IMG/VR virus record: IMGVR_UViG_3300043427_003402
Source: a virus
Direction: 5' to 3' (one strand)
Length of the DNA: 64,000 nucleotides
Under the pieces are notes generated by a model, which saw only the letters and a list, made by a program, of their open reading frames with translations, was not told the origin of the DNA and did no database searches. Both the position numbers and the translations under genes were made by a program. This document shows positions 1 to 64,000 of this stretch, piece by piece; position 1 is the stretch's first letter, and every line of letters starts with the position of its first letter.

Positions 1-407
1 AGCTGCCCGCTAAGGGGGGGGGTGCAGCGCGCGGTTCAAATCTCACTGAGCTGCGGCGTGCCACACTTGTGAAACTACCCCTACCTGACGAACCAGTTAA
101 ATGGGGGGGGGTAACGATTTGCTCAGTTCAACAACACATTACAGGCTGGCGCGCTGCGCGTGCAGCTTCCAAAACTCGAGCGTGCGGACTGAGTGAACTG
201 CTTACGCTTAGCTCTAAAAGCTTTTACCCCCTCCCCCAATATGGCGAGCTAAAACACCGTGTTTTTGAGTCAGGGTACGATTTTAGGGGGAGGGGTATAG
301 CTCAGGTAAGGTTAAATTTGCTTAACAATTCGGTATTTGAGCGAGAGCTTAAAAACTCAAACCGTTGCGTGGCAACAGTTTCAAGGTTTTACTGTTTGGC
401 GGTCTGT

Positions 408-701
408 TTTTTTTTTTATTTTCACTAACTAAAGTTATATAGGAAAAAGCAACTGAAAGAGAGGGGGGAGTGTATCACTCAAAGCAGGGTGGGGCTAAAC
501 TCCTTATATTATTATTATTATTGTTTAATAAAAAATAATATATATATATATATATAACTACGCGCACTCGTCTGACCCCCGTCTGTCTAGTGAGCACAGC
601 GGTGCTCACGGTTCATTGAGTACCCTCCCTCTATTAAATACCCTCCCCCCTCTTTTCAATTTCTCTATAGAACTTTAGTTAGTGGAAAAATAAAAAAAAA
701 A
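408..701. other. Putative replication origin: long imperfect inverted repeat enclosing an AT/(TA)n tract
   Basis: Arms about 408-475 and 638-701 (perfect core CACTAACTAAAGTT 423-436 / AACTTTAGTTAGTG 671-684); (TA)n run about 537-556; palindrome GTGAGCAC-N4-GTGCTCAC 590-609; directly upstream of the primase-helicase. Confidence 0.55.
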
Positions 702-741
702 TCCTCATGTCAAAACAAGCAGACTGCCTGCTTGTAGAAAG

Positions 742-771
742 TTGACAGCCCGCAGCGCACCGTGCTAGCCT
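742..771 (+). promoter_or_regulatory. Sigma70-type promoter for the primase-helicase
   Basis: TTGACA (742-747), 18-nt spacer, extended -10 TGcTAGCCT (763-771). Confidence 0.55.
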
Positions 772-824
772 ACGCTAAACGCGCGTGCGCGGTGTGGTTG
801 ACTTCGTTTCGTTTTGTTTAGTAG

Positions 825-3800
825 GTGAGAATGAGTTTTGACCGTATTCTGTACAGCGAGTCACCGAGCGCTCAAATGCGTGGCACGCACCGCTGCGACT
901 CGACAATTAGCGAGCTAGTTACCAAGTTAACCCGGCACATTGTGTCGGCCCGAAAAGATACCGTCGGCCTGTACTCTTTTTGCCTGTTCGATGGTATTGG
1001 GCGCAAAACTGTTAACGCCAAGTCGGTCGAAGCTATCGTATTAGACTTTGACAACACTGAGGTACGCCAAGCCGGAGGGATACCGAACGGCCAAGTCGCT
1101 AAGCTGGGAAACATGGTTGACCCTCCGGTAAATCCGGAACAACTCGAGGAGCTTTTACGTGCTCGGAACATTCACTCTATCGTGACTACGTCGTATAACC
1201 ACAAGCCAGAGTGGCCTAAGTTCCGCGTCATCGTGTTTGTTACTGAGTCGATTCCCGTGCACGCCTACCAACACGTGGTAGGGGACTTCCTTACCGCATC
1301 CGGCATCGCACAGGGCCAACTAATCACTGGGCTTGATCCGTCTTGTGTCCAGGCTACCCGGCTTTACTATTACCCTTCCTGCCCCGCTGAGCGCCTCGGC
1401 GACGCCTACGCTGTGTACATTGAGGGCGAGGACTACGCCCCCGACGCGACGCCCTTCATCAATCAGCCTCGCGGCACAATCGGCGGCTCACCCACCGCCC
1501 CCTCCAACTCCCGTTCACCCCAATGGACCCAGGACCAAATAGCAAGGTACTTCGACCGCGCTATGCCCCACTTAGCACCACGTGTACGCGAGGCACAGGA
1601 ACGCGGCGGCTCCGAGATCCGGGTTCCTTGCCCTATTCACCACGGTGACGGCAACAATTTCGCCTTCTCCACCGGCAACGGTCTTTGGCGGTGTTTCTCC
1701 CAGTGCCCTTCGATGGGCATCATGGGCGGCGGTATGTATGCCCTCCACTACTACTGGCGCAAGATGAACGCCCAACCCGGCACCCCCGAAATGCCTTACC
1801 GCGACACCCGCGTCGAACTGGACGCTTGGCTCGGTCCGCCTATCCGCCCCGATGCCCCGCAAGAGCTCCAATCCGTGGTGCACATCGCCGCCCCTAGTTC
1901 CGTCCCCTCGTCTGCGCTCGTTTCGATTACGACGCATTCCGCACCGCGCTCCGCCCCTTCCTTCCCTTCCACCGCTGTTGATGAGGACGACGTTACTGTG
2001 CCGTCTTTGGCTTCGCTCACTTCTTCGTACGCTTCCGCTTCCGCTTCCCGTCATGGCTCCCCTTCCATCCGCCTCCATTCCCTCGAAGACGGTGCCGCCG
2101 AACGCGCCGAACGCGTCTACGATCTTTTCGGCACCCGTATCAACACGGTCAAGCACGACCTTGACGAGAACGGGACGTACCTTCGTCAGCTGACGGGCTC
2201 CGGTGACCGCCAATCCATTCGCAACGTGGAGATTTCACCTCAACCGATTTGGATCAGCCGCGCCGGTAAAGACCCGAACACTGGTTTGAAGTGGTACAAA
2301 ATAAATTACCGCGACGGCTCCGGGACCGAATCAGCAGTTTGGACAAAGCTGGATGACCTAAATCGACAAGACTTTACAAAACTTAAAAATTTGGGTGTCG
2401 CAAGCAAGTATCGCCCCGACATCTCCGAGTACTTCAACAACGCAGCGCACGCTTACGACGAGGTCAACGATTACGTGCCAGTGACCGAAGCTTTCGGCTG
2501 GCAACCGCTTCCTGGTGCGAAGACGGTCACCGACGCAGCGCTCGTCCTCTACAACGGGGACGCGGACACTGGCGCTTGCCCGATGACGGTGGTAGCCCCT
2601 TCCATCCTCACTGCTTCTCAAGGCGACCGTGAGACGTGGGTCAACCTGCTACGGGATATGGCGGCTGAACCCTTCCACGACTTTTGCGTGGCGTGGGCCT
2701 TCCTTGGTCTCTCCGCCGCCTCTCCGATCGTCAGCCGCCTCCAGATGCGCAACCCCTTGCTAATGTGCGCGTATCGCACCAGCGCGGGTAAGTCTACGCT
2801 CGCCAACTTGGCCCTCGCTTTGTGGACCAACCCGACCGACAGCACGTTGCCTGCTGACACGACCAACAAAGGTGCTGAGGACCTCATTGTAAAGCGCCCT
2901 GAGCTGCCCGTCCTCGTCGAGGAGTTTCAGCGCGTGGCCCGTGACAACCCCAAAGACGTCAACCGCTTCCTTTACGCCATGGCCAACGGCCAGCGCCGCG
3001 TCACCTCGAGCCGTGACTTGCAGCACCGGGGCGGTGAAGTGCGCAAGGGGTCTGTGCTGTTCGTCACCGAAGATGATCTAAGCAGTCAATTTCAGCAAGG
3101 CGCCAGCGTGCGTGTGTTGGTCATGACGGATCGCCCTTTGCCAGAGAAGACAGGCGCACACTGGTCTCAAAGAATTAAAGCGGTCGCTGACCGGCACTTC
3201 GGCGTGCTGGGCCCCGAGCTGGAGGCGCAGTATACTCGCAACTTGCGCATGTACTTGATCGAACACCAATCGCTGGTCAATCGGGTACGTAAAGAGGACG
3301 CACCGTTTGACGGGGATGATGTGAGCGCGATTGCCATGATGGGTTTTGGCCTGCGCCTTTTGTCGCGTTTGACGGGCGTAACGTTACCGGCAGAGGAAAC
3401 AATGCAGTACTTAATTGACACGGTGCGTGGCACGCGTGCAGTTGAGCGCGAAAATACGGATCTTAGGGATCAAATCTTCGCAGAGTTGATAATGTCAATA
3501 ACACAGTCTGACTGGTTGTCGATGGACGGAACGACTGAAGTTGCTTATGTGCCCAACCGAGGTCCTATAGCGGTACGGGGCAGGCAACTGATGCACCCGG
3601 ACGTGAGCGAGATGGAAATCTTCCTTCAAAGCGCACTGTTCCAAGACCTCATACGAAGACATCAAATTCACAACGTCAACAAGTTGGTTGACGCCTGGCT
3701 TCAAAAAGGTTTTCTTGCGGCGAACCCTGCTCGTCAAAACACCCGCGCCAGGTGGCACCGCAAGAACATCAACGGTCTCAGCAAGACAGATTTCAAGCAC

Positions 3801-3860
3801 GAAGGCGCCTACGTCTATCTTGTCACACCTTTGGGGATGCAGTTCGCCGATAGACATTAG
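825..3860 (+). CDS. Primase-helicase: N-terminal AEP-like primase, CHC2-type Zn finger, DUF927-like region and SF3-like helicase
   Basis: LDFDN and TTSYNH..KFRV primase-like motifs; CPIH..WRCFSQC; Walker A YRTSAGKST, Walker B VLVEE, NG-x-RR motif. Confidence 0.8.
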   Translation: MRMSFDRILYSESPSAQMRGTHRCDSTISELVTKLTRHIVSARKDTVGLYSFCLFDGIGRKTVNAKSVEAIVLDFDNTEVRQAGGIPNGQVAKLGNMVDPPVNPEQLEELLRARNIHSIVTTSYNHKPEWPKFRVIVFVTESIPVHAYQHVVGDFLTASGIAQGQLITGLDPSCVQATRLYYYPSCPAERLGDAYAVYIEGEDYAPDATPFINQPRGTIGGSPTAPSNSRSPQWTQDQIARYFDRAMPHLAPRVREAQERGGSEIRVPCPIHHGDGNNFAFSTGNGLWRCFSQCPSMGIMGGGMYALHYYWRKMNAQPGTPEMPYRDTRVELDAWLGPPIRPDAPQELQSVVHIAAPSSVPSSALVSITTHSAPRSAPSFPSTAVDEDDVTVPSLASLTSSYASASASRHGSPSIRLHSLEDGAAERAERVYDLFGTRINTVKHDLDENGTYLRQLTGSGDRQSIRNVEISPQPIWISRAGKDPNTGLKWYKINYRDGSGTESAVWTKLDDLNRQDFTKLKNLGVASKYRPDISEYFNNAAHAYDEVNDYVPVTEAFGWQPLPGAKTVTDAALVLYNGDADTGACPMTVVAPSILTASQGDRETWVNLLRDMAAEPFHDFCVAWAFLGLSAASPIVSRLQMRNPLLMCAYRTSAGKSTLANLALALWTNPTDSTLPADTTNKGAEDLIVKRPELPVLVEEFQRVARDNPKDVNRFLYAMANGQRRVTSSRDLQHRGGEVRKGSVLFVTEDDLSSQFQQGASVRVLVMTDRPLPEKTGAHWSQRIKAVADRHFGVLGPELEAQYTRNLRMYLIEHQSLVNRVRKEDAPFDGDDVSAIAMMGFGLRLLSRLTGVTLPAEETMQYLIDTVRGTRAVERENTDLRDQIFAELIMSITQSDWLSMDGTTEVAYVPNRGPIAVRGRQLMHPDVSEMEIFLQSALFQDLIRRHQIHNVNKLVDAWLQKGFLAANPARQNTRARWHRKNINGLSKTDFKHEGAYVYLVTPLGMQFADRH

Positions 3861-3869
3861 GAGGGCTCG

Positions 3870-4214
3870 ATGTCGCAGTGGCCGTCGTTCTTCAAGAAAC
3901 CCTTGAGTAGGCTCTTCGACAGCACCCCTGAAGTCACCCCAGAAGATGCCGAATTTTCTCCTCCCCGGCTCCGCCTCCTTCCCCGATTGACTGCCTTACT
4001 CAGCCACCCCTCAGCCCGGCCTCCATATCTGTTGTGGACGCTGATACTGACAGGGTGGCTGAGTTTGGGAGTCATCTTGGGCAGCTGGGGTACGATTCTC
4101 TTCCTGCTGTACATGCTTTTCGTACCGCGGCACCCTGCTCCGCCTGCTGCGCGCCCGCAGCCTCAGACGTTGAGCGTTTCGCTTCCAGCACAAAGTGCAA
4201 TTTGCACAAAATAA
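3870..4214 (+). CDS. Small hypothetical membrane protein
   Basis: AGGAGG SD upstream; two hydrophobic segments. Confidence 0.6.
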   Translation: MSQWPSFFKKPLSRLFDSTPEVTPEDAEFSPPRLRLLPRLTALLSHPSARPPYLLWTLILTGWLSLGVILGSWGTILFLLYMLFVPRHPAPPAARPQPQTLSVSLPAQSAICTK

Positions 4215-4217
4215 GTA

Positions 4218-4247
4218 TTGCATTTAGCCCAGCCTTTTTGCTAGCTT
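4218..4247 (+). promoter_or_regulatory. Sigma70-type promoter for the omegaRNA-tnpB unit
   Basis: TTGCAT (4218-4223), 18 nt, TGcTAGCTT (4239-4247); predicted start about 4253-4255, at the first base of the upstream scaffold. Confidence 0.5.
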
Positions 4248-4254
4248 AAGGCTT

Positions 4255-4348
4255 GGCCGGCCGGGCGGGTCGACCTCAATGCTCGCGGAGAGGGTAACCT
4301 CGAACCGAGAACCCAAAAGGGACGCCAACCTCAGGTTTTGCGCCTTAT
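4255..4348 (+). ncRNA. Upstream TnpB omegaRNA-like scaffold (4255-4328) plus first guide segment
   Basis: 62/74 nt identical to the scaffold overlapping the tnpB 3' end (5481-5554); substitutions are mostly in loops or compensatory. Confidence 0.75.
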
Positions 4349-4397
4349 GGGAAGCCGAAGAGCGGATCTGGCCACAGCGCGCCTTACGGGAAGCCAA
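4319..4397 (+). CRISPR. Miniature CRISPR-like repeat-spacer array upstream of tnpB (non-canonical)
   Basis: GGGACGCCAA (4319), GGGAAGCCGA (4349), GGGAAGCCAA (4388); 17-nt GCGCCTTAYGGGAAGCC at 4340-4356 and 4379-4395 separated by a unique 22-nt segment. Confidence 0.5.
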
Positions 4398-4402
4398 ACT
4401 TT

Positions 4403-5566
4403 GTGTATCAAACCTTCAAGTATCGACTCGAGCCTACCGAAGCGCAAAGAAGCACCTTTGCTCGTTTTGCGGGCAGCCGCCGTTTTATCTATAACTGGGC
4501 GCTTGCGGAGCGGATTGCCGTGTACGAACGTGATAAAGCGTCCTTGTCTTTTTTCAGCCAAAGCGCCGAGCTAACTAAGCTCAAACAGGAAGAAGACAAG
4601 GCTTGGCTAAACGAAGTGGACCGCAGAGTGCTGGTCTCGGGGCTCAAAGACTTGGACCTTGCTTTCCAAGCTTTCTTTCGACGGTTAAAGTCCAGCGAGA
4701 CGCCAGGCTTTCCGAAATTTAAAAAGAAATCACGCCGCGAGTCGTTTCGCTATGCGACAGGCGTCAAGGTACAGGACAATCGCGTTTATTTACCGAGTAT
4801 TGGCTGGGTCAAGCTGCGGCTTTCTCGCCCGGTGAAGGGTAAAATTTGTCAGGCCACGGTGCGGCAAGACGGCGAGCACTGGTTCGTTTGCCTCATCTGT
4901 GACGTACCTGCGCCCGAAGTAACCTCTGCGCCTACTGACGACGTGGTTGGCGTGGACGTCGGTATTAGCAGCTTTGCTCACCTGTCCGACGGCACGCAAA
5001 TCGAAAACCCGCGCTTCTTAGAGAGGGCTTTGGAGAAACTACAGGCGGCTCAGCAGGACTTGAGCCGCAAGACGCTGCGCTCGAATCGGTGGCGCAAGCA
5101 GGCCGCGAAGGTGGCGAAGCTGCATCGCAAAGTGCGAAATTCACGAACGGACTTTCTGCACAAGACATCCACTGACTTGGTCAAGCGCTATGACGCGCTT
5201 GCAGTCGAGACTTTGAGTATTGAAGATATGACGGTGACGGCTCACAGGAACCGGTCGCGAGCGATCGCTGACTCTAGCTGGGGCGCCTTCTTCGATAAAC
5301 TCGAATACAAAACTAAGTGGGCGGGTAAGCATTTGGTTCGCGTGGACCGGTACTACCCAAGCACTCAGTTGTGTTCATCTTGCGGTGCCCGCAAGGCCAT
5401 GCCCACCGACGTGCGCACTTATAAGTGTGACGCGTGCGGTTTGGTCATGGACCGCGATTTGAACGCAAGCCTAAACCTCAGGGCGGCAGGGCATGCCGTC
5501 CTTAATGCTCGCGGAGAGGGCGACCTTGAACCGAGAACCCGGAAGGGACGCCAATTGAACCTGTGA
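4403..5566 (+). CDS. tnpB: IS200/IS605-family RNA-guided endonuclease TnpB
   Basis: N-terminal FKYRLEPT..RFIYNWAL HTH; RuvC-I VGVDVG, RuvC-II VETL, Zn finger CSSC..CDAC, RuvC-III DRDLNASLNL; catalytic D/E/D all present. Confidence 0.95.
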   Translation: MYQTFKYRLEPTEAQRSTFARFAGSRRFIYNWALAERIAVYERDKASLSFFSQSAELTKLKQEEDKAWLNEVDRRVLVSGLKDLDLAFQAFFRRLKSSETPGFPKFKKKSRRESFRYATGVKVQDNRVYLPSIGWVKLRLSRPVKGKICQATVRQDGEHWFVCLICDVPAPEVTSAPTDDVVGVDVGISSFAHLSDGTQIENPRFLERALEKLQAAQQDLSRKTLRSNRWRKQAAKVAKLHRKVRNSRTDFLHKTSTDLVKRYDALAVETLSIEDMTVTAHRNRSRAIADSSWGAFFDKLEYKTKWAGKHLVRVDRYYPSTQLCSSCGARKAMPTDVRTYKCDACGLVMDRDLNASLNLRAAGHAVLNARGEGDLEPRTRKGRQLNL

Positions 5567-5614
5567 CCTACCCGCGTCAATTTCGGGAAGCCAATTGCCA
5601 TCCATCTCTTAACC
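5481..5614 (+). ncRNA. Downstream omegaRNA scaffold overlapping the tnpB 3' end, with guide, extra repeat and second guide
   Basis: Canonical position; hairpins GGGCGGCA/UGCCGUCC, AGG-GCGA-CCU, CCC-GGAA-GGG; GGGACGCCAATTG (5545) recurs as GGGAAGCCAATTG (5585). Confidence 0.75.
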
Positions 5615-5734
5615 AAAAGTAAACATTTGTTAACTTAATCTTTACTCTATTGACCTGCTGTCCCACTACTGTTAGTATGCTGAAAGGTTGGATTTGGTAG
5701 AATTTATTGGTTAAATTGCCTGTAGCGTGGTAGG

Positions 5735-7966
5735 GTGTTTTGGGCCGCGCTACGGGGTAGCGAGAGAGGTTTGGGTATGGTGCTGCAAACTGCGTCGGAA
5801 CCTGCTGACTTAAGCCCGCAGGGGGCTGTGGTTCCCCCTTACATTCAGGTGGTGTACGACTTCTCGTTTCTGCGTTTGTTTTTCAACGCTAACGCCCGCT
5901 GGGTAGGGCCGGCGGTCAGTGGGTTCGACATCGAGACCGAAGGCTTGTTGAATCCCCACGACGGCGAGGTAGCGACAATCCAGATTGAGATGTCTGGCCG
6001 GTGCTGGGTGGTGCACGTCCGGGCACCGGGTACTTTGTTGGACGTGCCGGATGTAGAATTGCTGCGCGCGTACCTTGAGGCGAACGAGGTGTGCAAGGTC
6101 ATCCACAACGCCAAGTTCGAGTTGAAGTGGATGATGAAGTACTTCGGCCTCGGCCTGCACGTGGACAACTTCCACGACACGATTATTGCCGAGTACATTT
6201 TGGCGGCGGGCTTCGGCTTCGGCGTACCATCGACGACCAGCTTCGAGTTTGACAGCAGCATCCTCGGCTTGGGCCAAGTGATGGCGCGCCGGTATAGTGT
6301 TGAGATGGACAAGGATGAAGCGCTGCGGGTTAGTTTCCGGCGCCACGGCTTGCTGGAAACCATACCGGCACCCAAGGACCCGTTACGGGACCGCAGCGAA
6401 ACTTGCCAAGTGGATGACTGCCCACGGGCACCGCGGTGGTTGGCGGGCGGCGCTCGGCAGTATCAGATTTGTGATTATCACCGCGAGAACAAGCACGAGG
6501 TCAAGGCTTTGAAGGCCTTGCGCCGGTGGGATGACTACCCAGAAAGGCCACAGCCGGGGGCCAAGATGTTTGGTGACTTGAGCGCTCGGCAGGTGTTGTA
6601 CGCGGCCTTCGACGTGCTGTATATGCCGCAGCTGTACGTTGCGCAGGTGCAAGAGATGAACAACCACGTGGGCTTGCGGGGTGATCGCCCGTATCCTGCG
6701 CTGTTCCGTTTGGACTGCCAAGTGGCAGAGTGTTTGGCGCGTATGGAACTGCGGGGTATCCCCATCGACCGGCGCCAGGCGTTTAAGACGCATCGCACGC
6801 TGATGTGGCAGGCGGACACGTTGCGCCAAGAGATTGTAGAGGCGTTGCGGTTACCGGGTGATACGGAAGACATCAATCCTGGTAGCCGGGATCAGATGTT
6901 ACCGCGGCTGGCGCAGTTGGGGATCAATCTGCCGGATTACCGCAGCGCCAGCTTGGAGCGCGCGGCTAGCCACCCGGTGATTCGTAAGTTGTTGACGTGG
7001 AAGCAGGTCGAGAAGCTCAGCACGTTCACCAAGACGCTGTTGTTGGAAGCGCACCCGAAGACGGATTGTGTGCACAGTAACTTCAACCAGACCAAGACCG
7101 CCACGGGTCGCTTGAGCAGCAGCGCGCCCAACTTCCAGAACATCCCAAGCAAAAGCAAGCTGTCTGCGGAGATCCGTAAGTGCGTAATGGCGCGTCCGGG
7201 ACGCGTTTTGGTCATTGCGGATTACAGTAACATCGAAGTGCGAATAATTGCAGAAGTGACACGCGACGAGAATCTGGTGCGCTTGTTCAACGAAGACAAG
7301 GACATGCACTGCATGACGGCGGCGTATATGATGGGGGTCTCGTACGACGAAATGTACCGCAAGTACAAGATTGAAAAGCTGCCGGAGTTCATCAAGGCGC
7401 GTAACAACAGCAAGGTGCCTAACTTCGGGTTGGGGTACAAGGCTAGCGTGGACAAGTTGCGTACAATGGCGTGGGTGCAATACGGGCTGGACTGGACTGA
7501 GGCAGAGGCCGCCGAACAGCACCGCAAGTGGTTTGAGTTGTACCCTGGCGTGGGTCACTGGCACACACGGGAGCAGGCGACAGTCCGTGACGGGAAGGGC
7601 CCGGTCACGGTTGAGAACGCGTTGGGCCGTCGCCGCACGATGCAGCGCCGGATCACGGTGACCCCGAACGCCAAGGCACTCGAACGCGGCGAGCAGCCGT
7701 ACTCGAAGGGCGCGTTGCCGGCGGTGTTGAACTTCCCGATTCAATCGGCGTCGGCAGAGATGACCAAACGCGCGATGGCGACGTTGAGCCGGGAAGTGGA
7801 CGTGATCCTGCAGGTGCATGACGAATTGGTTGTGGAGTGTGATGAGGCGGACGCAGACCGCGTGTCGCAGCTTGTGCACGACGCGATGGTCAAAAGTGGT
7901 GAGGGCATCCTGACGGTCGTTCCAAACGTGGTCGAACCGATGGTGAGTAAGTTCTGGAAGAAATAG
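5735..7966 (+). CDS. polA: Family A DNA polymerase with 3'-5' exonuclease (likely start ATG 5777)
   Basis: ExoI FDIETEG, ExoII HNAKFE, ExoIII YAAFD; TGRLSS..PNFQNIP; motif A ADYSNIE; motif B R..SKVPNFGLGY; motif C QVHDEL. Confidence 0.95.
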   Translation: MFWAALRGSERGLGMVLQTASEPADLSPQGAVVPPYIQVVYDFSFLRLFFNANARWVGPAVSGFDIETEGLLNPHDGEVATIQIEMSGRCWVVHVRAPGTLLDVPDVELLRAYLEANEVCKVIHNAKFELKWMMKYFGLGLHVDNFHDTIIAEYILAAGFGFGVPSTTSFEFDSSILGLGQVMARRYSVEMDKDEALRVSFRRHGLLETIPAPKDPLRDRSETCQVDDCPRAPRWLAGGARQYQICDYHRENKHEVKALKALRRWDDYPERPQPGAKMFGDLSARQVLYAAFDVLYMPQLYVAQVQEMNNHVGLRGDRPYPALFRLDCQVAECLARMELRGIPIDRRQAFKTHRTLMWQADTLRQEIVEALRLPGDTEDINPGSRDQMLPRLAQLGINLPDYRSASLERAASHPVIRKLLTWKQVEKLSTFTKTLLLEAHPKTDCVHSNFNQTKTATGRLSSSAPNFQNIPSKSKLSAEIRKCVMARPGRVLVIADYSNIEVRIIAEVTRDENLVRLFNEDKDMHCMTAAYMMGVSYDEMYRKYKIEKLPEFIKARNNSKVPNFGLGYKASVDKLRTMAWVQYGLDWTEAEAAEQHRKWFELYPGVGHWHTREQATVRDGKGPVTVENALGRRRTMQRRITVTPNAKALERGEQPYSKGALPAVLNFPIQSASAEMTKRAMATLSREVDVILQVHDELVVECDEADADRVSQLVHDAMVKSGEGILTVVPNVVEPMVSKFWKK

Positions 7967-8617
7967 GTGTCTGGCATGTCTGAAGAATCTGCTAAAGAGT
8001 GTGCATCCTGCGACGAGCTTATTCGCGAGCTGGAGCTCGTCGAACTGGAGCTTAACGAGCAGACAGACATCATTGATAAGCTGCTAGAGGTATTGATGGG
8101 CGTCGAGGGTTTAGACTTTGCGCAACTGGGTTGGCTGCCAACTGACCTGCCACGCGTTGTGTCTGGGCTGCTAGGGTATATGAAAAGCCTTGAACAGTCC
8201 GCATCGGCTTCGGCGACGCTTGATAGCAGGCTATACGCAATCGAGGTCTGCGAAGCAGGGGAAGCGTGCGAGTTGGCGCGCGTGCAACTTGAGTCTGTGA
8301 AGGAAGAAGTCGTAGGCTTACGCGGCGCGTGCAAGACCATGAAGCGCGAACGCGACGCGGCTTTGCTGCGCAGTGCGCGGGACTTGGAGGCGTTGGCCGA
8401 CTTTAGGGCGGCAAGCGTACAGGCTCACCGCCTGATTAAACATCTTCGGTATTTACTGGGTGTCTCCAAGCAGGCGACTGACGAGACCGTGTTGTTCGAG
8501 GTAATTGATTTGTTAAGCGCTTTAAACCTCAAAGACGAAGCGACAGCGTTTGAAGAACTGGCCGTCTTCGACGACAACGCGGAGGCTGAAGAGGATGACG
8601 GAGCCGGTAGTACCTGA
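7967..8617 (+). CDS. Hypothetical acidic coiled-coil protein
   Basis: ORF abutting polA; heptad-like composition. Confidence 0.6.
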   Translation: MSGMSEESAKECASCDELIRELELVELELNEQTDIIDKLLEVLMGVEGLDFAQLGWLPTDLPRVVSGLLGYMKSLEQSASASATLDSRLYAIEVCEAGEACELARVQLESVKEEVVGLRGACKTMKRERDAALLRSARDLEALADFRAASVQAHRLIKHLRYLLGVSKQATDETVLFEVIDLLSALNLKDEATAFEELAVFDDNAEAEEDDGAGST

Positions 8618-8867
8618 GGCAGAAGCCTGCGGTGTCGCACCAGGGGATGTAGTTCAACTGCGGCCTGACACCGCGTACCCGTATTGTTACATGGTTGTTT
8701 TGGAAGCTAGGAGGGAAAGTGCGTTAGGCTACGTGTGCGTTCCGCAGTCGCAAGGAAAGTTACCGGGGCGCGCGTTTCTGCGCGTTCGGCACAACGAAAT
8801 GGTAGTCATCGGTAAACAGGTGTGGGTACCACCATTTTTTGAGGAGGAGAGAACTCGAAATGGCTAA
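8595..8867 (+). CDS. Hypothetical protein (SH3/KOW-like)
   Basis: PGDVVQL motif; overlaps neighbours in the operon. Confidence 0.55.
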   Translation: MTEPVVPEAEACGVAPGDVVQLRPDTAYPYCYMVVLEARRESALGYVCVPQSQGKLPGRAFLRVRHNEMVVIGKQVWVPPFFEEERTRNG

Positions 8868-9042
8868 AGATAAACCTATTGTGCAGATTTTACATATCCC
8901 TTCCGGGATATGCACGCGTTGCGGCGACGTGCGCGCAACCGCTGACTTGTGGCCTGCGTACGGCTCATCCGGCGCAACCTTTGACAACATGGCGTCAGGC
9001 GTGTGTGGGACATGCGTGAACGAGCAGGCGTCACGGGCGTAA
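8860..9042 (+). CDS. Small Zn-finger-like protein
   Basis: GAGGAG SD; CTRC..CGTC. Confidence 0.55.
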   Translation: MAKDKPIVQILHIPSGICTRCGDVRATADLWPAYGSSGATFDNMASGVCGTCVNEQASRA

Positions 9043-9052
9043 GGAGTTAGGC

Positions 9053-9334
9053 GTGTCACAACAAGAGTTGGTTGCGGCGAAGACCGAGATTCGCCGACAG
9101 CTGCAGGAGATTCGGCGGCGCGAGAACTTGCAGCGCTTGGAGCTGTTGACGGAGTTGTCGCGTCGGTTTTTCAAAGAGTTTGAGGTTGTGCAGGCGCGCT
9201 GCGCCGAGACAGGCCACAAGTGGCAAGAGACATCAATTCCTTTCCGGGTTTACTCACCTGTGCAAGAGATCTGCACGTGGTGCGACATTGAGCGCCCGGA
9301 TGAGGAAGTTGACGCCGCGCAAGCGGATTCCTAA
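9053..9334 (+). CDS. Hypothetical protein
   Basis: AAGGAG SD; C-x4-H..C-x2-C. Confidence 0.6.
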   Translation: MSQQELVAAKTEIRRQLQEIRRRENLQRLELLTELSRRFFKEFEVVQARCAETGHKWQETSIPFRVYSPVQEICTWCDIERPDEEVDAAQADS

Positions 9335-9529
9335 TTGTTAAGTTGAAGCTCTGTTATATTTAGGTGAAAGGTAGAACAGTGACCCACCGAGCCCCTCTCC
9401 ACACGCCCGAAAAACCATGGCGCCCCGCGGATGGCCACCACCCGCTCCCTCCAGTTACTAACCCACAAGTGAAGACCGGCACGGAGGGTTCACCTGTTCC
9501 TGCGGGCGGTTCCACTGTTTCGACGGAGG

Positions 9530-10468
9530 GTGCGCCCCGTGCCTAACCCGCTGAACGAGAGCTTGGATCTCTTACTGGAGCACCCCTTTCGCGTGTTAGG
9601 TGGTGCGGGCTTTGTGCGGTTGGTTGGCTACTACGGTACCGACGCAACCGTTGTACAAGCCGCCCGTGTCAGCTACGGCGAAGGCACGAAGACAGTCCGC
9701 GAGGACCAGGGGTTGATTAACTATCTGCTGCGTAATGCGCACTCGTCGCCGTTCGAGCAGTGCAATATGACGTGGCACATCAAGCAGCCGATATTTTGCG
9801 AGCGGCAGATGGGTCGTCACCGCACGGCTCGGCGCAATGAGATCAGTGGGCGGTACAGCGTGATGCGCGACGAGTTCTACTTGCCCGGCGCTACGGGGCT
9901 ACGTGCACAAGGCAAACGCAACAAGCAAGTAGGCGAGGGCGCGTTGCCAGAACGGGACGCCACGATTGCAGCGGACGACTTGGCTCGCCAGGCGCAGGCA
10001 GCGTATGCCGAATATGAAGGGCTGCTTGAACGGGGCGTGTCACGGGAGCAGGCACGTATGGTCTTGCCTCAGAATTTGCTGACGGAAGGGTACTGGCAGT
10101 TTGACTGGAGTAACCTGATGAAGATGCTGGCCTTGCGGTTGGATGCGCACGCGCAGGCAGAGATTCGTGAGATCGCTGAGGTGATGTTCGCGCACTTCTG
10201 TTTGGCGGCACCGTTGACCAGCGCAGCTTTCAAGGAATATGTGCTGCACGCGGCAAATATGTCGCGCAGCGAGTTGAAGGTGATTGCACGGTGGCACGAG
10301 TTACTGCTTTCCAGGTTCGATCCGCACTTCGTCTATTGCACCATCTTGAAAGACATGCGCGAAGACAGGTACGCCCAAGAGTTTCTGGACAAATTAGCCA
10401 AGTCCGCGCAAGATTACTTGGACGATGACGTCAGCGACCCCATGTGCGAGACGGACGAGCAGGAGTAA
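9530..10468 (+). CDS. thyX: FAD-dependent thymidylate synthase (likely start GTG 9539)
   Basis: AARVSY, HSSPFE, RHRTARRNEISGRY signature, AQAEIR. Confidence 0.95.
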   Translation: MRPVPNPLNESLDLLLEHPFRVLGGAGFVRLVGYYGTDATVVQAARVSYGEGTKTVREDQGLINYLLRNAHSSPFEQCNMTWHIKQPIFCERQMGRHRTARRNEISGRYSVMRDEFYLPGATGLRAQGKRNKQVGEGALPERDATIAADDLARQAQAAYAEYEGLLERGVSREQARMVLPQNLLTEGYWQFDWSNLMKMLALRLDAHAQAEIREIAEVMFAHFCLAAPLTSAAFKEYVLHAANMSRSELKVIARWHELLLSRFDPHFVYCTILKDMREDRYAQEFLDKLAKSAQDYLDDDVSDPMCETDEQE

Positions 10469-11106
10469 TTATTGTGCAGGATCTTTTTTCTGGGGCGGAC
10501 CTTCCGTACTTGATCGCGCTGGAAGGCCTAGACGCGTGCGGCAAAGGTACGCAGGCGCAACTGTTAGCTGACACCTTAGACGCCAGCCTGTTTAAGTATC
10601 CCGCGTACGAAACCGAGACCGGACAAGCAATCAAACGCGCGTTCGCCAACCCGCACCCGGACCCGCAACTCGCAGCGTACAGCTTGCAGGCGCTGCAGAC
10701 GGTCAACCGCTTAGAAACATCCGAGTTCTTGTGGAAGCTACTGAGCTACGGCTCGGTGGTACTGGACCGCTACACGGCGTCGGCGTACGCTTACGGGGTG
10801 GCGGACGGGCTGTCGATGGATTGGCTGCGTGGCATCGAACCCAGCAGCCTGCCGCAGCCTTCATTGCAGATTTACATCGACATCTCGGTGGAAGAGTCGT
10901 TCAGGCGGCGGCCGGAACGGGACGACCGCTACGAGGCAGACCGCGTACGGATGCAGCGGGTGCGCCAGGCTTATGTTGACTTGTTTGACAACCCGCCGCG
11001 CGCGCTGCAGTTCAACCGGCCGGATGAACCGACCGCTTGGCTGATAGTTGACGGGCATGGTACAATCGACGAAGTTCATCAGCGCATTTTAGCTTGCTTA
11101 CCGTGA
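10444..11106 (+). CDS. tmk: Thymidylate kinase
   Basis: LEGLDACGKGTQ P-loop; VLDRY..S..AYG. Confidence 0.9.
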   Translation: MRDGRAGVIIVQDLFSGADLPYLIALEGLDACGKGTQAQLLADTLDASLFKYPAYETETGQAIKRAFANPHPDPQLAAYSLQALQTVNRLETSEFLWKLLSYGSVVLDRYTASAYAYGVADGLSMDWLRGIEPSSLPQPSLQIYIDISVEESFRRRPERDDRYEADRVRMQRVRQAYVDLFDNPPRALQFNRPDEPTAWLIVDGHGTIDEVHQRILACLP

Positions 11107-11150
11107 TCCCTTGGTTTGGCTTGGTTGAATTTGTTAGGAGGTAGCAACAA

Positions 11151-12335
11151 GTGGCATTCTACTCATTCTCAAAGTTGTCCACGTACAACAAATGCTCTTA
11201 CTTTTTCTGGCGCTTTTACGTCGACCAGAGCTTACCGCGGCCTGACACGGACACGTTCAGCACGGTGCTGGGTAACCTGTGCCACGACGTGCTTGAAGCG
11301 TACTACTTGCAGTTCGCTGAAGAGCCGCCGCTGTTGGCCACCAAGACAGTCGACCAGCTCCTTGACGAGCATTGGGTGAAGCGGCTGACCGAGGATGGCA
11401 TCTTGCCGTTGCTAGACAGCTTGAAGGCGTACGAACAGAACGTCGCCTGGTTGTATTACCGAGCGTCTGAAGCGTGCACCACTCCGGACGCGATTCGGTC
11501 GGGCAAAGGCGCGTACCGCAAGGTACCCACGAAGCCCGAGATGACGAGTGACTGGAAGAAGGCGTGGGTAGAGATGGGCTTGGACGAAGCGAGCACACGT
11601 ATTCAGCAATACGCTGCCGCGGTAGCACAGCAGCGCGAGAACGAGCGGGCAGCGGCCATGGCGGCAGACCCTGAAGCGAAGCCTGCACGGTTGAAGAGTC
11701 GGCACTGGCTTAAGCTTAGCTTGCAGGAAGTGTACGCGCAGTCGTATAAGATTCTGCGCGGGTATCGCGACCCGGTACTGGGCACGCTGATTACGGCGGT
11801 CGAGTACCAGCTCAGTCGCTATGACGAGGACTTCAAGCACATGGAGAACGCGGTGCAGCTGCGTCCCGCTAAAGGCGACGGTCGGCCAACTTACTTGACC
11901 GGCTTCATTGACTTGATAGTGACCGATGCGCACAACCGTGTTTACATCATTGACCACAAGACCAGTAAGGGCGAGGCACCCAGCGAGTACAAGGTGCGGC
12001 ATTGGGAGCAGCTGTTGCTTTACGGCTGGGCGTGGACGCAGCTGACGGGCAAGGCCCCGGACTTCATTTGTATCAATCACTTGCGGTCACGGACGCTGGT
12101 GTGCGCGCCATTTGACCCGAAGCTGGCCGAGGGCGCACTGGGCCGGAAGCTGGCGGCCGTGAAAGGCATTGACGCGGAGGTGTTCATTCAGAGCAACCCT
12201 GCGGACTTCAACACCCCGTGCATCGGCTCCGACGGCGAGCCGTGCGGGTATTTGTACGACTGCCACCCCGAGTTCTTTGCAGCCTATACGGCTGACCGGG
12301 CGAAGCAGTCACAGGAGGCGACAACGAGTGTTTAA
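11151..12335 (+). CDS. PD-(D/E)XK nuclease, Cas4/RecB-like
   Basis: SFSKLSTYNKC; GNLCH; GFIDLI..IIDHKT; QLLLY; C-terminal Cys cluster. Confidence 0.85.
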   Translation: MAFYSFSKLSTYNKCSYFFWRFYVDQSLPRPDTDTFSTVLGNLCHDVLEAYYLQFAEEPPLLATKTVDQLLDEHWVKRLTEDGILPLLDSLKAYEQNVAWLYYRASEACTTPDAIRSGKGAYRKVPTKPEMTSDWKKAWVEMGLDEASTRIQQYAAAVAQQRENERAAAMAADPEAKPARLKSRHWLKLSLQEVYAQSYKILRGYRDPVLGTLITAVEYQLSRYDEDFKHMENAVQLRPAKGDGRPTYLTGFIDLIVTDAHNRVYIIDHKTSKGEAPSEYKVRHWEQLLLYGWAWTQLTGKAPDFICINHLRSRTLVCAPFDPKLAEGALGRKLAAVKGIDAEVFIQSNPADFNTPCIGSDGEPCGYLYDCHPEFFAAYTADRAKQSQEATTSV

Positions 12336-12666
12336 TTACCGATTGTTTCTGTACCGGCTGCGGGTAGCGTTGCAGTTTGGCGTTTGCAAAGCCGGTTTGT
12401 CGTTGTGCAAACCGCGCTTAGTGGCGACGCTGTTGGCGTTCTTGGGTTTAGCGATGGTGTGTTTAGCCGTGTACCTGCTTACCCCCAGGCCGGATAAGTT
12501 AAGCGGTTTAAAAGTGGGCACAGTCTACATGGTGTCAACAGGCGGCAGAATCCGGATTGGCGACTTCAAAGGCTCGCCGCGCTTCGAGGCAGGCGTATTC
12601 ATTTGGCGGGACGGTCGCGGGATGGAATACCGGACGGTTGCCCCTGTGCTGTTTGAGTCGCGCTGA
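12328..12666 (+). CDS. Hypothetical membrane-anchored protein
   Basis: AGGAGG SD before GTG 12328; one hydrophobic segment. Confidence 0.5.
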   Translation: MFNYRLFLYRLRVALQFGVCKAGLSLCKPRLVATLLAFLGLAMVCLAVYLLTPRPDKLSGLKVGTVYMVSTGGRIRIGDFKGSPRFEAGVFIWRDGRGMEYRTVAPVLFESR

Positions 12667-13322
12667 TGAGCGTGGTTGTAGGGATTGACCCGTCCATCCG
12701 AAGCACTGGCGTTTGTGTGCTGGGCGCAGAGGCGGATGTAGAACTGAGCCAGATTTCGTTTCCCGAGTTGCGAGGGGTAGCGCGACTGGTTCAAGTGGTC
12801 GACCGCTTGCAAGAGATTCTCAAGGAAAACTTAGGGGAGCACCCTGATAGTTGTTTGGTGGTGATTGAAGGTTACGCAACTCGCGGCGGAGAAAACAATT
12901 CTCTTGTTGAACTTGGCGGGTGTATACGTTATCATCTTCACCGGGCAGCGTTGCCTTTTGTCGTAGTGCCGCCGTCGTCACTAAAAAAGTTTGTGACGGG
13001 AAAAGGTAATGCGGATAAAGTCACTGTATGCCAGTATATCGAACGTCGTTACGGTCGTCAGTTCTTGCGCCCTTGGCCTGGTAAGGATCATCCTAAGCGA
13101 CCCAAAACCATGCCAGCTACCTGGGGAGCAAATCCTGCCCACTACCGTAATGATGAGGCTGATGCTTTTGCGCTGGCACATCTAGGGTACGCTCTGCTAC
13201 ATGACCGTCTACCGGCTTCCTCGCAACTTACGGCCCACGAACGGGAAGTGCTCGCTGGTTTGCGACTCGACCCGACGGGTGACCTGCTTGCGGAGGATGC
13301 TTTGCGTAAACTGCCTGAGTAG
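12666..13322 (+). CDS. ruvC: RuvC-like Holliday junction resolvase
   Basis: VGIDPS..TG; VIEGY; PSSLKKFVTGKGNADK; DEADA. Confidence 0.85.
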   Translation: MSVVVGIDPSIRSTGVCVLGAEADVELSQISFPELRGVARLVQVVDRLQEILKENLGEHPDSCLVVIEGYATRGGENNSLVELGGCIRYHLHRAALPFVVVPPSSLKKFVTGKGNADKVTVCQYIERRYGRQFLRPWPGKDHPKRPKTMPATWGANPAHYRNDEADAFALAHLGYALLHDRLPASSQLTAHEREVLAGLRLDPTGDLLAEDALRKLPE

Positions 13323-13342
13323 CTTGGTATAGGAGTCCACTC

Positions 13343-13948
13343 TTGCAGTCTCGCATCTTTTGTTTCGACCTTGAGACCACTGGCTTACCTACGCTGGGGC
13401 TTCCGGTAGTACCGGTTCAGATTGCCGGGGTGGTGCTCGATCCGAACGTTCCCGGCCTGCCTGAGATCGGGGAATTTCACGAGTTTATGCAGGTCCCGGC
13501 TTACGCCCATTTCGACCCCGAGGCCATCCAGATGCACGCCGCTAAGGGCCGCACACCGGAATGGTATCAGATGAACGGGAAGCCGCCGGCGGAAGTCTAC
13601 CGGGCACTGGACGCTTTCTTGCGGGGGTTCATGCGGCACAAGTGGGACATGCCGTATCCTGCTGGGCATAATGTTGCCTCCTTTGACATCCCTATTTTAA
13701 ACCGTGAGATCGCTATGCAGTTGGGCAAAGATTACAGATTTCCTTTGCGGTATCATATCTTGGATACAATGGGCGAATGTACTTGGCGCAAGATGTTGAC
13801 GGGTGCCCCCGATAAGTTGAAATTAAGCGAGGTCGCACGGCACTTCTCAGTTCCATTGAATGAGGAAGAGGCGCACGACGCGTTGGTAGACGTCAAGGCG
13901 ACAGCCGAGATCCTGCGGCGTATCTGGACAGAACGTAAGGCAAGCTGA
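13343..13948 (+). CDS. DEDDh 3'-5' exonuclease (DnaQ-like)
   Basis: FDLETTGL; GHNVASFD; HDALVD. Confidence 0.9.
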   Translation: MQSRIFCFDLETTGLPTLGLPVVPVQIAGVVLDPNVPGLPEIGEFHEFMQVPAYAHFDPEAIQMHAAKGRTPEWYQMNGKPPAEVYRALDAFLRGFMRHKWDMPYPAGHNVASFDIPILNREIAMQLGKDYRFPLRYHILDTMGECTWRKMLTGAPDKLKLSEVARHFSVPLNEEEAHDALVDVKATAEILRRIWTERKAS

Positions 13949-13964
13949 TATACTTGTTGGGCTT

Positions 13965-14055
13965 AACGGGAGCCGACGCGAACTGATAAAACCTAGCTAA
14001 TGCCTTATAGACCTCGCTAGGTTTTATCATTGGCGTCCTTTGTGAGGTTCCCGTT
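13965..14055. ncRNA. Long intergenic stem-loop (candidate structured RNA or regulatory hairpin)
   Basis: Stacked stems AACGGGAGCC/GGTTCCCGTT, GACGC/GCGTC and perfect 14-bp TGATAAAACCTAGC/GCTAGGTTTTATCA. Confidence 0.5.
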
Positions 14056-14165
14056 TCAGCGTCTGCAGCTGCTGTCTTGGGCGTTTCAAAGCCGCGTCAC
14101 CCACCCGGCTAGGTTTAACTTAACAAAAAGATTTAGCTAAGTATAGTACGGTTGTTTAGTTTGAG

Positions 14166-15644
14166 GTGAATATGTTCGTTCCTTCTGCCTACCAGCAGCA
14201 GATATTCGACTTTATCGAGCACGACGTCGGTAACGGCTTTATTCGTGCGGCTGCTGGTTCCGGTAAGACCACGACCATTATCCAGGCGTTGAACTACGTG
14301 CCACCTCACCTGAGCACGTTGTTTTTGGCTTTTAACAAGAGCATCGCGGATTCTTTGGCCGAGCGGCTGCCGGCGCACACGACTGCGATGACAGTGCACA
14401 AGCTGGGCCTGACGCAAGTGCAGCACGCGTTTCCACACGCGACGATTGAGCAGTACAAGTACAGTGGAATTGTCGAGGCGCTGGTCCGCAAGGTGCACCA
14501 GCCTCGGTTCAAGGTGTCTAAATACTATTTGCGTAATCTAATTTTAGACTACGTCCATTTTGCACAGGTGACGCTCACGGACCCGCGCAACGAGGACATG
14601 ATTGAAGAGCTGGCGTTGCGGTACGGCCTCTCCACGCAGTTTCGCACGCGCATGTCGGAGTGGGTGACAGAAGTGCTCAACCGCGGTTACGAGGACGCGG
14701 TGGTGAAGGGTTCGATTGCGTTTAATGACATGTTGTGGTTGCCGAATGTGGTGCCGATGGTGTGCCCCCAGTACGACTTGGTGCTGGTCGACGAGGCCCA
14801 AGACCTTAGCCGCGCGCAACGCGAGGTGGTGCTACGGGCGGTCAAGCCCACAGGCCGCGTAATTTTTTGCGCCGACCCGGCCCAAGCGATTTACGGCTTC
14901 AGCGGTGCCGACACGGACAGCGTACAGGCGTTACGCGAGTTACCGATGATGACGGAGCTTCCGTTGTCGATTTGTTACCGGTGCCCCACCAGCCACTTGG
15001 CACTTGCGCAGGAACTTGTGCCTGACATCGAGGCCGCGCCCGACGCGGTAGAAGGGCACGTGGAACACATTCAGGTGGCTTCCGTGCCGCAGCTGGTACG
15101 GCCGTATGACTTGGTTTTAAGCCGTACAAATGCCCCATTGTACCAGACGTACTTGGACCTGATGACGGCGGGCATACCCGCGCAGATCCAAGGTAAGGAC
15201 GTGCTGCGGGAGTTCGGGTCGCTACTGAGTTTTGCCGAGACGTTTATGTCCAAGCATAAGGCGACGTTAGCGGAAGCCTGCAAGGCGTACATTGAATCGC
15301 GCGAAGCGGAGCTACGCGCATACGAGGACGCGGAATTGCAACTTGAGATGGTACGGGACCAGGCTGAAGTCGTGGCCGCTATGGCGGAGCGCAAGGGCTT
15401 GACGACTGCGGCGCAAGTGACGGTGCTGCTGAAAGAAATGGCGGCGGATAAGCAGGGCGCAGTGCTGTTGTCTTCGATTCACCGGGCGAAGGGGTTAGAG
15501 GCAGAACGCGTGTTTTTGCTCTTTCCGGATATGCTGCCGCACCCCAAGGCGACGCAAGACTGGGCGAAGGTGCAGGAATTTAACTTGAAGTACGTGGCGT
15601 TGACCCGCGCGAAGCAGGACCTGTTTTTTGTGTGGCGTGACTAG
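14166..15644 (+). CDS. UvrD/Rep-like superfamily 1 helicase
   Basis: AAAGSGKTT; LVDEAQD; QAIYGF; YRCP; SSIHRAKGLE; YVALTRAK. Confidence 0.92.
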   Translation: MNMFVPSAYQQQIFDFIEHDVGNGFIRAAAGSGKTTTIIQALNYVPPHLSTLFLAFNKSIADSLAERLPAHTTAMTVHKLGLTQVQHAFPHATIEQYKYSGIVEALVRKVHQPRFKVSKYYLRNLILDYVHFAQVTLTDPRNEDMIEELALRYGLSTQFRTRMSEWVTEVLNRGYEDAVVKGSIAFNDMLWLPNVVPMVCPQYDLVLVDEAQDLSRAQREVVLRAVKPTGRVIFCADPAQAIYGFSGADTDSVQALRELPMMTELPLSICYRCPTSHLALAQELVPDIEAAPDAVEGHVEHIQVASVPQLVRPYDLVLSRTNAPLYQTYLDLMTAGIPAQIQGKDVLREFGSLLSFAETFMSKHKATLAEACKAYIESREAELRAYEDAELQLEMVRDQAEVVAAMAERKGLTTAAQVTVLLKEMAADKQGAVLLSSIHRAKGLEAERVFLLFPDMLPHPKATQDWAKVQEFNLKYVALTRAKQDLFFVWRD

Positions 15645-15659
15645 CTAGGAGCATGAAGC

Positions 15660-16385
15660 TTACCGCCCGGACTTAGACCAGTGGTTATCTTCTCTGCTCC
15701 CCGCGACCCTCGCGTAGAGCCCGTTTTTATTCATGATTGCCAAGACCCGCGGATTGGTGCGACTGCCTTCCGGTGAAAGGTCGATAGCAACTCCGCGCCT
15801 ATGATTACTTGTGTTACCGTCAGCGGCGCTCGGGTTTGTTTTTGCCGCCGCGATCTGGGCCGCTAAGGTCCGGTAACCGCTCACGATACGCGCGTGTATG
15901 CCCTCGTCGTGCAGCTCTGTCAACGCCTTAATAACCTTGAGCGCAAACTCGGCCTCCAAGGCCGCGGGCTTATTCGTGCCACCTGCACGCTTCTTAACGC
16001 TGTCGTCTAGGAAACGTGCAGGGATCGTACAGAGTTTAAGCACCTGTGGGGGATCAAAGTCATTGTCCGGCCACTCGTATACTTCTAGCCCACCAACCGC
16101 ACGCACCTTAATGAGTGTTGCCGCGTCTTTGGCGGCTTCTTTGATCGTCCCAATCAGGGCTTCAATCTTTTCCGCGTCGTTGTCCCATTTTGACACAAGC
16201 TCACTGCTGTAATAACTTCCGTTGGCACCGTGCCGCGCGGCGTATATCGCAGCAAATAGCTTGTTCGCGCCGACATCTCCGGGCTTTACGCTCGCCTCGC
16301 CCTCGTCATTCGGCGGCGCAAGCGGCGAGCCGATGTCTATAAGTAACTCTTTAAAGTCGTCGATTAGTTTATCTGGCGTGCTCAC
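15660..16385 (-). CDS. Peptidase M15-type (VanY-like) peptidoglycan hydrolase
   Basis: SGYRT, SNHRRGVAIDL, EDNHW zinc-peptidase motifs. Confidence 0.75.
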   Translation of the reverse strand: MSTPDKLIDDFKELLIDIGSPLAPPNDEGEASVKPGDVGANKLFAAIYAARHGANGSYYSSELVSKWDNDAEKIEALIGTIKEAAKDAATLIKVRAVGGLEVYEWPDNDFDPPQVLKLCTIPARFLDDSVKKRAGGTNKPAALEAEFALKVIKALTELHDEGIHARIVSGYRTLAAQIAAAKTNPSAADGNTSNHRRGVAIDLSPEGSRTNPRVLAIMNKNGLYARVAGSREDNHWSKSGR

Positions 16386-17935
16386 AGCGTTACCTTAATG
16401 ATCTCGGTGGTGACTCCGGTGTCTTCATCGTACGCAAGGATTGTATAACCCTCGTCGCCTAGAAGCTGCTCTTCCTCCAAGTCAATAGTTGCCCCTAAGG
16501 TCGGAAGCTCGCGTATACCGTCCGGAAACGCTGCGCCCATTATCAGCCCGGAGTTTAGGATGTCTTGCCCGCCCTCAATGCGGTGCGTGTCGGTTAATTC
16601 AAAAGTTGCGCCCAGCGTAACCTGGTCATGCGCCGTGTCGAACAAACTGGAGGGGTCGCTGTTCAGCACCGCTAACGAATTGAGCGCTAGGTTTCGCCGC
16701 TCCGTGAAATAGTCTGCGTAGTCTGCCGTGTCGCCGTCTTGTAGCCCGCGGGTAAGCGCGATTGTTGCCACGGCCTCTATTTCGCTGTCGTCGGGCAGGT
16801 CGAATACTAGCTTCACCAAAAAGAATGAATTGACGTAAGGGGACGTGTAAGAGGGTTTGACGTCAAATACTAACCCGAAAAACTGCTCGACGGCGTCAAA
16901 TGACTGCAGGGCTAAGGTGTTCACGCGCATACCGAAGACGTGGTACTTCAGGTACGTGTTGAACAGGTGGTCAATGACGTCCGGGTCATCCCGCTTTTCA
17001 AGCGCCAAGACGGGAACGAGGGATTCGGGCAGGTAGTTTACGACGCGTTCGTCAGCAACTGTGTTAGTGGGTCCGCCTTTCCACCACTCAGGCTCGGAGA
17101 TGTAGTCCATGACGCGGATGTCCTTGATAAAGGTTTCCATGACTCGAATCTCGCTGTCGACGTCGACGATCAGCTCCGCCGCAATCGGGATGCGGTATTC
17201 AAGGTTCTTGACCGTTCGGATAACGTGATGGGTAACGGTGCGCGTGATACCGATGATACGGTCGTTCTCTCTGGCCACGGGGTAGCCCGCCGCCAAGTTT
17301 AGCCCGGCGTTTACTAGGAAGAGGATCGGCCCGCGCGCGTACAGCGACATGGCCCCTTTAATCAGCTGACGGTACTGCTCGCTGGAGGGCTTTACGATCT
17401 TGACTAGGTCCCCGAACCGCTGCTCCAAGTCGTCCGCGTCGACTAAAACTTTCGGGGCGAAGAACAGGATCGCTTTACTTTGCCCGACTTGGCTGATTGG
17501 GTAAGCGGTGTTTAAGAATGGGTCCTCTGCGAAAACAATTCGCGTGTACTCGGCTTCCTCCCCCGCGTCTTGCCCCGCTGGGGCCTGCTCAAGCTCATAG
17601 TGGACGCCTTCCCGCAACACGAGCGTCGGGTTAAACATTTTGTTATACAGGAAAGGAATCGCTTCGTAGCGCGCGGCTAGCGCGTACTTGTACGGCTCGT
17701 TACCGGCTCTTGCTTCAAGCGTGCCTTCTTCAAACGTGATTAGGTTCCAGAAGTCTTCTTGGAAAAGGCTCAACGAGTCGATAAAATCGGGCGCGGCCGC
17801 TCGCACCGCTTGCAGGTACATTCTGTACAGCAGCTCGGTCTGTGCACCGATCGCAGCGGACAGAAGCTGCTTATCTTGCCACACCGTAGTCCAGAAGTCG
17901 CTCAGGAAATTTAAAAAAAGACTTCCGTCACGCAT
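16382..17935 (-). CDS. Probable baseplate wedge protein
   Basis: YRQLIKG..LY..GP motif and VKPSYT resemble wedge proteins; acidic; myophage context. Confidence 0.5.
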   Translation of the reverse strand: MRDGSLFLNFLSDFWTTVWQDKQLLSAAIGAQTELLYRMYLQAVRAAAPDFIDSLSLFQEDFWNLITFEEGTLEARAGNEPYKYALAARYEAIPFLYNKMFNPTLVLREGVHYELEQAPAGQDAGEEAEYTRIVFAEDPFLNTAYPISQVGQSKAILFFAPKVLVDADDLEQRFGDLVKIVKPSSEQYRQLIKGAMSLYARGPILFLVNAGLNLAAGYPVARENDRIIGITRTVTHHVIRTVKNLEYRIPIAAELIVDVDSEIRVMETFIKDIRVMDYISEPEWWKGGPTNTVADERVVNYLPESLVPVLALEKRDDPDVIDHLFNTYLKYHVFGMRVNTLALQSFDAVEQFFGLVFDVKPSYTSPYVNSFFLVKLVFDLPDDSEIEAVATIALTRGLQDGDTADYADYFTERRNLALNSLAVLNSDPSSLFDTAHDQVTLGATFELTDTHRIEGGQDILNSGLIMGAAFPDGIRELPTLGATIDLEEEQLLGDEGYTILAYDEDTGVTTEIIKVTL

Positions 17936-17987
17936 GTTTATGACTCTCTGGCGATAATTAAAACGGACATCTTAGGAGAATTATAGC

Positions 17988-20111
17988 ATGCGCCTGCCTT
18001 TAAACCCTGGACAGTGGGGTGCGTACATCCTTCAAGCAGTGATTCAGCAGTTGCCGATCATTGAGCCGTACGTGCAGTACACGCAGACCCTCGGTTCGGA
18101 CTCCGAGGGTAACGGGTACGGCATCATTCCGGTGAACAATTCTTTTATTCCGTTCGTTGTGCGCGCGTTCGAGTTGAAACCGTTTGACATTTTGATCCGC
18201 GAGCAGAACGGCGAACACAAGTTTTGCGCGCTCTCGGAAGCCAATTTGCTCACCGCGTTTAACAACGTGACGATGGGTGAGGCCGTGGAGCGCCTGCCGC
18301 AAGCTATTGACCGTGACGTGTTCCTAGATATGATTCCGCCGTACGCCGCGGCAGGCAGCAGTTTCGGCGCTACTCGCCGCGGGGCGTCTGGCGTTCAGCG
18401 CTCGTACTCCCAAGTCAAGTTGAGCAGCCTGATCCTCGACTTGCCGGACGCACACGTTGCGCGTATCTTCGATGCAATGAAGACCGCCTCTTCGACCGTG
18501 GCCCCGTTCGCCCTGCGCTGCATCCTCGACGCTTCGCGCACCAACACGCCACTGGCACCTGCGCACAGCACGGTGAAGGCCGCGCAGGATGTTAACAAGC
18601 TAGTCACACTGGAGCTACGCCCGTCCGGCGAAGTGCAAGTGGGTATGAATAACCACTTCGAGAACGTGACGTTGAAGACCGCGTCAACCTTGGTGCAGGC
18701 GGTTAATGGCGATGACTTGCCCCGGCTGTTTGCGGGCGAGCTTTTGATTTATGATTACCGGCCCGGCTTCCGAAGCAAGCAAGCAACCGAGTTGGGTATC
18801 GGCTACGGCGACGGGCAGCCCATCAAGGCGCATACGATTTATGAGGATCAACGCCAACGCCGCGACTTCATGGCTCACTCACGTTACGGTACGCTGTCTC
18901 AACCAGGCTGGTACGAAATGCCCCGTAGCTCGCGCACACAGCCACGCAAGTGCCGAGTGTTCAACACGCGGCAGTTGACCGGCCGGCCCAGCACGCGGCA
19001 ACTTTTTGTGTTCGACGACGGCTTTGCGTTGCACACCACTACTTCGGGAGTCCGGTACATACCGGTCAACGCTCCGCTGTCCGATCAGCTCTCACTGTTT
19101 TACCGCAAAGCGCACTTTAAGCCCGGTGAACTGTGCTTCTTGGTTTACCACGATAACGGAGAGGCCAGCGTGCCGTTCCGCGTGAACTCGGTAAACTTGA
19201 CCAACACCGACGTGACGACACTGCAGGTGACCCCGTTGCAGCCGGTTCCGGATATGGATGAAATTATCACATTGAGCTTTGGCTCGAACCGTCACCCGTA
19301 TACCCTGTCGCGCCACGAGATCGCGCTGCCGCGCGAAGGCTGCACGGTGTTTAGCCTGCGCAACCGTGACGTCTCGACGGAGATGGCAGACGAGTGCGCG
19401 TGCGACACGACTATCCCTACGGTGCAGGTGAAGGTGTACCGGGGCGGCGGCCTGTTTCGTGTGCAGGAGCAGCAGCGGCACCCTACCGAGCCGATGACCC
19501 GTGGCCAATTTGTACAGATGTTGATGGCGCGCTACGGTATGGACACGGATACCGCAATGAAGACGCTAGACGACATTTCGTCGTACAAGTACGATACGTT
19601 TGCTGCGCCCGTGTTCGAGGAGGCGCCCGCAGAGGCAGTTGCACATCAGATCGCTACAGAGCCACTCAAGCTGGCAATGGACATGTACGGGCTGCTCAAA
19701 GCGGCCGAGGGAGCGATGGATAATTCGGCAGACGCCACCGCCGCGTCCCAGCCCGACGCCAACGCGCAGACTATGGACCAATCAGGCAGGGGCGCGCCGG
19801 GAATGCTCGACACCAGTGCCGGGGTTGCACCACAGGTGCCAGGCGTACAAGACGTAGCGGACGTGCTGATGGGTTACGCAACGTCCGTCGCCTCGGACGA
19901 GGAGCTGACAGACATGAACCAAAGTCTGATCACGGGACTTGCTGACGCGATTGACACGGTCGGACGCCTTCTTCTGCTCGCACGGCTTGGTAAGTTAAAA
20001 TTCCTCACCGAGTTGGAGCTCCAGCGGATGCTGCGGGAATGCGACAAGTTCCGTGCTAATTTGATTAACGTGGCTGTTGCACGCGGCGAGTTTTTATCGG
20101 CAGGCGCTTGA
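17988..20111 (+). CDS. Hypothetical virion/head-associated protein with K-x-A motifs
   Basis: AGGAG SD; MKTAS, LKTAS, SKQAT, LKLAM, LKAAE. Confidence 0.55.
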   Translation: MRLPLNPGQWGAYILQAVIQQLPIIEPYVQYTQTLGSDSEGNGYGIIPVNNSFIPFVVRAFELKPFDILIREQNGEHKFCALSEANLLTAFNNVTMGEAVERLPQAIDRDVFLDMIPPYAAAGSSFGATRRGASGVQRSYSQVKLSSLILDLPDAHVARIFDAMKTASSTVAPFALRCILDASRTNTPLAPAHSTVKAAQDVNKLVTLELRPSGEVQVGMNNHFENVTLKTASTLVQAVNGDDLPRLFAGELLIYDYRPGFRSKQATELGIGYGDGQPIKAHTIYEDQRQRRDFMAHSRYGTLSQPGWYEMPRSSRTQPRKCRVFNTRQLTGRPSTRQLFVFDDGFALHTTTSGVRYIPVNAPLSDQLSLFYRKAHFKPGELCFLVYHDNGEASVPFRVNSVNLTNTDVTTLQVTPLQPVPDMDEIITLSFGSNRHPYTLSRHEIALPREGCTVFSLRNRDVSTEMADECACDTTIPTVQVKVYRGGGLFRVQEQQRHPTEPMTRGQFVQMLMARYGMDTDTAMKTLDDISSYKYDTFAAPVFEEAPAEAVAHQIATEPLKLAMDMYGLLKAAEGAMDNSADATAASQPDANAQTMDQSGRGAPGMLDTSAGVAPQVPGVQDVADVLMGYATSVASDEELTDMNQSLITGLADAIDTVGRLLLLARLGKLKFLTELELQRMLRECDKFRANLINVAVARGEFLSAGA

Positions 20112-20390
20112 TTGCTTTGGCTTCCGCGACACCCTTTTGACGACCCCGACGCGATCACGCAGACCGCGATGTACGACTTGCGCGACGAGCGCGAGTTCAA
20201 AGCGTACAACGAGTTGCTACGCGAGGACGGCCACACCCTGCGCATAGTGGACACCCAACACAAGTACGTATCGGAAAAGGTCACCTTTGACCGCACGGGC
20301 GCCGAGCTGGACCGCATCCCCGAGAAGTACTACGTCATCGTGACGTACAGGAAAAAACCGGAAGCGCCCGCCCGTAAACCGGAGGCTTGA
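20112..20390 (+). CDS. Hypothetical protein
   Basis: Operonic ORF with phage-like codon usage. Confidence 0.6.
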   Translation: MLWLPRHPFDDPDAITQTAMYDLRDEREFKAYNELLREDGHTLRIVDTQHKYVSEKVTFDRTGAELDRIPEKYYVIVTYRKKPEAPARKPEA

Positions 20391-21214
20391 GCGACATGCT
20401 GACACCTCGGCACCGTTACAACCGCGCGGCCATGAGTGTCGGCCTGCCCCCGGATCTTGACGGTTTAACTAACCGAGCAGCACCCGACGCGCTGACGCAA
20501 ATGGTAGAGACCGGCTTACGCGCGTGTGTTGGTGGGCAAGCCACGCGCAAACCGAAAGCCAAAGACAAAGCCCGGGGTAAGCTTATCGTTGGGCACGCAG
20601 ACTTCGCCCGCGCGTACGATCTCTACAAACAACCAGGTGCGCGCAAAACGTTCGATGCCGTGCTGCTAGCGACCTTGAGTGTAACGGACGCCGCAAACGT
20701 GCTGCGCGAAAAGGAAGCGTTTGTGCAGCTCTACGCCGACTGCTTTTTTGACATTTCGGTTTTCGAGGGCCCCACGGATCGGTTGACGTACCTCGATGCG
20801 GTCTACCGCCGCGACCCGCAGTACGCCCAGTTGCTGCGCAACATGCTGTCGGTGCCGCTTGAGCAGTTGCTGTTTATTGCAAATAGTTCGACAGGCGAGC
20901 GCTTGGACCCCAAGACGGTACTTGAAGCGGGCATGTCTTTGCATTACAATTTCATGCGGTTGTTCTCGCAGGTGAAACTAGAGACAATCATGTCGGCAGA
21001 CACGGACTCCGAAGATTACCGGCGGTTCAAGGAGATGTTCTCGATGGCGGTCACCGCGTCGAACTTGGCGCACAAGTTTGCTGACTCGCTGCTGAAGTAT
21101 GACTTGGATAAGGACCGCACCAACTTCTTGGACGAGTTTATTCTTAACCTGAGCAAGAGCAACCTTGCAGAGCACGTTTCTTTACCCGAAGCCGAAGACT
21201 TTGATATAATCTAA
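20387..21214 (+). CDS. Hypothetical protein
   Basis: GGAGG SD; overlaps the upstream stop codon. Confidence 0.65.
   Translation: MSDMLTPRHRYNRAAMSVGLPPDLDGLTNRAAPDALTQMVETGLRACVGGQATRKPKAKDKARGKLIVGHADFARAYDLYKQPGARKTFDAVLLATLSVTDAANVLREKEAFVQLYADCFFDISVFEGPTDRLTYLDAVYRRDPQYAQLLRNMLSVPLEQLLFIANSSTGERLDPKTVLEAGMSLHYNFMRLFSQVKLETIMSADTDSEDYRRFKEMFSMAVTASNLAHKFADSLLKYDLDKDRTNFLDEFILNLSKSNLAEHVSLPEAEDFDII
21202..21210 (+). promoter_or_regulatory. Consensus extended -10 promoter element
   Basis: TGATATAAT directly upstream of the orphan omegaRNA and HU-like gene. Confidence 0.5.
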
Positions 21215-21382
21215 GGGTCGGGCGATAACCAAGTCCGGCAACGGTAGAAATAAAATGGTATACCGCAGGGCATGCGGGAATTTAAGCTCGCGGAGAGGCT
21301 TAGCATTAGCGGCCTTGTCGAAACGAGAATCCCCCTGATTTAGCTGGGGGGGGGAAAGTCAAAGAGCTCTTATAAATTACGA
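21215..21382 (+). ncRNA. Orphan TnpB omegaRNA / non-autonomous IS200/IS605 right end
   Basis: Shares GCAGGGCATGC, GCTCGCGGAGAGG and GAANCGAGAA with the tnpB scaffolds; ends GAAT-CCCCC-loop-GGGGG-AAAG-TCAA (21362), the IS608-type right-end layout. Confidence 0.7.
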
Positions 21383-21389
21383 GGTTTGT

Positions 21390-21941
21390 ATGCCGCCACG
21401 TTTTTCCCTGTACAAGGCGCCCGTCACTCTCGGGTTCACCGAGGTGGAAGCGATCCTATCCGAGCGCACCGGTATCCGCCGCGACGACATCCGCCTTGTG
21501 CTGGACGAATTTTTCTACCTAGTCTTCGAGGCACTGCGCCGCGGGCACAACATTCGCTTGGCGCACATAGGCTTCTTCAACATCGTACGCACCTGGCCCC
21601 GGCTGTCGTGGAACTCTACGACCGGCAAACTGCAGTTCGTGCCGTCCGTGCATCAGGTCGGTTTTCGCGTGGCGCGCAGTACGTTGAATAAGATATTCGC
21701 TTACTTTACCAAGGGCCTTGAGCCAGTGGCACGTGAAGACTACGCTGAAGAAGTGTTACCTTATCACCTTGAGTACGCACTGCGTTCTGCGGACAAGCGG
21801 CTGTCACGAAACATGTTGGTCGATATGGAGGACTACGCGTTTTTGAAGCAGCTCGTAGAAGAGCTAAAAGAAAAAAGCCCAGAACCACCATCCTCTACCT
21901 CGTCCGAAGACGAGGTAGAAGGTGAGGAGTTGGTTACCTGA
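21390..21941 (+). CDS. HU/IHF-like DNA-binding protein with C-terminal extension
   Basis: LSERTGI..V..VLDEF..L..G..IRL..IGFF..R..WNSTTG...V.FR. Confidence 0.75.
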   Translation: MPPRFSLYKAPVTLGFTEVEAILSERTGIRRDDIRLVLDEFFYLVFEALRRGHNIRLAHIGFFNIVRTWPRLSWNSTTGKLQFVPSVHQVGFRVARSTLNKIFAYFTKGLEPVAREDYAEEVLPYHLEYALRSADKRLSRNMLVDMEDYAFLKQLVEELKEKSPEPPSSTSSEDEVEGEELVT

Positions 21942-21958
21942 AGGCCAAGTTAGATAAT

Positions 21959-22363
21959 TTACCGTCCGGTTAGTTTAAACGCGCACTTACCTTTAATAAC
22001 CACCGTGTCCCACACTAGGGTGTCCTCGTAGTAGTCCAGTTTGGCGTTCTCTGCGCCTATCCCGATGGTCACCGAGTCGCAGTGCCGCCACGCGTCCGCG
22101 AGTTCAGGATGCGTACCTTCCACGTAGAAAACTTCGGGGCCGTCGTATTCGACCGATTCGTAGTCAACGAAGCGCGGCGACCCGTCGTAACACAGGCCGC
22201 CGATCCCCGTCTCTTGGATCAAAGAGACTTCGTTCTCTACAGCCTCATTGAGCGCCTGCACAACCTTCTCGAATTGCGCGTTCCACAACTTTTCAATTTC
22301 CGGATCGTCGAAGTCGATCTCTTTATCGACCGGCATGTCAATCCTACCAATTACGTTTTGCAT
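21959..22363 (-). CDS. Acidic hypothetical protein
   Basis: AAGGAG SD before ATG 22363. Confidence 0.65.
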   Translation of the reverse strand: MQNVIGRIDMPVDKEIDFDDPEIEKLWNAQFEKVVQALNEAVENEVSLIQETGIGGLCYDGSPRFVDYESVEYDGPEVFYVEGTHPELADAWRHCDSVTIGIGAENAKLDYYEDTLVWDTVVIKGKCAFKLTGR

Positions 22364-22431
22364 TTTTATCTCCTTTACTGCGCGCCTCACATCTTGCGAG
22401 TCTATACCGAACGCTGGCTTAGAATGATTGA

Positions 22432-22641
22432 TTAGATTTCCCAGATTTCAGTCCCGTCCCCAAGCTGCCCAATATACCGAGGAGTTTTGCCGGTCGCCTC
22501 AATAACAGCTGCTTCAGCTGCGTTTGACGGGCGGTAATTGTATGAAATAAATTTTGAAATCTTAGGGTGATCAAAAATGACTACGCGAAAGCCCGAACCC
22601 CTCGCGTTGGTCGGTCCCTTGTATTTAGTTGTCACCATCAT
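22432..22641 (-). CDS. Hypothetical protein (TKYKGPTNARG family)
   Basis: AGGAG SD; paralogous motif shared with 22657, 23240 and 30905 ORFs. Confidence 0.65.
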   Translation of the reverse strand: MMVTTKYKGPTNARGSGFRVVIFDHPKISKFISYNYRPSNAAEAAVIEATGKTPRYIGQLGDGTEIWEI

Positions 22642-22656
22642 TGTTTGTACTCCTTT

Positions 22657-22941
22657 TTAGTATGCGGTAGCCGTCGCCATCTCTTGTTGTTTACGGACCA
22701 GTACAATCCAGTGATACGACCTTTCTTTCAAGGCCTCGGTGGGCGCGAGCCCGGTAAGCGTTTCAAACCACGTCGCCGGTCCTGCCGGCGATGCTTCGTA
22801 GGGGTACGGGTACATTCGCCATTTACCAGTTTGGTCATCGCGGATGCCGACCCGCGCACCCCGGCGGTCAGTTGGCGCGTGCAGCGTCAACCGGTACGTG
22901 TTGTACGGTTCCAGCACCGGATCTTTTTCACGGCGTTTCAT
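22657..22941 (-). CDS. Hypothetical protein (paralogue family)
   Basis: YRLTLHAPTDRRGARV motif; GGAGG SD. Confidence 0.65.
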   Translation of the reverse strand: MKRREKDPVLEPYNTYRLTLHAPTDRRGARVGIRDDQTGKWRMYPYPYEASPAGPATWFETLTGLAPTEALKERSYHWIVLVRKQQEMATATAY

Positions 22942-23214
22942 TTAACCCTCCTTCTTCGTACAGCAGCCGTCGCCTAACCCGCAGTCTACCCCGTCCCCTA
23001 AACACCCTGGGCATCCTCGACTTGGCCCGTGGAGCTCGTCCTCGAGCACCCACACCTGCTTATGTGTGTGATGATAGAGGAACCCCTCTCGGTGCATACT
23101 CACAATGAGTTGAATAGCGTTACCGCGCGGGATAGCGTGGGCTGCGGCGACTGCGTTGACCACCGCGTTTAACCTCTGGTACGTCCTGAACCCCTTGTAC
23201 TCTTTAATTGGCAT
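22942..23214 (-). CDS. Hypothetical protein with Cys-rich C-terminus
   Basis: GGAGAGG SD; CPGC..DCG. Confidence 0.6.
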   Translation of the reverse strand: MPIKEYKGFRTYQRLNAVVNAVAAAHAIPRGNAIQLIVSMHREGFLYHHTHKQVWVLEDELHGPSRGCPGCLGDGVDCGLGDGCCTKKEG

Positions 23215-23239
23215 TCTGCCCTCCCTTTCTCAGTTTGCC

Positions 23240-23497
23240 TTACTGCGCGCGCCCGATCACGATAAAGCTTCGCTCGCTCACTTCGTACCACGAAGCACAA
23301 GGCACGCCTGTTAGTTGTGTAAACATCTCGCCAACATTCCGCGCACCGCGCGGCTTGGTTCGCGCCACTCGTTCAAATGTGTCCAAGTTAAGGACCTCGA
23401 CGCGGTCTTCACCCGCTGAACTAGCGGGCAGCAGGGTCAGGCGGTGTAGACTCACCCTCCGATGCAGGCTCCTCCGCGAATTCGCTGCGGCGCTCAC
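23240..23497 (-). CDS. Hypothetical protein (paralogue of 22657)
   Basis: HRLTLLPASSAGEDRV; F.QLTG shared. Confidence 0.6.
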   Translation of the reverse strand: MSAAANSRRSLHRRVSLHRLTLLPASSAGEDRVEVLNLDTFERVARTKPRGARNVGEMFTQLTGVPCASWYEVSERSFIVIGRAQ

Positions 23498-23520
23498 TCT
23501 TTCCTCCTCTCATAGCCGCA

Positions 23521-23553
23521 CGCTAAGGCCCCGCTAGCAGCGGGGCCTTAGCG
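23521..23553. terminator. Perfect 15-bp hairpin (terminator or processing site)
   Basis: CGCTAAGGCCCCGCT-AGC-AGCGGGGCCTTAGCG; no clear U-tract. Confidence 0.45.
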
Positions 23554-23568
23554 TAGTGAATTTACTTG

Positions 23569-23835
23569 TCAGGTGTTGCATTCCACATCGTAGATAACTT
23601 GCTGGCGGTAAAGGTGCAACAGCTGTTCAATGAACTCAAACCGTTCCGCCCGGAACCGCTTGAATGCCTCCCGGTCGTCTTTAAACTCATTCTCGAAGAT
23701 CGGGTGGTTACGGTCCGCGAGGCACTGGAACTCTGCCGCCAGTTGCCGCAGAATTGCATCGCCCATTCCGTCGTATTCCGGCCCTCGGTACTGCAACGCT
23801 GCCCTTGTCTGTTTCATTGCGTACTCCTTGTCCAT
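23569..23835 (-). CDS. Hypothetical protein
   Basis: AGGAGG SD; operonic. Confidence 0.6.
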   Translation of the reverse strand: MDKEYAMKQTRAALQYRGPEYDGMGDAILRQLAAEFQCLADRNHPIFENEFKDDREAFKRFRAERFEFIEQLLHLYRQQVIYDVECNT

Positions 23836-23836
23836 T

Positions 23837-24403
23837 TTAGAATCCTCCTTTTTGCTTCATCATTTCTTTTGCTGTATCTGCCCCCAGTCCGACGATTTTC
23901 CATTCGCCGTCCGCTTGTTGCGCCATTTCACACACAAACACTGACGGCACACCGGCCCTGTCTTCCTTTATCACAGCTGTCGCCGAGCTGCCCGTTACGC
24001 TTATGCTGTCTAGGCTGAACGTCCCGGAGCTCAACAGTTCGTCTTTAATCGCGCCATCGAGCATCTTCTTGACGGCAGGCTCCAGCACCACGAGTAGCCC
24101 CTCCGCCAGGCTCTTACCCAGTTCATACCCGGCTTTACTCCACACGTCGGTTGGTACAGGGGCTTTCGCCATTTCTTCCTGTACGCTGTCGCGCATCGTT
24201 TGCACGAGGCTTGCTGCAACTGCGTCAGTGTCTACGTAGTGGTTGAACTTTTCCAGATCGTGTTGCCGTACTGCCTGCTGTAGTTGCCACAGTGAGTACT
24301 CGGGCCGTGACTTGGCGTATGATGTTCCGCCCCACATTACGCCGATCGCTAGCGCGGCTATAGCGACGTGTTTTTTAGCGATTTTGAAATCGGGTGAAAG
24401 CAT
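23837..24403 (-). CDS. DUF2939-like exported/membrane-anchored protein
   Basis: N-terminal hydrophobic anchor; PEYSLWQLQQAVRQHD..F..YVD; WKIVGL. Confidence 0.65.
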   Translation of the reverse strand: MLSPDFKIAKKHVAIAALAIGVMWGGTSYAKSRPEYSLWQLQQAVRQHDLEKFNHYVDTDAVAASLVQTMRDSVQEEMAKAPVPTDVWSKAGYELGKSLAEGLLVVLEPAVKKMLDGAIKDELLSSGTFSLDSISVTGSSATAVIKEDRAGVPSVFVCEMAQQADGEWKIVGLGADTAKEMMKQKGGF

Positions 24404-24422
24404 AAGTCCTCCTGTGTACACA

Positions 24423-24445
24423 CGCCGGATTACCCGCCGGCTCGG
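24423..24445 (-). repeat. 23-bp hairpin motif, copy 1, upstream of RBS
   Basis: CGCCGGATTACCCGCCGGCTCGG, identical at three loci. Confidence 0.85.
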
Positions 24446-24481
24446 GTGGAAACTTGGTTGACGATTACCCGTGTTTCTACC

Positions 24482-24853
24482 TCAGCATTTAGGGGCGGCA
24501 ATCCAGCTTGCAGCCTCCGCCGCACGTTTAACGTTCAGGCCCTCAATAGGCCCCTTTAAGCGGCCCATGAGTTCAGCCAAGACCACTCTTAAAAGTTCAG
24601 GACTTGTGTTCTCCGGGAGGCCCGTGCAGTAACTGCCGTCTTCAATTTGGACCCACTCGTGCGGGTCTGCCATCGGCGAACGGTCAGTTAATAGAAAAGG
24701 GCGCTCAAGGTATTCAGCCCTCAAGCGCCCCTTCACGTAGCAGCTAAACCGTAACAGTGGTGTGTCGTCCGGGTCGTCTTCGTTGTAGAACCCGTTCAGG
24801 CCCTCACCCAGGCTTTCAAGCTCGATGAGGACGTCGTCTTTTTGAAGTTGCAC
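24482..24853 (-). CDS. Hypothetical phage protein
   Basis: GEG..G.YNEDDPDDTPLLRF..DGSYCT motif; AAGGAG SD. Confidence 0.65.
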   Translation of the reverse strand: MQLQKDDVLIELESLGEGLNGFYNEDDPDDTPLLRFSCYVKGRLRAEYLERPFLLTDRSPMADPHEWVQIEDGSYCTGLPENTSPELLRVVLAELMGRLKGPIEGLNVKRAAEAASWIAAPKC

Positions 24854-24863
24854 GCTTTTCTCC

Positions 24864-25235
24864 TTAGTAGTGATGGATTCTGCCGTCGTCATCCGCCCAC
24901 AAATGCACTTCGCCGTACACATGCGCCGCCTTGGTGAGGCGGTCGGCCACATCTTGCGGCCAATGCCCGTCCCAAAAGCCCGCCCCGTGCCGGTTACGGG
25001 TCAACCAGAAGTCCTGCGCTGCTTGCACTAAGTCATCTTTGATTAGTTCGGCATTGAGCTTGCGAAAGTCCTCCCAATCTTCCCGCATCTTTTGCACGGC
25101 CTCGTCCGTGAGGTGGTGGGCGTACAGCTCATCTTCGCCGTCAACATGTGACGACCAACAAGCTGCATCCAAGTAAGCAGCGAAAGCTGCATCGTGTGGT
25201 GACACAATAAAACCGGTGCCTTGATACTGTGGCAT
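24864..25235 (-). CDS. Conserved hypothetical phage protein
   Basis: AYL.AA.WSS and DFWLTRNRHGAGFWD motif. Confidence 0.7.
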   Translation of the reverse strand: MPQYQGTGFIVSPHDAAFAAYLDAACWSSHVDGEDELYAHHLTDEAVQKMREDWEDFRKLNAELIKDDLVQAAQDFWLTRNRHGAGFWDGHWPQDVADRLTKAAHVYGEVHLWADDDGRIHHY

Positions 25236-25247
25236 TGTGTTCTCCTT

Positions 25248-25448
25248 TTAAAGCCAAGGCTTTGCAGCAATGGCGGCATCAATGACTTCCCACCCGCGCT
25301 CAACAACGTGGTTCTCGAGGGCACCGCGTACCGCTTTAATGACTGCGTTCAGCGCCGTTTCGGTCGGCTCAATCCCTACGCTTGACATGGCGTCGGCAAG
25401 ATCCTGCGCGGTCCATTTGACGCCGCAAATTTCTTCGTTAAGGTTCAT
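25248..25448 (-). CDS. Hypothetical protein
   Basis: Operonic; SD present. Confidence 0.55.
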   Translation of the reverse strand: MNLNEEICGVKWTAQDLADAMSSVGIEPTETALNAVIKAVRGALENHVVERGWEVIDAAIAAKPWL

Positions 25449-25914
25449 TGCTGTTTCCTTTCAAAGCTTCGTCACAGCTCCACTCGTCTACGCGCAAGCA
25501 CTCAAACTCGTAGACTTCTTCTACATCTTGCTCAAGCTTCTGGCTCTCTATTGAAAACCTCTCGCGCGCAATTTCTTCTGCTTCTTCCTTACAGCCAGCC
25601 TGCATGCAGAATGTTTTGGTTATTACAACCTGGACCGTTACTTCAAACTTCCGTTCTGCGAATACAGTTTTTTCTTGTACGTAGCCGCTGCCCACAGCTA
25701 CGTCTTGAAAGAGAGTCAATACGTCTAAAATGAATTGCGTCCGGACTGCCTCCTCTAAGTCCCCTTCCTCCTCTATGTCGCTAACCAGAACTTTTAAATC
25801 GGCTACTCGCTCATTTAAAAGCGCCCAGTTCATTCTGTCGAACAGAATGCTTTCAATTGAACACCCTTGGTTAAACAGTTCTTGTACGGTTTTTGTTTTA
25901 TCCGTGTGAAGCAT
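25438..25914 (-). CDS. Acidic hypothetical protein
   Basis: AAGGAG SD. Confidence 0.6.
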   Translation of the reverse strand: MLHTDKTKTVQELFNQGCSIESILFDRMNWALLNERVADLKVLVSDIEEEGDLEEAVRTQFILDVLTLFQDVAVGSGYVQEKTVFAERKFEVTVQVVITKTFCMQAGCKEEAEEIARERFSIESQKLEQDVEEVYEFECLRVDEWSCDEALKGNSNEP

Positions 25915-25940
25915 AAAATCTCCTTTCTGCTAAATTGTAA

Positions 25941-25970
25941 AAACACGGCGGCTGCGAAGCCGCCGTGTTT
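25941..25970 (-). terminator. Rho-independent terminator-like hairpin
   Basis: AAACACGGCGGCT-GCGA-AGCCGCCGTGTTT; T-run on the minus strand. Confidence 0.6.
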
Positions 25971-25980
25971 AGCCGGGGCG

Positions 25981-26211
25981 TCACAACCTCCGTATTTTGG
26001 ATCTTAGGCACGCGCTGCTGTAGCCATAGCCCCAGCCGTCTTCATCGTGGTTAAAACCACTGCCGTAGCCGCCACCGCCACTGTCACTGTAGCCGTCGTT
26101 ATAGCCGTCGCCGCTCCCTTCTTCGCAGCTGTCGCGGTATACACAACCCGTGCCGGTATAACCGGCGCCGTCGCCGTCGCCCCTACCAACTGGTGCAAAA
26201 CTTGGAGTCAT
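25981..26211 (-). CDS. Gly/Asp/Tyr-rich low-complexity protein
   Basis: GDG/GYG repeats; duplicate of 26208 ORF. Confidence 0.6.
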   Translation of the reverse strand: MTPSFAPVGRGDGDGAGYTGTGCVYRDSCEEGSGDGYNDGYSDSGGGGYGSGFNHDEDGWGYGYSSACLRSKIRRL

Positions 26212-26504
26212 GACAACCTCCGTAGCCCGGATCTTAGGTCCACACTGATGTAGCCGTAGCCGTCGCCGTCTTCATCGTGCCTAAAACCACTACCGGAGCC
26301 GCCACCGTCACCGTCACTATAGCCGTCGCAGCTGTCGTCGCCCCAGCCGTCGCAGCTGTCGTCGTAACCATCTCCGTAACCGTCACCGCCACTGTCAGTA
26401 TAACCGTGGCCGTTGCCCCAGCCATAACCGTAGTCGTTGCCCCAGCCGTAGCCCCAGCTGTAGCCGCTGCCGACCATCTTAAACGGGGGCATTACAGCCC
26501 CCAC
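26208..26504 (-). CDS. Gly/Asp/Tyr-rich low-complexity protein
   Basis: GYGWG/GDGYG repeats. Confidence 0.6.
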   Translation of the reverse strand: MGAVMPPFKMVGSGYSWGYGWGNDYGYGWGNGHGYTDSGGDGYGDGYDDSCDGWGDDSCDGYSDGDGGGSGSGFRHDEDGDGYGYISVDLRSGLRRLS

Positions 26505-26791
26505 CCGTCATTGACGGGCACCTTGAAAATGACTGAACCCGCAGGAACTTCCACCGGCTGTGTCATCTTGCGCAGCTCAACCCGCGAGTCAGACGGGTCG
26601 GCGATGACGCCGTCAAAGCCGACCTCGCTCCACCGGAACACCCACACCGCGTTGTTGAGGACCAAGTGGTTGTCCTCCTGGGTGACGTCGCCCGCGAAGA
26701 TCCAGCCGCGGTCGATGACGACCACCGCGCGATTGCCGGCCGGCGCTGCTGGCACGTACTTGACACCGTTGATCATGATTTCGTTTTGCAT
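26492..26791 (-). CDS. Hypothetical phage protein (DUF6948-like)
   Basis: INGVKYVP..VVVIDRGWIFAG..L.NA...RW; a type often found next to Gly-rich ORFs. Confidence 0.6.
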   Translation of the reverse strand: MQNEIMINGVKYVPAAPAGNRAVVVIDRGWIFAGDVTQEDNHLVLNNAVWVFRWSEVGFDGVIADPSDSRVELRKMTQPVEVPAGSVIFKVPVNDGWGL

Positions 26792-26832
26792 TTGTTTACT
26801 CCTTACTAATCTGCGCTACACTTTACTACAAC

Positions 26833-27123
26833 CTAGAACGGGAATTCATTTTCCTTGTACACTGTGCCGCAGCGCTCTACCGAGAGCCGGTCCTCGACCA
26901 TACGGCCCGTCTCGCACCACTGGCACACAACGGGATCGTCCTCCGGATCGTGGAACCCTGCCTCACACGAGCACTGCCGCTCCCATACCTGTATGGCTTT
27001 GGCCCCTGCTTTTGACAGCACAAGCACCTCGTCGAGAAGCTGCCGTGCTGCTACTACTTTTGGTTGCGGTGGGTCCTTAGACCCCGGCAACGTGTATGCT
27101 AACATAAATACTTTTTCTTGCAT
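26833..27123 (-). CDS. Zn-ribbon hypothetical protein (paralogue of 30654)
   Basis: VWERQCSCEAG..CQWCETG. Confidence 0.6.
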   Translation of the reverse strand: MQEKVFMLAYTLPGSKDPPQPKVVAARQLLDEVLVLSKAGAKAIQVWERQCSCEAGFHDPEDDPVVCQWCETGRMVEDRLSVERCGTVYKENEFPF

Positions 27124-27150
27124 TCTGCCTCCTGTTTGGTTTAGGTACCG

Positions 27151-27345
27151 TCAGTCACAGTCTTCACACTCGCTGTCGCCGGTCACGCCGATGCCAATGA
27201 GCCTGATACCGTTTAACAGCAACTCTTTGGGTAGGTCTTTGTTTGCTTTAAGCGCCTCGTTGAGGGCGTCCGATACTGTGTCTTGGTTGCCGTCATTCCG
27301 GTCATATTCCAGAATGATGTAGGCATAGAAGCCGGTGCGTTTCAT
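27151..27345 (-). CDS. Hypothetical protein
   Basis: AAGGAG SD. Confidence 0.55.
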   Translation of the reverse strand: MKRTGFYAYIILEYDRNDGNQDTVSDALNEALKANKDLPKELLLNGIRLIGIGVTGDSECEDCD

Positions 27346-27365
27346 GCTTTATCTCCTTTTAAGTA

Positions 27366-27722
27366 CTAGATGGTGATGCCCTCAAGCGTAATTTTTGCCA
27401 CACCTGCACGGCCCACAGGGTAGCCGTCGGGCCAACGCTTGAGAACGACTTCTGCCTCTGGATTACTCGGACCAGGGTCCCACTCTTCGGTAAAGCAGTT
27501 TCGGCCGAACGGGTTGTACTTTACCTTGCGCCCTTCTACAGGCCCTGGGTCACTAATTAAGAACCCTTCAATCCACGCGTTAGTTTTGCCTACACCCACT
27601 TGAAACCGCACGTCAACCAGTGTGATCGTGTCGGTCTGGTCAACTGTTTTCCAGCGCCCGTTAATTTTGCGCTGTACCGACAGGGATTTGTTATTTATGC
27701 GCACTCGCACCCATGTAGTCAT
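27366..27722 (-). CDS. Hypothetical phage protein
   Basis: AGGAGG SD; L.DVRF.V..AWIEG..V.YNPF motif. Confidence 0.65.
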   Translation of the reverse strand: MTTWVRVRINNKSLSVQRKINGRWKTVDQTDTITLVDVRFQVGVGKTNAWIEGFLISDPGPVEGRKVKYNPFGRNCFTEEWDPGPSNPEAEVVLKRWPDGYPVGRAGVAKITLEGITI

Positions 27723-27734
27723 CGCGCCTCCTTT

Positions 27735-27757
27735 CGCCGGATTACCCGCCGGCTCGG
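27735..27757 (-). repeat. 23-bp hairpin motif, copy 2
   Basis: Identical to copy 1; abuts AAAGGAGG SD. Confidence 0.85.
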
Positions 27758-27766
27758 AAGTCTAGT

Positions 27767-28087
27767 CTATCGCGAGTTTTTCTCAGTGATGTACAGAATT
27801 TGCGAAAGGCTTATGTCGTTGTTACTGAAACGTTCCCCTAATGTGAAGCCGTCTTCATCGCGCATTGCCGCTTCGGCCGGCGTGCAGCCGTTTGCAGCAA
27901 GAAGAAACGCGCTTCGCGCGTCCCAACACTTAGCGTCAATGTAGTCTTCGATTGTGTCGACATCAAGATTAGTCTCGTACCATTCTTGGATGGTCTCTTC
28001 GACCTGCCCGCCATGCAGCCAGTCGCCGCCTTGTTCAACAATTCGCTCAATTTGGCTTCGCCTGTTTAAATTCAAGTAAGACGTCAT
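27767..28087 (-). CDS. Acidic hypothetical protein
   Basis: GAGGAG SD. Confidence 0.6.
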   Translation of the reverse strand: MTSYLNLNRRSQIERIVEQGGDWLHGGQVEETIQEWYETNLDVDTIEDYIDAKCWDARSAFLLAANGCTPAEAAMRDEDGFTLGERFSNNDISLSQILYITEKNSR

Positions 28088-28099
28088 TGTTGCTCCTCA

Positions 28100-28122
28100 C
28101 GCCGGATTACCCGCCGGCTCGG
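28100..28122 (-). repeat. 23-bp hairpin motif, copy 3
   Basis: Identical to copy 1; abuts GAGGAG SD. Confidence 0.85.
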
Positions 28123-28243
28123 GCTCGCTCTTAACCTACCGCTTCTTCCTCGTCCAAGACCTCGGCACCGTTTGCGTTTTTAACTGCGATTAGAACTTGC
28201 CGCATAAAGTCGCTACAGGTGATTTGAACGGCTTCCTCTTCGT

Positions 28244-28516
28244 TTAGTATTTGGCCGTCTCCTTTTCAACTAAGCGGAAGAACGCTTCCCAGTCAGCGCC
28301 CTCCACATTGTTGCCACATACCAAATGCGCCAAGTGCGACAGCGTCACCTGAATCGCAGGGTGCGACGAAGACTGCTGGTGCCGCGAAGCAGCGCGCAGC
28401 ATGTCGTGCAGGACCCCCGCCACGGCAATCGGGTTGCACGCCCCTTGCGTGACGTTGTCCGCGTCTTTGACCATTTTGCTTTCCACTTCTTCCCAAGGCA
28501 TATCAGCGTATCTCAT
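28244..28516 (-). CDS. Hypothetical phage protein
   Basis: QGACNP..V..HPA motif; AAGGAG SD. Confidence 0.65.
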   Translation of the reverse strand: MRYADMPWEEVESKMVKDADNVTQGACNPIAVAGVLHDMLRAASRHQQSSSHPAIQVTLSHLAHLVCGNNVEGADWEAFFRLVEKETAKY

Positions 28517-29049
28517 TGTTGTTTCTCCTTAAACAAGCGCCGAAACGTGAACGGCGCACACGTGCGGGCATTCAGCTCGCACTCCCACCCCGTGTCAGCG
28601 TACGCAGAGCGCACACCGTGCTCGCACTCTGCACACGGAACCTTATTTGCAAACCGAGCTTGCGCCGCTATCGTTTCCGCCGAGACAGCCGCGAACTTTT
28701 TCGGCCTGTTTGCAACGGTTGCCGCTGCCGCGGCGCACACCGCAGAGCAGACTTTTTCCGCAGCTATAAGCCCCCGGAACTTTTCGCCACATACCAGACA
28801 GCGCCGCGTAGAAGACCGCGCCTTAGCAGCTTCTTCTCGTGCACACGCTTGGCACATTCCCCTGTGCGTCGCTCGCGCGACCACCTGTGCGGAAAGGGTG
28901 TATGTAGCGCCGCATTCACATTGCTGCTCCACCCTCTCCGTTCTTTTACTGTGCACGTACGCCTTCTGGCACTCTCTGGTGCAGAACCTTTGGCGCACAG
29001 CCCCCTTGACGAACAGCGCGCCGCAATGCGGGCATGTTTCCTCACTCAT
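28513..29049 (-). CDS. Multi-Zn-finger protein
   Basis: Repeated CxxC..F..FCxxxC units. Confidence 0.6.
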   Translation of the reverse strand: MSEETCPHCGALFVKGAVRQRFCTRECQKAYVHSKRTERVEQQCECGATYTLSAQVVARATHRGMCQACAREEAAKARSSTRRCLVCGEKFRGLIAAEKVCSAVCAAAAATVANRPKKFAAVSAETIAAQARFANKVPCAECEHGVRSAYADTGWECELNARTCAPFTFRRLFKEKQQ

Positions 29050-29374
29050 CGGCGCCCGCCTTCTCCTTCGCGGCAACGGTAAGTCGGTACGCAATCGCCT
29101 CCGCCGCACGGTAGACCGCCTTGGCCCGGAAGTCTTGGAAACTGGTGACGCCGTTCGCCCGGTCCAAGAATTCCAACACTGATTCCTCCGAATCGTACGT
29201 CACATCGTCCAGGACCTCCCATATCTCGTCCTCAAACGCGTTGAATAGCTTGTCGATGTCCGCGTAGTAGCACATTCCGTTGTAGCCGGTGTCCGCCCCG
29301 TGTTCGTGCATGTCTTTCAACTGATCGGTGTCAAACTCTTTGCTTAACCACTTTTCAAATGTCAAAGCTTCCAT
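29042..29374 (-). CDS. Small acidic protein (HG..G...YY.D family)
   Basis: HGADTGYNGMCYYAD..F..FEDEI; strongly acidic. Confidence 0.65.
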   Translation of the reverse strand: MEALTFEKWLSKEFDTDQLKDMHEHGADTGYNGMCYYADIDKLFNAFEDEIWEVLDDVTYDSEESVLEFLDRANGVTSFQDFRAKAVYRAAEAIAYRLTVAAKEKAGADE

Positions 29375-29446
29375 CTTTTACTCCTTAAAAGGGCCCGTCG
29401 CAAAACGGGCCCGAGGGGACTGTTGCGCTGCACATTTTGCGCGGCG

Positions 29447-30262
29447 TCAGTGAACGTTAAGCACCAGATCCACGCTTGTTTTCCAGCACCCGCCGCAGTC
29501 AATACACGTGACAATCTTGCCACCTGTGGTCTTTGCAGCTTTTCTGGTTATTTGTTCCGGGCAAAAGAACTTACGAGCTGGCTCAAGTTCTTTTGGGCCA
29601 AAGAACGCCTGCGCCACATCCGGGTGCAGCCGCTCGTGGAAGTCCTCGTCCGTGCTTTGCCGGATTTTCAAGTTCGGCAGGCCCGCACGCAGATAAGCCT
29701 CAAGGATTACTGGGTCTGCGAAGCTTCTTGTGTACCCGTAGAACGCAACACCCGGGAACACCCTCGCAAGGTGTATGTAGCCTTCCATGTGCGGGAGGTT
29801 TGCTATGTCCCCCGCTTCGTGTATCCGAAACACGAAGGGCTCATCAGGGTACTTGGCCATAAGTGTTGCGAGGTCCCGACTCAGCTTGATCATCAGCAGC
29901 CTTGGCTTGTACCGCGCCAAGTACGAGTATAACCGCGGGACAAAATGGCCAGCGTGTAGCCGTAGAGGTGTCACGCCGTCTGCTTCAACATCCCACTTTC
30001 CAGCATTCCAGAGCTGGTCTTTAATCAGCGCGTAGCAGACCGCCGCACACGCTTTGGTAGCAAAAGGACAGTCGTGTAGCGGCAGGCCCTTTGTGCGCAC
30101 CAGCCGGCCAAACCGCCCCTTTATGCCAGTCTTGGTGTTCCCTTCAATAACTAGCGGCAACCAGTCGTCGAAAGGGACTTCCGAAATGTATTTCGCGGCC
30201 CAGGTGTCCACCCGAGCCGCGAAACTTTTAAACTGTCTGTCTGTGTATTCGAGGTACTTCAT
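29447..30262 (-). CDS. GP88-like Cys-rich phage protein
   Basis: CPFATKACAAVCYA; FRIHEAGD; YGYTR; CPEQ..CIDCGGCW. Confidence 0.7.
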   Translation of the reverse strand: MKYLEYTDRQFKSFAARVDTWAAKYISEVPFDDWLPLVIEGNTKTGIKGRFGRLVRTKGLPLHDCPFATKACAAVCYALIKDQLWNAGKWDVEADGVTPLRLHAGHFVPRLYSYLARYKPRLLMIKLSRDLATLMAKYPDEPFVFRIHEAGDIANLPHMEGYIHLARVFPGVAFYGYTRSFADPVILEAYLRAGLPNLKIRQSTDEDFHERLHPDVAQAFFGPKELEPARKFFCPEQITRKAAKTTGGKIVTCIDCGGCWKTSVDLVLNVH

Positions 30263-30639
30263 TGTACCTCCTTACGGAGGTCGTCCGGATCTGTTACGTC
30301 TTCGTAGTAGAGTATCCAGTCCTTAGCCGGCGCAAGCCGTCTGCCCCTGCGCCAGACAAAGAATTCTGTCTCGGGTTCGTCCACCGGCGTTAAGACCTTC
30401 CGCCCGATCGCGCCTTCCGGAAACCGGGTCAAGTGGATGTGTAAGCGGTCTGCCGCTTCGAGCGCCGTCCCGCTGACGAACACTCGCCATGGTGCTTCGT
30501 AGCTCCCCGCGTCGATGTCGACGCAGGTGACAGGGTGACCCAATTTTACCGCCATTTTCAGCAGGCTCAACGACGTCTTCTCGCCGTTAGGGCCCACCGA
30601 CCCGAGATATTGATAGTCTTGGTAGTCTTTGTCTATCAC
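30259..30639 (-). CDS. Hypothetical protein (paralogue of 31513 N-terminus)
   Basis: YLG..G...SL..VT.VDI..Y..P.RV..LAPA.DW.L shared. Confidence 0.65.
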   Translation of the reverse strand: MIDKDYQDYQYLGSVGPNGEKTSLSLLKMAVKLGHPVTCVDIDAGSYEAPWRVFVSGTALEAADRLHIHLTRFPEGAIGRKVLTPVDEPETEFFVWRRGRRLAPAKDWILYYEDVTDPDDLRKEVQ

Positions 30640-30653
30640 GCTCTACTCCTTCC

Positions 30654-30911
30654 TTAGAATGGTATATAGTCTTCCGGGTGCTCTCGTACCCACAGTTGCT
30701 TACCTGTTAGGCAACTTGAGCAGATGTAGGTTTCACCTTCCGCGTCAAGCGCCCAGCCCGCGTCACAGCTGCACTCTGGTTCCCATACCTTAATGTTTGT
30801 TGCGCCGGCTGCAGCAAGCTTGTCAACCTCGGCTAAGACCTCGCTGAAGTCCACCGTGACGAGCTCTTTTTTATCGCCCATAGTGAACGATAGCAATCGC
30901 AGCATTAGCAT
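30654..30911 (-). CDS. Zn-ribbon hypothetical protein (paralogue of 26833)
   Basis: VWEPECSCDAG..CSSCLTG. Confidence 0.6.
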   Translation of the reverse strand: MLMLRLLSFTMGDKKELVTVDFSEVLAEVDKLAAAGATNIKVWEPECSCDAGWALDAEGETYICSSCLTGKQLWVREHPEDYIPF

Positions 30912-31153
30912 CGCGCGCCTGCCAAGGCTACGAACGCGACCCAGTCTACGTCACGGCCCCCAATGTTCTCCACGATGCTCTCTACGCGCACCGCTTCAAA
31001 CCCGGCCGCTTGCGCAGCCTTTAAGGAGATTTCGTGCTTGCCGGCACCTTCCGGCAGCGGTACCGTTTTCCACCGGCCCATGTGGGCTTGCAACTTAACC
31101 CGTGGCGGGTGCTTCTCCGTTGGAGGAAGCACCCGAAAATACATTAGCAGCAT
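30905..31153 (-). CDS. Hypothetical protein (paralogue family of 22432)
   Basis: YFRVLPPTEKHPPRVKL; GGAGAGG SD. Confidence 0.55.
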   Translation of the reverse strand: MLLMYFRVLPPTEKHPPRVKLQAHMGRWKTVPLPEGAGKHEISLKAAQAAGFEAVRVESIVENIGGRDVDWVAFVALAGARC

Positions 31154-31497
31154 TAGCACCCTCTCCTTTCCAGCAAGCCAGCGGCTGCAAAGATTCGTCG
31201 CAGCTGGTGCGCCGTCGGCCGGCGCCCATTGATTTTGTGGATGTGCACCGCCTCCTCGGTACTGTGCCCAGTCCGCGGGTCTAAGTGCGCTTCCATGCAC
31301 GCCCACGTGTGCGCCCACGCGCCCTCCGCAATGATCGGTCCCGAGCACGATAAATGCGTGCACTCTTTGAGCTCGTCTATCAGTTGTCGGAAACTGAGCT
31401 CGTGGTCCTCGTACACGTACCCGTGCGCGGCAAAGTCACCGTGCTCTGCGCTTTCTGGGGTTACTGTTGCGAATGTCCTAGAAACAATGAACTGCAT
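31153..31497 (-). CDS. Conserved hypothetical phage protein
   Basis: VTPESAEHGD motif. Confidence 0.65.
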   Translation of the reverse strand: MQFIVSRTFATVTPESAEHGDFAAHGYVYEDHELSFRQLIDELKECTHLSCSGPIIAEGAWAHTWACMEAHLDPRTGHSTEEAVHIHKINGRRPTAHQLRRIFAAAGLLERRGC

Positions 31498-31512
31498 CGG
31501 TCTTTCCTTTCT

Positions 31513-32145
31513 TTACGCGTTCTTGTGCGCAGCAATTTCGGCTGCACCTGCCAACTGCCGCCACGCCAGCTCCCAAGCTTTTGCGGCCTGCAGTGCCGGG
31601 GCCAAGTCTTTGGGCGCTGCGGGGAAGCTCATCTCCGCTACGCCGTTCGGCCTATTATACGGTGGCGCCCATCCGTACACCCAAGCGTTCCCGTTCTCCC
31701 AAGACAGTTCGAGGTCGTAACCCGGCGCCAACCGCCGCGCCAACCGCCGACATTCACCACCTGCTTCCGTTACCAGCAGCGCAGCGTCTTTGACCTGCTC
31801 CACTGCCAGAAGCCAGTCTTCGGCCGGCGCCAGTTTTTTATTGTTATGGCGAATGATGAATGGCACGTACTCCTCCGCGTCGTCGTCTACCTCCATCAGG
31901 AACATCCGGGCAATCCGCCCGCCCGGATGTTTTTGGCAGTGATCGCGCAGCACTTCGTCCGCCTCGAAAGGAGAGGCGGCCAGCAGCACCCTGTAAGGTT
32001 TGCTATAGCACGCAGGGTTGATGTCAACGGCTGTGACATCGAATCCCGCTCGGAACTCCGCTCGGATCTCCTTCAGCGAGATCCGGTCGCCGTGGGCGTT
32101 AAAACAACCCAGGTAGTAGAACTCGCCGCTTAATCGTCTTTGCAT
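31513..32145 (-). CDS. Hypothetical protein
   Basis: N-terminal domain paralogous to 30259 ORF. Confidence 0.65.
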   Translation of the reverse strand: MQRRLSGEFYYLGCFNAHGDRISLKEIRAEFRAGFDVTAVDINPACYSKPYRVLLAASPFEADEVLRDHCQKHPGGRIARMFLMEVDDDAEEYVPFIIRHNNKKLAPAEDWLLAVEQVKDAALLVTEAGGECRRLARRLAPGYDLELSWENGNAWVYGWAPPYNRPNGVAEMSFPAAPKDLAPALQAAKAWELAWRQLAGAAEIAAHKNA

Positions 32146-32167
32146 TGCTGTTTCCCTTTCTGCCGCC

Positions 32168-32467
32168 CTATTGGGCGGCGGTCTCCTGTGTTGCAGCGGT
32201 TTCGCCGTTAAGGATGCGCGTGGTTTCTGGCCACTCCTTAATCGGCGCGTAATTTATTTTGTCGCAGCGCTTGGCGAAAAATATCGACCGCGCCAAAGCA
32301 ATACCGAGTTCCAATGAGCTCAGGCCCGTAGAGGCGCCGTCCGCCTTATTGTTCGTGAGATACTCAATGCGGTAGTAAGCGTTACCCCGCATCCGGCACT
32401 CGAATGCCTTGATCTGATATTTGCCGCCGCGCGTGGCGTAGTGTGCCACCAAGATGTCGTCAGCCAT
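32168..32467 (-). CDS. Hypothetical protein
   Basis: GGAGG SD; operonic. Confidence 0.6.
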   Translation of the reverse strand: MADDILVAHYATRGGKYQIKAFECRMRGNAYYRIEYLTNNKADGASTGLSSLELGIALARSIFFAKRCDKINYAPIKEWPETTRILNGETAATQETAAQ

Positions 32468-32645
32468 TACTTGCCTCCTCCTCTGCGCAAGGGTTTTCCT
32501 CTACGACGCGGTTCCACACCGCAACGACCCCATCATCAAAAGCGGCTGCCCCTACTGGAGCAGCCGACATGATGGCGAACATTTGCCGTTGCGCCTTTTC
32601 AACCGCCGCACAGTTTGCGCAGCGGTTGCACCTTTTATTTTGCAT
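32460..32645 (-). CDS. Small hypothetical protein with CxxCxxC
   Basis: AGGAG SD; CNRCANC. Confidence 0.55.
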   Translation of the reverse strand: MQNKRCNRCANCAAVEKAQRQMFAIMSAAPVGAAAFDDGVVAVWNRVVEENPCAEEEASNG

Positions 32646-32881
32646 TATTTTTCTCCTATAAAAACCGTATACACCACCACGATCTCTACCCCTTCTGGCC
32701 ACGGGGCCCTGACCACCACCAACGCGCCTTCGCACTCAATGGTGTAACTGTTGCGTGGCAACTTCCTGCCGTCGTAGTAAATTGCCACGTTGCTGGCGCC
32801 CGGAATGTCCGGGAAGCCAGCAGGTTTAATAAACGAGGTCTGACCCTCGTTTGTTTCCACCGCTATTTCGTGCCACTCCAT
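32645..32881 (-). CDS. Hypothetical beta-rich protein
   Basis: Stop/start overlap on both sides. Confidence 0.55.
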   Translation of the reverse strand: MEWHEIAVETNEGQTSFIKPAGFPDIPGASNVAIYYDGRKLPRNSYTIECEGALVVVRAPWPEGVEIVVVYTVFIGEK

Positions 32882-33336
32882 TATTCGACCTCCTGAGCGG
32901 CCACCTGCGGTCTTAGGTTCGGTGGCAGTGCCGGCAAGCGCTTGTATAACTGCGCAAACAGCTGGACGGCTGGCTGCCAGTCTTCGTACTCGCCGTCAGA
33001 CGATACCTCGATGTACTGCGGCGCGTAGTCGTACGCGATCAGCAACACGAGGCACACCATGACATCGTACGGCCTGTGACCCGTCTTGCAGAACGCAAAG
33101 CTCTGCTCAGGCTTGCGCTCGAGCAGAAACGTTTCGTAGTCGTCGGGCGCGAGCCCGTTAAACGCGATCACGTTGTCGTCCAACTGCGGTTTCGTACCTA
33201 ATTCGCCAAAATTACCAGCGAGGAGCAGGGGGCTACCGATCCCCCTGCTCAGAATTTTGTTCACGTCCGTGACCAGCGCCGCCCAAGCAACCTTGGGATA
33301 GGCGCGCTTCTGTTCCCAGTAATGTGTGTAGCCCAT
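32881..33336 (-). CDS. Conserved hypothetical phage protein
   Basis: MGYTHYW..FNG..ETF..FCKT..PYD..V.SDG motif. Confidence 0.75.
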   Translation of the reverse strand: MGYTHYWEQKRAYPKVAWAALVTDVNKILSRGIGSPLLLAGNFGELGTKPQLDDNVIAFNGLAPDDYETFLLERKPEQSFAFCKTGHRPYDVMVCLVLLIAYDYAPQYIEVSSDGEYEDWQPAVQLFAQLYKRLPALPPNLRPQVAAQEVE

Positions 33337-33542
33337 TACTTGACCTCCTTCGACATACGCGCTACCCGCGCTTCGTACACGGCACGCGGATCGGTTTCCT
33401 GCTCGTTCAGCAGCTTTGCGATGTACTCAGCCATCGCGTCCGCATAGCCCGGGTACGTCTCACCCTCCCGGCCTATGCTGATGAACTTTTCTCCGTTGCG
33501 GTATATGTGCCGCCCAGGTTCGATTGTATACACGTTTTGCAT
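33336..33542 (-). CDS. Hypothetical protein
   Basis: AAGGAG SD before ATG 33542. Confidence 0.55.
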   Translation of the reverse strand: MQNVYTIEPGRHIYRNGEKFISIGREGETYPGYADAMAEYIAKLLNEQETDPRAVYEARVARMSKEVK

Positions 33543-33559
33543 TATTCGTCTCCTTTCCG

Positions 33560-33808
33560 TTACGCGGCGCCTTGCTGGACGACCGGATCGAGCGTCCAAA
33601 TTTCAAATTCACCGTACCCTTCGTCTCGGCCGTCTGTTTGTTTCAGCTTGGCCGCCTCACCGGGCCACAGCGCGAGCTCTAACAGCTCATAACTGTCGCC
33701 TAACCAGACGTCAGTTTGCGCGTCGTACACGCGCCTTTTTATAACTTGGACCCAGTACCCGCGCCGCCGCAGCTGTTCCGCTAGATCGCGGTCGTCCCGA
33801 ATAGGCAT
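33560..33808 (-). CDS. Hypothetical protein
   Basis: AAGGA SD before ATG 33808. Confidence 0.55.
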   Translation of the reverse strand: MPIRDDRDLAEQLRRRGYWVQVIKRRVYDAQTDVWLGDSYELLELALWPGEAAKLKQTDGRDEGYGEFEIWTLDPVVQQGAA

Positions 33809-33914
33809 TTTAGCTTTCCTTTCTAAGCCGCGGTCCGCCTTGAGGCAGGGCCGCTGTTGCTCCCTAAATTTCAAATTTCAAATTCGTGCTCGGTGTCCTT
33901 GCTCGCTAGACGGA

Positions 33915-34262
33915 TTAGCCACGGGGCACCTTCGGGTAAATGTGCAGGGACCATGCGTAGCCCTGCTCAGAGTACAGGCCAAGCGCCGCTAGGGCTTGGT
34001 CTATTTTTGTTTGAAGAGAACCGTAGTTCATCTCGGTATACACTGCGCCCTCAAACGTGAGGGTGAGGCACGCCCCGCGCCCGAGCCGCTCGGCGTTAGG
34101 GCTGGTCCCCCATTGGGCCGCGGAGTAGAGTTTGACCATCTCCAGGTCCGCCGGGAAGAAATCCTCCGAGAGGATCTTCCAGACGGCTTTAGCCGCCGCA
34201 GCGGTCTTTTTCGTCTCTGCGGTAATCGCAGCGACGGGGTTTGCTGTTTTAACAGTAGCCAT
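33915..34262 (-). CDS. Hypothetical protein
   Basis: AAGGAG SD. Confidence 0.65.
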   Translation of the reverse strand: MATVKTANPVAAITAETKKTAAAAKAVWKILSEDFFPADLEMVKLYSAAQWGTSPNAERLGRGACLTLTFEGAVYTEMNYGSLQTKIDQALAALGLYSEQGYAWSLHIYPKVPRG

Positions 34263-34572
34263 TTTTTGTGCTCCTTTCTAGTTCGGTTAAACCCTCAATC
34301 ACAAGCGCGGTGCAGCGCACTGGCACAAACCGTGCAACCGCAAAGGTGGGCGGCACCATCTCGCACGCCGCCACCACCTCCGCAGTCACCGTGCGGTATG
34401 CGCTAACCGGTAGCACGTGGGCATGGTACTTCACGCAGTCTAGGTATTGCTGGATCACAGATTGCAATCCACGTAACCCGTTCCGCGCGTCCGCGTGCTC
34501 CCCGCACAATGCTAACGCGGCCTGCAGCTGCCGGTGAAACTGCAGCGCCCCAGTGAGGTTAGGGGACGTCAT
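34249..34572 (-). CDS. Hypothetical protein
   Basis: Overlaps both neighbours. Confidence 0.5.
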   Translation of the reverse strand: MTSPNLTGALQFHRQLQAALALCGEHADARNGLRGLQSVIQQYLDCVKYHAHVLPVSAYRTVTAEVVAACEMVPPTFAVARFVPVRCTALVIEGLTELERSTKNGYC

Positions 34573-35060
34573 TTGCCGCCCCCTAACTTGCAGCTGAATG
34601 CCCACACCGTTTTGGTTTCAGTTAGAACGTGCCCGTCCAGCTGGTCTAGGGTGTCCGGGGCTAGCGTTTTGTGCTTGACGCCCAATTTGACTAGGTCGCG
34701 CAACGCCGCCGCATCGACCTTTTCGGCGACCACTTGAGAATAGAGTTGGGGTGCCAATTCCCGGACGGCCGCTGGGTCGTACACCTTGGTTTCACGAGCG
34801 GTGTAACCCACCGTGCCGTAGGGCGTGTGAGTTATGCCCTCACCTTTCTCGCAGAGCTTCCGCAGCTCTTCGTCAGCGCCTTTCAGCGCTTTTTGGAATT
34901 CTGCCAGTTTTTGGCCGACCGGGGTGGCGTCGATGACCGCCTGCAGCTTGGCTGCCTCGGCCGACAACTCGGCCACCTCGGCCATCAGGGCCAAGATTTT
35001 CTCTTGCGGCGTTACCGGTGCCGCTTGTTCTATCGCCTTCTTTTTTGTTTTCGTGACCAT
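34569..35060 (-). CDS. Coiled-coil protein, possibly Gam-like host-nuclease inhibitor fold
   Basis: AGGAGG SD; N-terminal coiled coil, then TPYGTVGY..K.D...L. Confidence 0.45.
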   Translation of the reverse strand: MVTKTKKKAIEQAAPVTPQEKILALMAEVAELSAEAAKLQAVIDATPVGQKLAEFQKALKGADEELRKLCEKGEGITHTPYGTVGYTARETKVYDPAAVRELAPQLYSQVVAEKVDAAALRDLVKLGVKHKTLAPDTLDQLDGHVLTETKTVWAFSCKLGGGK

Positions 35061-35074
35061 GGTTTCCTCCTTCT

Positions 35075-35212
35075 CTAAGGGAACATCCTGCGGTAGCCGT
35101 CGGCTACCTCTTTGGCGACCGCCGGAGGTACGCCGTCCGCCTTCGCCGACTCTTCGATGACGACGGGCAGCACGTGTTTTGCGACTGCGTAGATCACGGC
35201 TAATAAGTCCAT
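35075..35212 (-). CDS. 45-aa hypothetical protein (not in ORF track)
   Basis: MDLLAVIYAVAKHVLPVVIEESAKADGVPPAVAKEVADGYRRMFP; fills the gap in the operon, purine-rich SD. Confidence 0.5.
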   Translation of the reverse strand: MDLLAVIYAVAKHVLPVVIEESAKADGVPPAVAKEVADGYRRMFP

Positions 35213-35383
35213 TACCTTTTCTTCCTTTCAAACTCCACGCACGCTTGTGTCGTGGGCGTATTACCAAACGCGCTGCACGGTTTGTCGCATTCAAGCAGAG
35301 CGATCACCTCCGCCGTCAACGACCCGATCCCGTGCAGCGCGATTGGGGCCTTCTCTAAATACACACAGTCGCCGCAGCTGCGG

Positions 35384-35872
35384 CTACCCTTGGCCGCGGG
35401 TGGCCGTTTCTGCATCCACGGCAACCGCCGTTTTAGCCGGCCGACCCCGCCGGGGGAGGACGCCGAGCGCTTGCGCGCTTTTGGCGTCCAACTCGAGCGG
35501 CACCCCCTTAGCCGCTCTGACTTTGACCTTTATCTGGGGCAGGGGTGGCGCCTCGGGCGTTTTACCCGCCAGTACATCCTCGACGTACTGGAGGTAACGA
35601 ACTGCCAATCGCTGGTACTCCAGCAACTTGGCGTGATCAACACTTGCACTCACCCCAGGATGTTTCAACGCCTCTTGGATGCTGGCCCAGTCGGCGTCGA
35701 ACGCCGGGTCTTGGAGCATCGCGACCAAGCCCTGCGCCAATTTCTTGGCGTCAGCCAGGTTTGCTGCCTCAGCAGACCCCTTTTCCGGCCGCGTCACCAT
35801 CGCGGCCTCAATCGTCGCCCACGCCTCAGCAGCCCTGCCGCCGAGGCTTAAGAGTTTTTGCTTAACAAGCAT
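35384..35872 (-). CDS. Hypothetical protein with C-terminal RRGRP (AT-hook-like) motif
   Basis: GGAGG SD; PRRGRPAK. Confidence 0.6.
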   Translation of the reverse strand: MLVKQKLLSLGGRAAEAWATIEAAMVTRPEKGSAEAANLADAKKLAQGLVAMLQDPAFDADWASIQEALKHPGVSASVDHAKLLEYQRLAVRYLQYVEDVLAGKTPEAPPLPQIKVKVRAAKGVPLELDAKSAQALGVLPRRGRPAKTAVAVDAETATRGQG

Positions 35873-36272
35873 GCTTGACCTCCTCTTTTACCAAGGCGGA
35901 CATCGCCGCCCACATCGCCCGCAGAGCCGGGCTACGCCGCACCACACCGATCCCGGCAGTGGTGCGAACTGCGTTACGCAGCTCACCCCCGAGCCCAAGC
36001 ATTACCGCTGCGGGCCCGACCACCGTGAGCACTTCCAGCGCCCACATAGTGTAAGCCTCCGGCGTCCACGCCACCACCGGCATCCCGAATGGCCCAAAGA
36101 GCCACTCGCGCAAAACCTTTTTGCCCCCACCCGGGGACGGGGAAGCGGCAGCTTTTTGCAGCTGGGGCACCAGTTCCTTGGCTAGCAGTTGGAACTCCGC
36201 CAGCCGATCCACCGTGATCAGCCCTTCGTTGATTGCCGCTTCGATTGCTTCACCTGCGTATGCGTTGACCAT
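35862..36272 (-). CDS. Hypothetical protein
   Basis: GAGGAGG SD. Confidence 0.6.
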   Translation of the reverse strand: MVNAYAGEAIEAAINEGLITVDRLAEFQLLAKELVPQLQKAAASPSPGGGKKVLREWLFGPFGMPVVAWTPEAYTMWALEVLTVVGPAAVMLGLGGELRNAVRTTAGIGVVRRSPALRAMWAAMSALVKEEVKHAC

Positions 36273-36353
36273 TTTACGACCTCCTCGCCCCTTGGGGCTG
36301 TATCACGCAGCATTTATTACGCGCCCTGCGCTGGCGCCGGTAACTGTTTAGCC

Positions 36354-36794
36354 TTACCCTATCACAAGCGCCCCGTCGGGCACTTGCTCCATGAACGAGT
36401 CAAATGCCACTTGCATGCGCCCCATGGCGTGATCAGGCACCGGGTTTGTCCGCACCAAATTCCGCGCACGGCAAACGTCGTGCGGTGTGTTGAACACCAC
36501 CAAGTTGACGGCGTAACCGGCCGCCGTCAACTTACTGATTAACGCTTCGCGAAACTGCGGGTGCAGGTTCGTATCGCTGACGTAGAGCGGCACGCCTTGC
36601 CCGATTACCGCGTCAACCAACGCGGTGTGTAACGCCACAGCTTGCGGCGTGCACGCTTGGTTTGTGGCGTCCCCCGACACCGCATGGCGGCAGTCATCGA
36701 GGTTAACGTTAACCCCGCCATTTTGCGCCACCTGATTTGTGGCCCAGTACGTTTTACCGGAACCAGGAATACCGACCGTGATGAATGCTTTCAT
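36354..36794 (-). CDS. Polynucleotide kinase-like P-loop protein (T4 PNK kinase domain / AAA_33-like)
   Basis: VGIPGSGKT; D..R; DTNL; C..RN..R...VP. Confidence 0.8.
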   Translation of the reverse strand: MKAFITVGIPGSGKTYWATNQVAQNGGVNVNLDDCRHAVSGDATNQACTPQAVALHTALVDAVIGQGVPLYVSDTNLHPQFREALISKLTAAGYAVNLVVFNTPHDVCRARNLVRTNPVPDHAMGRMQVAFDSFMEQVPDGALVIG

Positions 36795-36814
36795 TACTTC
36801 TCCTTTCCGCAAAC

Positions 36815-37370
36815 CTAAAGGAAAAACCTTATTTCGCCGGCGCGAGCTGGCGATGAGGGAAATAACCATCACGCACACACACGCTCCCTACTAAGGAAGT
36901 GAATGTGAATGATAGTTATTCCCCTCATCGCCAGCCCGCGCTGACTCAGGGTGCCACGTATTTATCCTGCGCCCGTGACGGCGCGGAGCTAAAGGAAAAA
37001 CCTTATTTGCCAGCGCGAGCTGGCGACGAGAAGAATAACCATCACGCACACGCGCACGCACATACTCCCTCTTAAGGAAGTAAATGTGAGTGTGAATGTG
37101 AATGATAGTTATTCCCCTCATCGCCAGCCCGCGCTGACTCAGGGTGCCACGTATTTATCCTGCGCCCGTGACGGCGCGGAGCTAAAGGAAAAACCTTATT
37201 TGCCAGCGCGAGCTGGCGACGAGAAGAATAACCATCACGCACACGCGCACGCACATACTCCCTCTTAAGGAAGTAAATGTGAGTGTGAATGTGAATGATA
37301 GTTATTCCCCTCATCGCCAGCCCGCGCTGACTCAGGGTGCCACGTATTTATCCTGCGCCCGTGACGGCGC
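36815..37370 (-). ncRNA. Three tandem 174-193 bp units, each a long rod-like hairpin RNA
   Basis: Units start at 36815, 36989 and 37182; units 2 and 3 identical; 37 contiguous bp with 7 G.U pairs only on the minus strand. Confidence 0.7.
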
Positions 37371-37375
37371 AAAAA

Positions 37376-38269
37376 TTAGATCAATTTCTTTTCGAGCATC
37401 TCCTTTCGTGCCCTTTTGGCGGCACTGAGGCTGCCACCAAGGCAGCCGTGCGCTTTCGCGATGTTCGCGATTTGCTGCGCTTGGTCCCTTGATAAGGACC
37501 GACCACTCCATTTTATTTCACCTTGGTCCCTCTCCGGGACCAAGGTGAATCCGTAGGCCGTTGGCCCAACCCATAACACAGTTGCCTCGCCCGGTCCGTT
37601 CCGGACCGCGGTCCTTAAGCCGACCGCTTCTTGCGCCCGAGCACAGGCGCTTTGCGCGGCTTCCGCCGCACCGAAGGCTTTTGTCCGGCTTTCGCCGGAC
37701 AAAAGCCAGGCGGCCTTTTCGGCCGCTTCTTCTGCCTGGCGGAGGAGGCTGACAGCCTCCTCCGCGTCTTCGACGGCCGCTTTGCCGTCGAGGACGCCCC
37801 AATCAACTTGGTCGGCGACCCCCGCCGCCGTTAGCGCGTCGCGGAACGCGCTCAGGTGCCGACTTCCAAACCCTTGTTCACGGGTCAGGGGCCCGTCTAA
37901 ATCGTATGGGTCGTAACACAACACCACGCACGACTCCGCCGCCGCGCCCCGCCCCCGACGCGCCCCGCCCGTGGGGCGATGGATCTCGACCCGGACTTGC
38001 CCGTCCGGGTAGACACACCATCGAGTCCGCCCGGTGCTTGTCTCGTGGTAAACTGCGTGGTCCTCATTAAAGTGGTCAAACCGGTATGCGGGACCCCATG
38101 TCCCGTGGCTCATGCCACAGGCCGCCATAGCGGCCGCCGCTATGGCGGCTTCCGTTTTAAGTTGGAGCACCTGCTCCAGCGCTAGGCTTGTCGCCCACTC
38201 GTGCCCGAAGGCACGGGCCACTTTGTAGGCCGTCTCTAATTGTTTTTCTGTGAATCCTTGGAAACCCAT
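37376..38269 (-). CDS. Hypothetical protein (first gene of the minus-strand cluster)
   Basis: Long ORF; AAGGCGG before ATG 38269. Confidence 0.6.
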   Translation of the reverse strand: MGFQGFTEKQLETAYKVARAFGHEWATSLALEQVLQLKTEAAIAAAAMAACGMSHGTWGPAYRFDHFNEDHAVYHETSTGRTRWCVYPDGQVRVEIHRPTGGARRGRGAAAESCVVLCYDPYDLDGPLTREQGFGSRHLSAFRDALTAAGVADQVDWGVLDGKAAVEDAEEAVSLLRQAEEAAEKAAWLLSGESRTKAFGAAEAAQSACARAQEAVGLRTAVRNGPGEATVLWVGPTAYGFTLVPERDQGEIKWSGRSLSRDQAQQIANIAKAHGCLGGSLSAAKRARKEMLEKKLI

Positions 38270-38357
38270 GATTAACCGCCTTTTGCTCGCGACCGTTAGC
38301 CGTGCTGACGCCAGCACGTTTACACCCCGCACCACGTGTAGGTGGTCGCTTGCGGGG

Positions 38358-38560
38358 CTAAGCAAGTTAACGTCATGCTCAGGACGGGTTGCTTACTGGT
38401 CAGACTCACCACGTCTGACAGGAGTAGTCGATCAGTCAAGAGGTCATTGCGACTACTCTAAGCAATGACTTTGGAGCAGCTTTAACGTCGTACTCAGGAC
38501 GCCCCTTTACAGCTCAACCCCTAAATAGCGAATCACCCTGCACGCAAACACGTACAGGGA
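38358..38560 (-). promoter_or_regulatory. Structured 5' leader with two H-type pseudoknots and intervening hairpins
   Basis: CGUC-CUGAGYAY-GACG-UUAA..UGCU at 38358-38386 and 38474-38501. Confidence 0.55.
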
Positions 38561-38706
38561 TCCTCAACTATATATACCGGAAATATGGCCCCATTATGGG
38601 CCACCCCCACGGGTAGGGGTGCGCGCCTACTCCCAGCGTGCTAATTGCAGCTATCGACGAAAGCAGCTTCGATTACGTGCTACCCCACCTGTGGGGTACG
38701 GGGCCG

Positions 38707-39408
38707 TCAGCCGCGCCGCTGTGCCTGGTAGGCGGTCGGCACTAGGCTCCCACCCGGTGGGGTGGTGGCCGACGCGACCCGGCCGTGGGCCTCTACCGTA
38801 AACCGCGCCGGGTCTCTGTATAGCAGGCTCCGTGCGTGGTTCCAGTTTCGCCGGTGCGAGTACACGATGTGGGTGATCCCACCCGTGGGGTCCTGCAGGG
38901 TTGCCACGGGCAGGTACCCACTGGTCTGGGCCGTGAGGTGGGGCTGCAGCCCGTCCGCGTTACCGATGACCCGCAGGTCTAATGCAGGGGCCGCGTCAAC
39001 CGCGGGGGCGACCGGTGCGTCATCCGCTTGTTTCATCATCAGGTAGATTTGGTAGGGCCCCATGCTCGTTTGCCTCGCTATCTTCTCGACCGCAGTGGGC
39101 CGATTGAAACCGTAGTCTAATACCTTTTGCTTTTCCGACCCCATGATTGTCGGCTCTCCGTGCTTGACGTAAGGGCGCACGTACGCCGCGAACCTGATCA
39201 TGTCGCCTGGCTTGAACGGCTTAAATTCTTGCGTGTGGGGAAGCCAGACGTGATCCGTTACGTGCTCGTCCGTGTCTGTAGTGCGTACGTTCTCCAGCAC
39301 CACGGTGCGTCCGTTCGAGCCGTAGCGCCCGATCCGTGCTTGGTACGTTAAAGGGGTTGCGTCGGGGTGCCGCTCTAGCGGCGCGCGTTGCGCTAAGAAC
39401 TCGCGCAT
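38707..39408 (-). CDS. Hypothetical protein (OB-fold-like N-terminus)
   Basis: TDHVW..GD.I.F.A.V.PY.K motif. Confidence 0.6.
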   Translation of the reverse strand: MREFLAQRAPLERHPDATPLTYQARIGRYGSNGRTVVLENVRTTDTDEHVTDHVWLPHTQEFKPFKPGDMIRFAAYVRPYVKHGEPTIMGSEKQKVLDYGFNRPTAVEKIARQTSMGPYQIYLMMKQADDAPVAPAVDAAPALDLRVIGNADGLQPHLTAQTSGYLPVATLQDPTGGITHIVYSHRRNWNHARSLLYRDPARFTVEAHGRVASATTPPGGSLVPTAYQAQRRG

Positions 39409-40886
39409 TAGCTGATGCTCTCGATCGTGATCGCCTCGTTTATAAAACAGGCGACACGGGGGCTAAACCCTTTAGTTAAATTCTCGGGGAACGACAGTAC
39501 GTACGGGCTGCTGGTATTGAAGATCGTCCCGTCCCCGTACAGCACCTGCGCGAACAAGTCGTAGTCTTGAATGACGTTGACGGCCCCGGCGGCGTGCACG
39601 GCGGCGGTAACTTGCGAGACTGCCACGTTCTCCTCGACCTGTAGGCCGTCCAGATAGCTCTGAATGTTGGCGAGAGCTTGGTTTTTCTGGTCCGTCGACA
39701 GCCCTTCGGCATAGACTGTGCCAGCAAGCCAGACGGGGTGGAAGTAACGCACCAGCGTATTCGCGCAGATGACGCGGTTAATCGGGTCGTTGACGTAGTC
39801 GTCGATTCGCACCACGTCCGGGGCGTAAGAGATGTCTACCAGCAACGTTTCGTTCGTTACACCGGGGTCAACAAAAAGGTACGCCGGGTCTTTCGCCGAG
39901 AACCTCAAGCTCGGGGTGCTGCCTTGCAGGTCAAAGAACGGCGCGAGTTCAGGCTTCCCTTTTACTTTTACGCTGTGCACTTTCAAGACTGCGCGGTACG
40001 CTTCCAACGAAACCAGCGCCTCACCCGCCGCAACAAAAATTTCAACGGTGTCGCGCACAATCGGTGTTTTGACGTAGATGTCGGTGTGCCCGCCGATCGC
40101 CAGCGTTATCGTCCCTGCGACTGGGTCGTCTACTGTAATTTGATCGCGTTTCATTTCCGGGTCTTGGTAGCCGGCCACCGCCAAACGCGAAATCGTACTA
40201 GGGAACTGCCCGTACAGCACTTTTTCAATCGACAGCCGGTTTACCAAGTTGGCCACAACCGGCGCGGTGCGAATACGCTCGGCGTACGCTGCGGCGGACT
40301 CCTGATCCCGGCCGCCGATCATTGGCGCCACAGAAATAATCTCAATCACGTTGGTGTTGCTGCTAAGTGCAGCAGACGTAAATAACGTGCCTACCGCCGC
40401 AACATACTGCGAACCCGGTTCAGCCGCGCGCAGTTGAACGCGCGTGTAAAAGTAGCCAAACGTCGGATCCTCTACTAATTGTTCCGGCGTTACTGACACA
40501 TCAGCTTGCGGATAGTAGACCAGACCGTTCTGCTCGAACATATCGTTTGTAGTTAGCTGCACGCTCTGCCGCACCACGAACTTTATCGCCACGGTACCCG
40601 ACGCCGCTTCCCCCGCACTACGCGTCACGAAAAAGCGGTCACCCACAGCAGCCAGCTCCGAATCCGTTAACTCGTCAGCGGCAAGCAGCGTCGTTTTACG
40701 AGCAGCAGTGTTAATCATGTCAATAATCTGCGCCACCACAGGCAACTGCGCCCGAACAAACAAGTCATACTGCGGGGTACCGGAGCGCAGGTCGAGCTCG
40801 TCACCGGTCGTCGACAGGTAGTTTGCTTTGATCGCCTCGACAAGAAACTGCTCTGCTTGCTGCAAAACAATATCGGTTACCGCCAT
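39408..40886 (-). CDS. Baseplate J-like / wedge protein
   Basis: DLRSGT..DLFV; R..G..ASG.V; AAEPG..Y; GGRDQES...Y..R. Confidence 0.85.
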   Translation of the reverse strand: MAVTDIVLQQAEQFLVEAIKANYLSTTGDELDLRSGTPQYDLFVRAQLPVVAQIIDMINTAARKTTLLAADELTDSELAAVGDRFFVTRSAGEAASGTVAIKFVVRQSVQLTTNDMFEQNGLVYYPQADVSVTPEQLVEDPTFGYFYTRVQLRAAEPGSQYVAAVGTLFTSAALSSNTNVIEIISVAPMIGGRDQESAAAYAERIRTAPVVANLVNRLSIEKVLYGQFPSTISRLAVAGYQDPEMKRDQITVDDPVAGTITLAIGGHTDIYVKTPIVRDTVEIFVAAGEALVSLEAYRAVLKVHSVKVKGKPELAPFFDLQGSTPSLRFSAKDPAYLFVDPGVTNETLLVDISYAPDVVRIDDYVNDPINRVICANTLVRYFHPVWLAGTVYAEGLSTDQKNQALANIQSYLDGLQVEENVAVSQVTAAVHAAGAVNVIQDYDLFAQVLYGDGTIFNTSSPYVLSFPENLTKGFSPRVACFINEAITIESIS

Positions 40887-41341
40887 TATGCAATCTCCGT
40901 ACTAAAAGGGATGCTCATACCAACGCTTTGACCTGCCGCGTTTGTCACTACGGCCGTCACTGTCAACATCGACTGCGTCTTATCTATTTCGATTGAGTCC
41001 GCGATTAACCGTTGCAACCGCTGGTCGTCAGGCAGCTGCTGGTCCCGCTGCCGCGCCATCAGCACCGCTTGCGCGCGGTTGAACTCCACCTGTACAAAAT
41101 TCTGCAACTCTGTCACGTCGTTGACCGAGACCCGCCCCACCATCGCCGGTAGCAGTGTACCGAACTCTTCATCTGACGGTATAGAGCCCAGCGTGGTAAG
41201 CAGGCAGTAAATAACTTCAAACACTAACTTGTCTGCGCCCGTACCGTAGCGTGCGTCTGCGAAACCGCGCCGGACGTCGATGCTGTATAGCCCAAGACCG
41301 AGCTTTTCGTACACTCCGGCTGCAAATCCGAACGTTGCCAT
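40886..41341 (-). CDS. gp25-like baseplate protein (sheath initiator)
   Basis: KL...LLT..GS.P...FGT motif; adjacent to baseplate J. Confidence 0.75.
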   Translation of the reverse strand: MATFGFAAGVYEKLGLGLYSIDVRRGFADARYGTGADKLVFEVIYCLLTTLGSIPSDEEFGTLLPAMVGRVSVNDVTELQNFVQVEFNRAQAVLMARQRDQQLPDDQRLQRLIADSIEIDKTQSMLTVTAVVTNAAGQSVGMSIPFSTEIA

Positions 41342-41352
41342 GCGCTACTCCG

Positions 41353-41694
41353 TCAAACCCGCCCCGTCGCGTGGCGCTTTACGCGCCCATCTTCATAATT
41401 ATCGACCTGCTGACGTGCAGCACGGGCGTCCTGTACATAATCTAAGAAGGACTTGTTCCGCAGCTCCACAGCGCGCTTTGACGCGGCGATGCAGTCCAGA
41501 GCCTGCTGTTCTACTGCCAGTAACCCCGGTGCCCTCGTGTCTTTTATCGCCGCCTCCAACGCTTTCGGCGCGTGCAGCGCTGCCACCACAGTTTCTGCGT
41601 AGGGTGTGAAAGTTAAATTTTCTACTGCTTGACGGTACGCCTTCCGGGCGGTTACAAATTTCTGGAACTCAAGGTTCGGAGCAGAGTCAGCCAC
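41353..41694 (-). CDS. Hypothetical protein
   Basis: GAGAGG SD; operonic. Confidence 0.55.
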   Translation of the reverse strand: MADSAPNLEFQKFVTARKAYRQAVENLTFTPYAETVVAALHAPKALEAAIKDTRAPGLLAVEQQALDCIAASKRAVELRNKSFLDYVQDARAARQQVDNYEDGRVKRHATGRV

Positions 41695-41711
41695 AGTAGG
41701 TACCTCTCAGC

Positions 41712-42839
41712 GTGAAGATTCAAAAACCTAGTAAAACCGCGTACGATGACCACCGGAAAGCAAGTGCGGATCGGCATTACGCAACTGTTCTGACGGTGGA
41801 CCCCGTCAGGCATACCGCAACCGTGCTGACTTCCGACAACCGCGTGCTGCGGGATATACCAATTATAAAAGATACGGGCGGGCACGGCGCGGGCGACTTC
41901 TCAACGCCTGAACCAGGGTGGCAGTGCGTGTTAACCCAAGCTATAGGCGTCGAAGCGATTGATTTCTGCTTTCCAGCGGCCACTTATTTCTCGGACGGGC
42001 AGCCCCCGGAGCACGACGAGAACACACAAGCGGTGAACACGTTCTTGAGCCTGACGGGCGCGCCCGCGCCTTACCGTAAAGTAGAGAACCCCACTAAAAG
42101 TTTTCGCGGTCGCCGGCCGTATGATCTGATCGCAGGCGATCAAGGCTTCCGTACGTCTGAGGGCGCATCGGTGTTCGCCCTGCGCGGCGGCGTCGCGGGC
42201 ATCAAAGTTGACGACTTGTGCCAGATCCTACTGAACCAGGTCGACCACTTGACACGCGTCGTTTCTCGGCAATTCGAGCTGATGACCGACGCCGGGATTA
42301 TTCAGAGCGAGAATGACAAAGGTAAAACTTCCTTTCGCGTACGCGCGAACAGCGCTGCCCGTAACACTTACTCCGACGCTTACGAGTTCGATCTCAAGGT
42401 TGGGGCTAACGCAAGCAAAGCGTTCATTGACTACGAGCTGCGCTCACCCGACACAAGGGAACGCTCGGCGTCGCTTAAGATGGATCAGACCGGGACAAGT
42501 GTCGCGTACCAGCGCGGGGATGACCTCCGTGAGGTGGGCGGAAGACAAGGCTTAGGTGTTGCAGGTAATCAAAAAATTATCGTTGCGGGAAATCAGGATA
42601 TTGAAGTTGACGGTAATCATCGTCTAAAGTGTGGAAACGTTAACTTGGGCGATAACGGCGGGGAAAAAGCGCCAATGGGAGAACAGCTTCAAAGGTACCT
42701 GGATGAGCTGAAGTTCTTTCTTGACACACAGCTCATGGTGATGACGTCTATGGGCCCCAGTACACCCGGCGCGTTCATGAAACCTTCCCCCACAGTACCG
42801 CGCTTGCTTTCAGACGTCGTCAAGTATATCCAGCGGTAG
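41712..42839 (+). CDS. Baseplate central spike (gp5/gpV-like)
   Basis: N-terminal OB fold with PEPGWQC; C-terminal VxGNxxxx beta-helix repeats; GE.L..YL..L tail. Confidence 0.7.
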   Translation: MKIQKPSKTAYDDHRKASADRHYATVLTVDPVRHTATVLTSDNRVLRDIPIIKDTGGHGAGDFSTPEPGWQCVLTQAIGVEAIDFCFPAATYFSDGQPPEHDENTQAVNTFLSLTGAPAPYRKVENPTKSFRGRRPYDLIAGDQGFRTSEGASVFALRGGVAGIKVDDLCQILLNQVDHLTRVVSRQFELMTDAGIIQSENDKGKTSFRVRANSAARNTYSDAYEFDLKVGANASKAFIDYELRSPDTRERSASLKMDQTGTSVAYQRGDDLREVGGRQGLGVAGNQKIIVAGNQDIEVDGNHRLKCGNVNLGDNGGEKAPMGEQLQRYLDELKFFLDTQLMVMTSMGPSTPGAFMKPSPTVPRLLSDVVKYIQR

Positions 42840-42853
42840 TTAAGGAGTACAAA

Positions 42854-43054
42854 ATGCCTTCAGCTTCGATAGCAGCGTTTAACATTTCAGAGCCCGCCGC
42901 AATGGCAGCACTGGTGCTGGCGCTGCAGGACGCGCTGCAGCCGCGCGATACAAACCAAGTGGACCTGCAAGCCATCAAGTTGGCGAACGCCATATCGACG
43001 TACGTGAAGGCGGCGATGCTGCCCCCGCTAGGCGTTATCGACCTTTCGCCTTAA
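42854..43054 (+). CDS. Small virion-associated hypothetical protein
   Basis: AAGGAG SD; LANAISTYVK motif; follows the spike gene. Confidence 0.6.
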   Translation: MPSASIAAFNISEPAAMAALVLALQDALQPRDTNQVDLQAIKLANAISTYVKAAMLPPLGVIDLSP

Positions 43055-43066
43055 AGGAACTACACC

Positions 43067-45790
43067 GTGCCACCCACCGAGGAACAAATTCGCCTGGTCA
43101 CGAAAGGCCGCTTTGACTCTGGTTTCCAGGGTCTAGACGCGCTGATTCAACCTTTAGACGCAGTCGCCGAACTATTCGGTAAGATTTCGCCGCTGTTAAT
43201 GGCCGCAGAGGGGCTGATTACCGCGTTTAAGCTTGCTGTGCAGATTGTACTCGGTCCCATACTGTTTTTCATGGGCCTCGTGGCCGATGCTACGGGCTTT
43301 ATGCGCACGGCCGCGCAGCAGATAAAAACGAAGCTCGCGGAGTTCTTGGCCGCGGTAGACTTCGACATGGCGCAGGCCGCTTACCGCGGACCGGTCGCGC
43401 AGTTCCCGAATGCGGTTACGGCGTACTTCACCCCATACAACTCGCAGACCAGCGCCGACGCGAACATTCACGCGCACCCGGCGGAGACTGACGTGACGGC
43501 AGTGATTATCGTCACGACCGATAAGGTGGCGGCAGTCGCGCTCTCGCCCGATAACTTTTGTGTCCCGATTGTCAGGCCCCAAAATAGTCCGACACTCCAA
43601 GCCGTAGCGGGGCCGCAGGCGGCCTTTGTCGCCGCGCCCGCCACCTCCGCCACGCTTTACGCGGCTTACGCAATCGCGTATAAGCCCGGTACCTCAGACG
43701 AGATCGAGACGCCCGCCTCGCCTGCCGCGCGCGTGGTGGTGAAAGCCGGAGAGGCCGTACGGATCACGCTACCGGAATCCGAACTCACGCTCCCGGGCGC
43801 GCCCCCGCGTAGCCGCTACGTGTATTTAGGGACGTCCGAAATTACGATGCGCCGCGTAGGGGCGTTGACAGGCTCGGACGCCATGCTGACGGTGCAAACG
43901 CTACCGCCAACCACCGCACAGCTGCCAGTGGGTGCCACCGGAGAACCGCCTGCTGCGCAAAACAAGATTACAAACGCGCAAATTGCAGCGGACGCGGCAC
44001 TCGGCGTCACTTGGAAGTCTGCCGCATCCGCGTCTAAAACTTATAGGCTAGCGCTGCTCAAGAAGCGCGCTGAACCGCGCCCAGCAGGCCCAACCAGCCC
44101 GGTCTCCGTTGCCCCGGCTGGCCTTGGCGAGCAGTTTAAAGCCAACGAGACGTACGAGTTTAGCTACTCGTACATGGGCTTGATAGCAGACCCCGCGCGC
44201 CCAGAACAGCCGCCCCGAGAACTCGAGACGGCAGTTGCCCCGTGGCAAAAGTTCACGACCACGGACGCCACGAGTGGCCTGACCGTGACGGTGCCGGCCG
44301 TCAGCGCGTTTATCACTCTCGTGTATATGCGCCACCCGGATCGCCCCGACACGATGTACCGCGTGCAGACGCTGATGGCGGGCAACGACACTGTTACGTG
44401 GGCGCCCACGGGCCCGCTGACTTGGGCGCACATGCAAACCGCGTGGCCTGTTGACCCAAACTGGGACAGGTTTGAACAGAAGTTTGTAACCGAAGCCGGC
44501 GAAGTACACGCGTTTGCGTTCCCTCAAGCAGGCGTGCTCAAGGGCGAATACCGCGTTGCAGTAGCCTCCGAAGACTCGGAAATGCTGTCGCACAACGTAC
44601 CTTACGAAGGCGCAAAGTTTTTCGAGACACGTACAAAAGAGACAGTGCTTGTTGACTTTCAGAGCGAGTCGGTGGTCGACGTGCAGTTTAAAACAAATTG
44701 GCTGCCTGACGCCACCGTGGACCCGTACGTCAAAGTTAGCCTAAAGGACCCGGCTGACGGCGCCCTTTACGAGAATTCTTTATCCTACGCAGACCAAGAG
44801 TTTTCCCGCTCGTCCGACGGCTTGATCACTCACCGGTGCACCCTGCCGGACGGCGCTAGCTTCGCAGCAGGCGCCAAGTACAAATTGGTGCTGGAGCTTT
44901 TGCAGCAGGGCCAAGCGCAGGACAGCGTGCTTATTGAAGGTATAGTGTACACACCGGACTTCTTTACCGACCGCACGCCACAGGCGCTAACTGTTCAATT
45001 TACGAGCAGCACACAGGCTTCAGTCACCGGGAGAGTAGGCGCGGCGTGGGCAAGCGTACCGAACGGCACTTCGATTAAGTTCAAGTTTGAGGTCCGGTCT
45101 ACTGTACCGGCGGGCACGATGTTTACGGCGCAGGCCCCTTGGACAGGCGGCGCCGTGAGCCCTTCGACCGGAACGACGGCGGTCACGCAGCAAGTCTTAT
45201 TAACAACTCCGCACCTGTTTGCGCAGGGCTCAACCTACGAATTTGTAATTACGCCTGTCGTCAATGGGGAAGAACTTGTCGCGCAGCGGCTAGAAGCGGC
45301 CAAGACGTACGGTACGGCCGCGGCCCTCGCCCCGAGTATGGGCCCGTTGTGGGTGCTGCCTTTTCTGAAGGTATTTTATATTTTAAACCCTGTTAAAGAT
45401 TTCTTAGGGCAAGTTGACAGCGTTCTTGAGCGCGCGTTTTCCGTGTTGAAGGAGACCGTCGATAAGGCAAGCGAGCGTAAAGCTGGTATCGAGGCAATGC
45501 TGAAGTTTTTCGACGACCTGCTCGAGAATGTGCGCAGCGCGTCTAACTCCGTGCAAGGCGCAGTCACGCGCCTGTTCTCGTTCAAGGCGTCTTTCAAGGC
45601 GGCTTTGAAACTCGGGCCCGTTTGTATATTGAAGTACGACGGTAAAGTCGGGAACCTTGGCGCGGCGTTGGCAGCCAACGACCAGTTTGCCACGTTAGTT
45701 GACCTTGGGGCTGACACAGAGATTTACGCCACCATCTACATCGCGCAGGGCTCCGGCCGTGCGTTCGTTAGTTCGTTGCTGGGAGGCTAG
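43067..45790 (+). CDS. Large structural protein with Ig/FN3-like middle
   Basis: ET.AS/ETAV beta modules; helical ends. Confidence 0.6.
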   Translation: MPPTEEQIRLVTKGRFDSGFQGLDALIQPLDAVAELFGKISPLLMAAEGLITAFKLAVQIVLGPILFFMGLVADATGFMRTAAQQIKTKLAEFLAAVDFDMAQAAYRGPVAQFPNAVTAYFTPYNSQTSADANIHAHPAETDVTAVIIVTTDKVAAVALSPDNFCVPIVRPQNSPTLQAVAGPQAAFVAAPATSATLYAAYAIAYKPGTSDEIETPASPAARVVVKAGEAVRITLPESELTLPGAPPRSRYVYLGTSEITMRRVGALTGSDAMLTVQTLPPTTAQLPVGATGEPPAAQNKITNAQIAADAALGVTWKSAASASKTYRLALLKKRAEPRPAGPTSPVSVAPAGLGEQFKANETYEFSYSYMGLIADPARPEQPPRELETAVAPWQKFTTTDATSGLTVTVPAVSAFITLVYMRHPDRPDTMYRVQTLMAGNDTVTWAPTGPLTWAHMQTAWPVDPNWDRFEQKFVTEAGEVHAFAFPQAGVLKGEYRVAVASEDSEMLSHNVPYEGAKFFETRTKETVLVDFQSESVVDVQFKTNWLPDATVDPYVKVSLKDPADGALYENSLSYADQEFSRSSDGLITHRCTLPDGASFAAGAKYKLVLELLQQGQAQDSVLIEGIVYTPDFFTDRTPQALTVQFTSSTQASVTGRVGAAWASVPNGTSIKFKFEVRSTVPAGTMFTAQAPWTGGAVSPSTGTTAVTQQVLLTTPHLFAQGSTYEFVITPVVNGEELVAQRLEAAKTYGTAAALAPSMGPLWVLPFLKVFYILNPVKDFLGQVDSVLERAFSVLKETVDKASERKAGIEAMLKFFDDLLENVRSASNSVQGAVTRLFSFKASFKAALKLGPVCILKYDGKVGNLGAALAANDQFATLVDLGADTEIYATIYIAQGSGRAFVSSLLGG

Positions 45791-45795
45791 AAGTT

Positions 45796-47301
45796 TTGCC
45801 CGATACATCATCTGCACTTCCTTATTGGGTCTCATCAGAGCCTATCCAATGGCAACCGCTTAACAGCTCTTTCGCTACTTTGATGACCGCAACCGCAACT
45901 TTCGTGGCAGGAGCGATCGCCATAACCGATAACTCGCGCCTGGCTGCCGAAGCCGTTAACGCGCGGCTGCTTAGCTGGTACCAGTCTGAGATACAACCTC
46001 AAGTCGCCGCCGCACAAGACCTCGCGACCGCCGCGGCCAACTTTTTAGAGGACGTTTTCGCTTCTGGCCTACACTGGTACGTGATGCCGCCCAGTTTCGG
46101 CGGGTTCGGCGCCGTGGAAGACACGGTGCTGCCCGGGCTGTCCGATCCCACTATACCGGACGCGCCCCGCTTCTCCGAAGACATGTACGCTGGTGGTATC
46201 TTGGTGCTCCTGACTGGCCCGCCTTACGTTTTGTACGAAGTGTCCAGTTTGCTCATCAGCACACTTGCAGCGCGACCGGCCACTGCGCAGCGCGCGTTGC
46301 AGCAGCTCAGCACACAAAGCGCGGTCGCCGGCCCCGCCATGGCGGCGCTCACGGATTTGGCCGTACTCCCGCAGGCAGCGTGGAGCGACAGCACCACAAC
46401 TTTTAAAAACATGTTCAACGCCACGCCGGTAGCACAGATTCTCAAGTCCGCATCCGAGTTCCCACAGAAATGGGTACAGAGCACCGAGGTCGAAGTGGCA
46501 CGACTCGAGCCGGATGCGGTACGCGTGCGTACGCCGTTTACGCTGCAGTTATTTGGCCGGGGGTTCCTGGCTACGGACCGCGTCCGCATAAACAACGTTC
46601 TCTACACGCCGGCGGTTGCAGACGACGGTAGCGGTATGCAGGTTGAGCTGCCGGCGACCGCCTTGACTACTGCAGGGCAAACTCGGGTGGCGGTTGCGCG
46701 GGCAGGTGCCGACGCTGCGTGGCGCGACCTGACCGTAGAGCAGCCGCAAGTGCTCGAAACTTTAGCGGAGTTATCCGGCTCCGAGCTCTACGGCTGGCAT
46801 CAATTTGATATATGGGCGCCTTTTTCGGGCCTAGACCCGTGGAAAGGCGTCGCGCAGTTAATACCGGGTGCCGCGCAGATCGCAAGCGCGGTAACCGCGA
46901 CACTTGACGCCGTAGGCGATCCGGCAACCGGTGCCGCCGTAAATAATTTCGCCACGTCAGCGCTACGCGCCTCAAGCCGCTCAGTCACGAGCACTGCCAC
47001 TCGTGCCCGAACCGACCTGCAGCGCCTGCAAAGCGGCATACAGCAGCTGTCAACCGCAACCGCCGCTCTCGGGGCTTCAGTCTTAGTCGTACCGCCAGTT
47101 TTAGGTGGCAACCACCAACTCGGATACGCTTTGCGCCAAGGGCTGAACGGCTACGCACTGAACACGCCCCTCGTCGATCCGGACGCAGCAGTCGCAGGCA
47201 TGTTTATTTGCGCTGGCGACACTGACCGCGCGCGCGTCATCGCGGCGCTAAACCAAGTTTCCTCGGTCTTGCAAATGGTCCCCTGGTCCCCGCTCGCATA
47301 G
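45796..47301 (+). CDS. Structural protein with IPT/TIG-like Ig domain
   Basis: LEPD....TL.LFGRGF..V.IN..LP...L..AG. Confidence 0.6.
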   Translation: MPDTSSALPYWVSSEPIQWQPLNSSFATLMTATATFVAGAIAITDNSRLAAEAVNARLLSWYQSEIQPQVAAAQDLATAAANFLEDVFASGLHWYVMPPSFGGFGAVEDTVLPGLSDPTIPDAPRFSEDMYAGGILVLLTGPPYVLYEVSSLLISTLAARPATAQRALQQLSTQSAVAGPAMAALTDLAVLPQAAWSDSTTTFKNMFNATPVAQILKSASEFPQKWVQSTEVEVARLEPDAVRVRTPFTLQLFGRGFLATDRVRINNVLYTPAVADDGSGMQVELPATALTTAGQTRVAVARAGADAAWRDLTVEQPQVLETLAELSGSELYGWHQFDIWAPFSGLDPWKGVAQLIPGAAQIASAVTATLDAVGDPATGAAVNNFATSALRASSRSVTSTATRARTDLQRLQSGIQQLSTATAALGASVLVVPPVLGGNHQLGYALRQGLNGYALNTPLVDPDAAVAGMFICAGDTDRARVIAALNQVSSVLQMVPWSPLA

Positions 47302-47311
47302 GAGAAACGAA

Positions 47312-47722
47312 ATGTTGAACATCCAGTACACCTCCCAGTACAACCAACCCGAGCACGTCAAAACGGCGATTTCGGAGCTGTTGCCCTTGGTGGACTTTAG
47401 GACACGCTTTGTTCTGAAAGCACCCGACGACCCGACGTTCCAGCCTGACCAAGACGACGACACCTTGCAGGTAATCAAACTAGACGCTGCGAGCGGCCAA
47501 ACGACGCAGCTGCTGACCGACGGCGACGCTCAGTACGGCCGCCCTTACAAGTTCGGCGACGGCACCAGCCAAAAAGTGACACTACGCAACTGGAACTACG
47601 TGCTGCTGACCAACGAAATCCGCGGAGCCGATAATCAATATAGCTCGGTAAAAACGTGCTATATTAAAGACCGCGAAGTATTTGCCGGGTTGCGCGTAGC
47701 CGTCGGTTTAGCCGCATTTTAA
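47312..47722 (+). CDS. Hypothetical protein
   Basis: AGGAG SD. Confidence 0.65.
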   Translation: MLNIQYTSQYNQPEHVKTAISELLPLVDFRTRFVLKAPDDPTFQPDQDDDTLQVIKLDAASGQTTQLLTDGDAQYGRPYKFGDGTSQKVTLRNWNYVLLTNEIRGADNQYSSVKTCYIKDREVFAGLRVAVGLAAF

Positions 47723-47731
47723 GGGTGAAGC

Positions 47732-48823
47732 ATGCACATTGATTTTTACGACGATTCCACCGGGGCGATGCTACGCGACATCTTTCGCGAAGTCGGCCCG
47801 GCCAACGTTCCCGCCTTCGTCAAGTCCGCGCAGTTGGTACCCAGCGAAGAGTTTCGCCGGGACCGCTTCATCTTTGCCGACGACGCCTTAAACAAGTTCG
47901 CCTGCGACACGCCGCAGGACACGTGGTTGTCCGGCGTGTACTTTCTTAAGCAGGCCTCAAGCATGGCACCCGAGGCCCGCGAACGAATCGGTCAGATGCT
48001 GTGGGACATGCACGAGGTTCACGGCTTGGACCCCAGCTATCTGAACGAGAAGCAGGCCGCCGTTTACGAGCAGCCGGAGTATTTGATCACCAGCGCCACC
48101 GCGCCTACTGATTACATTGACCTGAGCTTGCTGCCCGTGCACACCAAAGAAGCGGTAGAAATGTCAGCCCGCGCTTTCAGCCCCGAGATACTTCCGCCCG
48201 ACGAAGTGGTCAACGCTGCAAAGTTTGCAAACACCCTAGTGTCCTTGTGCGAGGATTACAACCTGCCTGTACCGGGCAGCTTGGCGTGGTACTCACAGCC
48301 CGTCAAACGCTCGCACGTTATCGACTCGGTGCGCCAGCGCATCGGGTTCGTGCTGTCCGCCAACGACGCCTATGACCACCAAGCCGGCCTGCAGAAGGCA
48401 GCAGCAGCGCGCGGTGTCGACCTTCCGTACGCGCCGCTGCCGTACGAACGATTTGATCCCAAGGTGCTGCAGGCCTACGACGAGCTGCAAAAAGCGGCGT
48501 ACACCGCAGACTTGGACCAAGAGTTCTGGCACATGTACTACACGCTAGACAAATTGGCTGGCTTGGAACAGCACCCAGGCATGGCACCCGTTTACACGAT
48601 GGCCGGCCGCCCCGTGGTTGACGATATTTACGAAAATTCTATCAAGCTGGCGGGGGTGCAGGTTCTGCTGCACGAACTCCAGAAAATTGCTGACGACACG
48701 CTGACCGACATCGCCCCTGAGGCTGCCGCGCACAGGCACAACCCTGTTAAGTTTGCAACCGCGTTACGCGATCTGCATCCTACGCGGCAGCACGCCATCG
48801 TGGTGCAGCTGCGTGGTGTCTGA
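47732..48823 (+). CDS. Head-associated hypothetical protein rich in K-x-A motifs
   Basis: DFYDD..G; VKSA, LKQAS, EKQAA, QKAA, DKLAG, IKLAG, QKIA. Confidence 0.6.
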   Translation: MHIDFYDDSTGAMLRDIFREVGPANVPAFVKSAQLVPSEEFRRDRFIFADDALNKFACDTPQDTWLSGVYFLKQASSMAPEARERIGQMLWDMHEVHGLDPSYLNEKQAAVYEQPEYLITSATAPTDYIDLSLLPVHTKEAVEMSARAFSPEILPPDEVVNAAKFANTLVSLCEDYNLPVPGSLAWYSQPVKRSHVIDSVRQRIGFVLSANDAYDHQAGLQKAAAARGVDLPYAPLPYERFDPKVLQAYDELQKAAYTADLDQEFWHMYYTLDKLAGLEQHPGMAPVYTMAGRPVVDDIYENSIKLAGVQVLLHELQKIADDTLTDIAPEAAAHRHNPVKFATALRDLHPTRQHAIVVQLRGV

Positions 48824-49601
48824 GGAAGAGGAGCTCACGCCTGCCCAGCAGGCTGAGCGCGAGGCAAAGGTTCGACGAATCGTTCAAGGCTTCAAGGTGT
48901 TTGCCGACATCGGTACCAACGCCAAAAGCCGCGGCGACTTGGTCCAGCGCCTAGCTTCCAACGTAGCTGCAAGGCACGTGCTAAACGCGCAACAGCACCC
49001 CGAGCAACAGCAGCCTGTTTTAAAGACAGCAAGCGAAGTGCTTGCAGATTGGGAACCGGTCGCGTTAGCCGCAGCGGTAGAGCACCATGCAGGACCTGAT
49101 TGGACGGACTACGAGCCCGAGACGTTGGCGGACGTCACAGGGTTGTCTTCCGATTTAATCACCCGCGCGTTGTGCGCGCGGCACATTCTCCATTCAAATT
49201 CCCCGTTTACAGACTGGCATATTTTTGAGAAGATGGCGGTTGCGTGTAACGGGCGAACAATCGACTTCGAGCACGGACAAGAGCTTGAACCCCACGAGCT
49301 AGCTTGGGCGGTTGCGCAAATGCGGCTGATAGATCCGGTGTCAACGTTCAGCAACGAGGTTAGTAACTATGTTGCTTTCCTGCTTTGGTCCGCCGGAATG
49401 GTGCGCAGTCCGATAGGGTTGGAGTGTTGTGAGCCGCATTTGCTTAAATTACTTAGCGACCATGGGCACGCCGTCCGCAAGGATTACGAGGCCGGCCGCA
49501 TCACGGACGCGACGGAACACCAAGACTGGCTTAGGCGCGTCTGTTCGCGCTACGTATCGCGCAAGTACGATAAGCTAACAAAGGAACTCGAGGCACTATG
49601 A
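48816..49601 (+). CDS. Hypothetical protein upstream of portal
   Basis: W.DYEPETL; PF.DWHIFEK; likely GTG start at 48816. Confidence 0.6.
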   Translation: MSEEEELTPAQQAEREAKVRRIVQGFKVFADIGTNAKSRGDLVQRLASNVAARHVLNAQQHPEQQQPVLKTASEVLADWEPVALAAAVEHHAGPDWTDYEPETLADVTGLSSDLITRALCARHILHSNSPFTDWHIFEKMAVACNGRTIDFEHGQELEPHELAWAVAQMRLIDPVSTFSNEVSNYVAFLLWSAGMVRSPIGLECCEPHLLKLLSDHGHAVRKDYEAGRITDATEHQDWLRRVCSRYVSRKYDKLTKELEAL

Positions 49602-51598
49602 GTTGGCTCCAGCCGCAACACGACGACATGACCGGCGATTACTTCTCCGGCGGTTCACAGGGTTTGCTGCAGCAGACGTTGATGGGCCAGTCTCAGTTCT
49701 TTAACTTTGAAGGGTTCTTTCTCCCTTCGACAGTTAAGGAACTTTTCAAGTACAGCGCGTACACGGTCCTGACTAGCTCGTCCGTAAATCCTGTTGTCGA
49801 GAAGATGGCGGAGTACCCTATCACGGACTTCGTTTTCCAGCCTTACGTGGATGAGGATTTAGACGAAAAGGACCAGCAAGCATTTCTGGACGCAAATAAA
49901 GCCCTCGTGGAGAAGTGGCAAGAGATAGCACGAGAACTACGCTTTAAAGAATTTGCGATGACCGCCGCCATGAACTACCAGACGTACGGTAATGCCTTTT
50001 CGGGCGTCTATCAGCCATTTGACCGGCACCTAGTGTGCAAGCTTTGTAAAAACGAGGAACGCGCCAAAACTGCCAAATGGGACTGGGATAAAGGTTCGCT
50101 GCAGTTCATCCTGACGTGCAGCGCGTGCGGCAAGAAAAAGGCGGCCGACGTGCACGATGTGATGGTGAGCGACTGGCGCCGCGTCAACCTTATTCCTTAC
50201 TACCCTGGCCATTTTGACATCGACTACGACCCGTATTCGGGTGTCACGGAGTACTATTACACTATCCAAGAAAACGAGCTCGACAAAATTAAAAAGGGCG
50301 ACCGCCTGCGCCTTATCCACACGCCGATAGACGTGATCGACGCTGCGCGACTCGCGCGCGGAGGCCGCGCAAAGACGCCGCGGGTCAAGTTTTACAAGAA
50401 CAACGTGTACCACCTGCCTCGTGCGTCGTTCAACCTGCCTGGCACAGAGACGCCTTGGGGCATCCCAAATACGATCGCCGCGTTACGCGACATGTTCTAT
50501 TTGAACATGATGAAGCGCGCCCAGCTCGCGTTGCTGCTTGAGCATATCGTGCCCTTGCAAATCATATTCCCTGCTGTTGACGTCGGCGTAAACACGACGA
50601 TTCCGATTAACTTGAACGACTGGCGCAAGACTTACCAGAAGGAGCTAATCAAGTGGAAGCGCGACCCGCTTTACAAGATCCTGTCGCCTATCCCACTGTC
50701 TAGCACGCAGCTGGGCGGCCAGGGCAAGGCCCTGATGCTTTATCCGGAGATGGAGCAAACCGAAAACTCGATTGTAAACGCCCTGAACGCGCCGATCGAG
50801 TTTATTCGCGGCGGCTTGACTTACACCGGGTCCAGCGTGAGCCTGCGCATGTTAGAGAATTCGCTACTCAACCAAGTAGCAGGGCTCACGCGCATGTTTC
50901 AGTGGATCGTTAACAACATCTCTAACATCAGCGGCTTGAAGCGCGTGAAGGTTAGCTTCAAGAAGTTCAAGATGGCGGACGACATCCAAGGTAAGCAGTT
51001 GTTGACGACGCTTTATCAGCTTGGGCTAGTGTCCGGCGAGACGTTGCTACGGTCGCATGACCTTGACTACGAGTACGAGACCAAGACGCGTACGGCGGAG
51101 AACCTTGAAAAGGCGCTCACGGACGCCAAGGCGCAGGCGCAAGCTGCCACTAACTTGCAGGCGCTGCAGTCGATCCTAACTAACGCCCTTCCGCCGGAGA
51201 CGACGATCGCCGCGCCGACCATCCCCGCCAACCAAGTCGAAATGCTGTTCGAGACGTTCCAGCGGATGCAGCCCGCTCAGGCACAGAAAGCGCTGCAGAC
51301 ACTCAGCGAACAGAGCCCTGAAGCTGCCCGCGCGCTGCAGACGCGGCTCAGTACTGACCCCGGCGCGGCAGCTAACCAAACAAAGCAGCTGATGACAATG
51401 GCGCCGGAGCAGCGCGACATGGCTTTGCAGGATCTCAGCCAGCAAAACCCGGTTATGGCGGCCATCGTCGAAAATATGATGGCGCAGTTTGGGCCGGCTA
51501 CGGTCCAGCTGGGCCAGCAGCCGCAAGGTAACGGCAAGGTAGAGAAGGCGATGCCCGAGCAGCGCCCGCCCACCCGCGCAGGGGGAAGTCCGGTCTAA
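49598..51598 (+). CDS. Portal protein with Zn-ribbon insertion
   Basis: V.KMAEYP.T; Y..YGNAF; WG.P; I..AL..P.EF..GG..Y.GSSVSLRMLEN; Q-rich tail. Confidence 0.8.
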   Translation: MSWLQPQHDDMTGDYFSGGSQGLLQQTLMGQSQFFNFEGFFLPSTVKELFKYSAYTVLTSSSVNPVVEKMAEYPITDFVFQPYVDEDLDEKDQQAFLDANKALVEKWQEIARELRFKEFAMTAAMNYQTYGNAFSGVYQPFDRHLVCKLCKNEERAKTAKWDWDKGSLQFILTCSACGKKKAADVHDVMVSDWRRVNLIPYYPGHFDIDYDPYSGVTEYYYTIQENELDKIKKGDRLRLIHTPIDVIDAARLARGGRAKTPRVKFYKNNVYHLPRASFNLPGTETPWGIPNTIAALRDMFYLNMMKRAQLALLLEHIVPLQIIFPAVDVGVNTTIPINLNDWRKTYQKELIKWKRDPLYKILSPIPLSSTQLGGQGKALMLYPEMEQTENSIVNALNAPIEFIRGGLTYTGSSVSLRMLENSLLNQVAGLTRMFQWIVNNISNISGLKRVKVSFKKFKMADDIQGKQLLTTLYQLGLVSGETLLRSHDLDYEYETKTRTAENLEKALTDAKAQAQAATNLQALQSILTNALPPETTIAAPTIPANQVEMLFETFQRMQPAQAQKALQTLSEQSPEAARALQTRLSTDPGAAANQTKQLMTMAPEQRDMALQDLSQQNPVMAAIVENMMAQFGPATVQLGQQPQGNGKVEKAMPEQRPPTRAGGSPV

Positions 51599-51601
51599 CG
51601 C

Positions 51602-53122
51602 TTAGCGATAGAGGAACGTTAAAACGTCTAGCGCTTTAACAGGCACCACCGCGTCGTGGTACAGCACCGCGTTGTCGTTCACGATAAATTCCGTAGGTTG
51701 CACGATCCGAGCACCGTTTAAGGCAGCGATGACCGCACTCGGTTCAACGGGTGGCCGCCGCAACGAATAAACTAATGGTTTACCGCTCTCTGCTACGGTG
51801 ACCTGGTGCGTCTCTAACGTCAACCGCGCGGCCAGCATCAGGCTCTTAAAAAACACGACCGTAACGCGGTCTGTTGGCAGCAACGGGAAAGGGCCGGCCC
51901 ACGTCACTTGTCGATTACTGGGAAACTGCAAAAACGGGCTTCCCACGTACATCTCTCCACCGTACGTTTCGCCAGCAGAGACTACAACGAGCGACTTGCG
52001 AATATCGGCCGCTTTTTCGTTCAGGTCGAAAGTTGGAAACCCAGAGTAACCTGTAAATTCAGCAAACTTTACCGCGTCGGCCGCGGGCTGCTCTACAAAT
52101 CCTAATAGGGAGAGCACGTCGCCTACGCCGATGTTTAGCGCGTCGTCCCAGGTCAACGCGCCTTGCGAGAGCGTGTACCCGGATCCCTGTACGTACACCA
52201 AGCCGTTGACTGATAGCAGCGACTTCTTTGACGGGTTGTCGATCGGCAACGGTCCGGTAAGCGGTGCGCTGAGCGCCCGCGTCGTAGTCCTGAACACCTG
52301 CCGGCCTAAGCGCCCCGTTTCATTTACTTTCTTGAAGTATGTCGAGTCTGCCAAGTGCGCAAACGTCACCAGCTCACCGTGACTCGCCTGCAGGGGTGTC
52401 AGCAGTGACACGTCGTCGCCCGCCACCGCGTAGTCCGAATCGACGAAGTAACGCAGCCCACGGAAGTACACGCGGCTGCTATGCGGTTGGGTGGCTTGTA
52501 AACTGAGACGGAAGTTATTAGGTGACGAGGGCTGTACAGGCACAGCTTCATAGTGTTGCAGCTCAGCGCCCTCCGCAGTACGGGCCAAGATGATTACTAG
52601 CCGGTCTGTGGGCTTTAACCCCCCGGATGCCCACTCCAAATAATTTTGCCGAATACGGAACGCCCCTGACGCGTTGCCGAAGAAGAATCCGTTAAGAAAT
52701 ACTTCCACATCGTAGCCCCGCGGCTCGGTTAGTAACTCAAACCTACGTTGGCCTACGTGTGTGATAGGCAAAACTTGCTTGTACCGGTGCTGTTGCTCCG
52801 CGCCTACGGCTTCAAATGTTAAGACCGTACCCACGGGCAGCACCCCGAGCTGCCATATCAGGGCTTTCTTTTCGATCCGAAAATCGGGTTCAAAATAGGT
52901 TTTACGGTTGATGACCACCGAACGAATGCTGCCCGCTGGCGGCTCTTGGGCAAGCCCGAAGCGCGTCTGGTGCAGCAGACCGACCGTCAGCACTTCACGC
53001 TGGGTCGGGTACGCCGTGGTTTCGTTGGCTATGACCGGAACCTCAAGAAACGAGGGCAGGTGGTTGCCTGAGCGGTTAATGCCGGACTCCGAAATATGGA
53101 CGTCGCGTTCGTTAAAGCTCAT
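51602..53122 (-). CDS. Virion protein with repeated beta domains
   Basis: About six repeats of the V.lNG..Y...DY.......L...D.L type. Confidence 0.6.
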   Translation of the reverse strand: MSFNERDVHISESGINRSGNHLPSFLEVPVIANETTAYPTQREVLTVGLLHQTRFGLAQEPPAGSIRSVVINRKTYFEPDFRIEKKALIWQLGVLPVGTVLTFEAVGAEQQHRYKQVLPITHVGQRRFELLTEPRGYDVEVFLNGFFFGNASGAFRIRQNYLEWASGGLKPTDRLVIILARTAEGAELQHYEAVPVQPSSPNNFRLSLQATQPHSSRVYFRGLRYFVDSDYAVAGDDVSLLTPLQASHGELVTFAHLADSTYFKKVNETGRLGRQVFRTTTRALSAPLTGPLPIDNPSKKSLLSVNGLVYVQGSGYTLSQGALTWDDALNIGVGDVLSLLGFVEQPAADAVKFAEFTGYSGFPTFDLNEKAADIRKSLVVVSAGETYGGEMYVGSPFLQFPSNRQVTWAGPFPLLPTDRVTVVFFKSLMLAARLTLETHQVTVAESGKPLVYSLRRPPVEPSAVIAALNGARIVQPTEFIVNDNAVLYHDAVVPVKALDVLTFLYR

Positions 53123-53124
53123 GC

Positions 53125-56100
53125 TTACTCCACGTAGTTCGCGTCGCAGTACGTCACAAATGCTTTGGCGGGGTCGCTGATCGAAAAGGCGTTGTCCTGT
53201 GAGACGTAGGCCAACACCCGCACGTTACGCTGGTCTTTGACTAAGCACGCCCACGCCAAGAAGCCGGCACCGGGAGTACCGACGCCCAGCCCGAAGTCAA
53301 CCGAACCATCAATACCAAACTGCGTCCCTTCGACTGGCAGCAGCCCCCGCGATTGCAAGGTTACGGGGTCATTAAACACGGTCTCCGGGTCGGCAGCGCC
53401 GAGCCCGAGCACCGCACCTTTAACGCCAGGAAGCTTTTCAGCAAGCGGCGCAAAGTAATTAGGGGAGCGGTTTGCAGCGCTGCTGTTACTCGCAATCACA
53501 AGGCCACGGTGCAACAGCTCAAACTGCTCGCCTCCCGCAATCGGTGCAAACGGGTGGCTGGCGTAAGCATACAGTATGCGCAGCTGGTCCGTAGGCGCAA
53601 GCGCTGCCGACCACAAAATGGCAAGCTGCAAATTAAACGAGCCGGCGTTTAAAATGTAGTAACCCTGCACCGGATCAAGCTGCCATTTTCCTTGTTGAGT
53701 GACAGGCAGCGCGGCAAAGTCCGCAGCGCTCAGCGTGAGATTGACCTGCACAAAGTTACGGTCCACCCCGGTTACTGTGGCAGGGTAAAGGTACCCGTCA
53801 AGGAATGCGCCCTGCACCGTCGCGGAGTTCGCCACGCGCACAAAGTTGTACACCCCGCGCAAGACTCTGCCCTCTGGCAGCGCAACGCCATATACTGGCC
53901 GCTCACCCAGCACCGTTGTACTGTGAAGCACGGCCTCTGCGAAATCCGTAACCGCGCGGTTTTCAGGTATGATGTTGCACACCCTACCCGCCATCAACAA
54001 CTCGAGCCGCGCTTCGTCTCCGGCGGCTACCGCCGCGGTCAAAACTACGGAATGATTTGCACCGCCGAGCTGCACAGTCTTAATACCCAATACGGCATCG
54101 TCGGCCACCCGCACGACACTGCGCACGCCAATAACAGCAACTCCGCCGATTTCGGCCGGCACGCTTAGCAGCGACGTACCGTCCGCCACGGCCACGAGGT
54201 TGACAGTAAAAGCCCCGCACGCGTCCACCGGGCCTACCGGCCGCAGTTGCGCGGGTAAGCTGTTAAACGTGAAATTTTGCGCGGGCCCGGGTGTCGCAGC
54301 GTTCAACGGCGCCCCGTTCAGCGTCACTTCTAAAATCTGTGACGGAACGTTACTCAGGAACGCCTCAGGGCGCTGGGTGGCGGCAAAAGAGACCGAGATT
54401 AAGCCTGCGGCCTGGAACGTCGCAGCGGAAGCGTCCACCGTGCCGACTGCGCTTACAGCGTCCGCGCCAACCGTCCACGGTCCTGTGAGTTGTACGGGTT
54501 GCCCCGTCGATACCCACACCAGCTGCACTACCGGCTGCACGCCGCCGGCTCCGCCTAGGAAAAGGTTTGCACCCGACGGCGCATTAAGCGTCAGCGCGCG
54601 GGTACCGTCTTCAAAAGCAATCACCGGCCCCGTCGCGTCCAAGTTTGCCACAAAATTAGCGCCGACCCAGTAAACTGCCGACGCCGCCGACCAGTCACGC
54701 CGCGCACCGTCCGGCGCGCCGAACATGTGCGCACCCGCAAGCACCGTGCCTGCAAGAGCGTCGAGTTGTACAGGACGCTTGCTTCGGTACCAAGGCAACT
54801 GCGTAGCGGCCCCGAGCTTGTTCGGGTGCGCACCGCGCAGAATGGCCTGCAGCGCACGGCCGAAAGCAGCAGCGTGGTTTAACCCGTGCTGGCGCAGCAC
54901 CGGCCCTGGCAACTCAACCTCGTCCATGTGAATAAAATTGTGCTGCTTACCGTCAGGTCTCGTAGCGGCTGCGCCGCCCGTTAAATTCGTGTCGGCAAAC
55001 GGGGCCTGATTGAATCGGTACACCAGCGCCAAAGGCAGCGCATAGCTCTTACCGTCAGCTGCGTCGGCGTAGGAGCTGAAGAAGTGCCCATCAGCCGCCC
55101 GTGCGAATGTGCCGCCCCCAAGCCCCGTGATGTTGGGCTGGAGCATTAGCACCTGTGCGTCCGCGTACTGTACGCCCGGCACTACAACGAGGCGCGCGCG
55201 CGCGACGATGTAGCCCCCACCGGGCACTGCTTGGAAAAACTCGCCATTTACAGGCGGGGAAGGCTCTACCCGGCGATACAGCTCTACAAAGAGCAAGTCT
55301 AGCCGTCCGTCCGTAGTTGGTGCGTCGGGGAAGCTCACCGGCTGTTCTGGGATGTTATACTCAACACCATCCACCACCGCGACGTTTTGATGCAAGAGCA
55401 GATACTTCTGTACCAGAGCTGAGGTACTGACACGCACGGGGCGCACAAACCCTGACGGCAATGTCATATTTTGGACAACGATCGAGGTCCCGGACTGGGG
55501 ATTGGAGTCCGTGGTCTGCGAGGCGAGCACCCACCTGACTACCTGTAACCCGGTAGCGCCGAACGGCACATCGCCGTAGGCCACCAAGATACCCGCTCCG
55601 GGAATGTACGCCAGCCCTGCCTCTACCTCGCCGGATGCCGGGTTAACCCAAATGTAGATGCGTTCGCCGATAATCGCGGGTACGTCGTAGGTAAATGTGT
55701 AGTCTGTTTTGGTCTCAATAACGGTGTAGGCTACGCCCTGCGGTGTCAGGTACCGCCGCAGGACCCGCACAGGGTGAACGGTCAAGGTCGGCCCAGAACC
55801 TTCAATATCTGACGCGCGCGCGACAACGAAGTTAAACTCGTCGCTATTACGTGCCACCACTTCGCCCTGCAGCACTTCACCCAGCACAGAGAAGGCGATC
55901 AGAGGCTTGTTAAATTCGGCATCGCCAAACCGCATGCCCGCTGTGTACAAGTCTTGCGCGTCCAGCGGGTTGTAGCTCGTGAGCAAGCGCGACACTTGCC
56001 GCTCATCAAACGACAAAGAGAGTTGCTGCAGGGCGGTCGCGCCCGCGGGCCAGCTAACCTTGGCAAGCACAATAAATCCGGTGGTCGGCTCGGCAATCAA

Positions 56101-56391
56101 GGTGATGTCGTTAGTGACCGCGGCGTCGAACGCTACGAATGCGTGCCCTGCCTGCGCGGAGATAAGCAATGTGTAAATAGGCGCGTCTAAGGGTGACGGC
56201 CGGGTTGCAGAGAAGGAAAAGGGGGACTGCAGCTGCCCAAATTGCACGACAACTTTTCGGCCCGGTGCACCGAACCCCAAATTGCGCCCGTCCTCAGTCC
56301 GCACAGTCATCGCGGTGACGTCAATACCGGTCTGCAACGTGTTTATGGTGACGTTACCGCCGTGAAATACGCCATACGATCCTACTTGCAT
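53125..56391 (-). CDS. Tail fibre / baseplate-associated large protein
   Basis: R.DL.FVE..R and YALPLA.V.R.N..RPDG motifs; Ala/Gly/Val-rich. Confidence 0.6.
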   Translation of the reverse strand: MQVGSYGVFHGGNVTINTLQTGIDVTAMTVRTEDGRNLGFGAPGRKVVVQFGQLQSPFSFSATRPSPLDAPIYTLLISAQAGHAFVAFDAAVTNDITLIAEPTTGFIVLAKVSWPAGATALQQLSLSFDERQVSRLLTSYNPLDAQDLYTAGMRFGDAEFNKPLIAFSVLGEVLQGEVVARNSDEFNFVVARASDIEGSGPTLTVHPVRVLRRYLTPQGVAYTVIETKTDYTFTYDVPAIIGERIYIWVNPASGEVEAGLAYIPGAGILVAYGDVPFGATGLQVVRWVLASQTTDSNPQSGTSIVVQNMTLPSGFVRPVRVSTSALVQKYLLLHQNVAVVDGVEYNIPEQPVSFPDAPTTDGRLDLLFVELYRRVEPSPPVNGEFFQAVPGGGYIVARARLVVVPGVQYADAQVLMLQPNITGLGGGTFARAADGHFFSSYADAADGKSYALPLALVYRFNQAPFADTNLTGGAAATRPDGKQHNFIHMDEVELPGPVLRQHGLNHAAAFGRALQAILRGAHPNKLGAATQLPWYRSKRPVQLDALAGTVLAGAHMFGAPDGARRDWSAASAVYWVGANFVANLDATGPVIAFEDGTRALTLNAPSGANLFLGGAGGVQPVVQLVWVSTGQPVQLTGPWTVGADAVSAVGTVDASAATFQAAGLISVSFAATQRPEAFLSNVPSQILEVTLNGAPLNAATPGPAQNFTFNSLPAQLRPVGPVDACGAFTVNLVAVADGTSLLSVPAEIGGVAVIGVRSVVRVADDAVLGIKTVQLGGANHSVVLTAAVAAGDEARLELLMAGRVCNIIPENRAVTDFAEAVLHSTTVLGERPVYGVALPEGRVLRGVYNFVRVANSATVQGAFLDGYLYPATVTGVDRNFVQVNLTLSAADFAALPVTQQGKWQLDPVQGYYILNAGSFNLQLAILWSAALAPTDQLRILYAYASHPFAPIAGGEQFELLHRGLVIASNSSAANRSPNYFAPLAEKLPGVKGAVLGLGAADPETVFNDPVTLQSRGLLPVEGTQFGIDGSVDFGLGVGTPGAGFLAWACLVKDQRNVRVLAYVSQDNAFSISDPAKAFVTYCDANYVE

Positions 56392-56404
56392 GTTTTAGCC
56401 CTTT

Positions 56405-56923
56405 TCAGATGAAACGGATCTGCCAGTTCACCGAGAGGCGAAGCTGCTGGAATTTGTAAACTCCGGGAAACTTAAACCGGGCAAACAGAAGCCCCCCTGC
56501 AGACTTGAGGCCGACTTCCGTATACGTGTAGCCCGTACCGACGTCACGGGGCAGGGTGCTTGAAAACACGACGCTGTCTTCCTCGGCGGGATACCCGACA
56601 GGGCGAATGATGTTCGACGCGATGATCTCGTTATTCAGCGCGGTGTCTGTCCGCAGAGGCTCGGTCGTAGTACCATCTGCTTGCCCGACGCCCCACGCCA
56701 CGGTCGCAATCGGCCCATCCGTTTCACCCGCGAGCGACCGCGCCATAATTTTCCGTGCGCTGTACGTGATCGTATTGAACCGGTGGTAAGAAACCACCTT
56801 ACCGTGATCGGGGCTGGTAGGGTCGTCGATTGTCCCCTCAATTCCGACGATACCGAAGTAACCCGTGTCGACGTGCTCGATCTTTTTCAGGATCTCCGCC
56901 TCGGAGGGTGGTTTATCGTGCAT
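56405..56923 (-). CDS. Tail-collar/fibre protein
   Basis: N.I...R; G.G...P..TDTAL; TEVGL...LFAR..F; V.W.I.F. Confidence 0.7.
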   Translation of the reverse strand: MHDKPPSEAEILKKIEHVDTGYFGIVGIEGTIDDPTSPDHGKVVSYHRFNTITYSARKIMARSLAGETDGPIATVAWGVGQADGTTTEPLRTDTALNNEIIASNIIRPVGYPAEEDSVVFSSTLPRDVGTGYTYTEVGLKSAGGLLFARFKFPGVYKFQQLRLSVNWQIRFI

Positions 56924-56927
56924 GAAC

Positions 56928-57803
56928 TTAAAGTCCTATATCGTGCAGAACGTCGCCCATCTCGGCCGCTATTCGTTTACGCAGCTGTAACAGCGTCTCT
57001 TCTAAGTCTTTACTAATCTGATTATAGCTCCGACCGATCTGTACGCCAAAGCCATTAACCCCAGGGACCAGTTCACCGTCTTCAATTACTGTTAGCTTAC
57101 CTGTAATCGCTCGTTTGTTGTGCTCGGCGTCTTCAAAGTAGATTCCAAGGTACTGGCAAACCAGAACACCCTCTACCGCAGGCAGTTCCGCAAGCAGCTC
57201 CAGTATCTCCTTTGTGAGGGCTGCGGAGACGTACTGGTTCTCGGCCGAACCTGAAACGAGTTGCGCGTCGGCGGCCAGCGCCGCGACCGCGGAGAAGTCA
57301 TCGTCGGTAGTATCGGTGCCAGTTTCGTACTGCCTGAAGTTAGGGGCGTCAAACGACCACGTGCCCGCGGCCAGCGCACGAAGTTGAAACTTGCTGAACT
57401 TTTCGTAACTTTTACGCTCCGCTTCCGTCACGCTGTTGGGGTCGCGCTCCAGCTTGTTCAAGTGCGTCTTCAGCTCAACGAGCTTCAGGAAAGGAATGGT
57501 AGCCATGTAACCCATTTTGCTCATGTGATCCGTCAACGCGCGCTTAATAATCCAAAAGGCATACGTTATCAACTTGTTCTTGCAGGTCAGGTCGAACGTT
57601 TTGATAGCCGTCATCATGCCGATGTTGGCCTCTTGCATGACGTCTTCCATCGCCACCCAATCTGGGTACGTGATACGGTTAACGAGCATCTTTATAAAAG
57701 AGCGGTGCCGCTTCAGCAGCGCCATCATCGCATCGCCATCTCCGGACTGCGCACGGCGGATGAGTTCAAGCTCGTCAGTCTTTTCTTTGCTCACTCTGGG
57801 CAT
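56928..57803 (-). CDS. Phage-encoded sigma70-family RNA polymerase sigma factor
   Basis: ELELIRRAQSGD..A...L; EDVMQEANIGMMTAIKTFD..TYAFWII (region 2). Confidence 0.85.
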   Translation of the reverse strand: MPRVSKEKTDELELIRRAQSGDGDAMMALLKRHRSFIKMLVNRITYPDWVAMEDVMQEANIGMMTAIKTFDLTCKNKLITYAFWIIKRALTDHMSKMGYMATIPFLKLVELKTHLNKLERDPNSVTEAERKSYEKFSKFQLRALAAGTWSFDAPNFRQYETGTDTTDDDFSAVAALAADAQLVSGSAENQYVSAALTKEILELLAELPAVEGVLVCQYLGIYFEDAEHNKRAITGKLTVIEDGELVPGVNGFGVQIGRSYNQISKDLEETLLQLRKRIAAEMGDVLHDIGL

Positions 57804-58185
57804 TCGTCTTTATCCTGTACTGTACTGTAGGGTCATTCTGGTAAGACAACACGGCACGTCGGACTACTAATGAGTGAGTGTCGTGCAACTGCTTTGGCGC
57901 GCAGACCATCAGGATAGTTCTACTGAGATCAGTTAGGTCAAAATTCTCGGGCCGTTCCGCCGTGGCGGCTAACGCCTCAAACTCTAACCGGTTCTCATCA
58001 AAGGTTAAGCTGAAGTCACGGCAAAAGCAACCGTTTTCTGCAAGCAGAATTAACGATGTTTCAACAGCCACACAAAATTCTAAAAAGTTCATTGCTTTTT
58101 CTGCGCTCGCCTGCGCAAGCATTTCCTGTACGGCGGCAGTCGCCTGCGTTGTCAAGTCGCACTCGGAAACTTTTTCGGAAATCAT
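57775..58185 (-). CDS. Hypothetical protein
   Basis: AAAGG SD; overlaps the sigma gene start. Confidence 0.55.
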   Translation of the reverse strand: MISEKVSECDLTTQATAAVQEMLAQASAEKAMNFLEFCVAVETSLILLAENGCFCRDFSLTFDENRLEFEALAATAERPENFDLTDLSRTILMVCAPKQLHDTHSLVVRRAVLSYQNDPTVQYRIKTNAQSEQRKD

Positions 58186-58251
58186 CGCGCACCTTTCTGT
58201 AGAATTAGAATGTTTAGGTGATAACTATAATGAGCACCCAAGGAGGACACT

Positions 58252-60192
58252 ATGGCAGTACAGAGAATGATTCGACCTGGCGTCGAAATTCAACAAGAGT
58301 TCGCATCCCAGACAGCTTCGCTGTCAGCGGCCCCGCTCCTCCCGACGGTAATCGTTGGGGTGAACGTGCAGTCCGTCGCCGGAGCGTCTGCTGGTGATTA
58401 TACTGGTACCAGCTTGGTTTTTGCATACCCAAATTTGGAATTTGGCGCAGTCGTCGACCTTAGCTCGGTCGCGGTCACGTTGAAGAACGTAAAGCTGCGC
58501 GTTTTGGCTCGCGCCACCGTCGACACGACTTTCACGAACGACGTTGCCACCAGCAGCTCAAGTAACTTCCTGACGGCCAACGTTGCGCCCGACGACTTGT
58601 TTATTGCCACTTCTGGTAGCATCTCGTACACCGCTAAGGTGCTGGCGGTCGTGTCCGCGACAGAATTGAAACTCGATCGGTACCTGCCATTCGCGACCGC
58701 TTCGTTTAAGATCCTGCGCGCTTCGTCCGACCTGCAGGTGGCCGCCGCGAACGTTACGGCCGACACCTCGACGGTCACGGTTGCCGCGAGCTTGGCGGTC
58801 GGCGGGTTGCCGATTGACGCCGGCAACGTCTTCGTGTCGTTTGACGCCGTGCGCACCTTGACGCAGAACACGCTGACCGAAATTACAACGGCCGCCGAGA
58901 TTACCGGTAAGCTGGGCGCTCCGTCGCTGAAGAACAAGTTGGCGCTCGGGGTACAGTGCGCGAAGGGCAACACGATCACGCCTGTTTACGCCCTCGCAAT
59001 CGCCAACGAGTCGCCCGCCGCGTATTTGGAAGCTTTCGACTTTTTGACCAACAGCCAGGCCGGTACGGACGGCATTTACACTATTGTTGCCTTGACGCAG
59101 GACACCACTGTTGCCTCGATGCTCAAGCAGCACGTTGAGCAGATGGCCGACCCGGTGCGGTCTAAGTTCCGTACGGCCATCGTCAACTTGCCGCATCCGA
59201 CCGAAGCCACCGTTATTCAGCAGACCGAAGTAGGCAGCTTGACACGGGCGTCTGGCTTCGTTACGTTGGCCCACCCGACGGCCAGCTTTAGCGGCGTCGT
59301 GAACGTCGGCGATTACGTGACGGTCTCGGCGCGTACGACTACTGCGCCGCTGACGGCCAATGCGGCCCGTGCCGGCGTGTACCGGGTGTTGGCGGTTCAA
59401 AGCAACGGCGTGTTGCAGTTGGACAGCCAGTTTTACACGGGCGGCAACGGCAACTACGTTACGGGCGCAGCGATCGCAGCCGATTTCGCAGCAGACTCGG
59501 TGGACTTCAAAATTATTCGCGTACTGGATAAAGCCGGCCAAGCGCAAGCGATCGCTGAGACCGCTTCCTCCTTCGGTAACCGCCGCATCATCTACGTGAC
59601 CAACGCCACCTGCACGCTGACAATCGGCACAGCAGACGTACAAGTCCCTGGCTACTATTTGGCAGCCGCCATCGCGGGCATGTCGTCCGGCAACCAGCCG
59701 CATCAAGGCTTCACCAACCTTGGCCTGAGCGGTGTCAAAGCCGTGCAATTTGGCAACACCTACTTTAAAGAAGACCAGATGGGTCTGATTGCGGGCTCTG
59801 GCGGGTTCTTGGTGGAGCAGCGCTCGCCGACTGCGCTTCCGACTGCGTTCTACCAGACCACCACGGACACCAGCCGCTTGGAGACCAAGGAATACTCGAT
59901 CACCAAGACTGTTGACTACTTCTGCATCGGGCTCAAAGCGCAGCTGCAGCGCCAGATTGGCATCGCAAACGTGTACGCCGGGACTCTGGCGGCGTTGGCG
60001 AACGCGGTCGAAGCGTGGCACACGTACTTGAAGGACCGCTCATTCCCCTTGATCGGTTCGCCGTTGCTCGACGCCAAGCTGTCCTCAGTCGTGCAAGATC
60101 CACTGCAACGCGACACGGTTATCATCGTGGATGACATCACTGTTCCGACCCCCCTGAACCGCGTCCGCGTGCGCGTACGTGTAGCCATCTAA
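58252..60192 (+). CDS. Tail sheath protein
   Basis: RPGVEIQQEF; H...M....R; VPGYYLAAAIAG..P.QG.TN; E.SI....DY; PLN..... Confidence 0.9.
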   Translation: MAVQRMIRPGVEIQQEFASQTASLSAAPLLPTVIVGVNVQSVAGASAGDYTGTSLVFAYPNLEFGAVVDLSSVAVTLKNVKLRVLARATVDTTFTNDVATSSSSNFLTANVAPDDLFIATSGSISYTAKVLAVVSATELKLDRYLPFATASFKILRASSDLQVAAANVTADTSTVTVAASLAVGGLPIDAGNVFVSFDAVRTLTQNTLTEITTAAEITGKLGAPSLKNKLALGVQCAKGNTITPVYALAIANESPAAYLEAFDFLTNSQAGTDGIYTIVALTQDTTVASMLKQHVEQMADPVRSKFRTAIVNLPHPTEATVIQQTEVGSLTRASGFVTLAHPTASFSGVVNVGDYVTVSARTTTAPLTANAARAGVYRVLAVQSNGVLQLDSQFYTGGNGNYVTGAAIAADFAADSVDFKIIRVLDKAGQAQAIAETASSFGNRRIIYVTNATCTLTIGTADVQVPGYYLAAAIAGMSSGNQPHQGFTNLGLSGVKAVQFGNTYFKEDQMGLIAGSGGFLVEQRSPTALPTAFYQTTTDTSRLETKEYSITKTVDYFCIGLKAQLQRQIGIANVYAGTLAALANAVEAWHTYLKDRSFPLIGSPLLDAKLSSVVQDPLQRDTVIIVDDITVPTPLNRVRVRVRVAI

Positions 60193-60202
60193 GAGGTGAC
60201 CA

Positions 60203-60976
60203 ATGGCGGATAAAATTAGCGATCTCCTTAAACGTCTCGACGCGCTGTACCCTGTCGTTAAGAACACGGACGACCTCAACCCTTGGGATAAAATGGTTCA
60301 GTTCGAGGACGACGCAAATAAAGTGGCGTCGGGCGACACCACGATTGCGTTTTCGGGGCCGCCTATCTTCAGAAAGGGCGGCAACACGACGATAGACATT
60401 GCGACGTGGGAGCAATTCTTGGTTCCCATCGGGGCGCTCCAAGGCTTCTCGGACAACTCGACTAACAACGTCGTGCCGTTTCCGGAAATCGGAAGCCGCC
60501 TGAAGCGCGCTGCGCGCGGCCAAGCCAGCTATCAGCTTAGCATCCAGCGGGTACTCACCTACCACTCTAACATTATGCACGCGTGTTACGCGTGGTTGAA
60601 GAACATGACAAACACGGCGGGCGGAGTTGATCTCCACCGGTTCCCTAGCGAAAAGAAGCGGCCAACAGACTCCGGGTCAACGTCCCCCCATTTCACCACG
60701 TTCGAATCCGAGTTGTTTGGGGTGCCGTTCGGGCTGCTGCTGGCGACGCTGACCGCTGACGGCACCGTTATGTGTCAAGAGTATTACGAGCGCTGCTACC
60801 TCTTAAACCACGGCAAGCAAGTGGGGGCAGGCCAGCCTATGATCCAAGAGGCGGTCAGTATAATGGCGAGCCGCAAGGTGCCAGCCGACGATCTGACACT
60901 CTCGATGGAGGCTACCGCGCTAAGCACCTACAACTGGCCAGATCCGGACGCGGGCACCACGACCACCGCTATATAA
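60203..60976 (+). CDS. Tail tube-like protein
   Basis: Follows the sheath; PIG.LQ.F...EIGS; SELF.VPFGL; YYE.C. Confidence 0.75.
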   Translation: MADKISDLLKRLDALYPVVKNTDDLNPWDKMVQFEDDANKVASGDTTIAFSGPPIFRKGGNTTIDIATWEQFLVPIGALQGFSDNSTNNVVPFPEIGSRLKRAARGQASYQLSIQRVLTYHSNIMHACYAWLKNMTNTAGGVDLHRFPSEKKRPTDSGSTSPHFTTFESELFGVPFGLLLATLTADGTVMCQEYYERCYLLNHGKQVGAGQPMIQEAVSIMASRKVPADDLTLSMEATALSTYNWPDPDAGTTTTAI

Positions 60977-60989
60977 CGGGTAATTTATC

Positions 60990-61754
60990 TTGGCTAGCAG
61001 CCTGCACACTATCCTTGGGCAGTTGTTGGGATACACCGCCACCACCGGTAAGCCCGCAGCCGCCCAAGACAAAGACTACGTCGGTACACCGGAGACGCCT
61101 CTACTTCTGGCGTCTCCGGATCATACATTCATTTGCGCCGGGCCACCGCTTCTCCGCCTAGTGCCAGCTTATGCGCCCGTTCCGATCGGCCTCATCAGCG
61201 GCTTTGTTGAAACCAACCAGCGCCCCAGTATGGCGGTTACGGAGTTCGGCGCAAACTACCGGCAAACTCTCAGTGGCGTGGCGTCGCACAGCTTGACGCT
61301 GCAGCGCGTGATCGGCCTTTACGCAAACTTAGTTGGCGCGCTTTACGCGTGGCTCCCAAAAGACGTCGTTTTTGACTTGGAGCCGAATGTAGCCGGCGCG
61401 CAAGCTGGCCAAAAGGTTAGCTTCACCAGCGACTTGCTGCACGTGCCCTTTGGTTTGTATGTATGCCAGACAACCGAAGCACTAGAGTTTATCAGCGCGA
61501 CCTACTACGAGAATTGTCTCATTTCAGGCCGCGGCCGGGCGATTACCGCCGGCGAAGCGGTTATTACCGAGAATGTGCAGTTGGCTTTTGAGCGCGACCT
61601 CCCCGCACAAAACCTTCTAACAAAACTTGGTACCCACGCGTTTAACTTCCCTGCCACCGCCGGCCCGCACGCGCCTAGCGCCCCGGAGGATTTCGCGGCG
61701 GCGGCACCACCGGTCCTGCTTGCCCCCCGTTCAGGCGCGCCGCCGAACCCGTAG
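60990..61754 (+). CDS. Second tail tube-like paralogue
   Basis: PIGL..F..EFG..L.LQRV..LYAWL..SDL.HVPFGL..YYENC, shared with 60203. Confidence 0.7.
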   Translation: MASSLHTILGQLLGYTATTGKPAAAQDKDYVGTPETPLLLASPDHTFICAGPPLLRLVPAYAPVPIGLISGFVETNQRPSMAVTEFGANYRQTLSGVASHSLTLQRVIGLYANLVGALYAWLPKDVVFDLEPNVAGAQAGQKVSFTSDLLHVPFGLYVCQTTEALEFISATYYENCLISGRGRAITAGEAVITENVQLAFERDLPAQNLLTKLGTHAFNFPATAGPHAPSAPEDFAAAAPPVLLAPRSGAPPNP

Positions 61755-61756
61755 GC

Positions 61757-62731
61757 TTACTGGTAGTAGCCAGTGATTGGATCTTTTTGTCCAGGTGCAC
61801 GTGGAGCTGCTGGAGCAGGTTGTTCGTCGGTGGTGGGGGCAGCAAATGCGCCCGTATTTTCCTTAGAAAATTCATCGCTTAACCTCGCAAACATCGCGTC
61901 AAAGTCTTCGCCCTCCCAGTTCTGAAAGAATACGTCTTTGCGATCAGGGAAGGCGAAGTCGGTAGGGATTGGCAGGAAGTTAATCACGTTACCGTGATCG
62001 ACCTCGTTGACCGTCAGCAGCTGCCGAACCGCCGAACGATAACGCTCACTAAGTTGAACGCCTGTAACGCGCCAGAACGTGTTAGGTGGAACCATCTCAA
62101 CGATTACGTCTTCGGGCGTTATAATTGTCCAGTTTGATGTCCACATATTAGAGTTTGCGCTTTCCTTGACACGGTTGTCCATCAAGTTAGACCCCTTTGC
62201 CGTCAGCGCCTGCTTTGCGAGGTATATAGGGGACGGACGGTAGTAGCCACCCTCCATACCGGTGCCGAAACACAGTTTACACTCGATGCCCATGTCGCCT
62301 AGCGGCGCCACCGTGCTCGTGCAGCGCGGGCAAGGCGGCCCCGACCGCCTCCGTGTGTAGAGAAACGCCGGTACGCCGTCGAACTTGGCGAGTTTAAACC
62401 GTTCGCGTTTCTGCAACCGCAGGACGTCATTGTTCGGCGCGTTAAGCAAGCTCACCATGTTAGACCTTACTTCACTGCCGTCCGGCGCGGTGTAGCTGCA
62501 GTAATAGTACAGGGACTTGTACTTCGATTGGTTGTTAATCGCGTCAACATGCGCCAGCTTGTCGGCATGCTGTAGCACAGGCTCAAAGCCGCCCGCAGCC
62601 GACTCAGAACGCCACAGCGTAAACCGAACTGGGAATAGGATGTTCTCTGAAAACGACCAGCGCAGTGCAATTCGGTCGAAAGCGACAAATAAGGTTTCCA
62701 GCTTAAACGCGGACATACTTAGAGTAACCAC
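61757..62731 (-). CDS. Neck/head-closure protein with FN3-like N-terminus and Zn finger
   Basis: L.WS..F.LWRSES..GF; GPPCPRC..CKLCFGTGMEGGY. Confidence 0.6.
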   Translation of the reverse strand: MVTLSMSAFKLETLFVAFDRIALRWSFSENILFPVRFTLWRSESAAGGFEPVLQHADKLAHVDAINNQSKYKSLYYYCSYTAPDGSEVRSNMVSLLNAPNNDVLRLQKRERFKLAKFDGVPAFLYTRRRSGPPCPRCTSTVAPLGDMGIECKLCFGTGMEGGYYRPSPIYLAKQALTAKGSNLMDNRVKESANSNMWTSNWTIITPEDVIVEMVPPNTFWRVTGVQLSERYRSAVRQLLTVNEVDHGNVINFLPIPTDFAFPDRKDVFFQNWEGEDFDAMFARLSDEFSKENTGAFAAPTTDEQPAPAAPRAPGQKDPITGYYQ

Positions 62732-63186
62732 AACGGCGAGCTAACGCCCGCGCCACCCAGCGCCTGCGCGATGTTGATCTGTGTCTTGAGCCGGTCCATG
62801 CGCAAGTCCAGCTTTGCGCGAACGTTCTCCGCGATCTGCATCAGCGGCTGCCACTGTTCGTGGATGGGCACCTCTAAGCCGGCGTCAGAGGCAGAGAACT
62901 GGTTGCGTGCATGCCACATGTAAAGCTGCTGCAACGACTCGTACACCGCGGCATCTAACAACATATACCGGTCAGGGAAGTCGTACGCTGAATAGTTTGA
63001 GACAAACGGCGGGCGCAGGTTAAAGTCGTTCATCGCGCGCAAAATGTTCTCAAGGTACTCTTGGTCCGTTAAGTCTTGGGCAATAATTTCGTTAAATTTT
63101 GGAAGGTCACGCAACCGCGCGCGTACCATCGGCACATGCACTGCTACGTTGGGCGCCCCGTTCAGGATGTCTTCTTCCATACCCAT
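62719..63186 (-). CDS. Head-tail adaptor-like protein
   Basis: R..LRD.P..N; D.......A..DFN..PP; RNQ...SD.G; downstream of the capsid gene. Confidence 0.6.
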   Translation of the reverse strand: MGMEEDILNGAPNVAVHVPMVRARLRDLPKFNEIIAQDLTDQEYLENILRAMNDFNLRPPFVSNYSAYDFPDRYMLLDAAVYESLQQLYMWHARNQFSASDAGLEVPIHEQWQPLMQIAENVRAKLDLRMDRLKTQINIAQALGGAGVSSPLWLL

Positions 63187-63243
63187 AATAGACCCCCATA
63201 AAAATAAACCGCCAGCCTTCGCCAGCGGTTCAGGCACCTATGC

Positions 63244-63627
63244 TTAACGCCGTTTACGCTTCGAGCCGTGGGCTTCAGTTTCAGTCTCGGTTTCGGGCTT
63301 TGGCGCCGAGTCATCGGCTGCCGCCGGGGTGTCCGGTTGTGCGTCAGGCTCGGCTTCCTCAATCGAGGGGGTAGTAGGCACAGTGAAGGCGTCCGGCACC
63401 GTCTCCTCCACGGGACGGGCAGGCGCGATGACGCCGCCGTTCAGGGGAGCTTGCGCTTCTGCGTGGATTTCTGCTATCATACCTGCGTCCAGCAGCCGGT
63501 GTCCGCCACCATTAAACCATTTGGTGTAACGCACCTGTTCCACGTTGCGCATTTCGCCTGGTGGAATATGTGTGAAGGCCACTACCGCCGTTGCATCTTG
63601 CATGTTATTCTTGATGATCACGAACAT
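63244..63627 (-). CDS. Hypothetical protein with acidic Pro/Thr tail
   Basis: AGGAG SD; follows the capsid gene. Confidence 0.6.
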   Translation of the reverse strand: MFVIIKNNMQDATAVVAFTHIPPGEMRNVEQVRYTKWFNGGGHRLLDAGMIAEIHAEAQAPLNGGVIAPARPVEETVPDAFTVPTTPSIEEAEPDAQPDTPAAADDSAPKPETETETEAHGSKRKRR

Positions 63628-63685
63628 CGTTTCTCCTACTGATTGGGGGTGAGCCGGTAACTATGCGAGCATTGTTTAGCACGAA

Positions 63686-63714
63686 CGGCTTTCCGGCTGT
63701 TAACCGAAAAGCCG
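63686..63714 (-). terminator. Hairpin after the capsid gene
   Basis: CGGCTTTCCGG..CCGAAAAGCCG inverted repeat just past the stop codon. Confidence 0.4.
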
Positions 63715-63740
63715 CTCGCTCATCCCGTTCACTACCGATG

Positions 63741-63998
63741 TTAGGCCAAGGTTTGCTTGATAGGACCACGAGGATTGAGGATATTACGGGCGACGATTTC
63801 ACGGGTGTTAGTCCGCAAGATGCCGTCACGGAACTCCAAGAACTGCTCGGCGTCGGCCAACATGTAGGCCACGCCCAAGAACCGCTGCGGCGGCAAGTAG
63901 TACAAGATGTTCTCGGGGATGACGTCCTCGTTGTTGGTCAGAACCCACTTGAGGCCGAACCACGACTTGTACTTGAACTGCTCGCCCTTAGGCCCGAA
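63741..63998 (-). CDS. Major capsid protein, 3' fragment (runs off the window; not in ORF track)
   Basis: Manual translation FGPKGEQFKYKSWFGLKWVLTNNEDVIPENILYYLPPQRFLGVAYMLADAEQFLEFRDGILRTNTREIVARNILNPRGPIKQTLA*; resembles an HK97-fold C-terminus; strong codon bias; upstream of adaptor genes. Confidence 0.7.
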   Translation of the reverse strand, partial: FGPKGEQFKYKSWFGLKWVLTNNEDVIPENILYYLPPQRFLGVAYMLADAEQFLEFRDGILRTNTREIVARNILNPRGPIKQTLA

Positions 63999-64000
63999 TT

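Follow-up and report, generated by a model that had tools for sequence, protein, structure and literature searches.

A Tandem Array of Long Hairpins with Strand-Biased Wobble Pairing between Two Genes of an Uncultured Large Phage

Introduction

To our knowledge, near-perfect RNA helices of 60 bp are very seldom seen in bacteria or their viruses, and RNase III should cut them in every cell that possesses it. What role several such helices in a row could play between two phage genes is the question raised by the locus described here. It lies in a stretch of 64,000 nt (IMG/VR virus record IMGVR_UViG_3300043427_003402), which we analysed as a whole and call the window. The DNA belongs to an uncultured large tailed phage. 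Two genes on its minus strand are separated by a gap of 582 nt (stop at 37376, downstream ATG at 36794), and this gap is almost entirely occupied by a tandem array of hairpins, the sole long hairpin structure within the 64-kb window. The array is on the minus strand as well. The original prediction, made from the letters of the sequence, interpreted it as a dosage-amplified non-coding RNA with a conserved structure. Here we report what the array looks like, how it compares with its relatives and with known RNA families, and which function we consider the most plausible.

Results and Discussion

The window encodes a family A DNA polymerase, ThyX, a primase/helicase-like protein, a UvrD helicase and nucleases at 0.8–16 kb, followed by baseplate genes at 38.7–41.3 kb. 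Upstream of the primase/helicase-like gene we noticed an AT-rich gap (407–700) with 41-nt inverted arms (85% complementary) and long T/A runs, among them a (TA)n run at 538–557; this gap may serve as an origin of replication or as a promoter region. A phage sigma factor (56928–57803, minus strand; Sigma70_r2, 5e-13) sits among the unannotated large genes in the right half of the window. Additionally, one 23-nt hairpin motif is found directly before the ribosome-binding site of three unrelated minus-strand genes (24406–24445, 27718–27757 and 28083–28122).

The tandem hairpin array is real. It consists of three head-to-tail units of 175, 193 and 193 nt, close to the 174, 193 and about 189 that had been predicted. 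TRF gives a period of 193 with 2.4 copies and 100% identity (36899–37370), and the repeat search adds a diverged first (left) portion at 36818–36878, which is 80% identical to the other two copies. On the sense (minus) strand, the units are arranged as follows.

37183–37375, minus strand: unit 3, 193 nt, first on the sense strand, beginning directly after the stop codon of the orphan gene
~37351–37374 and 37203–37331, minus strand: small and long hairpin of unit 3
36990–37182, minus strand: unit 2, 193 nt, differing from unit 3 in the first 5 nt only
37158–37180 and 37010–37138, minus strand: small and long hairpin of unit 2, separated by a 25-nt linker and followed by a tail with U5
36815–36989, minus strand: unit 1, 175 nt, the short variant with both arms shortened
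36965–36987 and 36836–36945, minus strand: small and long hairpin of unit 1

Units 2 and 3 have 188 nt in common, and their difference is limited to the 5' flank of unit 3. Each unit starts with a small G+C hairpin (5–8 bp stem, 6-nt loop), continues via about 25 unpaired nt into a very long hairpin and ends with an A/U-rich tail containing U5; AU-rich single-stranded flanks hence surround every long hairpin. The small hairpin is the GCGCC/GGCGC element noted before, and we found it in all units. The placement of the array between the upstream gene, an orphan ORF, and the gene of an AAA_33/T4-Pnk-like kinase was confirmed.

The minus strand folds into exceptionally stable structures. We obtained MFE values of -111.7 (unit 2), -111.9 (unit 3) and -100.7 kcal/mol (unit 1), with z-scores of -13.4 and -12.7 against dinucleotide shuffles (0 of 200 shuffles were as good), while the plus strand reached only -88.9, -87.5 and -84.7 kcal/mol (units 2, 3 and 1). 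Every unit forms a rod of 57–60 bp on the minus strand. In units 2 and 3, the fold contains the helix of 37 uninterrupted bp including 7 G.U pairs that had been described, and beyond it about 21 further pairs, interrupted by 1x1 mismatches and one 2-nt bulge, lead to the UAAG loop in both the MFE and the centroid structure, in good agreement with the expected extension of about 20 bp. The proposed closing helix AGGAUAAA/UUUUUCCU can form, but with a pair probability of 2–4% and an energy 2.2 kcal/mol above the MFE it is not the favoured fold.

The difference between the strands stems from wobble pairs. Read as the minus strand, the long hairpin has 9 G.U positions and the short hairpin 8; read as the plus strand, both have 1. 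When distinct alignment columns are counted, wobble versus A.C gives a ratio of ~11:2 (binomial p ~0.02–0.04). The neighbouring sequence of the minus strand is G- and A-rich, not G- and U-rich, and the bias is therefore not caused by background composition. For the hairpins alone, RNA energies are -91.4 (minus) versus -72.2 kcal/mol (plus) for the long and -80.5 versus -66.4 kcal/mol for the short hairpin, whereas DNA energies are -44.5 versus -40.0 and -40.8 versus -36.8. The strand difference thus amounts to 14–19 kcal/mol with RNA parameters, compared to ~4 with DNA parameters. Within the 37-bp helix no Watson-Crick run exceeds 8 bp, so that the palindrome is heavily interrupted as DNA but continuous as RNA, and the latter on the minus strand only. 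The idea of a strand-specific structure on the strand of the flanking genes is consequently supported, and it fits RNA better than DNA or protein.

These energies also bear on a possible role of the DNA itself, in which a single-stranded hairpin or cruciform would serve as a replication or priming signal, or as a packaging or recombination site. G.T pairs are tolerated in DNA hairpins, the minus strand folds slightly better as DNA, too, and the contigs of two assemblies end at the array. The asymmetry is, however, far smaller for DNA than for RNA, and the contig ends are situated one k-mer from a divergence point, as graph breaks rather than physical ends are. Furthermore, the GC skew does not switch at the array and the replication genes are 20–35 kb away. 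We consider a function at the DNA level very unlikely.

Does the short unit tell us whether the structure is under selection? The 5' arm (minus strand) is the same in all units, save for a deletion of 11–12 nt in unit 1, and at the position facing this deletion 8 nt are missing from the 3' arm of unit 1, with the apex retained. Both arms were thus shortened together, as had been noticed, which points to two separate events that preserved the pairing. The swaps between G.U and Watson-Crick pairs in unit 1 are present as well, at four stem positions, but every one of them is one-sided: because the 5' arm is identical across units, they arise from changes of the 3' arm only. One stem pair is broken in unit 1, and 0 of 70 pairs are altered on both sides between unit 1 and the long units. 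In each arm the distal stem is made of hexamer repeats (TRF period 6), so that the changes in arm length resemble microsatellite slippage. The mirrored indels fit the claim that structure is conserved; this claim depends, however, on two variants within one phage lineage, the nearest relative of which does not have the element. With only two sequence variants and no double compensatory change, selection on pairing is suggestive, not proven.

The array could, by the same token, be functionless or selfish DNA that arose through inverted duplication, hexamer slippage and tandem duplication and is tolerated in a hypervariable spot, its RNA fold being a by-product. Its hexamer-repeat distal stem and the missing double compensatory changes would be expected in this case. 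The element is, moreover, confined to one lineage, with the closest relative lacking it, and since about six samples have it without any difference, no variation is there that would show constraint. We nevertheless find this explanation doubtful, albeit one to be taken seriously, since it does not account for the strong wobble bias on one strand, which background composition leaves unexplained, nor for the two separate indels after which the arms still match; a mobile element should, in addition, show dispersed copies, terminal inverted repeats or target duplications, and none of these is present. If the array is indeed functionless, it documents how palindromes and microsatellites grow in hypervariable regions of phages.

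To what extent the units are amplified depends on the assembly. Wherever further assemblies of what is essentially one phage overlap with the window, every base agrees, and both unit types were seen in at least six samples. The phage is present in the JGI samples 3300047564, 3300047510 and 3300044701 and in the runs SRR35181947 and SRR35356175. The second identical long copy is present only in the assembly of this window; two JGI contigs (L008 and L020) carry one long and one short unit each. Two contigs, one from JGI and one from Logan, stop inside the first unit, and two Logan contigs start exactly 31 nt before the point where short and long units diverge. This start is one k-mer from the divergence and thus the graph break that a repeat is expected to induce. 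The copy number is two or three, and the difference may be due to assembly collapse of an exact 193-bp repeat. Neither the two identical units nor the dosage amplification that was derived from them is therefore borne out by these two other assemblies.

We also found no sign that the units form an independent non-coding RNA gene, as had been proposed. No sigma-70-like promoter is predicted on the minus strand of any unit, and no real intrinsic terminator inside the array. The simplest reading is thus that the array is transcribed together with its flanking genes.

A protein product can hardly be the explanation. The ORFs of 76 and 80 aa read through the hairpin, give low-complexity products and have no counterpart among the PHROG families. 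A hydrophobic ORF of 24 codons in the 3' arm of the long units would, on this reading, act as a type I toxin-like peptide, and a purine-rich, Shine-Dalgarno-like run at the hairpin apex precedes it. Due to a 1-nt indel, its frame is not kept in unit 1, where it runs into the kinase ORF, and it is buried wholly within the 60-bp duplex; it is regarded as incidental. Although these ORFs exist, we rate a coding function as exceedingly improbable.

The array matches no known RNA family. No Rfam family reached its gathering score anywhere in the window. The suggested likeness to 6S RNA found no support, as searches with 6 kb and 211 nt gave no Rfam 6S match at E<=10 and the fold lacks the central bubble. 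Permissive Rfam scans of the array (E<=10) returned no Y RNA, antitoxin RNA or CRISPR-repeat match and no hammerhead, twister, HDV, hairpin, pistol or hatchet ribozyme; a ribozyme-like match appeared only outside the array (38289–38358). Eukaryotic miRNA-precursor models did appear in these scans, all sub-threshold and on both strands, which indicates generic hairpin likeness and not membership. A resemblance of the small hairpin and its 3' flank to CRISPR I-E repeats, as in an RNA anti-CRISPR, was considered and found no support: a 76-nt search, which a host-specific mimic could escape, gave no match to a CRISPR-DR family at E<=10.

Copies of the array were likewise not found by BLAST in INPHARED phages or PLSDB plasmids, and exact patterns, which diverged copies could escape, gave no true copy in IMG/VR, JGI metagenome contigs or GTDB genomes. 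Six pattern matches in GTDB were rejected as chance matches inside GC-rich coding DNA. We then compared the genes on both sides with their relatives. Seven homologues of the kinase gene (48–73% identity) stand in differing contexts and have short or unstructured upstream gaps without a long hairpin. No long hairpin is present in the three baseplate-syntenic relatives (L017–L019) either, the two more distant of which (L018 and L019) have other genes at this position. The array is hence dispensable for the gene set.

The closest syntenic relative, L017, is the most instructive. Its baseplate protein is 86% identical, and the alignment (~77% nucleotide identity) proceeds up to window position 38516 and resumes at 36298, so that an island of 2.2 kb is absent. 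It is replaced by ~400 nt (3663–4060 of L017) with a 40-aa ORF, small hairpins and a canonical intrinsic terminator, which makes the locus an operon boundary in this relative. Just past the terminator we detected a 40-nt stretch homologous to the 3' end of unit 1 (13 + 16 exact bases); the 16-nt core of the unit 1 tail is the only part of the array that L017 also has. Judged from these sequences, either the array was built up from sequence present at this spot, or the stretch in L017 is what remains of it. A lineage-specific and recently duplicated element is the best explanation for the array.

In our phage, the island and its genes have the following layout.

36298–38516, minus strand: variable island of 2.2 kb with leader, orphan gene, array and kinase gene
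37376–38269, minus strand: upstream gene P0011, an orphan of 297 aa
36795–36830, minus strand: junction to the kinase gene, where the U/C-rich tail of unit 1 pairs with the kinase Shine-Dalgarno sequence (predicted)
36354–36794, minus strand: downstream gene, a 146-aa polynucleotide 5'-kinase domain with no phosphatase domain

The kinase matches AAA_33 (4e-20) and PHROG 505 (1e-20), and its best PDB matches are T4 Pnk (1ly1/1ltq) and the kinase domain of C. thermocellum Pnkp. The start codon with a good ribosome-binding site gives the 146-aa protein. Public gene calls place the start 25–28 codons too early, in the 3' arm of unit 1 (36795–36878, minus strand), and obtain 171–174 aa; an exact look-up of the 171-aa call yielded no record. 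In the centroid fold, the unit 1 tail and the kinase Shine-Dalgarno sequence are predicted to form a 9-bp hairpin, which competes with a local 4-bp hairpin.

Pfam, PHROG and NCBIfam gave no match for the upstream protein P0011. We assign its N-terminal ~150 aa to an unnamed family of phage proteins with 74 remote relatives, mostly of 150–320 aa, in which His23, Trp25, His75, Thr77, Gly80-Arg81, Arg98-Pro99 and Arg137-His138 are invariant; one relative, whose contig we read, sits among small phage genes. The AF2 model calculated from the family alignment is confident (pLDDT 80.5), but no PDB fold resembles it convincingly: Foldseek returned nothing at E<=0.001, and the highest VIA-align Z was 3.8. 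An assignment as 2H phosphoesterase was dropped, since the second His motif is not conserved as H-x-S/T and no structural match was obtained.

The island leader contains a candidate for an HDV-like self-cleaving ribozyme (38289–38358, minus strand). It is a full-length match to the Rfam family HDV-F-prausnitzii with 24.9 bits, below the gathering score of 44 (E 0.017 in a 551-nt search). By eye we recognised a 7-bp P1 with G.U at the cleavage site, a 3-bp P3, a 7-bp P4, a GGCUAA junction and a perfect 6-bp P2 pseudoknot, which the covariance model does not score. Cleavage by this candidate would create a 5'-OH on the very RNA that also comprises the orphan gene, the array and the coding sequence of the 5'-OH kinase. 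Further small elements were noticed in the island. In the leader, GTTAA follows a small hairpin at two sites (38367–38385 and 38482–38500, minus strand), and a similar form is found twice in the replacement cassette of L017 (~3818 and ~3845); it may be a phage-specific RNA signal. The TATATATAG box of the leader is unique, with no second copy in the window. The 16-nt tail motif and a 15-nt linker motif of the array are not repeated elsewhere in the window either, and are thus not general promoter or terminator signals.

Which function would such an array have? Our preferred reading, to which we assign a probability of roughly 0.4, is that the hairpins are cotranscribed intercistronic or 5'-UTR dsRNA elements which act in cis in RNase III-type processing or in mRNA stability. 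They would be made within the mRNA of the orphan gene and the kinase and fold co-transcriptionally. The helix of 37 bp and more would then be a substrate for an RNase III-type enzyme of the host, or a block for exonucleases, and by either route it would part the two cistrons and determine how stable the flanking mRNAs are and how well they are translated. The U/C-rich tail of the last unit could also mask the ribosome-binding site of the kinase by pairing with its Shine-Dalgarno sequence, so that kinase translation may hinge on processing of the last hairpin. In favour of the cis function, the strand on which wobble pairing is favoured is that of both flanking genes, the island leader carries other RNA structures, including the HDV-like ribozyme candidate, and the array places at least about two turns of dsRNA between the cistrons on the strand that is presumably transcribed through it. 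The small number of element variants (two), with no compensatory double change, and the kinase homologues and syntenic relatives that lack the hairpin argue against it. A cis role also does not explain why the duplication is retained; the extra identical copy would in this model be a recent duplicate created by slippage or recombination.

The wobble pairs could have a second consequence. SbcCD acts on hairpin-forming phage DNA. Phage palindromes, T7 RNase III sites among them, also trigger the DdmABC/Lamassu defence as DNA hairpins (PMC11707656). By keeping the RNA helix intact while restricting the perfect DNA palindrome to runs of <=8 bp, the G.U pairs may spare the phage hairpin-directed DNA instability or defence.

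A trans-acting, copy-number-amplified RNA is in our view rather unlikely. Released hairpins would here be a decoy or sponge for a dsRNA-binding enzyme or sensor of the host, or would be diced into small RNAs. The AU-rich single-stranded flanks could permit such a release, and both the neighbouring RNA-end kinase gene and the variable, accessory nature of the island would suit this role. Abundant intergenic small RNAs are known from lytic phages such as LUZ7, and structured phage RNA is reportedly sensed by a bacterial cyclase. The 100% identity of the two long units suggests a very recent duplication and copy number varies between assemblies, but this variation may be assembly collapse, and no relative keeps the element. 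Individual units have no promoter or terminator, and matches to 6S, Y RNA, CRISPR repeats and antitoxin RNAs are lacking. Complementarity of the array to the rest of the window was not found at >=13 nt or above chance. An even bolder version appears improbable to us, namely that the island is an RNA-centred cassette (ribozyme-like leader, orphan protein, array, 5'-OH kinase) from which the phage makes a copy-number-tunable dsRNA that acts in trans against the host, for example by saturating RNase III or a dsRNA-sensing defence, or after dicing to guide-sized RNAs. If a trans-acting dsRNA did prove true, it would be the bacterial-virus counterpart of the hairpin and decoy RNAs of eukaryotic viruses, and a new kind of phage counter-measure.

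Conclusion

With processing or stabilisation in cis as the preferred reading, the array offers near-perfect RNA helices in tandem and with a strand bias, next to the gene for an RNA-end kinase and within an island at whose start a self-cleaving ribozyme seems to lie. It is a locus at which one can ask how RNA structure serves a large phage in processing or protecting its mRNAs, and if G.U pairing retains an RNA hairpin while avoiding the DNA palindrome that host nucleases or Lamassu-type defences attack.

Among known systems, the T7 R-sites, lambda sib and the lambda N-leader likewise place a sense-strand hairpin between co-oriented phage genes, with dsRNA of sufficient length for RNase III. 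They serve, in T7 and lambda, to cut polycistronic RNA into units and to protect the ends. These RNase III sites are single, irregular and ~20–30 bp long with internal loops, whereas the array has rods of 57–60 bp in a tandem of 2–3, shows no sequence similarity to them, and its cleavage is only predicted. REP/BIME, ERIC-type and MITE-like elements are likewise non-coding palindromes between co-oriented genes, which form a rod when transcribed and are sometimes in tandem. Those families are dispersed in many copies; the array occupies one locus in the 64-kb window, without terminal repeats or target duplication. In the phage LUZ7, the intergenic gap between orf69 and orf70 is rich in hairpins and gives rise to abundant small RNAs of undefined role, with a mapped promoter and terminators (PMC9163698). 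Both this hotspot, a functional precedent for abundant phage RNAs rich in hairpins, and the array are hairpin-rich non-coding gaps in a phage gene block, yet they share no homology in sequence or structure, and the array has no predicted promoter or terminator.

ToxI-type antitoxin RNAs and phage pseudo-ToxI expansions are also tandem non-coding repeats of variable copy number directly upstream of a gene. Their repeats measure ~34–45 nt (~36) and are followed by a gene for a ToxN/AbiQ-fold endoribonuclease. In contrast, the units of the array have 175–193 nt, the downstream gene encodes a P-loop, Pnk-type kinase and not a ToxN fold, and no terminator stands between; the defining feature of a type III toxin-antitoxin system is thus absent. 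With 6S RNA the units have length (175–193 nt) and rod shape in common, but the large central bubble, which mimics an open promoter, appears in neither the MFE nor the centroid fold. Repeats that bear self-cleaving ribozymes (viroid- or retrozyme-like) differ from the array units, which have no known self-cleaving motif. Because the array is longer and more regular than RNase III sites, tandem rather than dispersed, and without relatives, it belongs to neither of the two groups that it appears to resemble most, the phage RNase III hairpins and the REP-type palindromes that stabilise mRNA.
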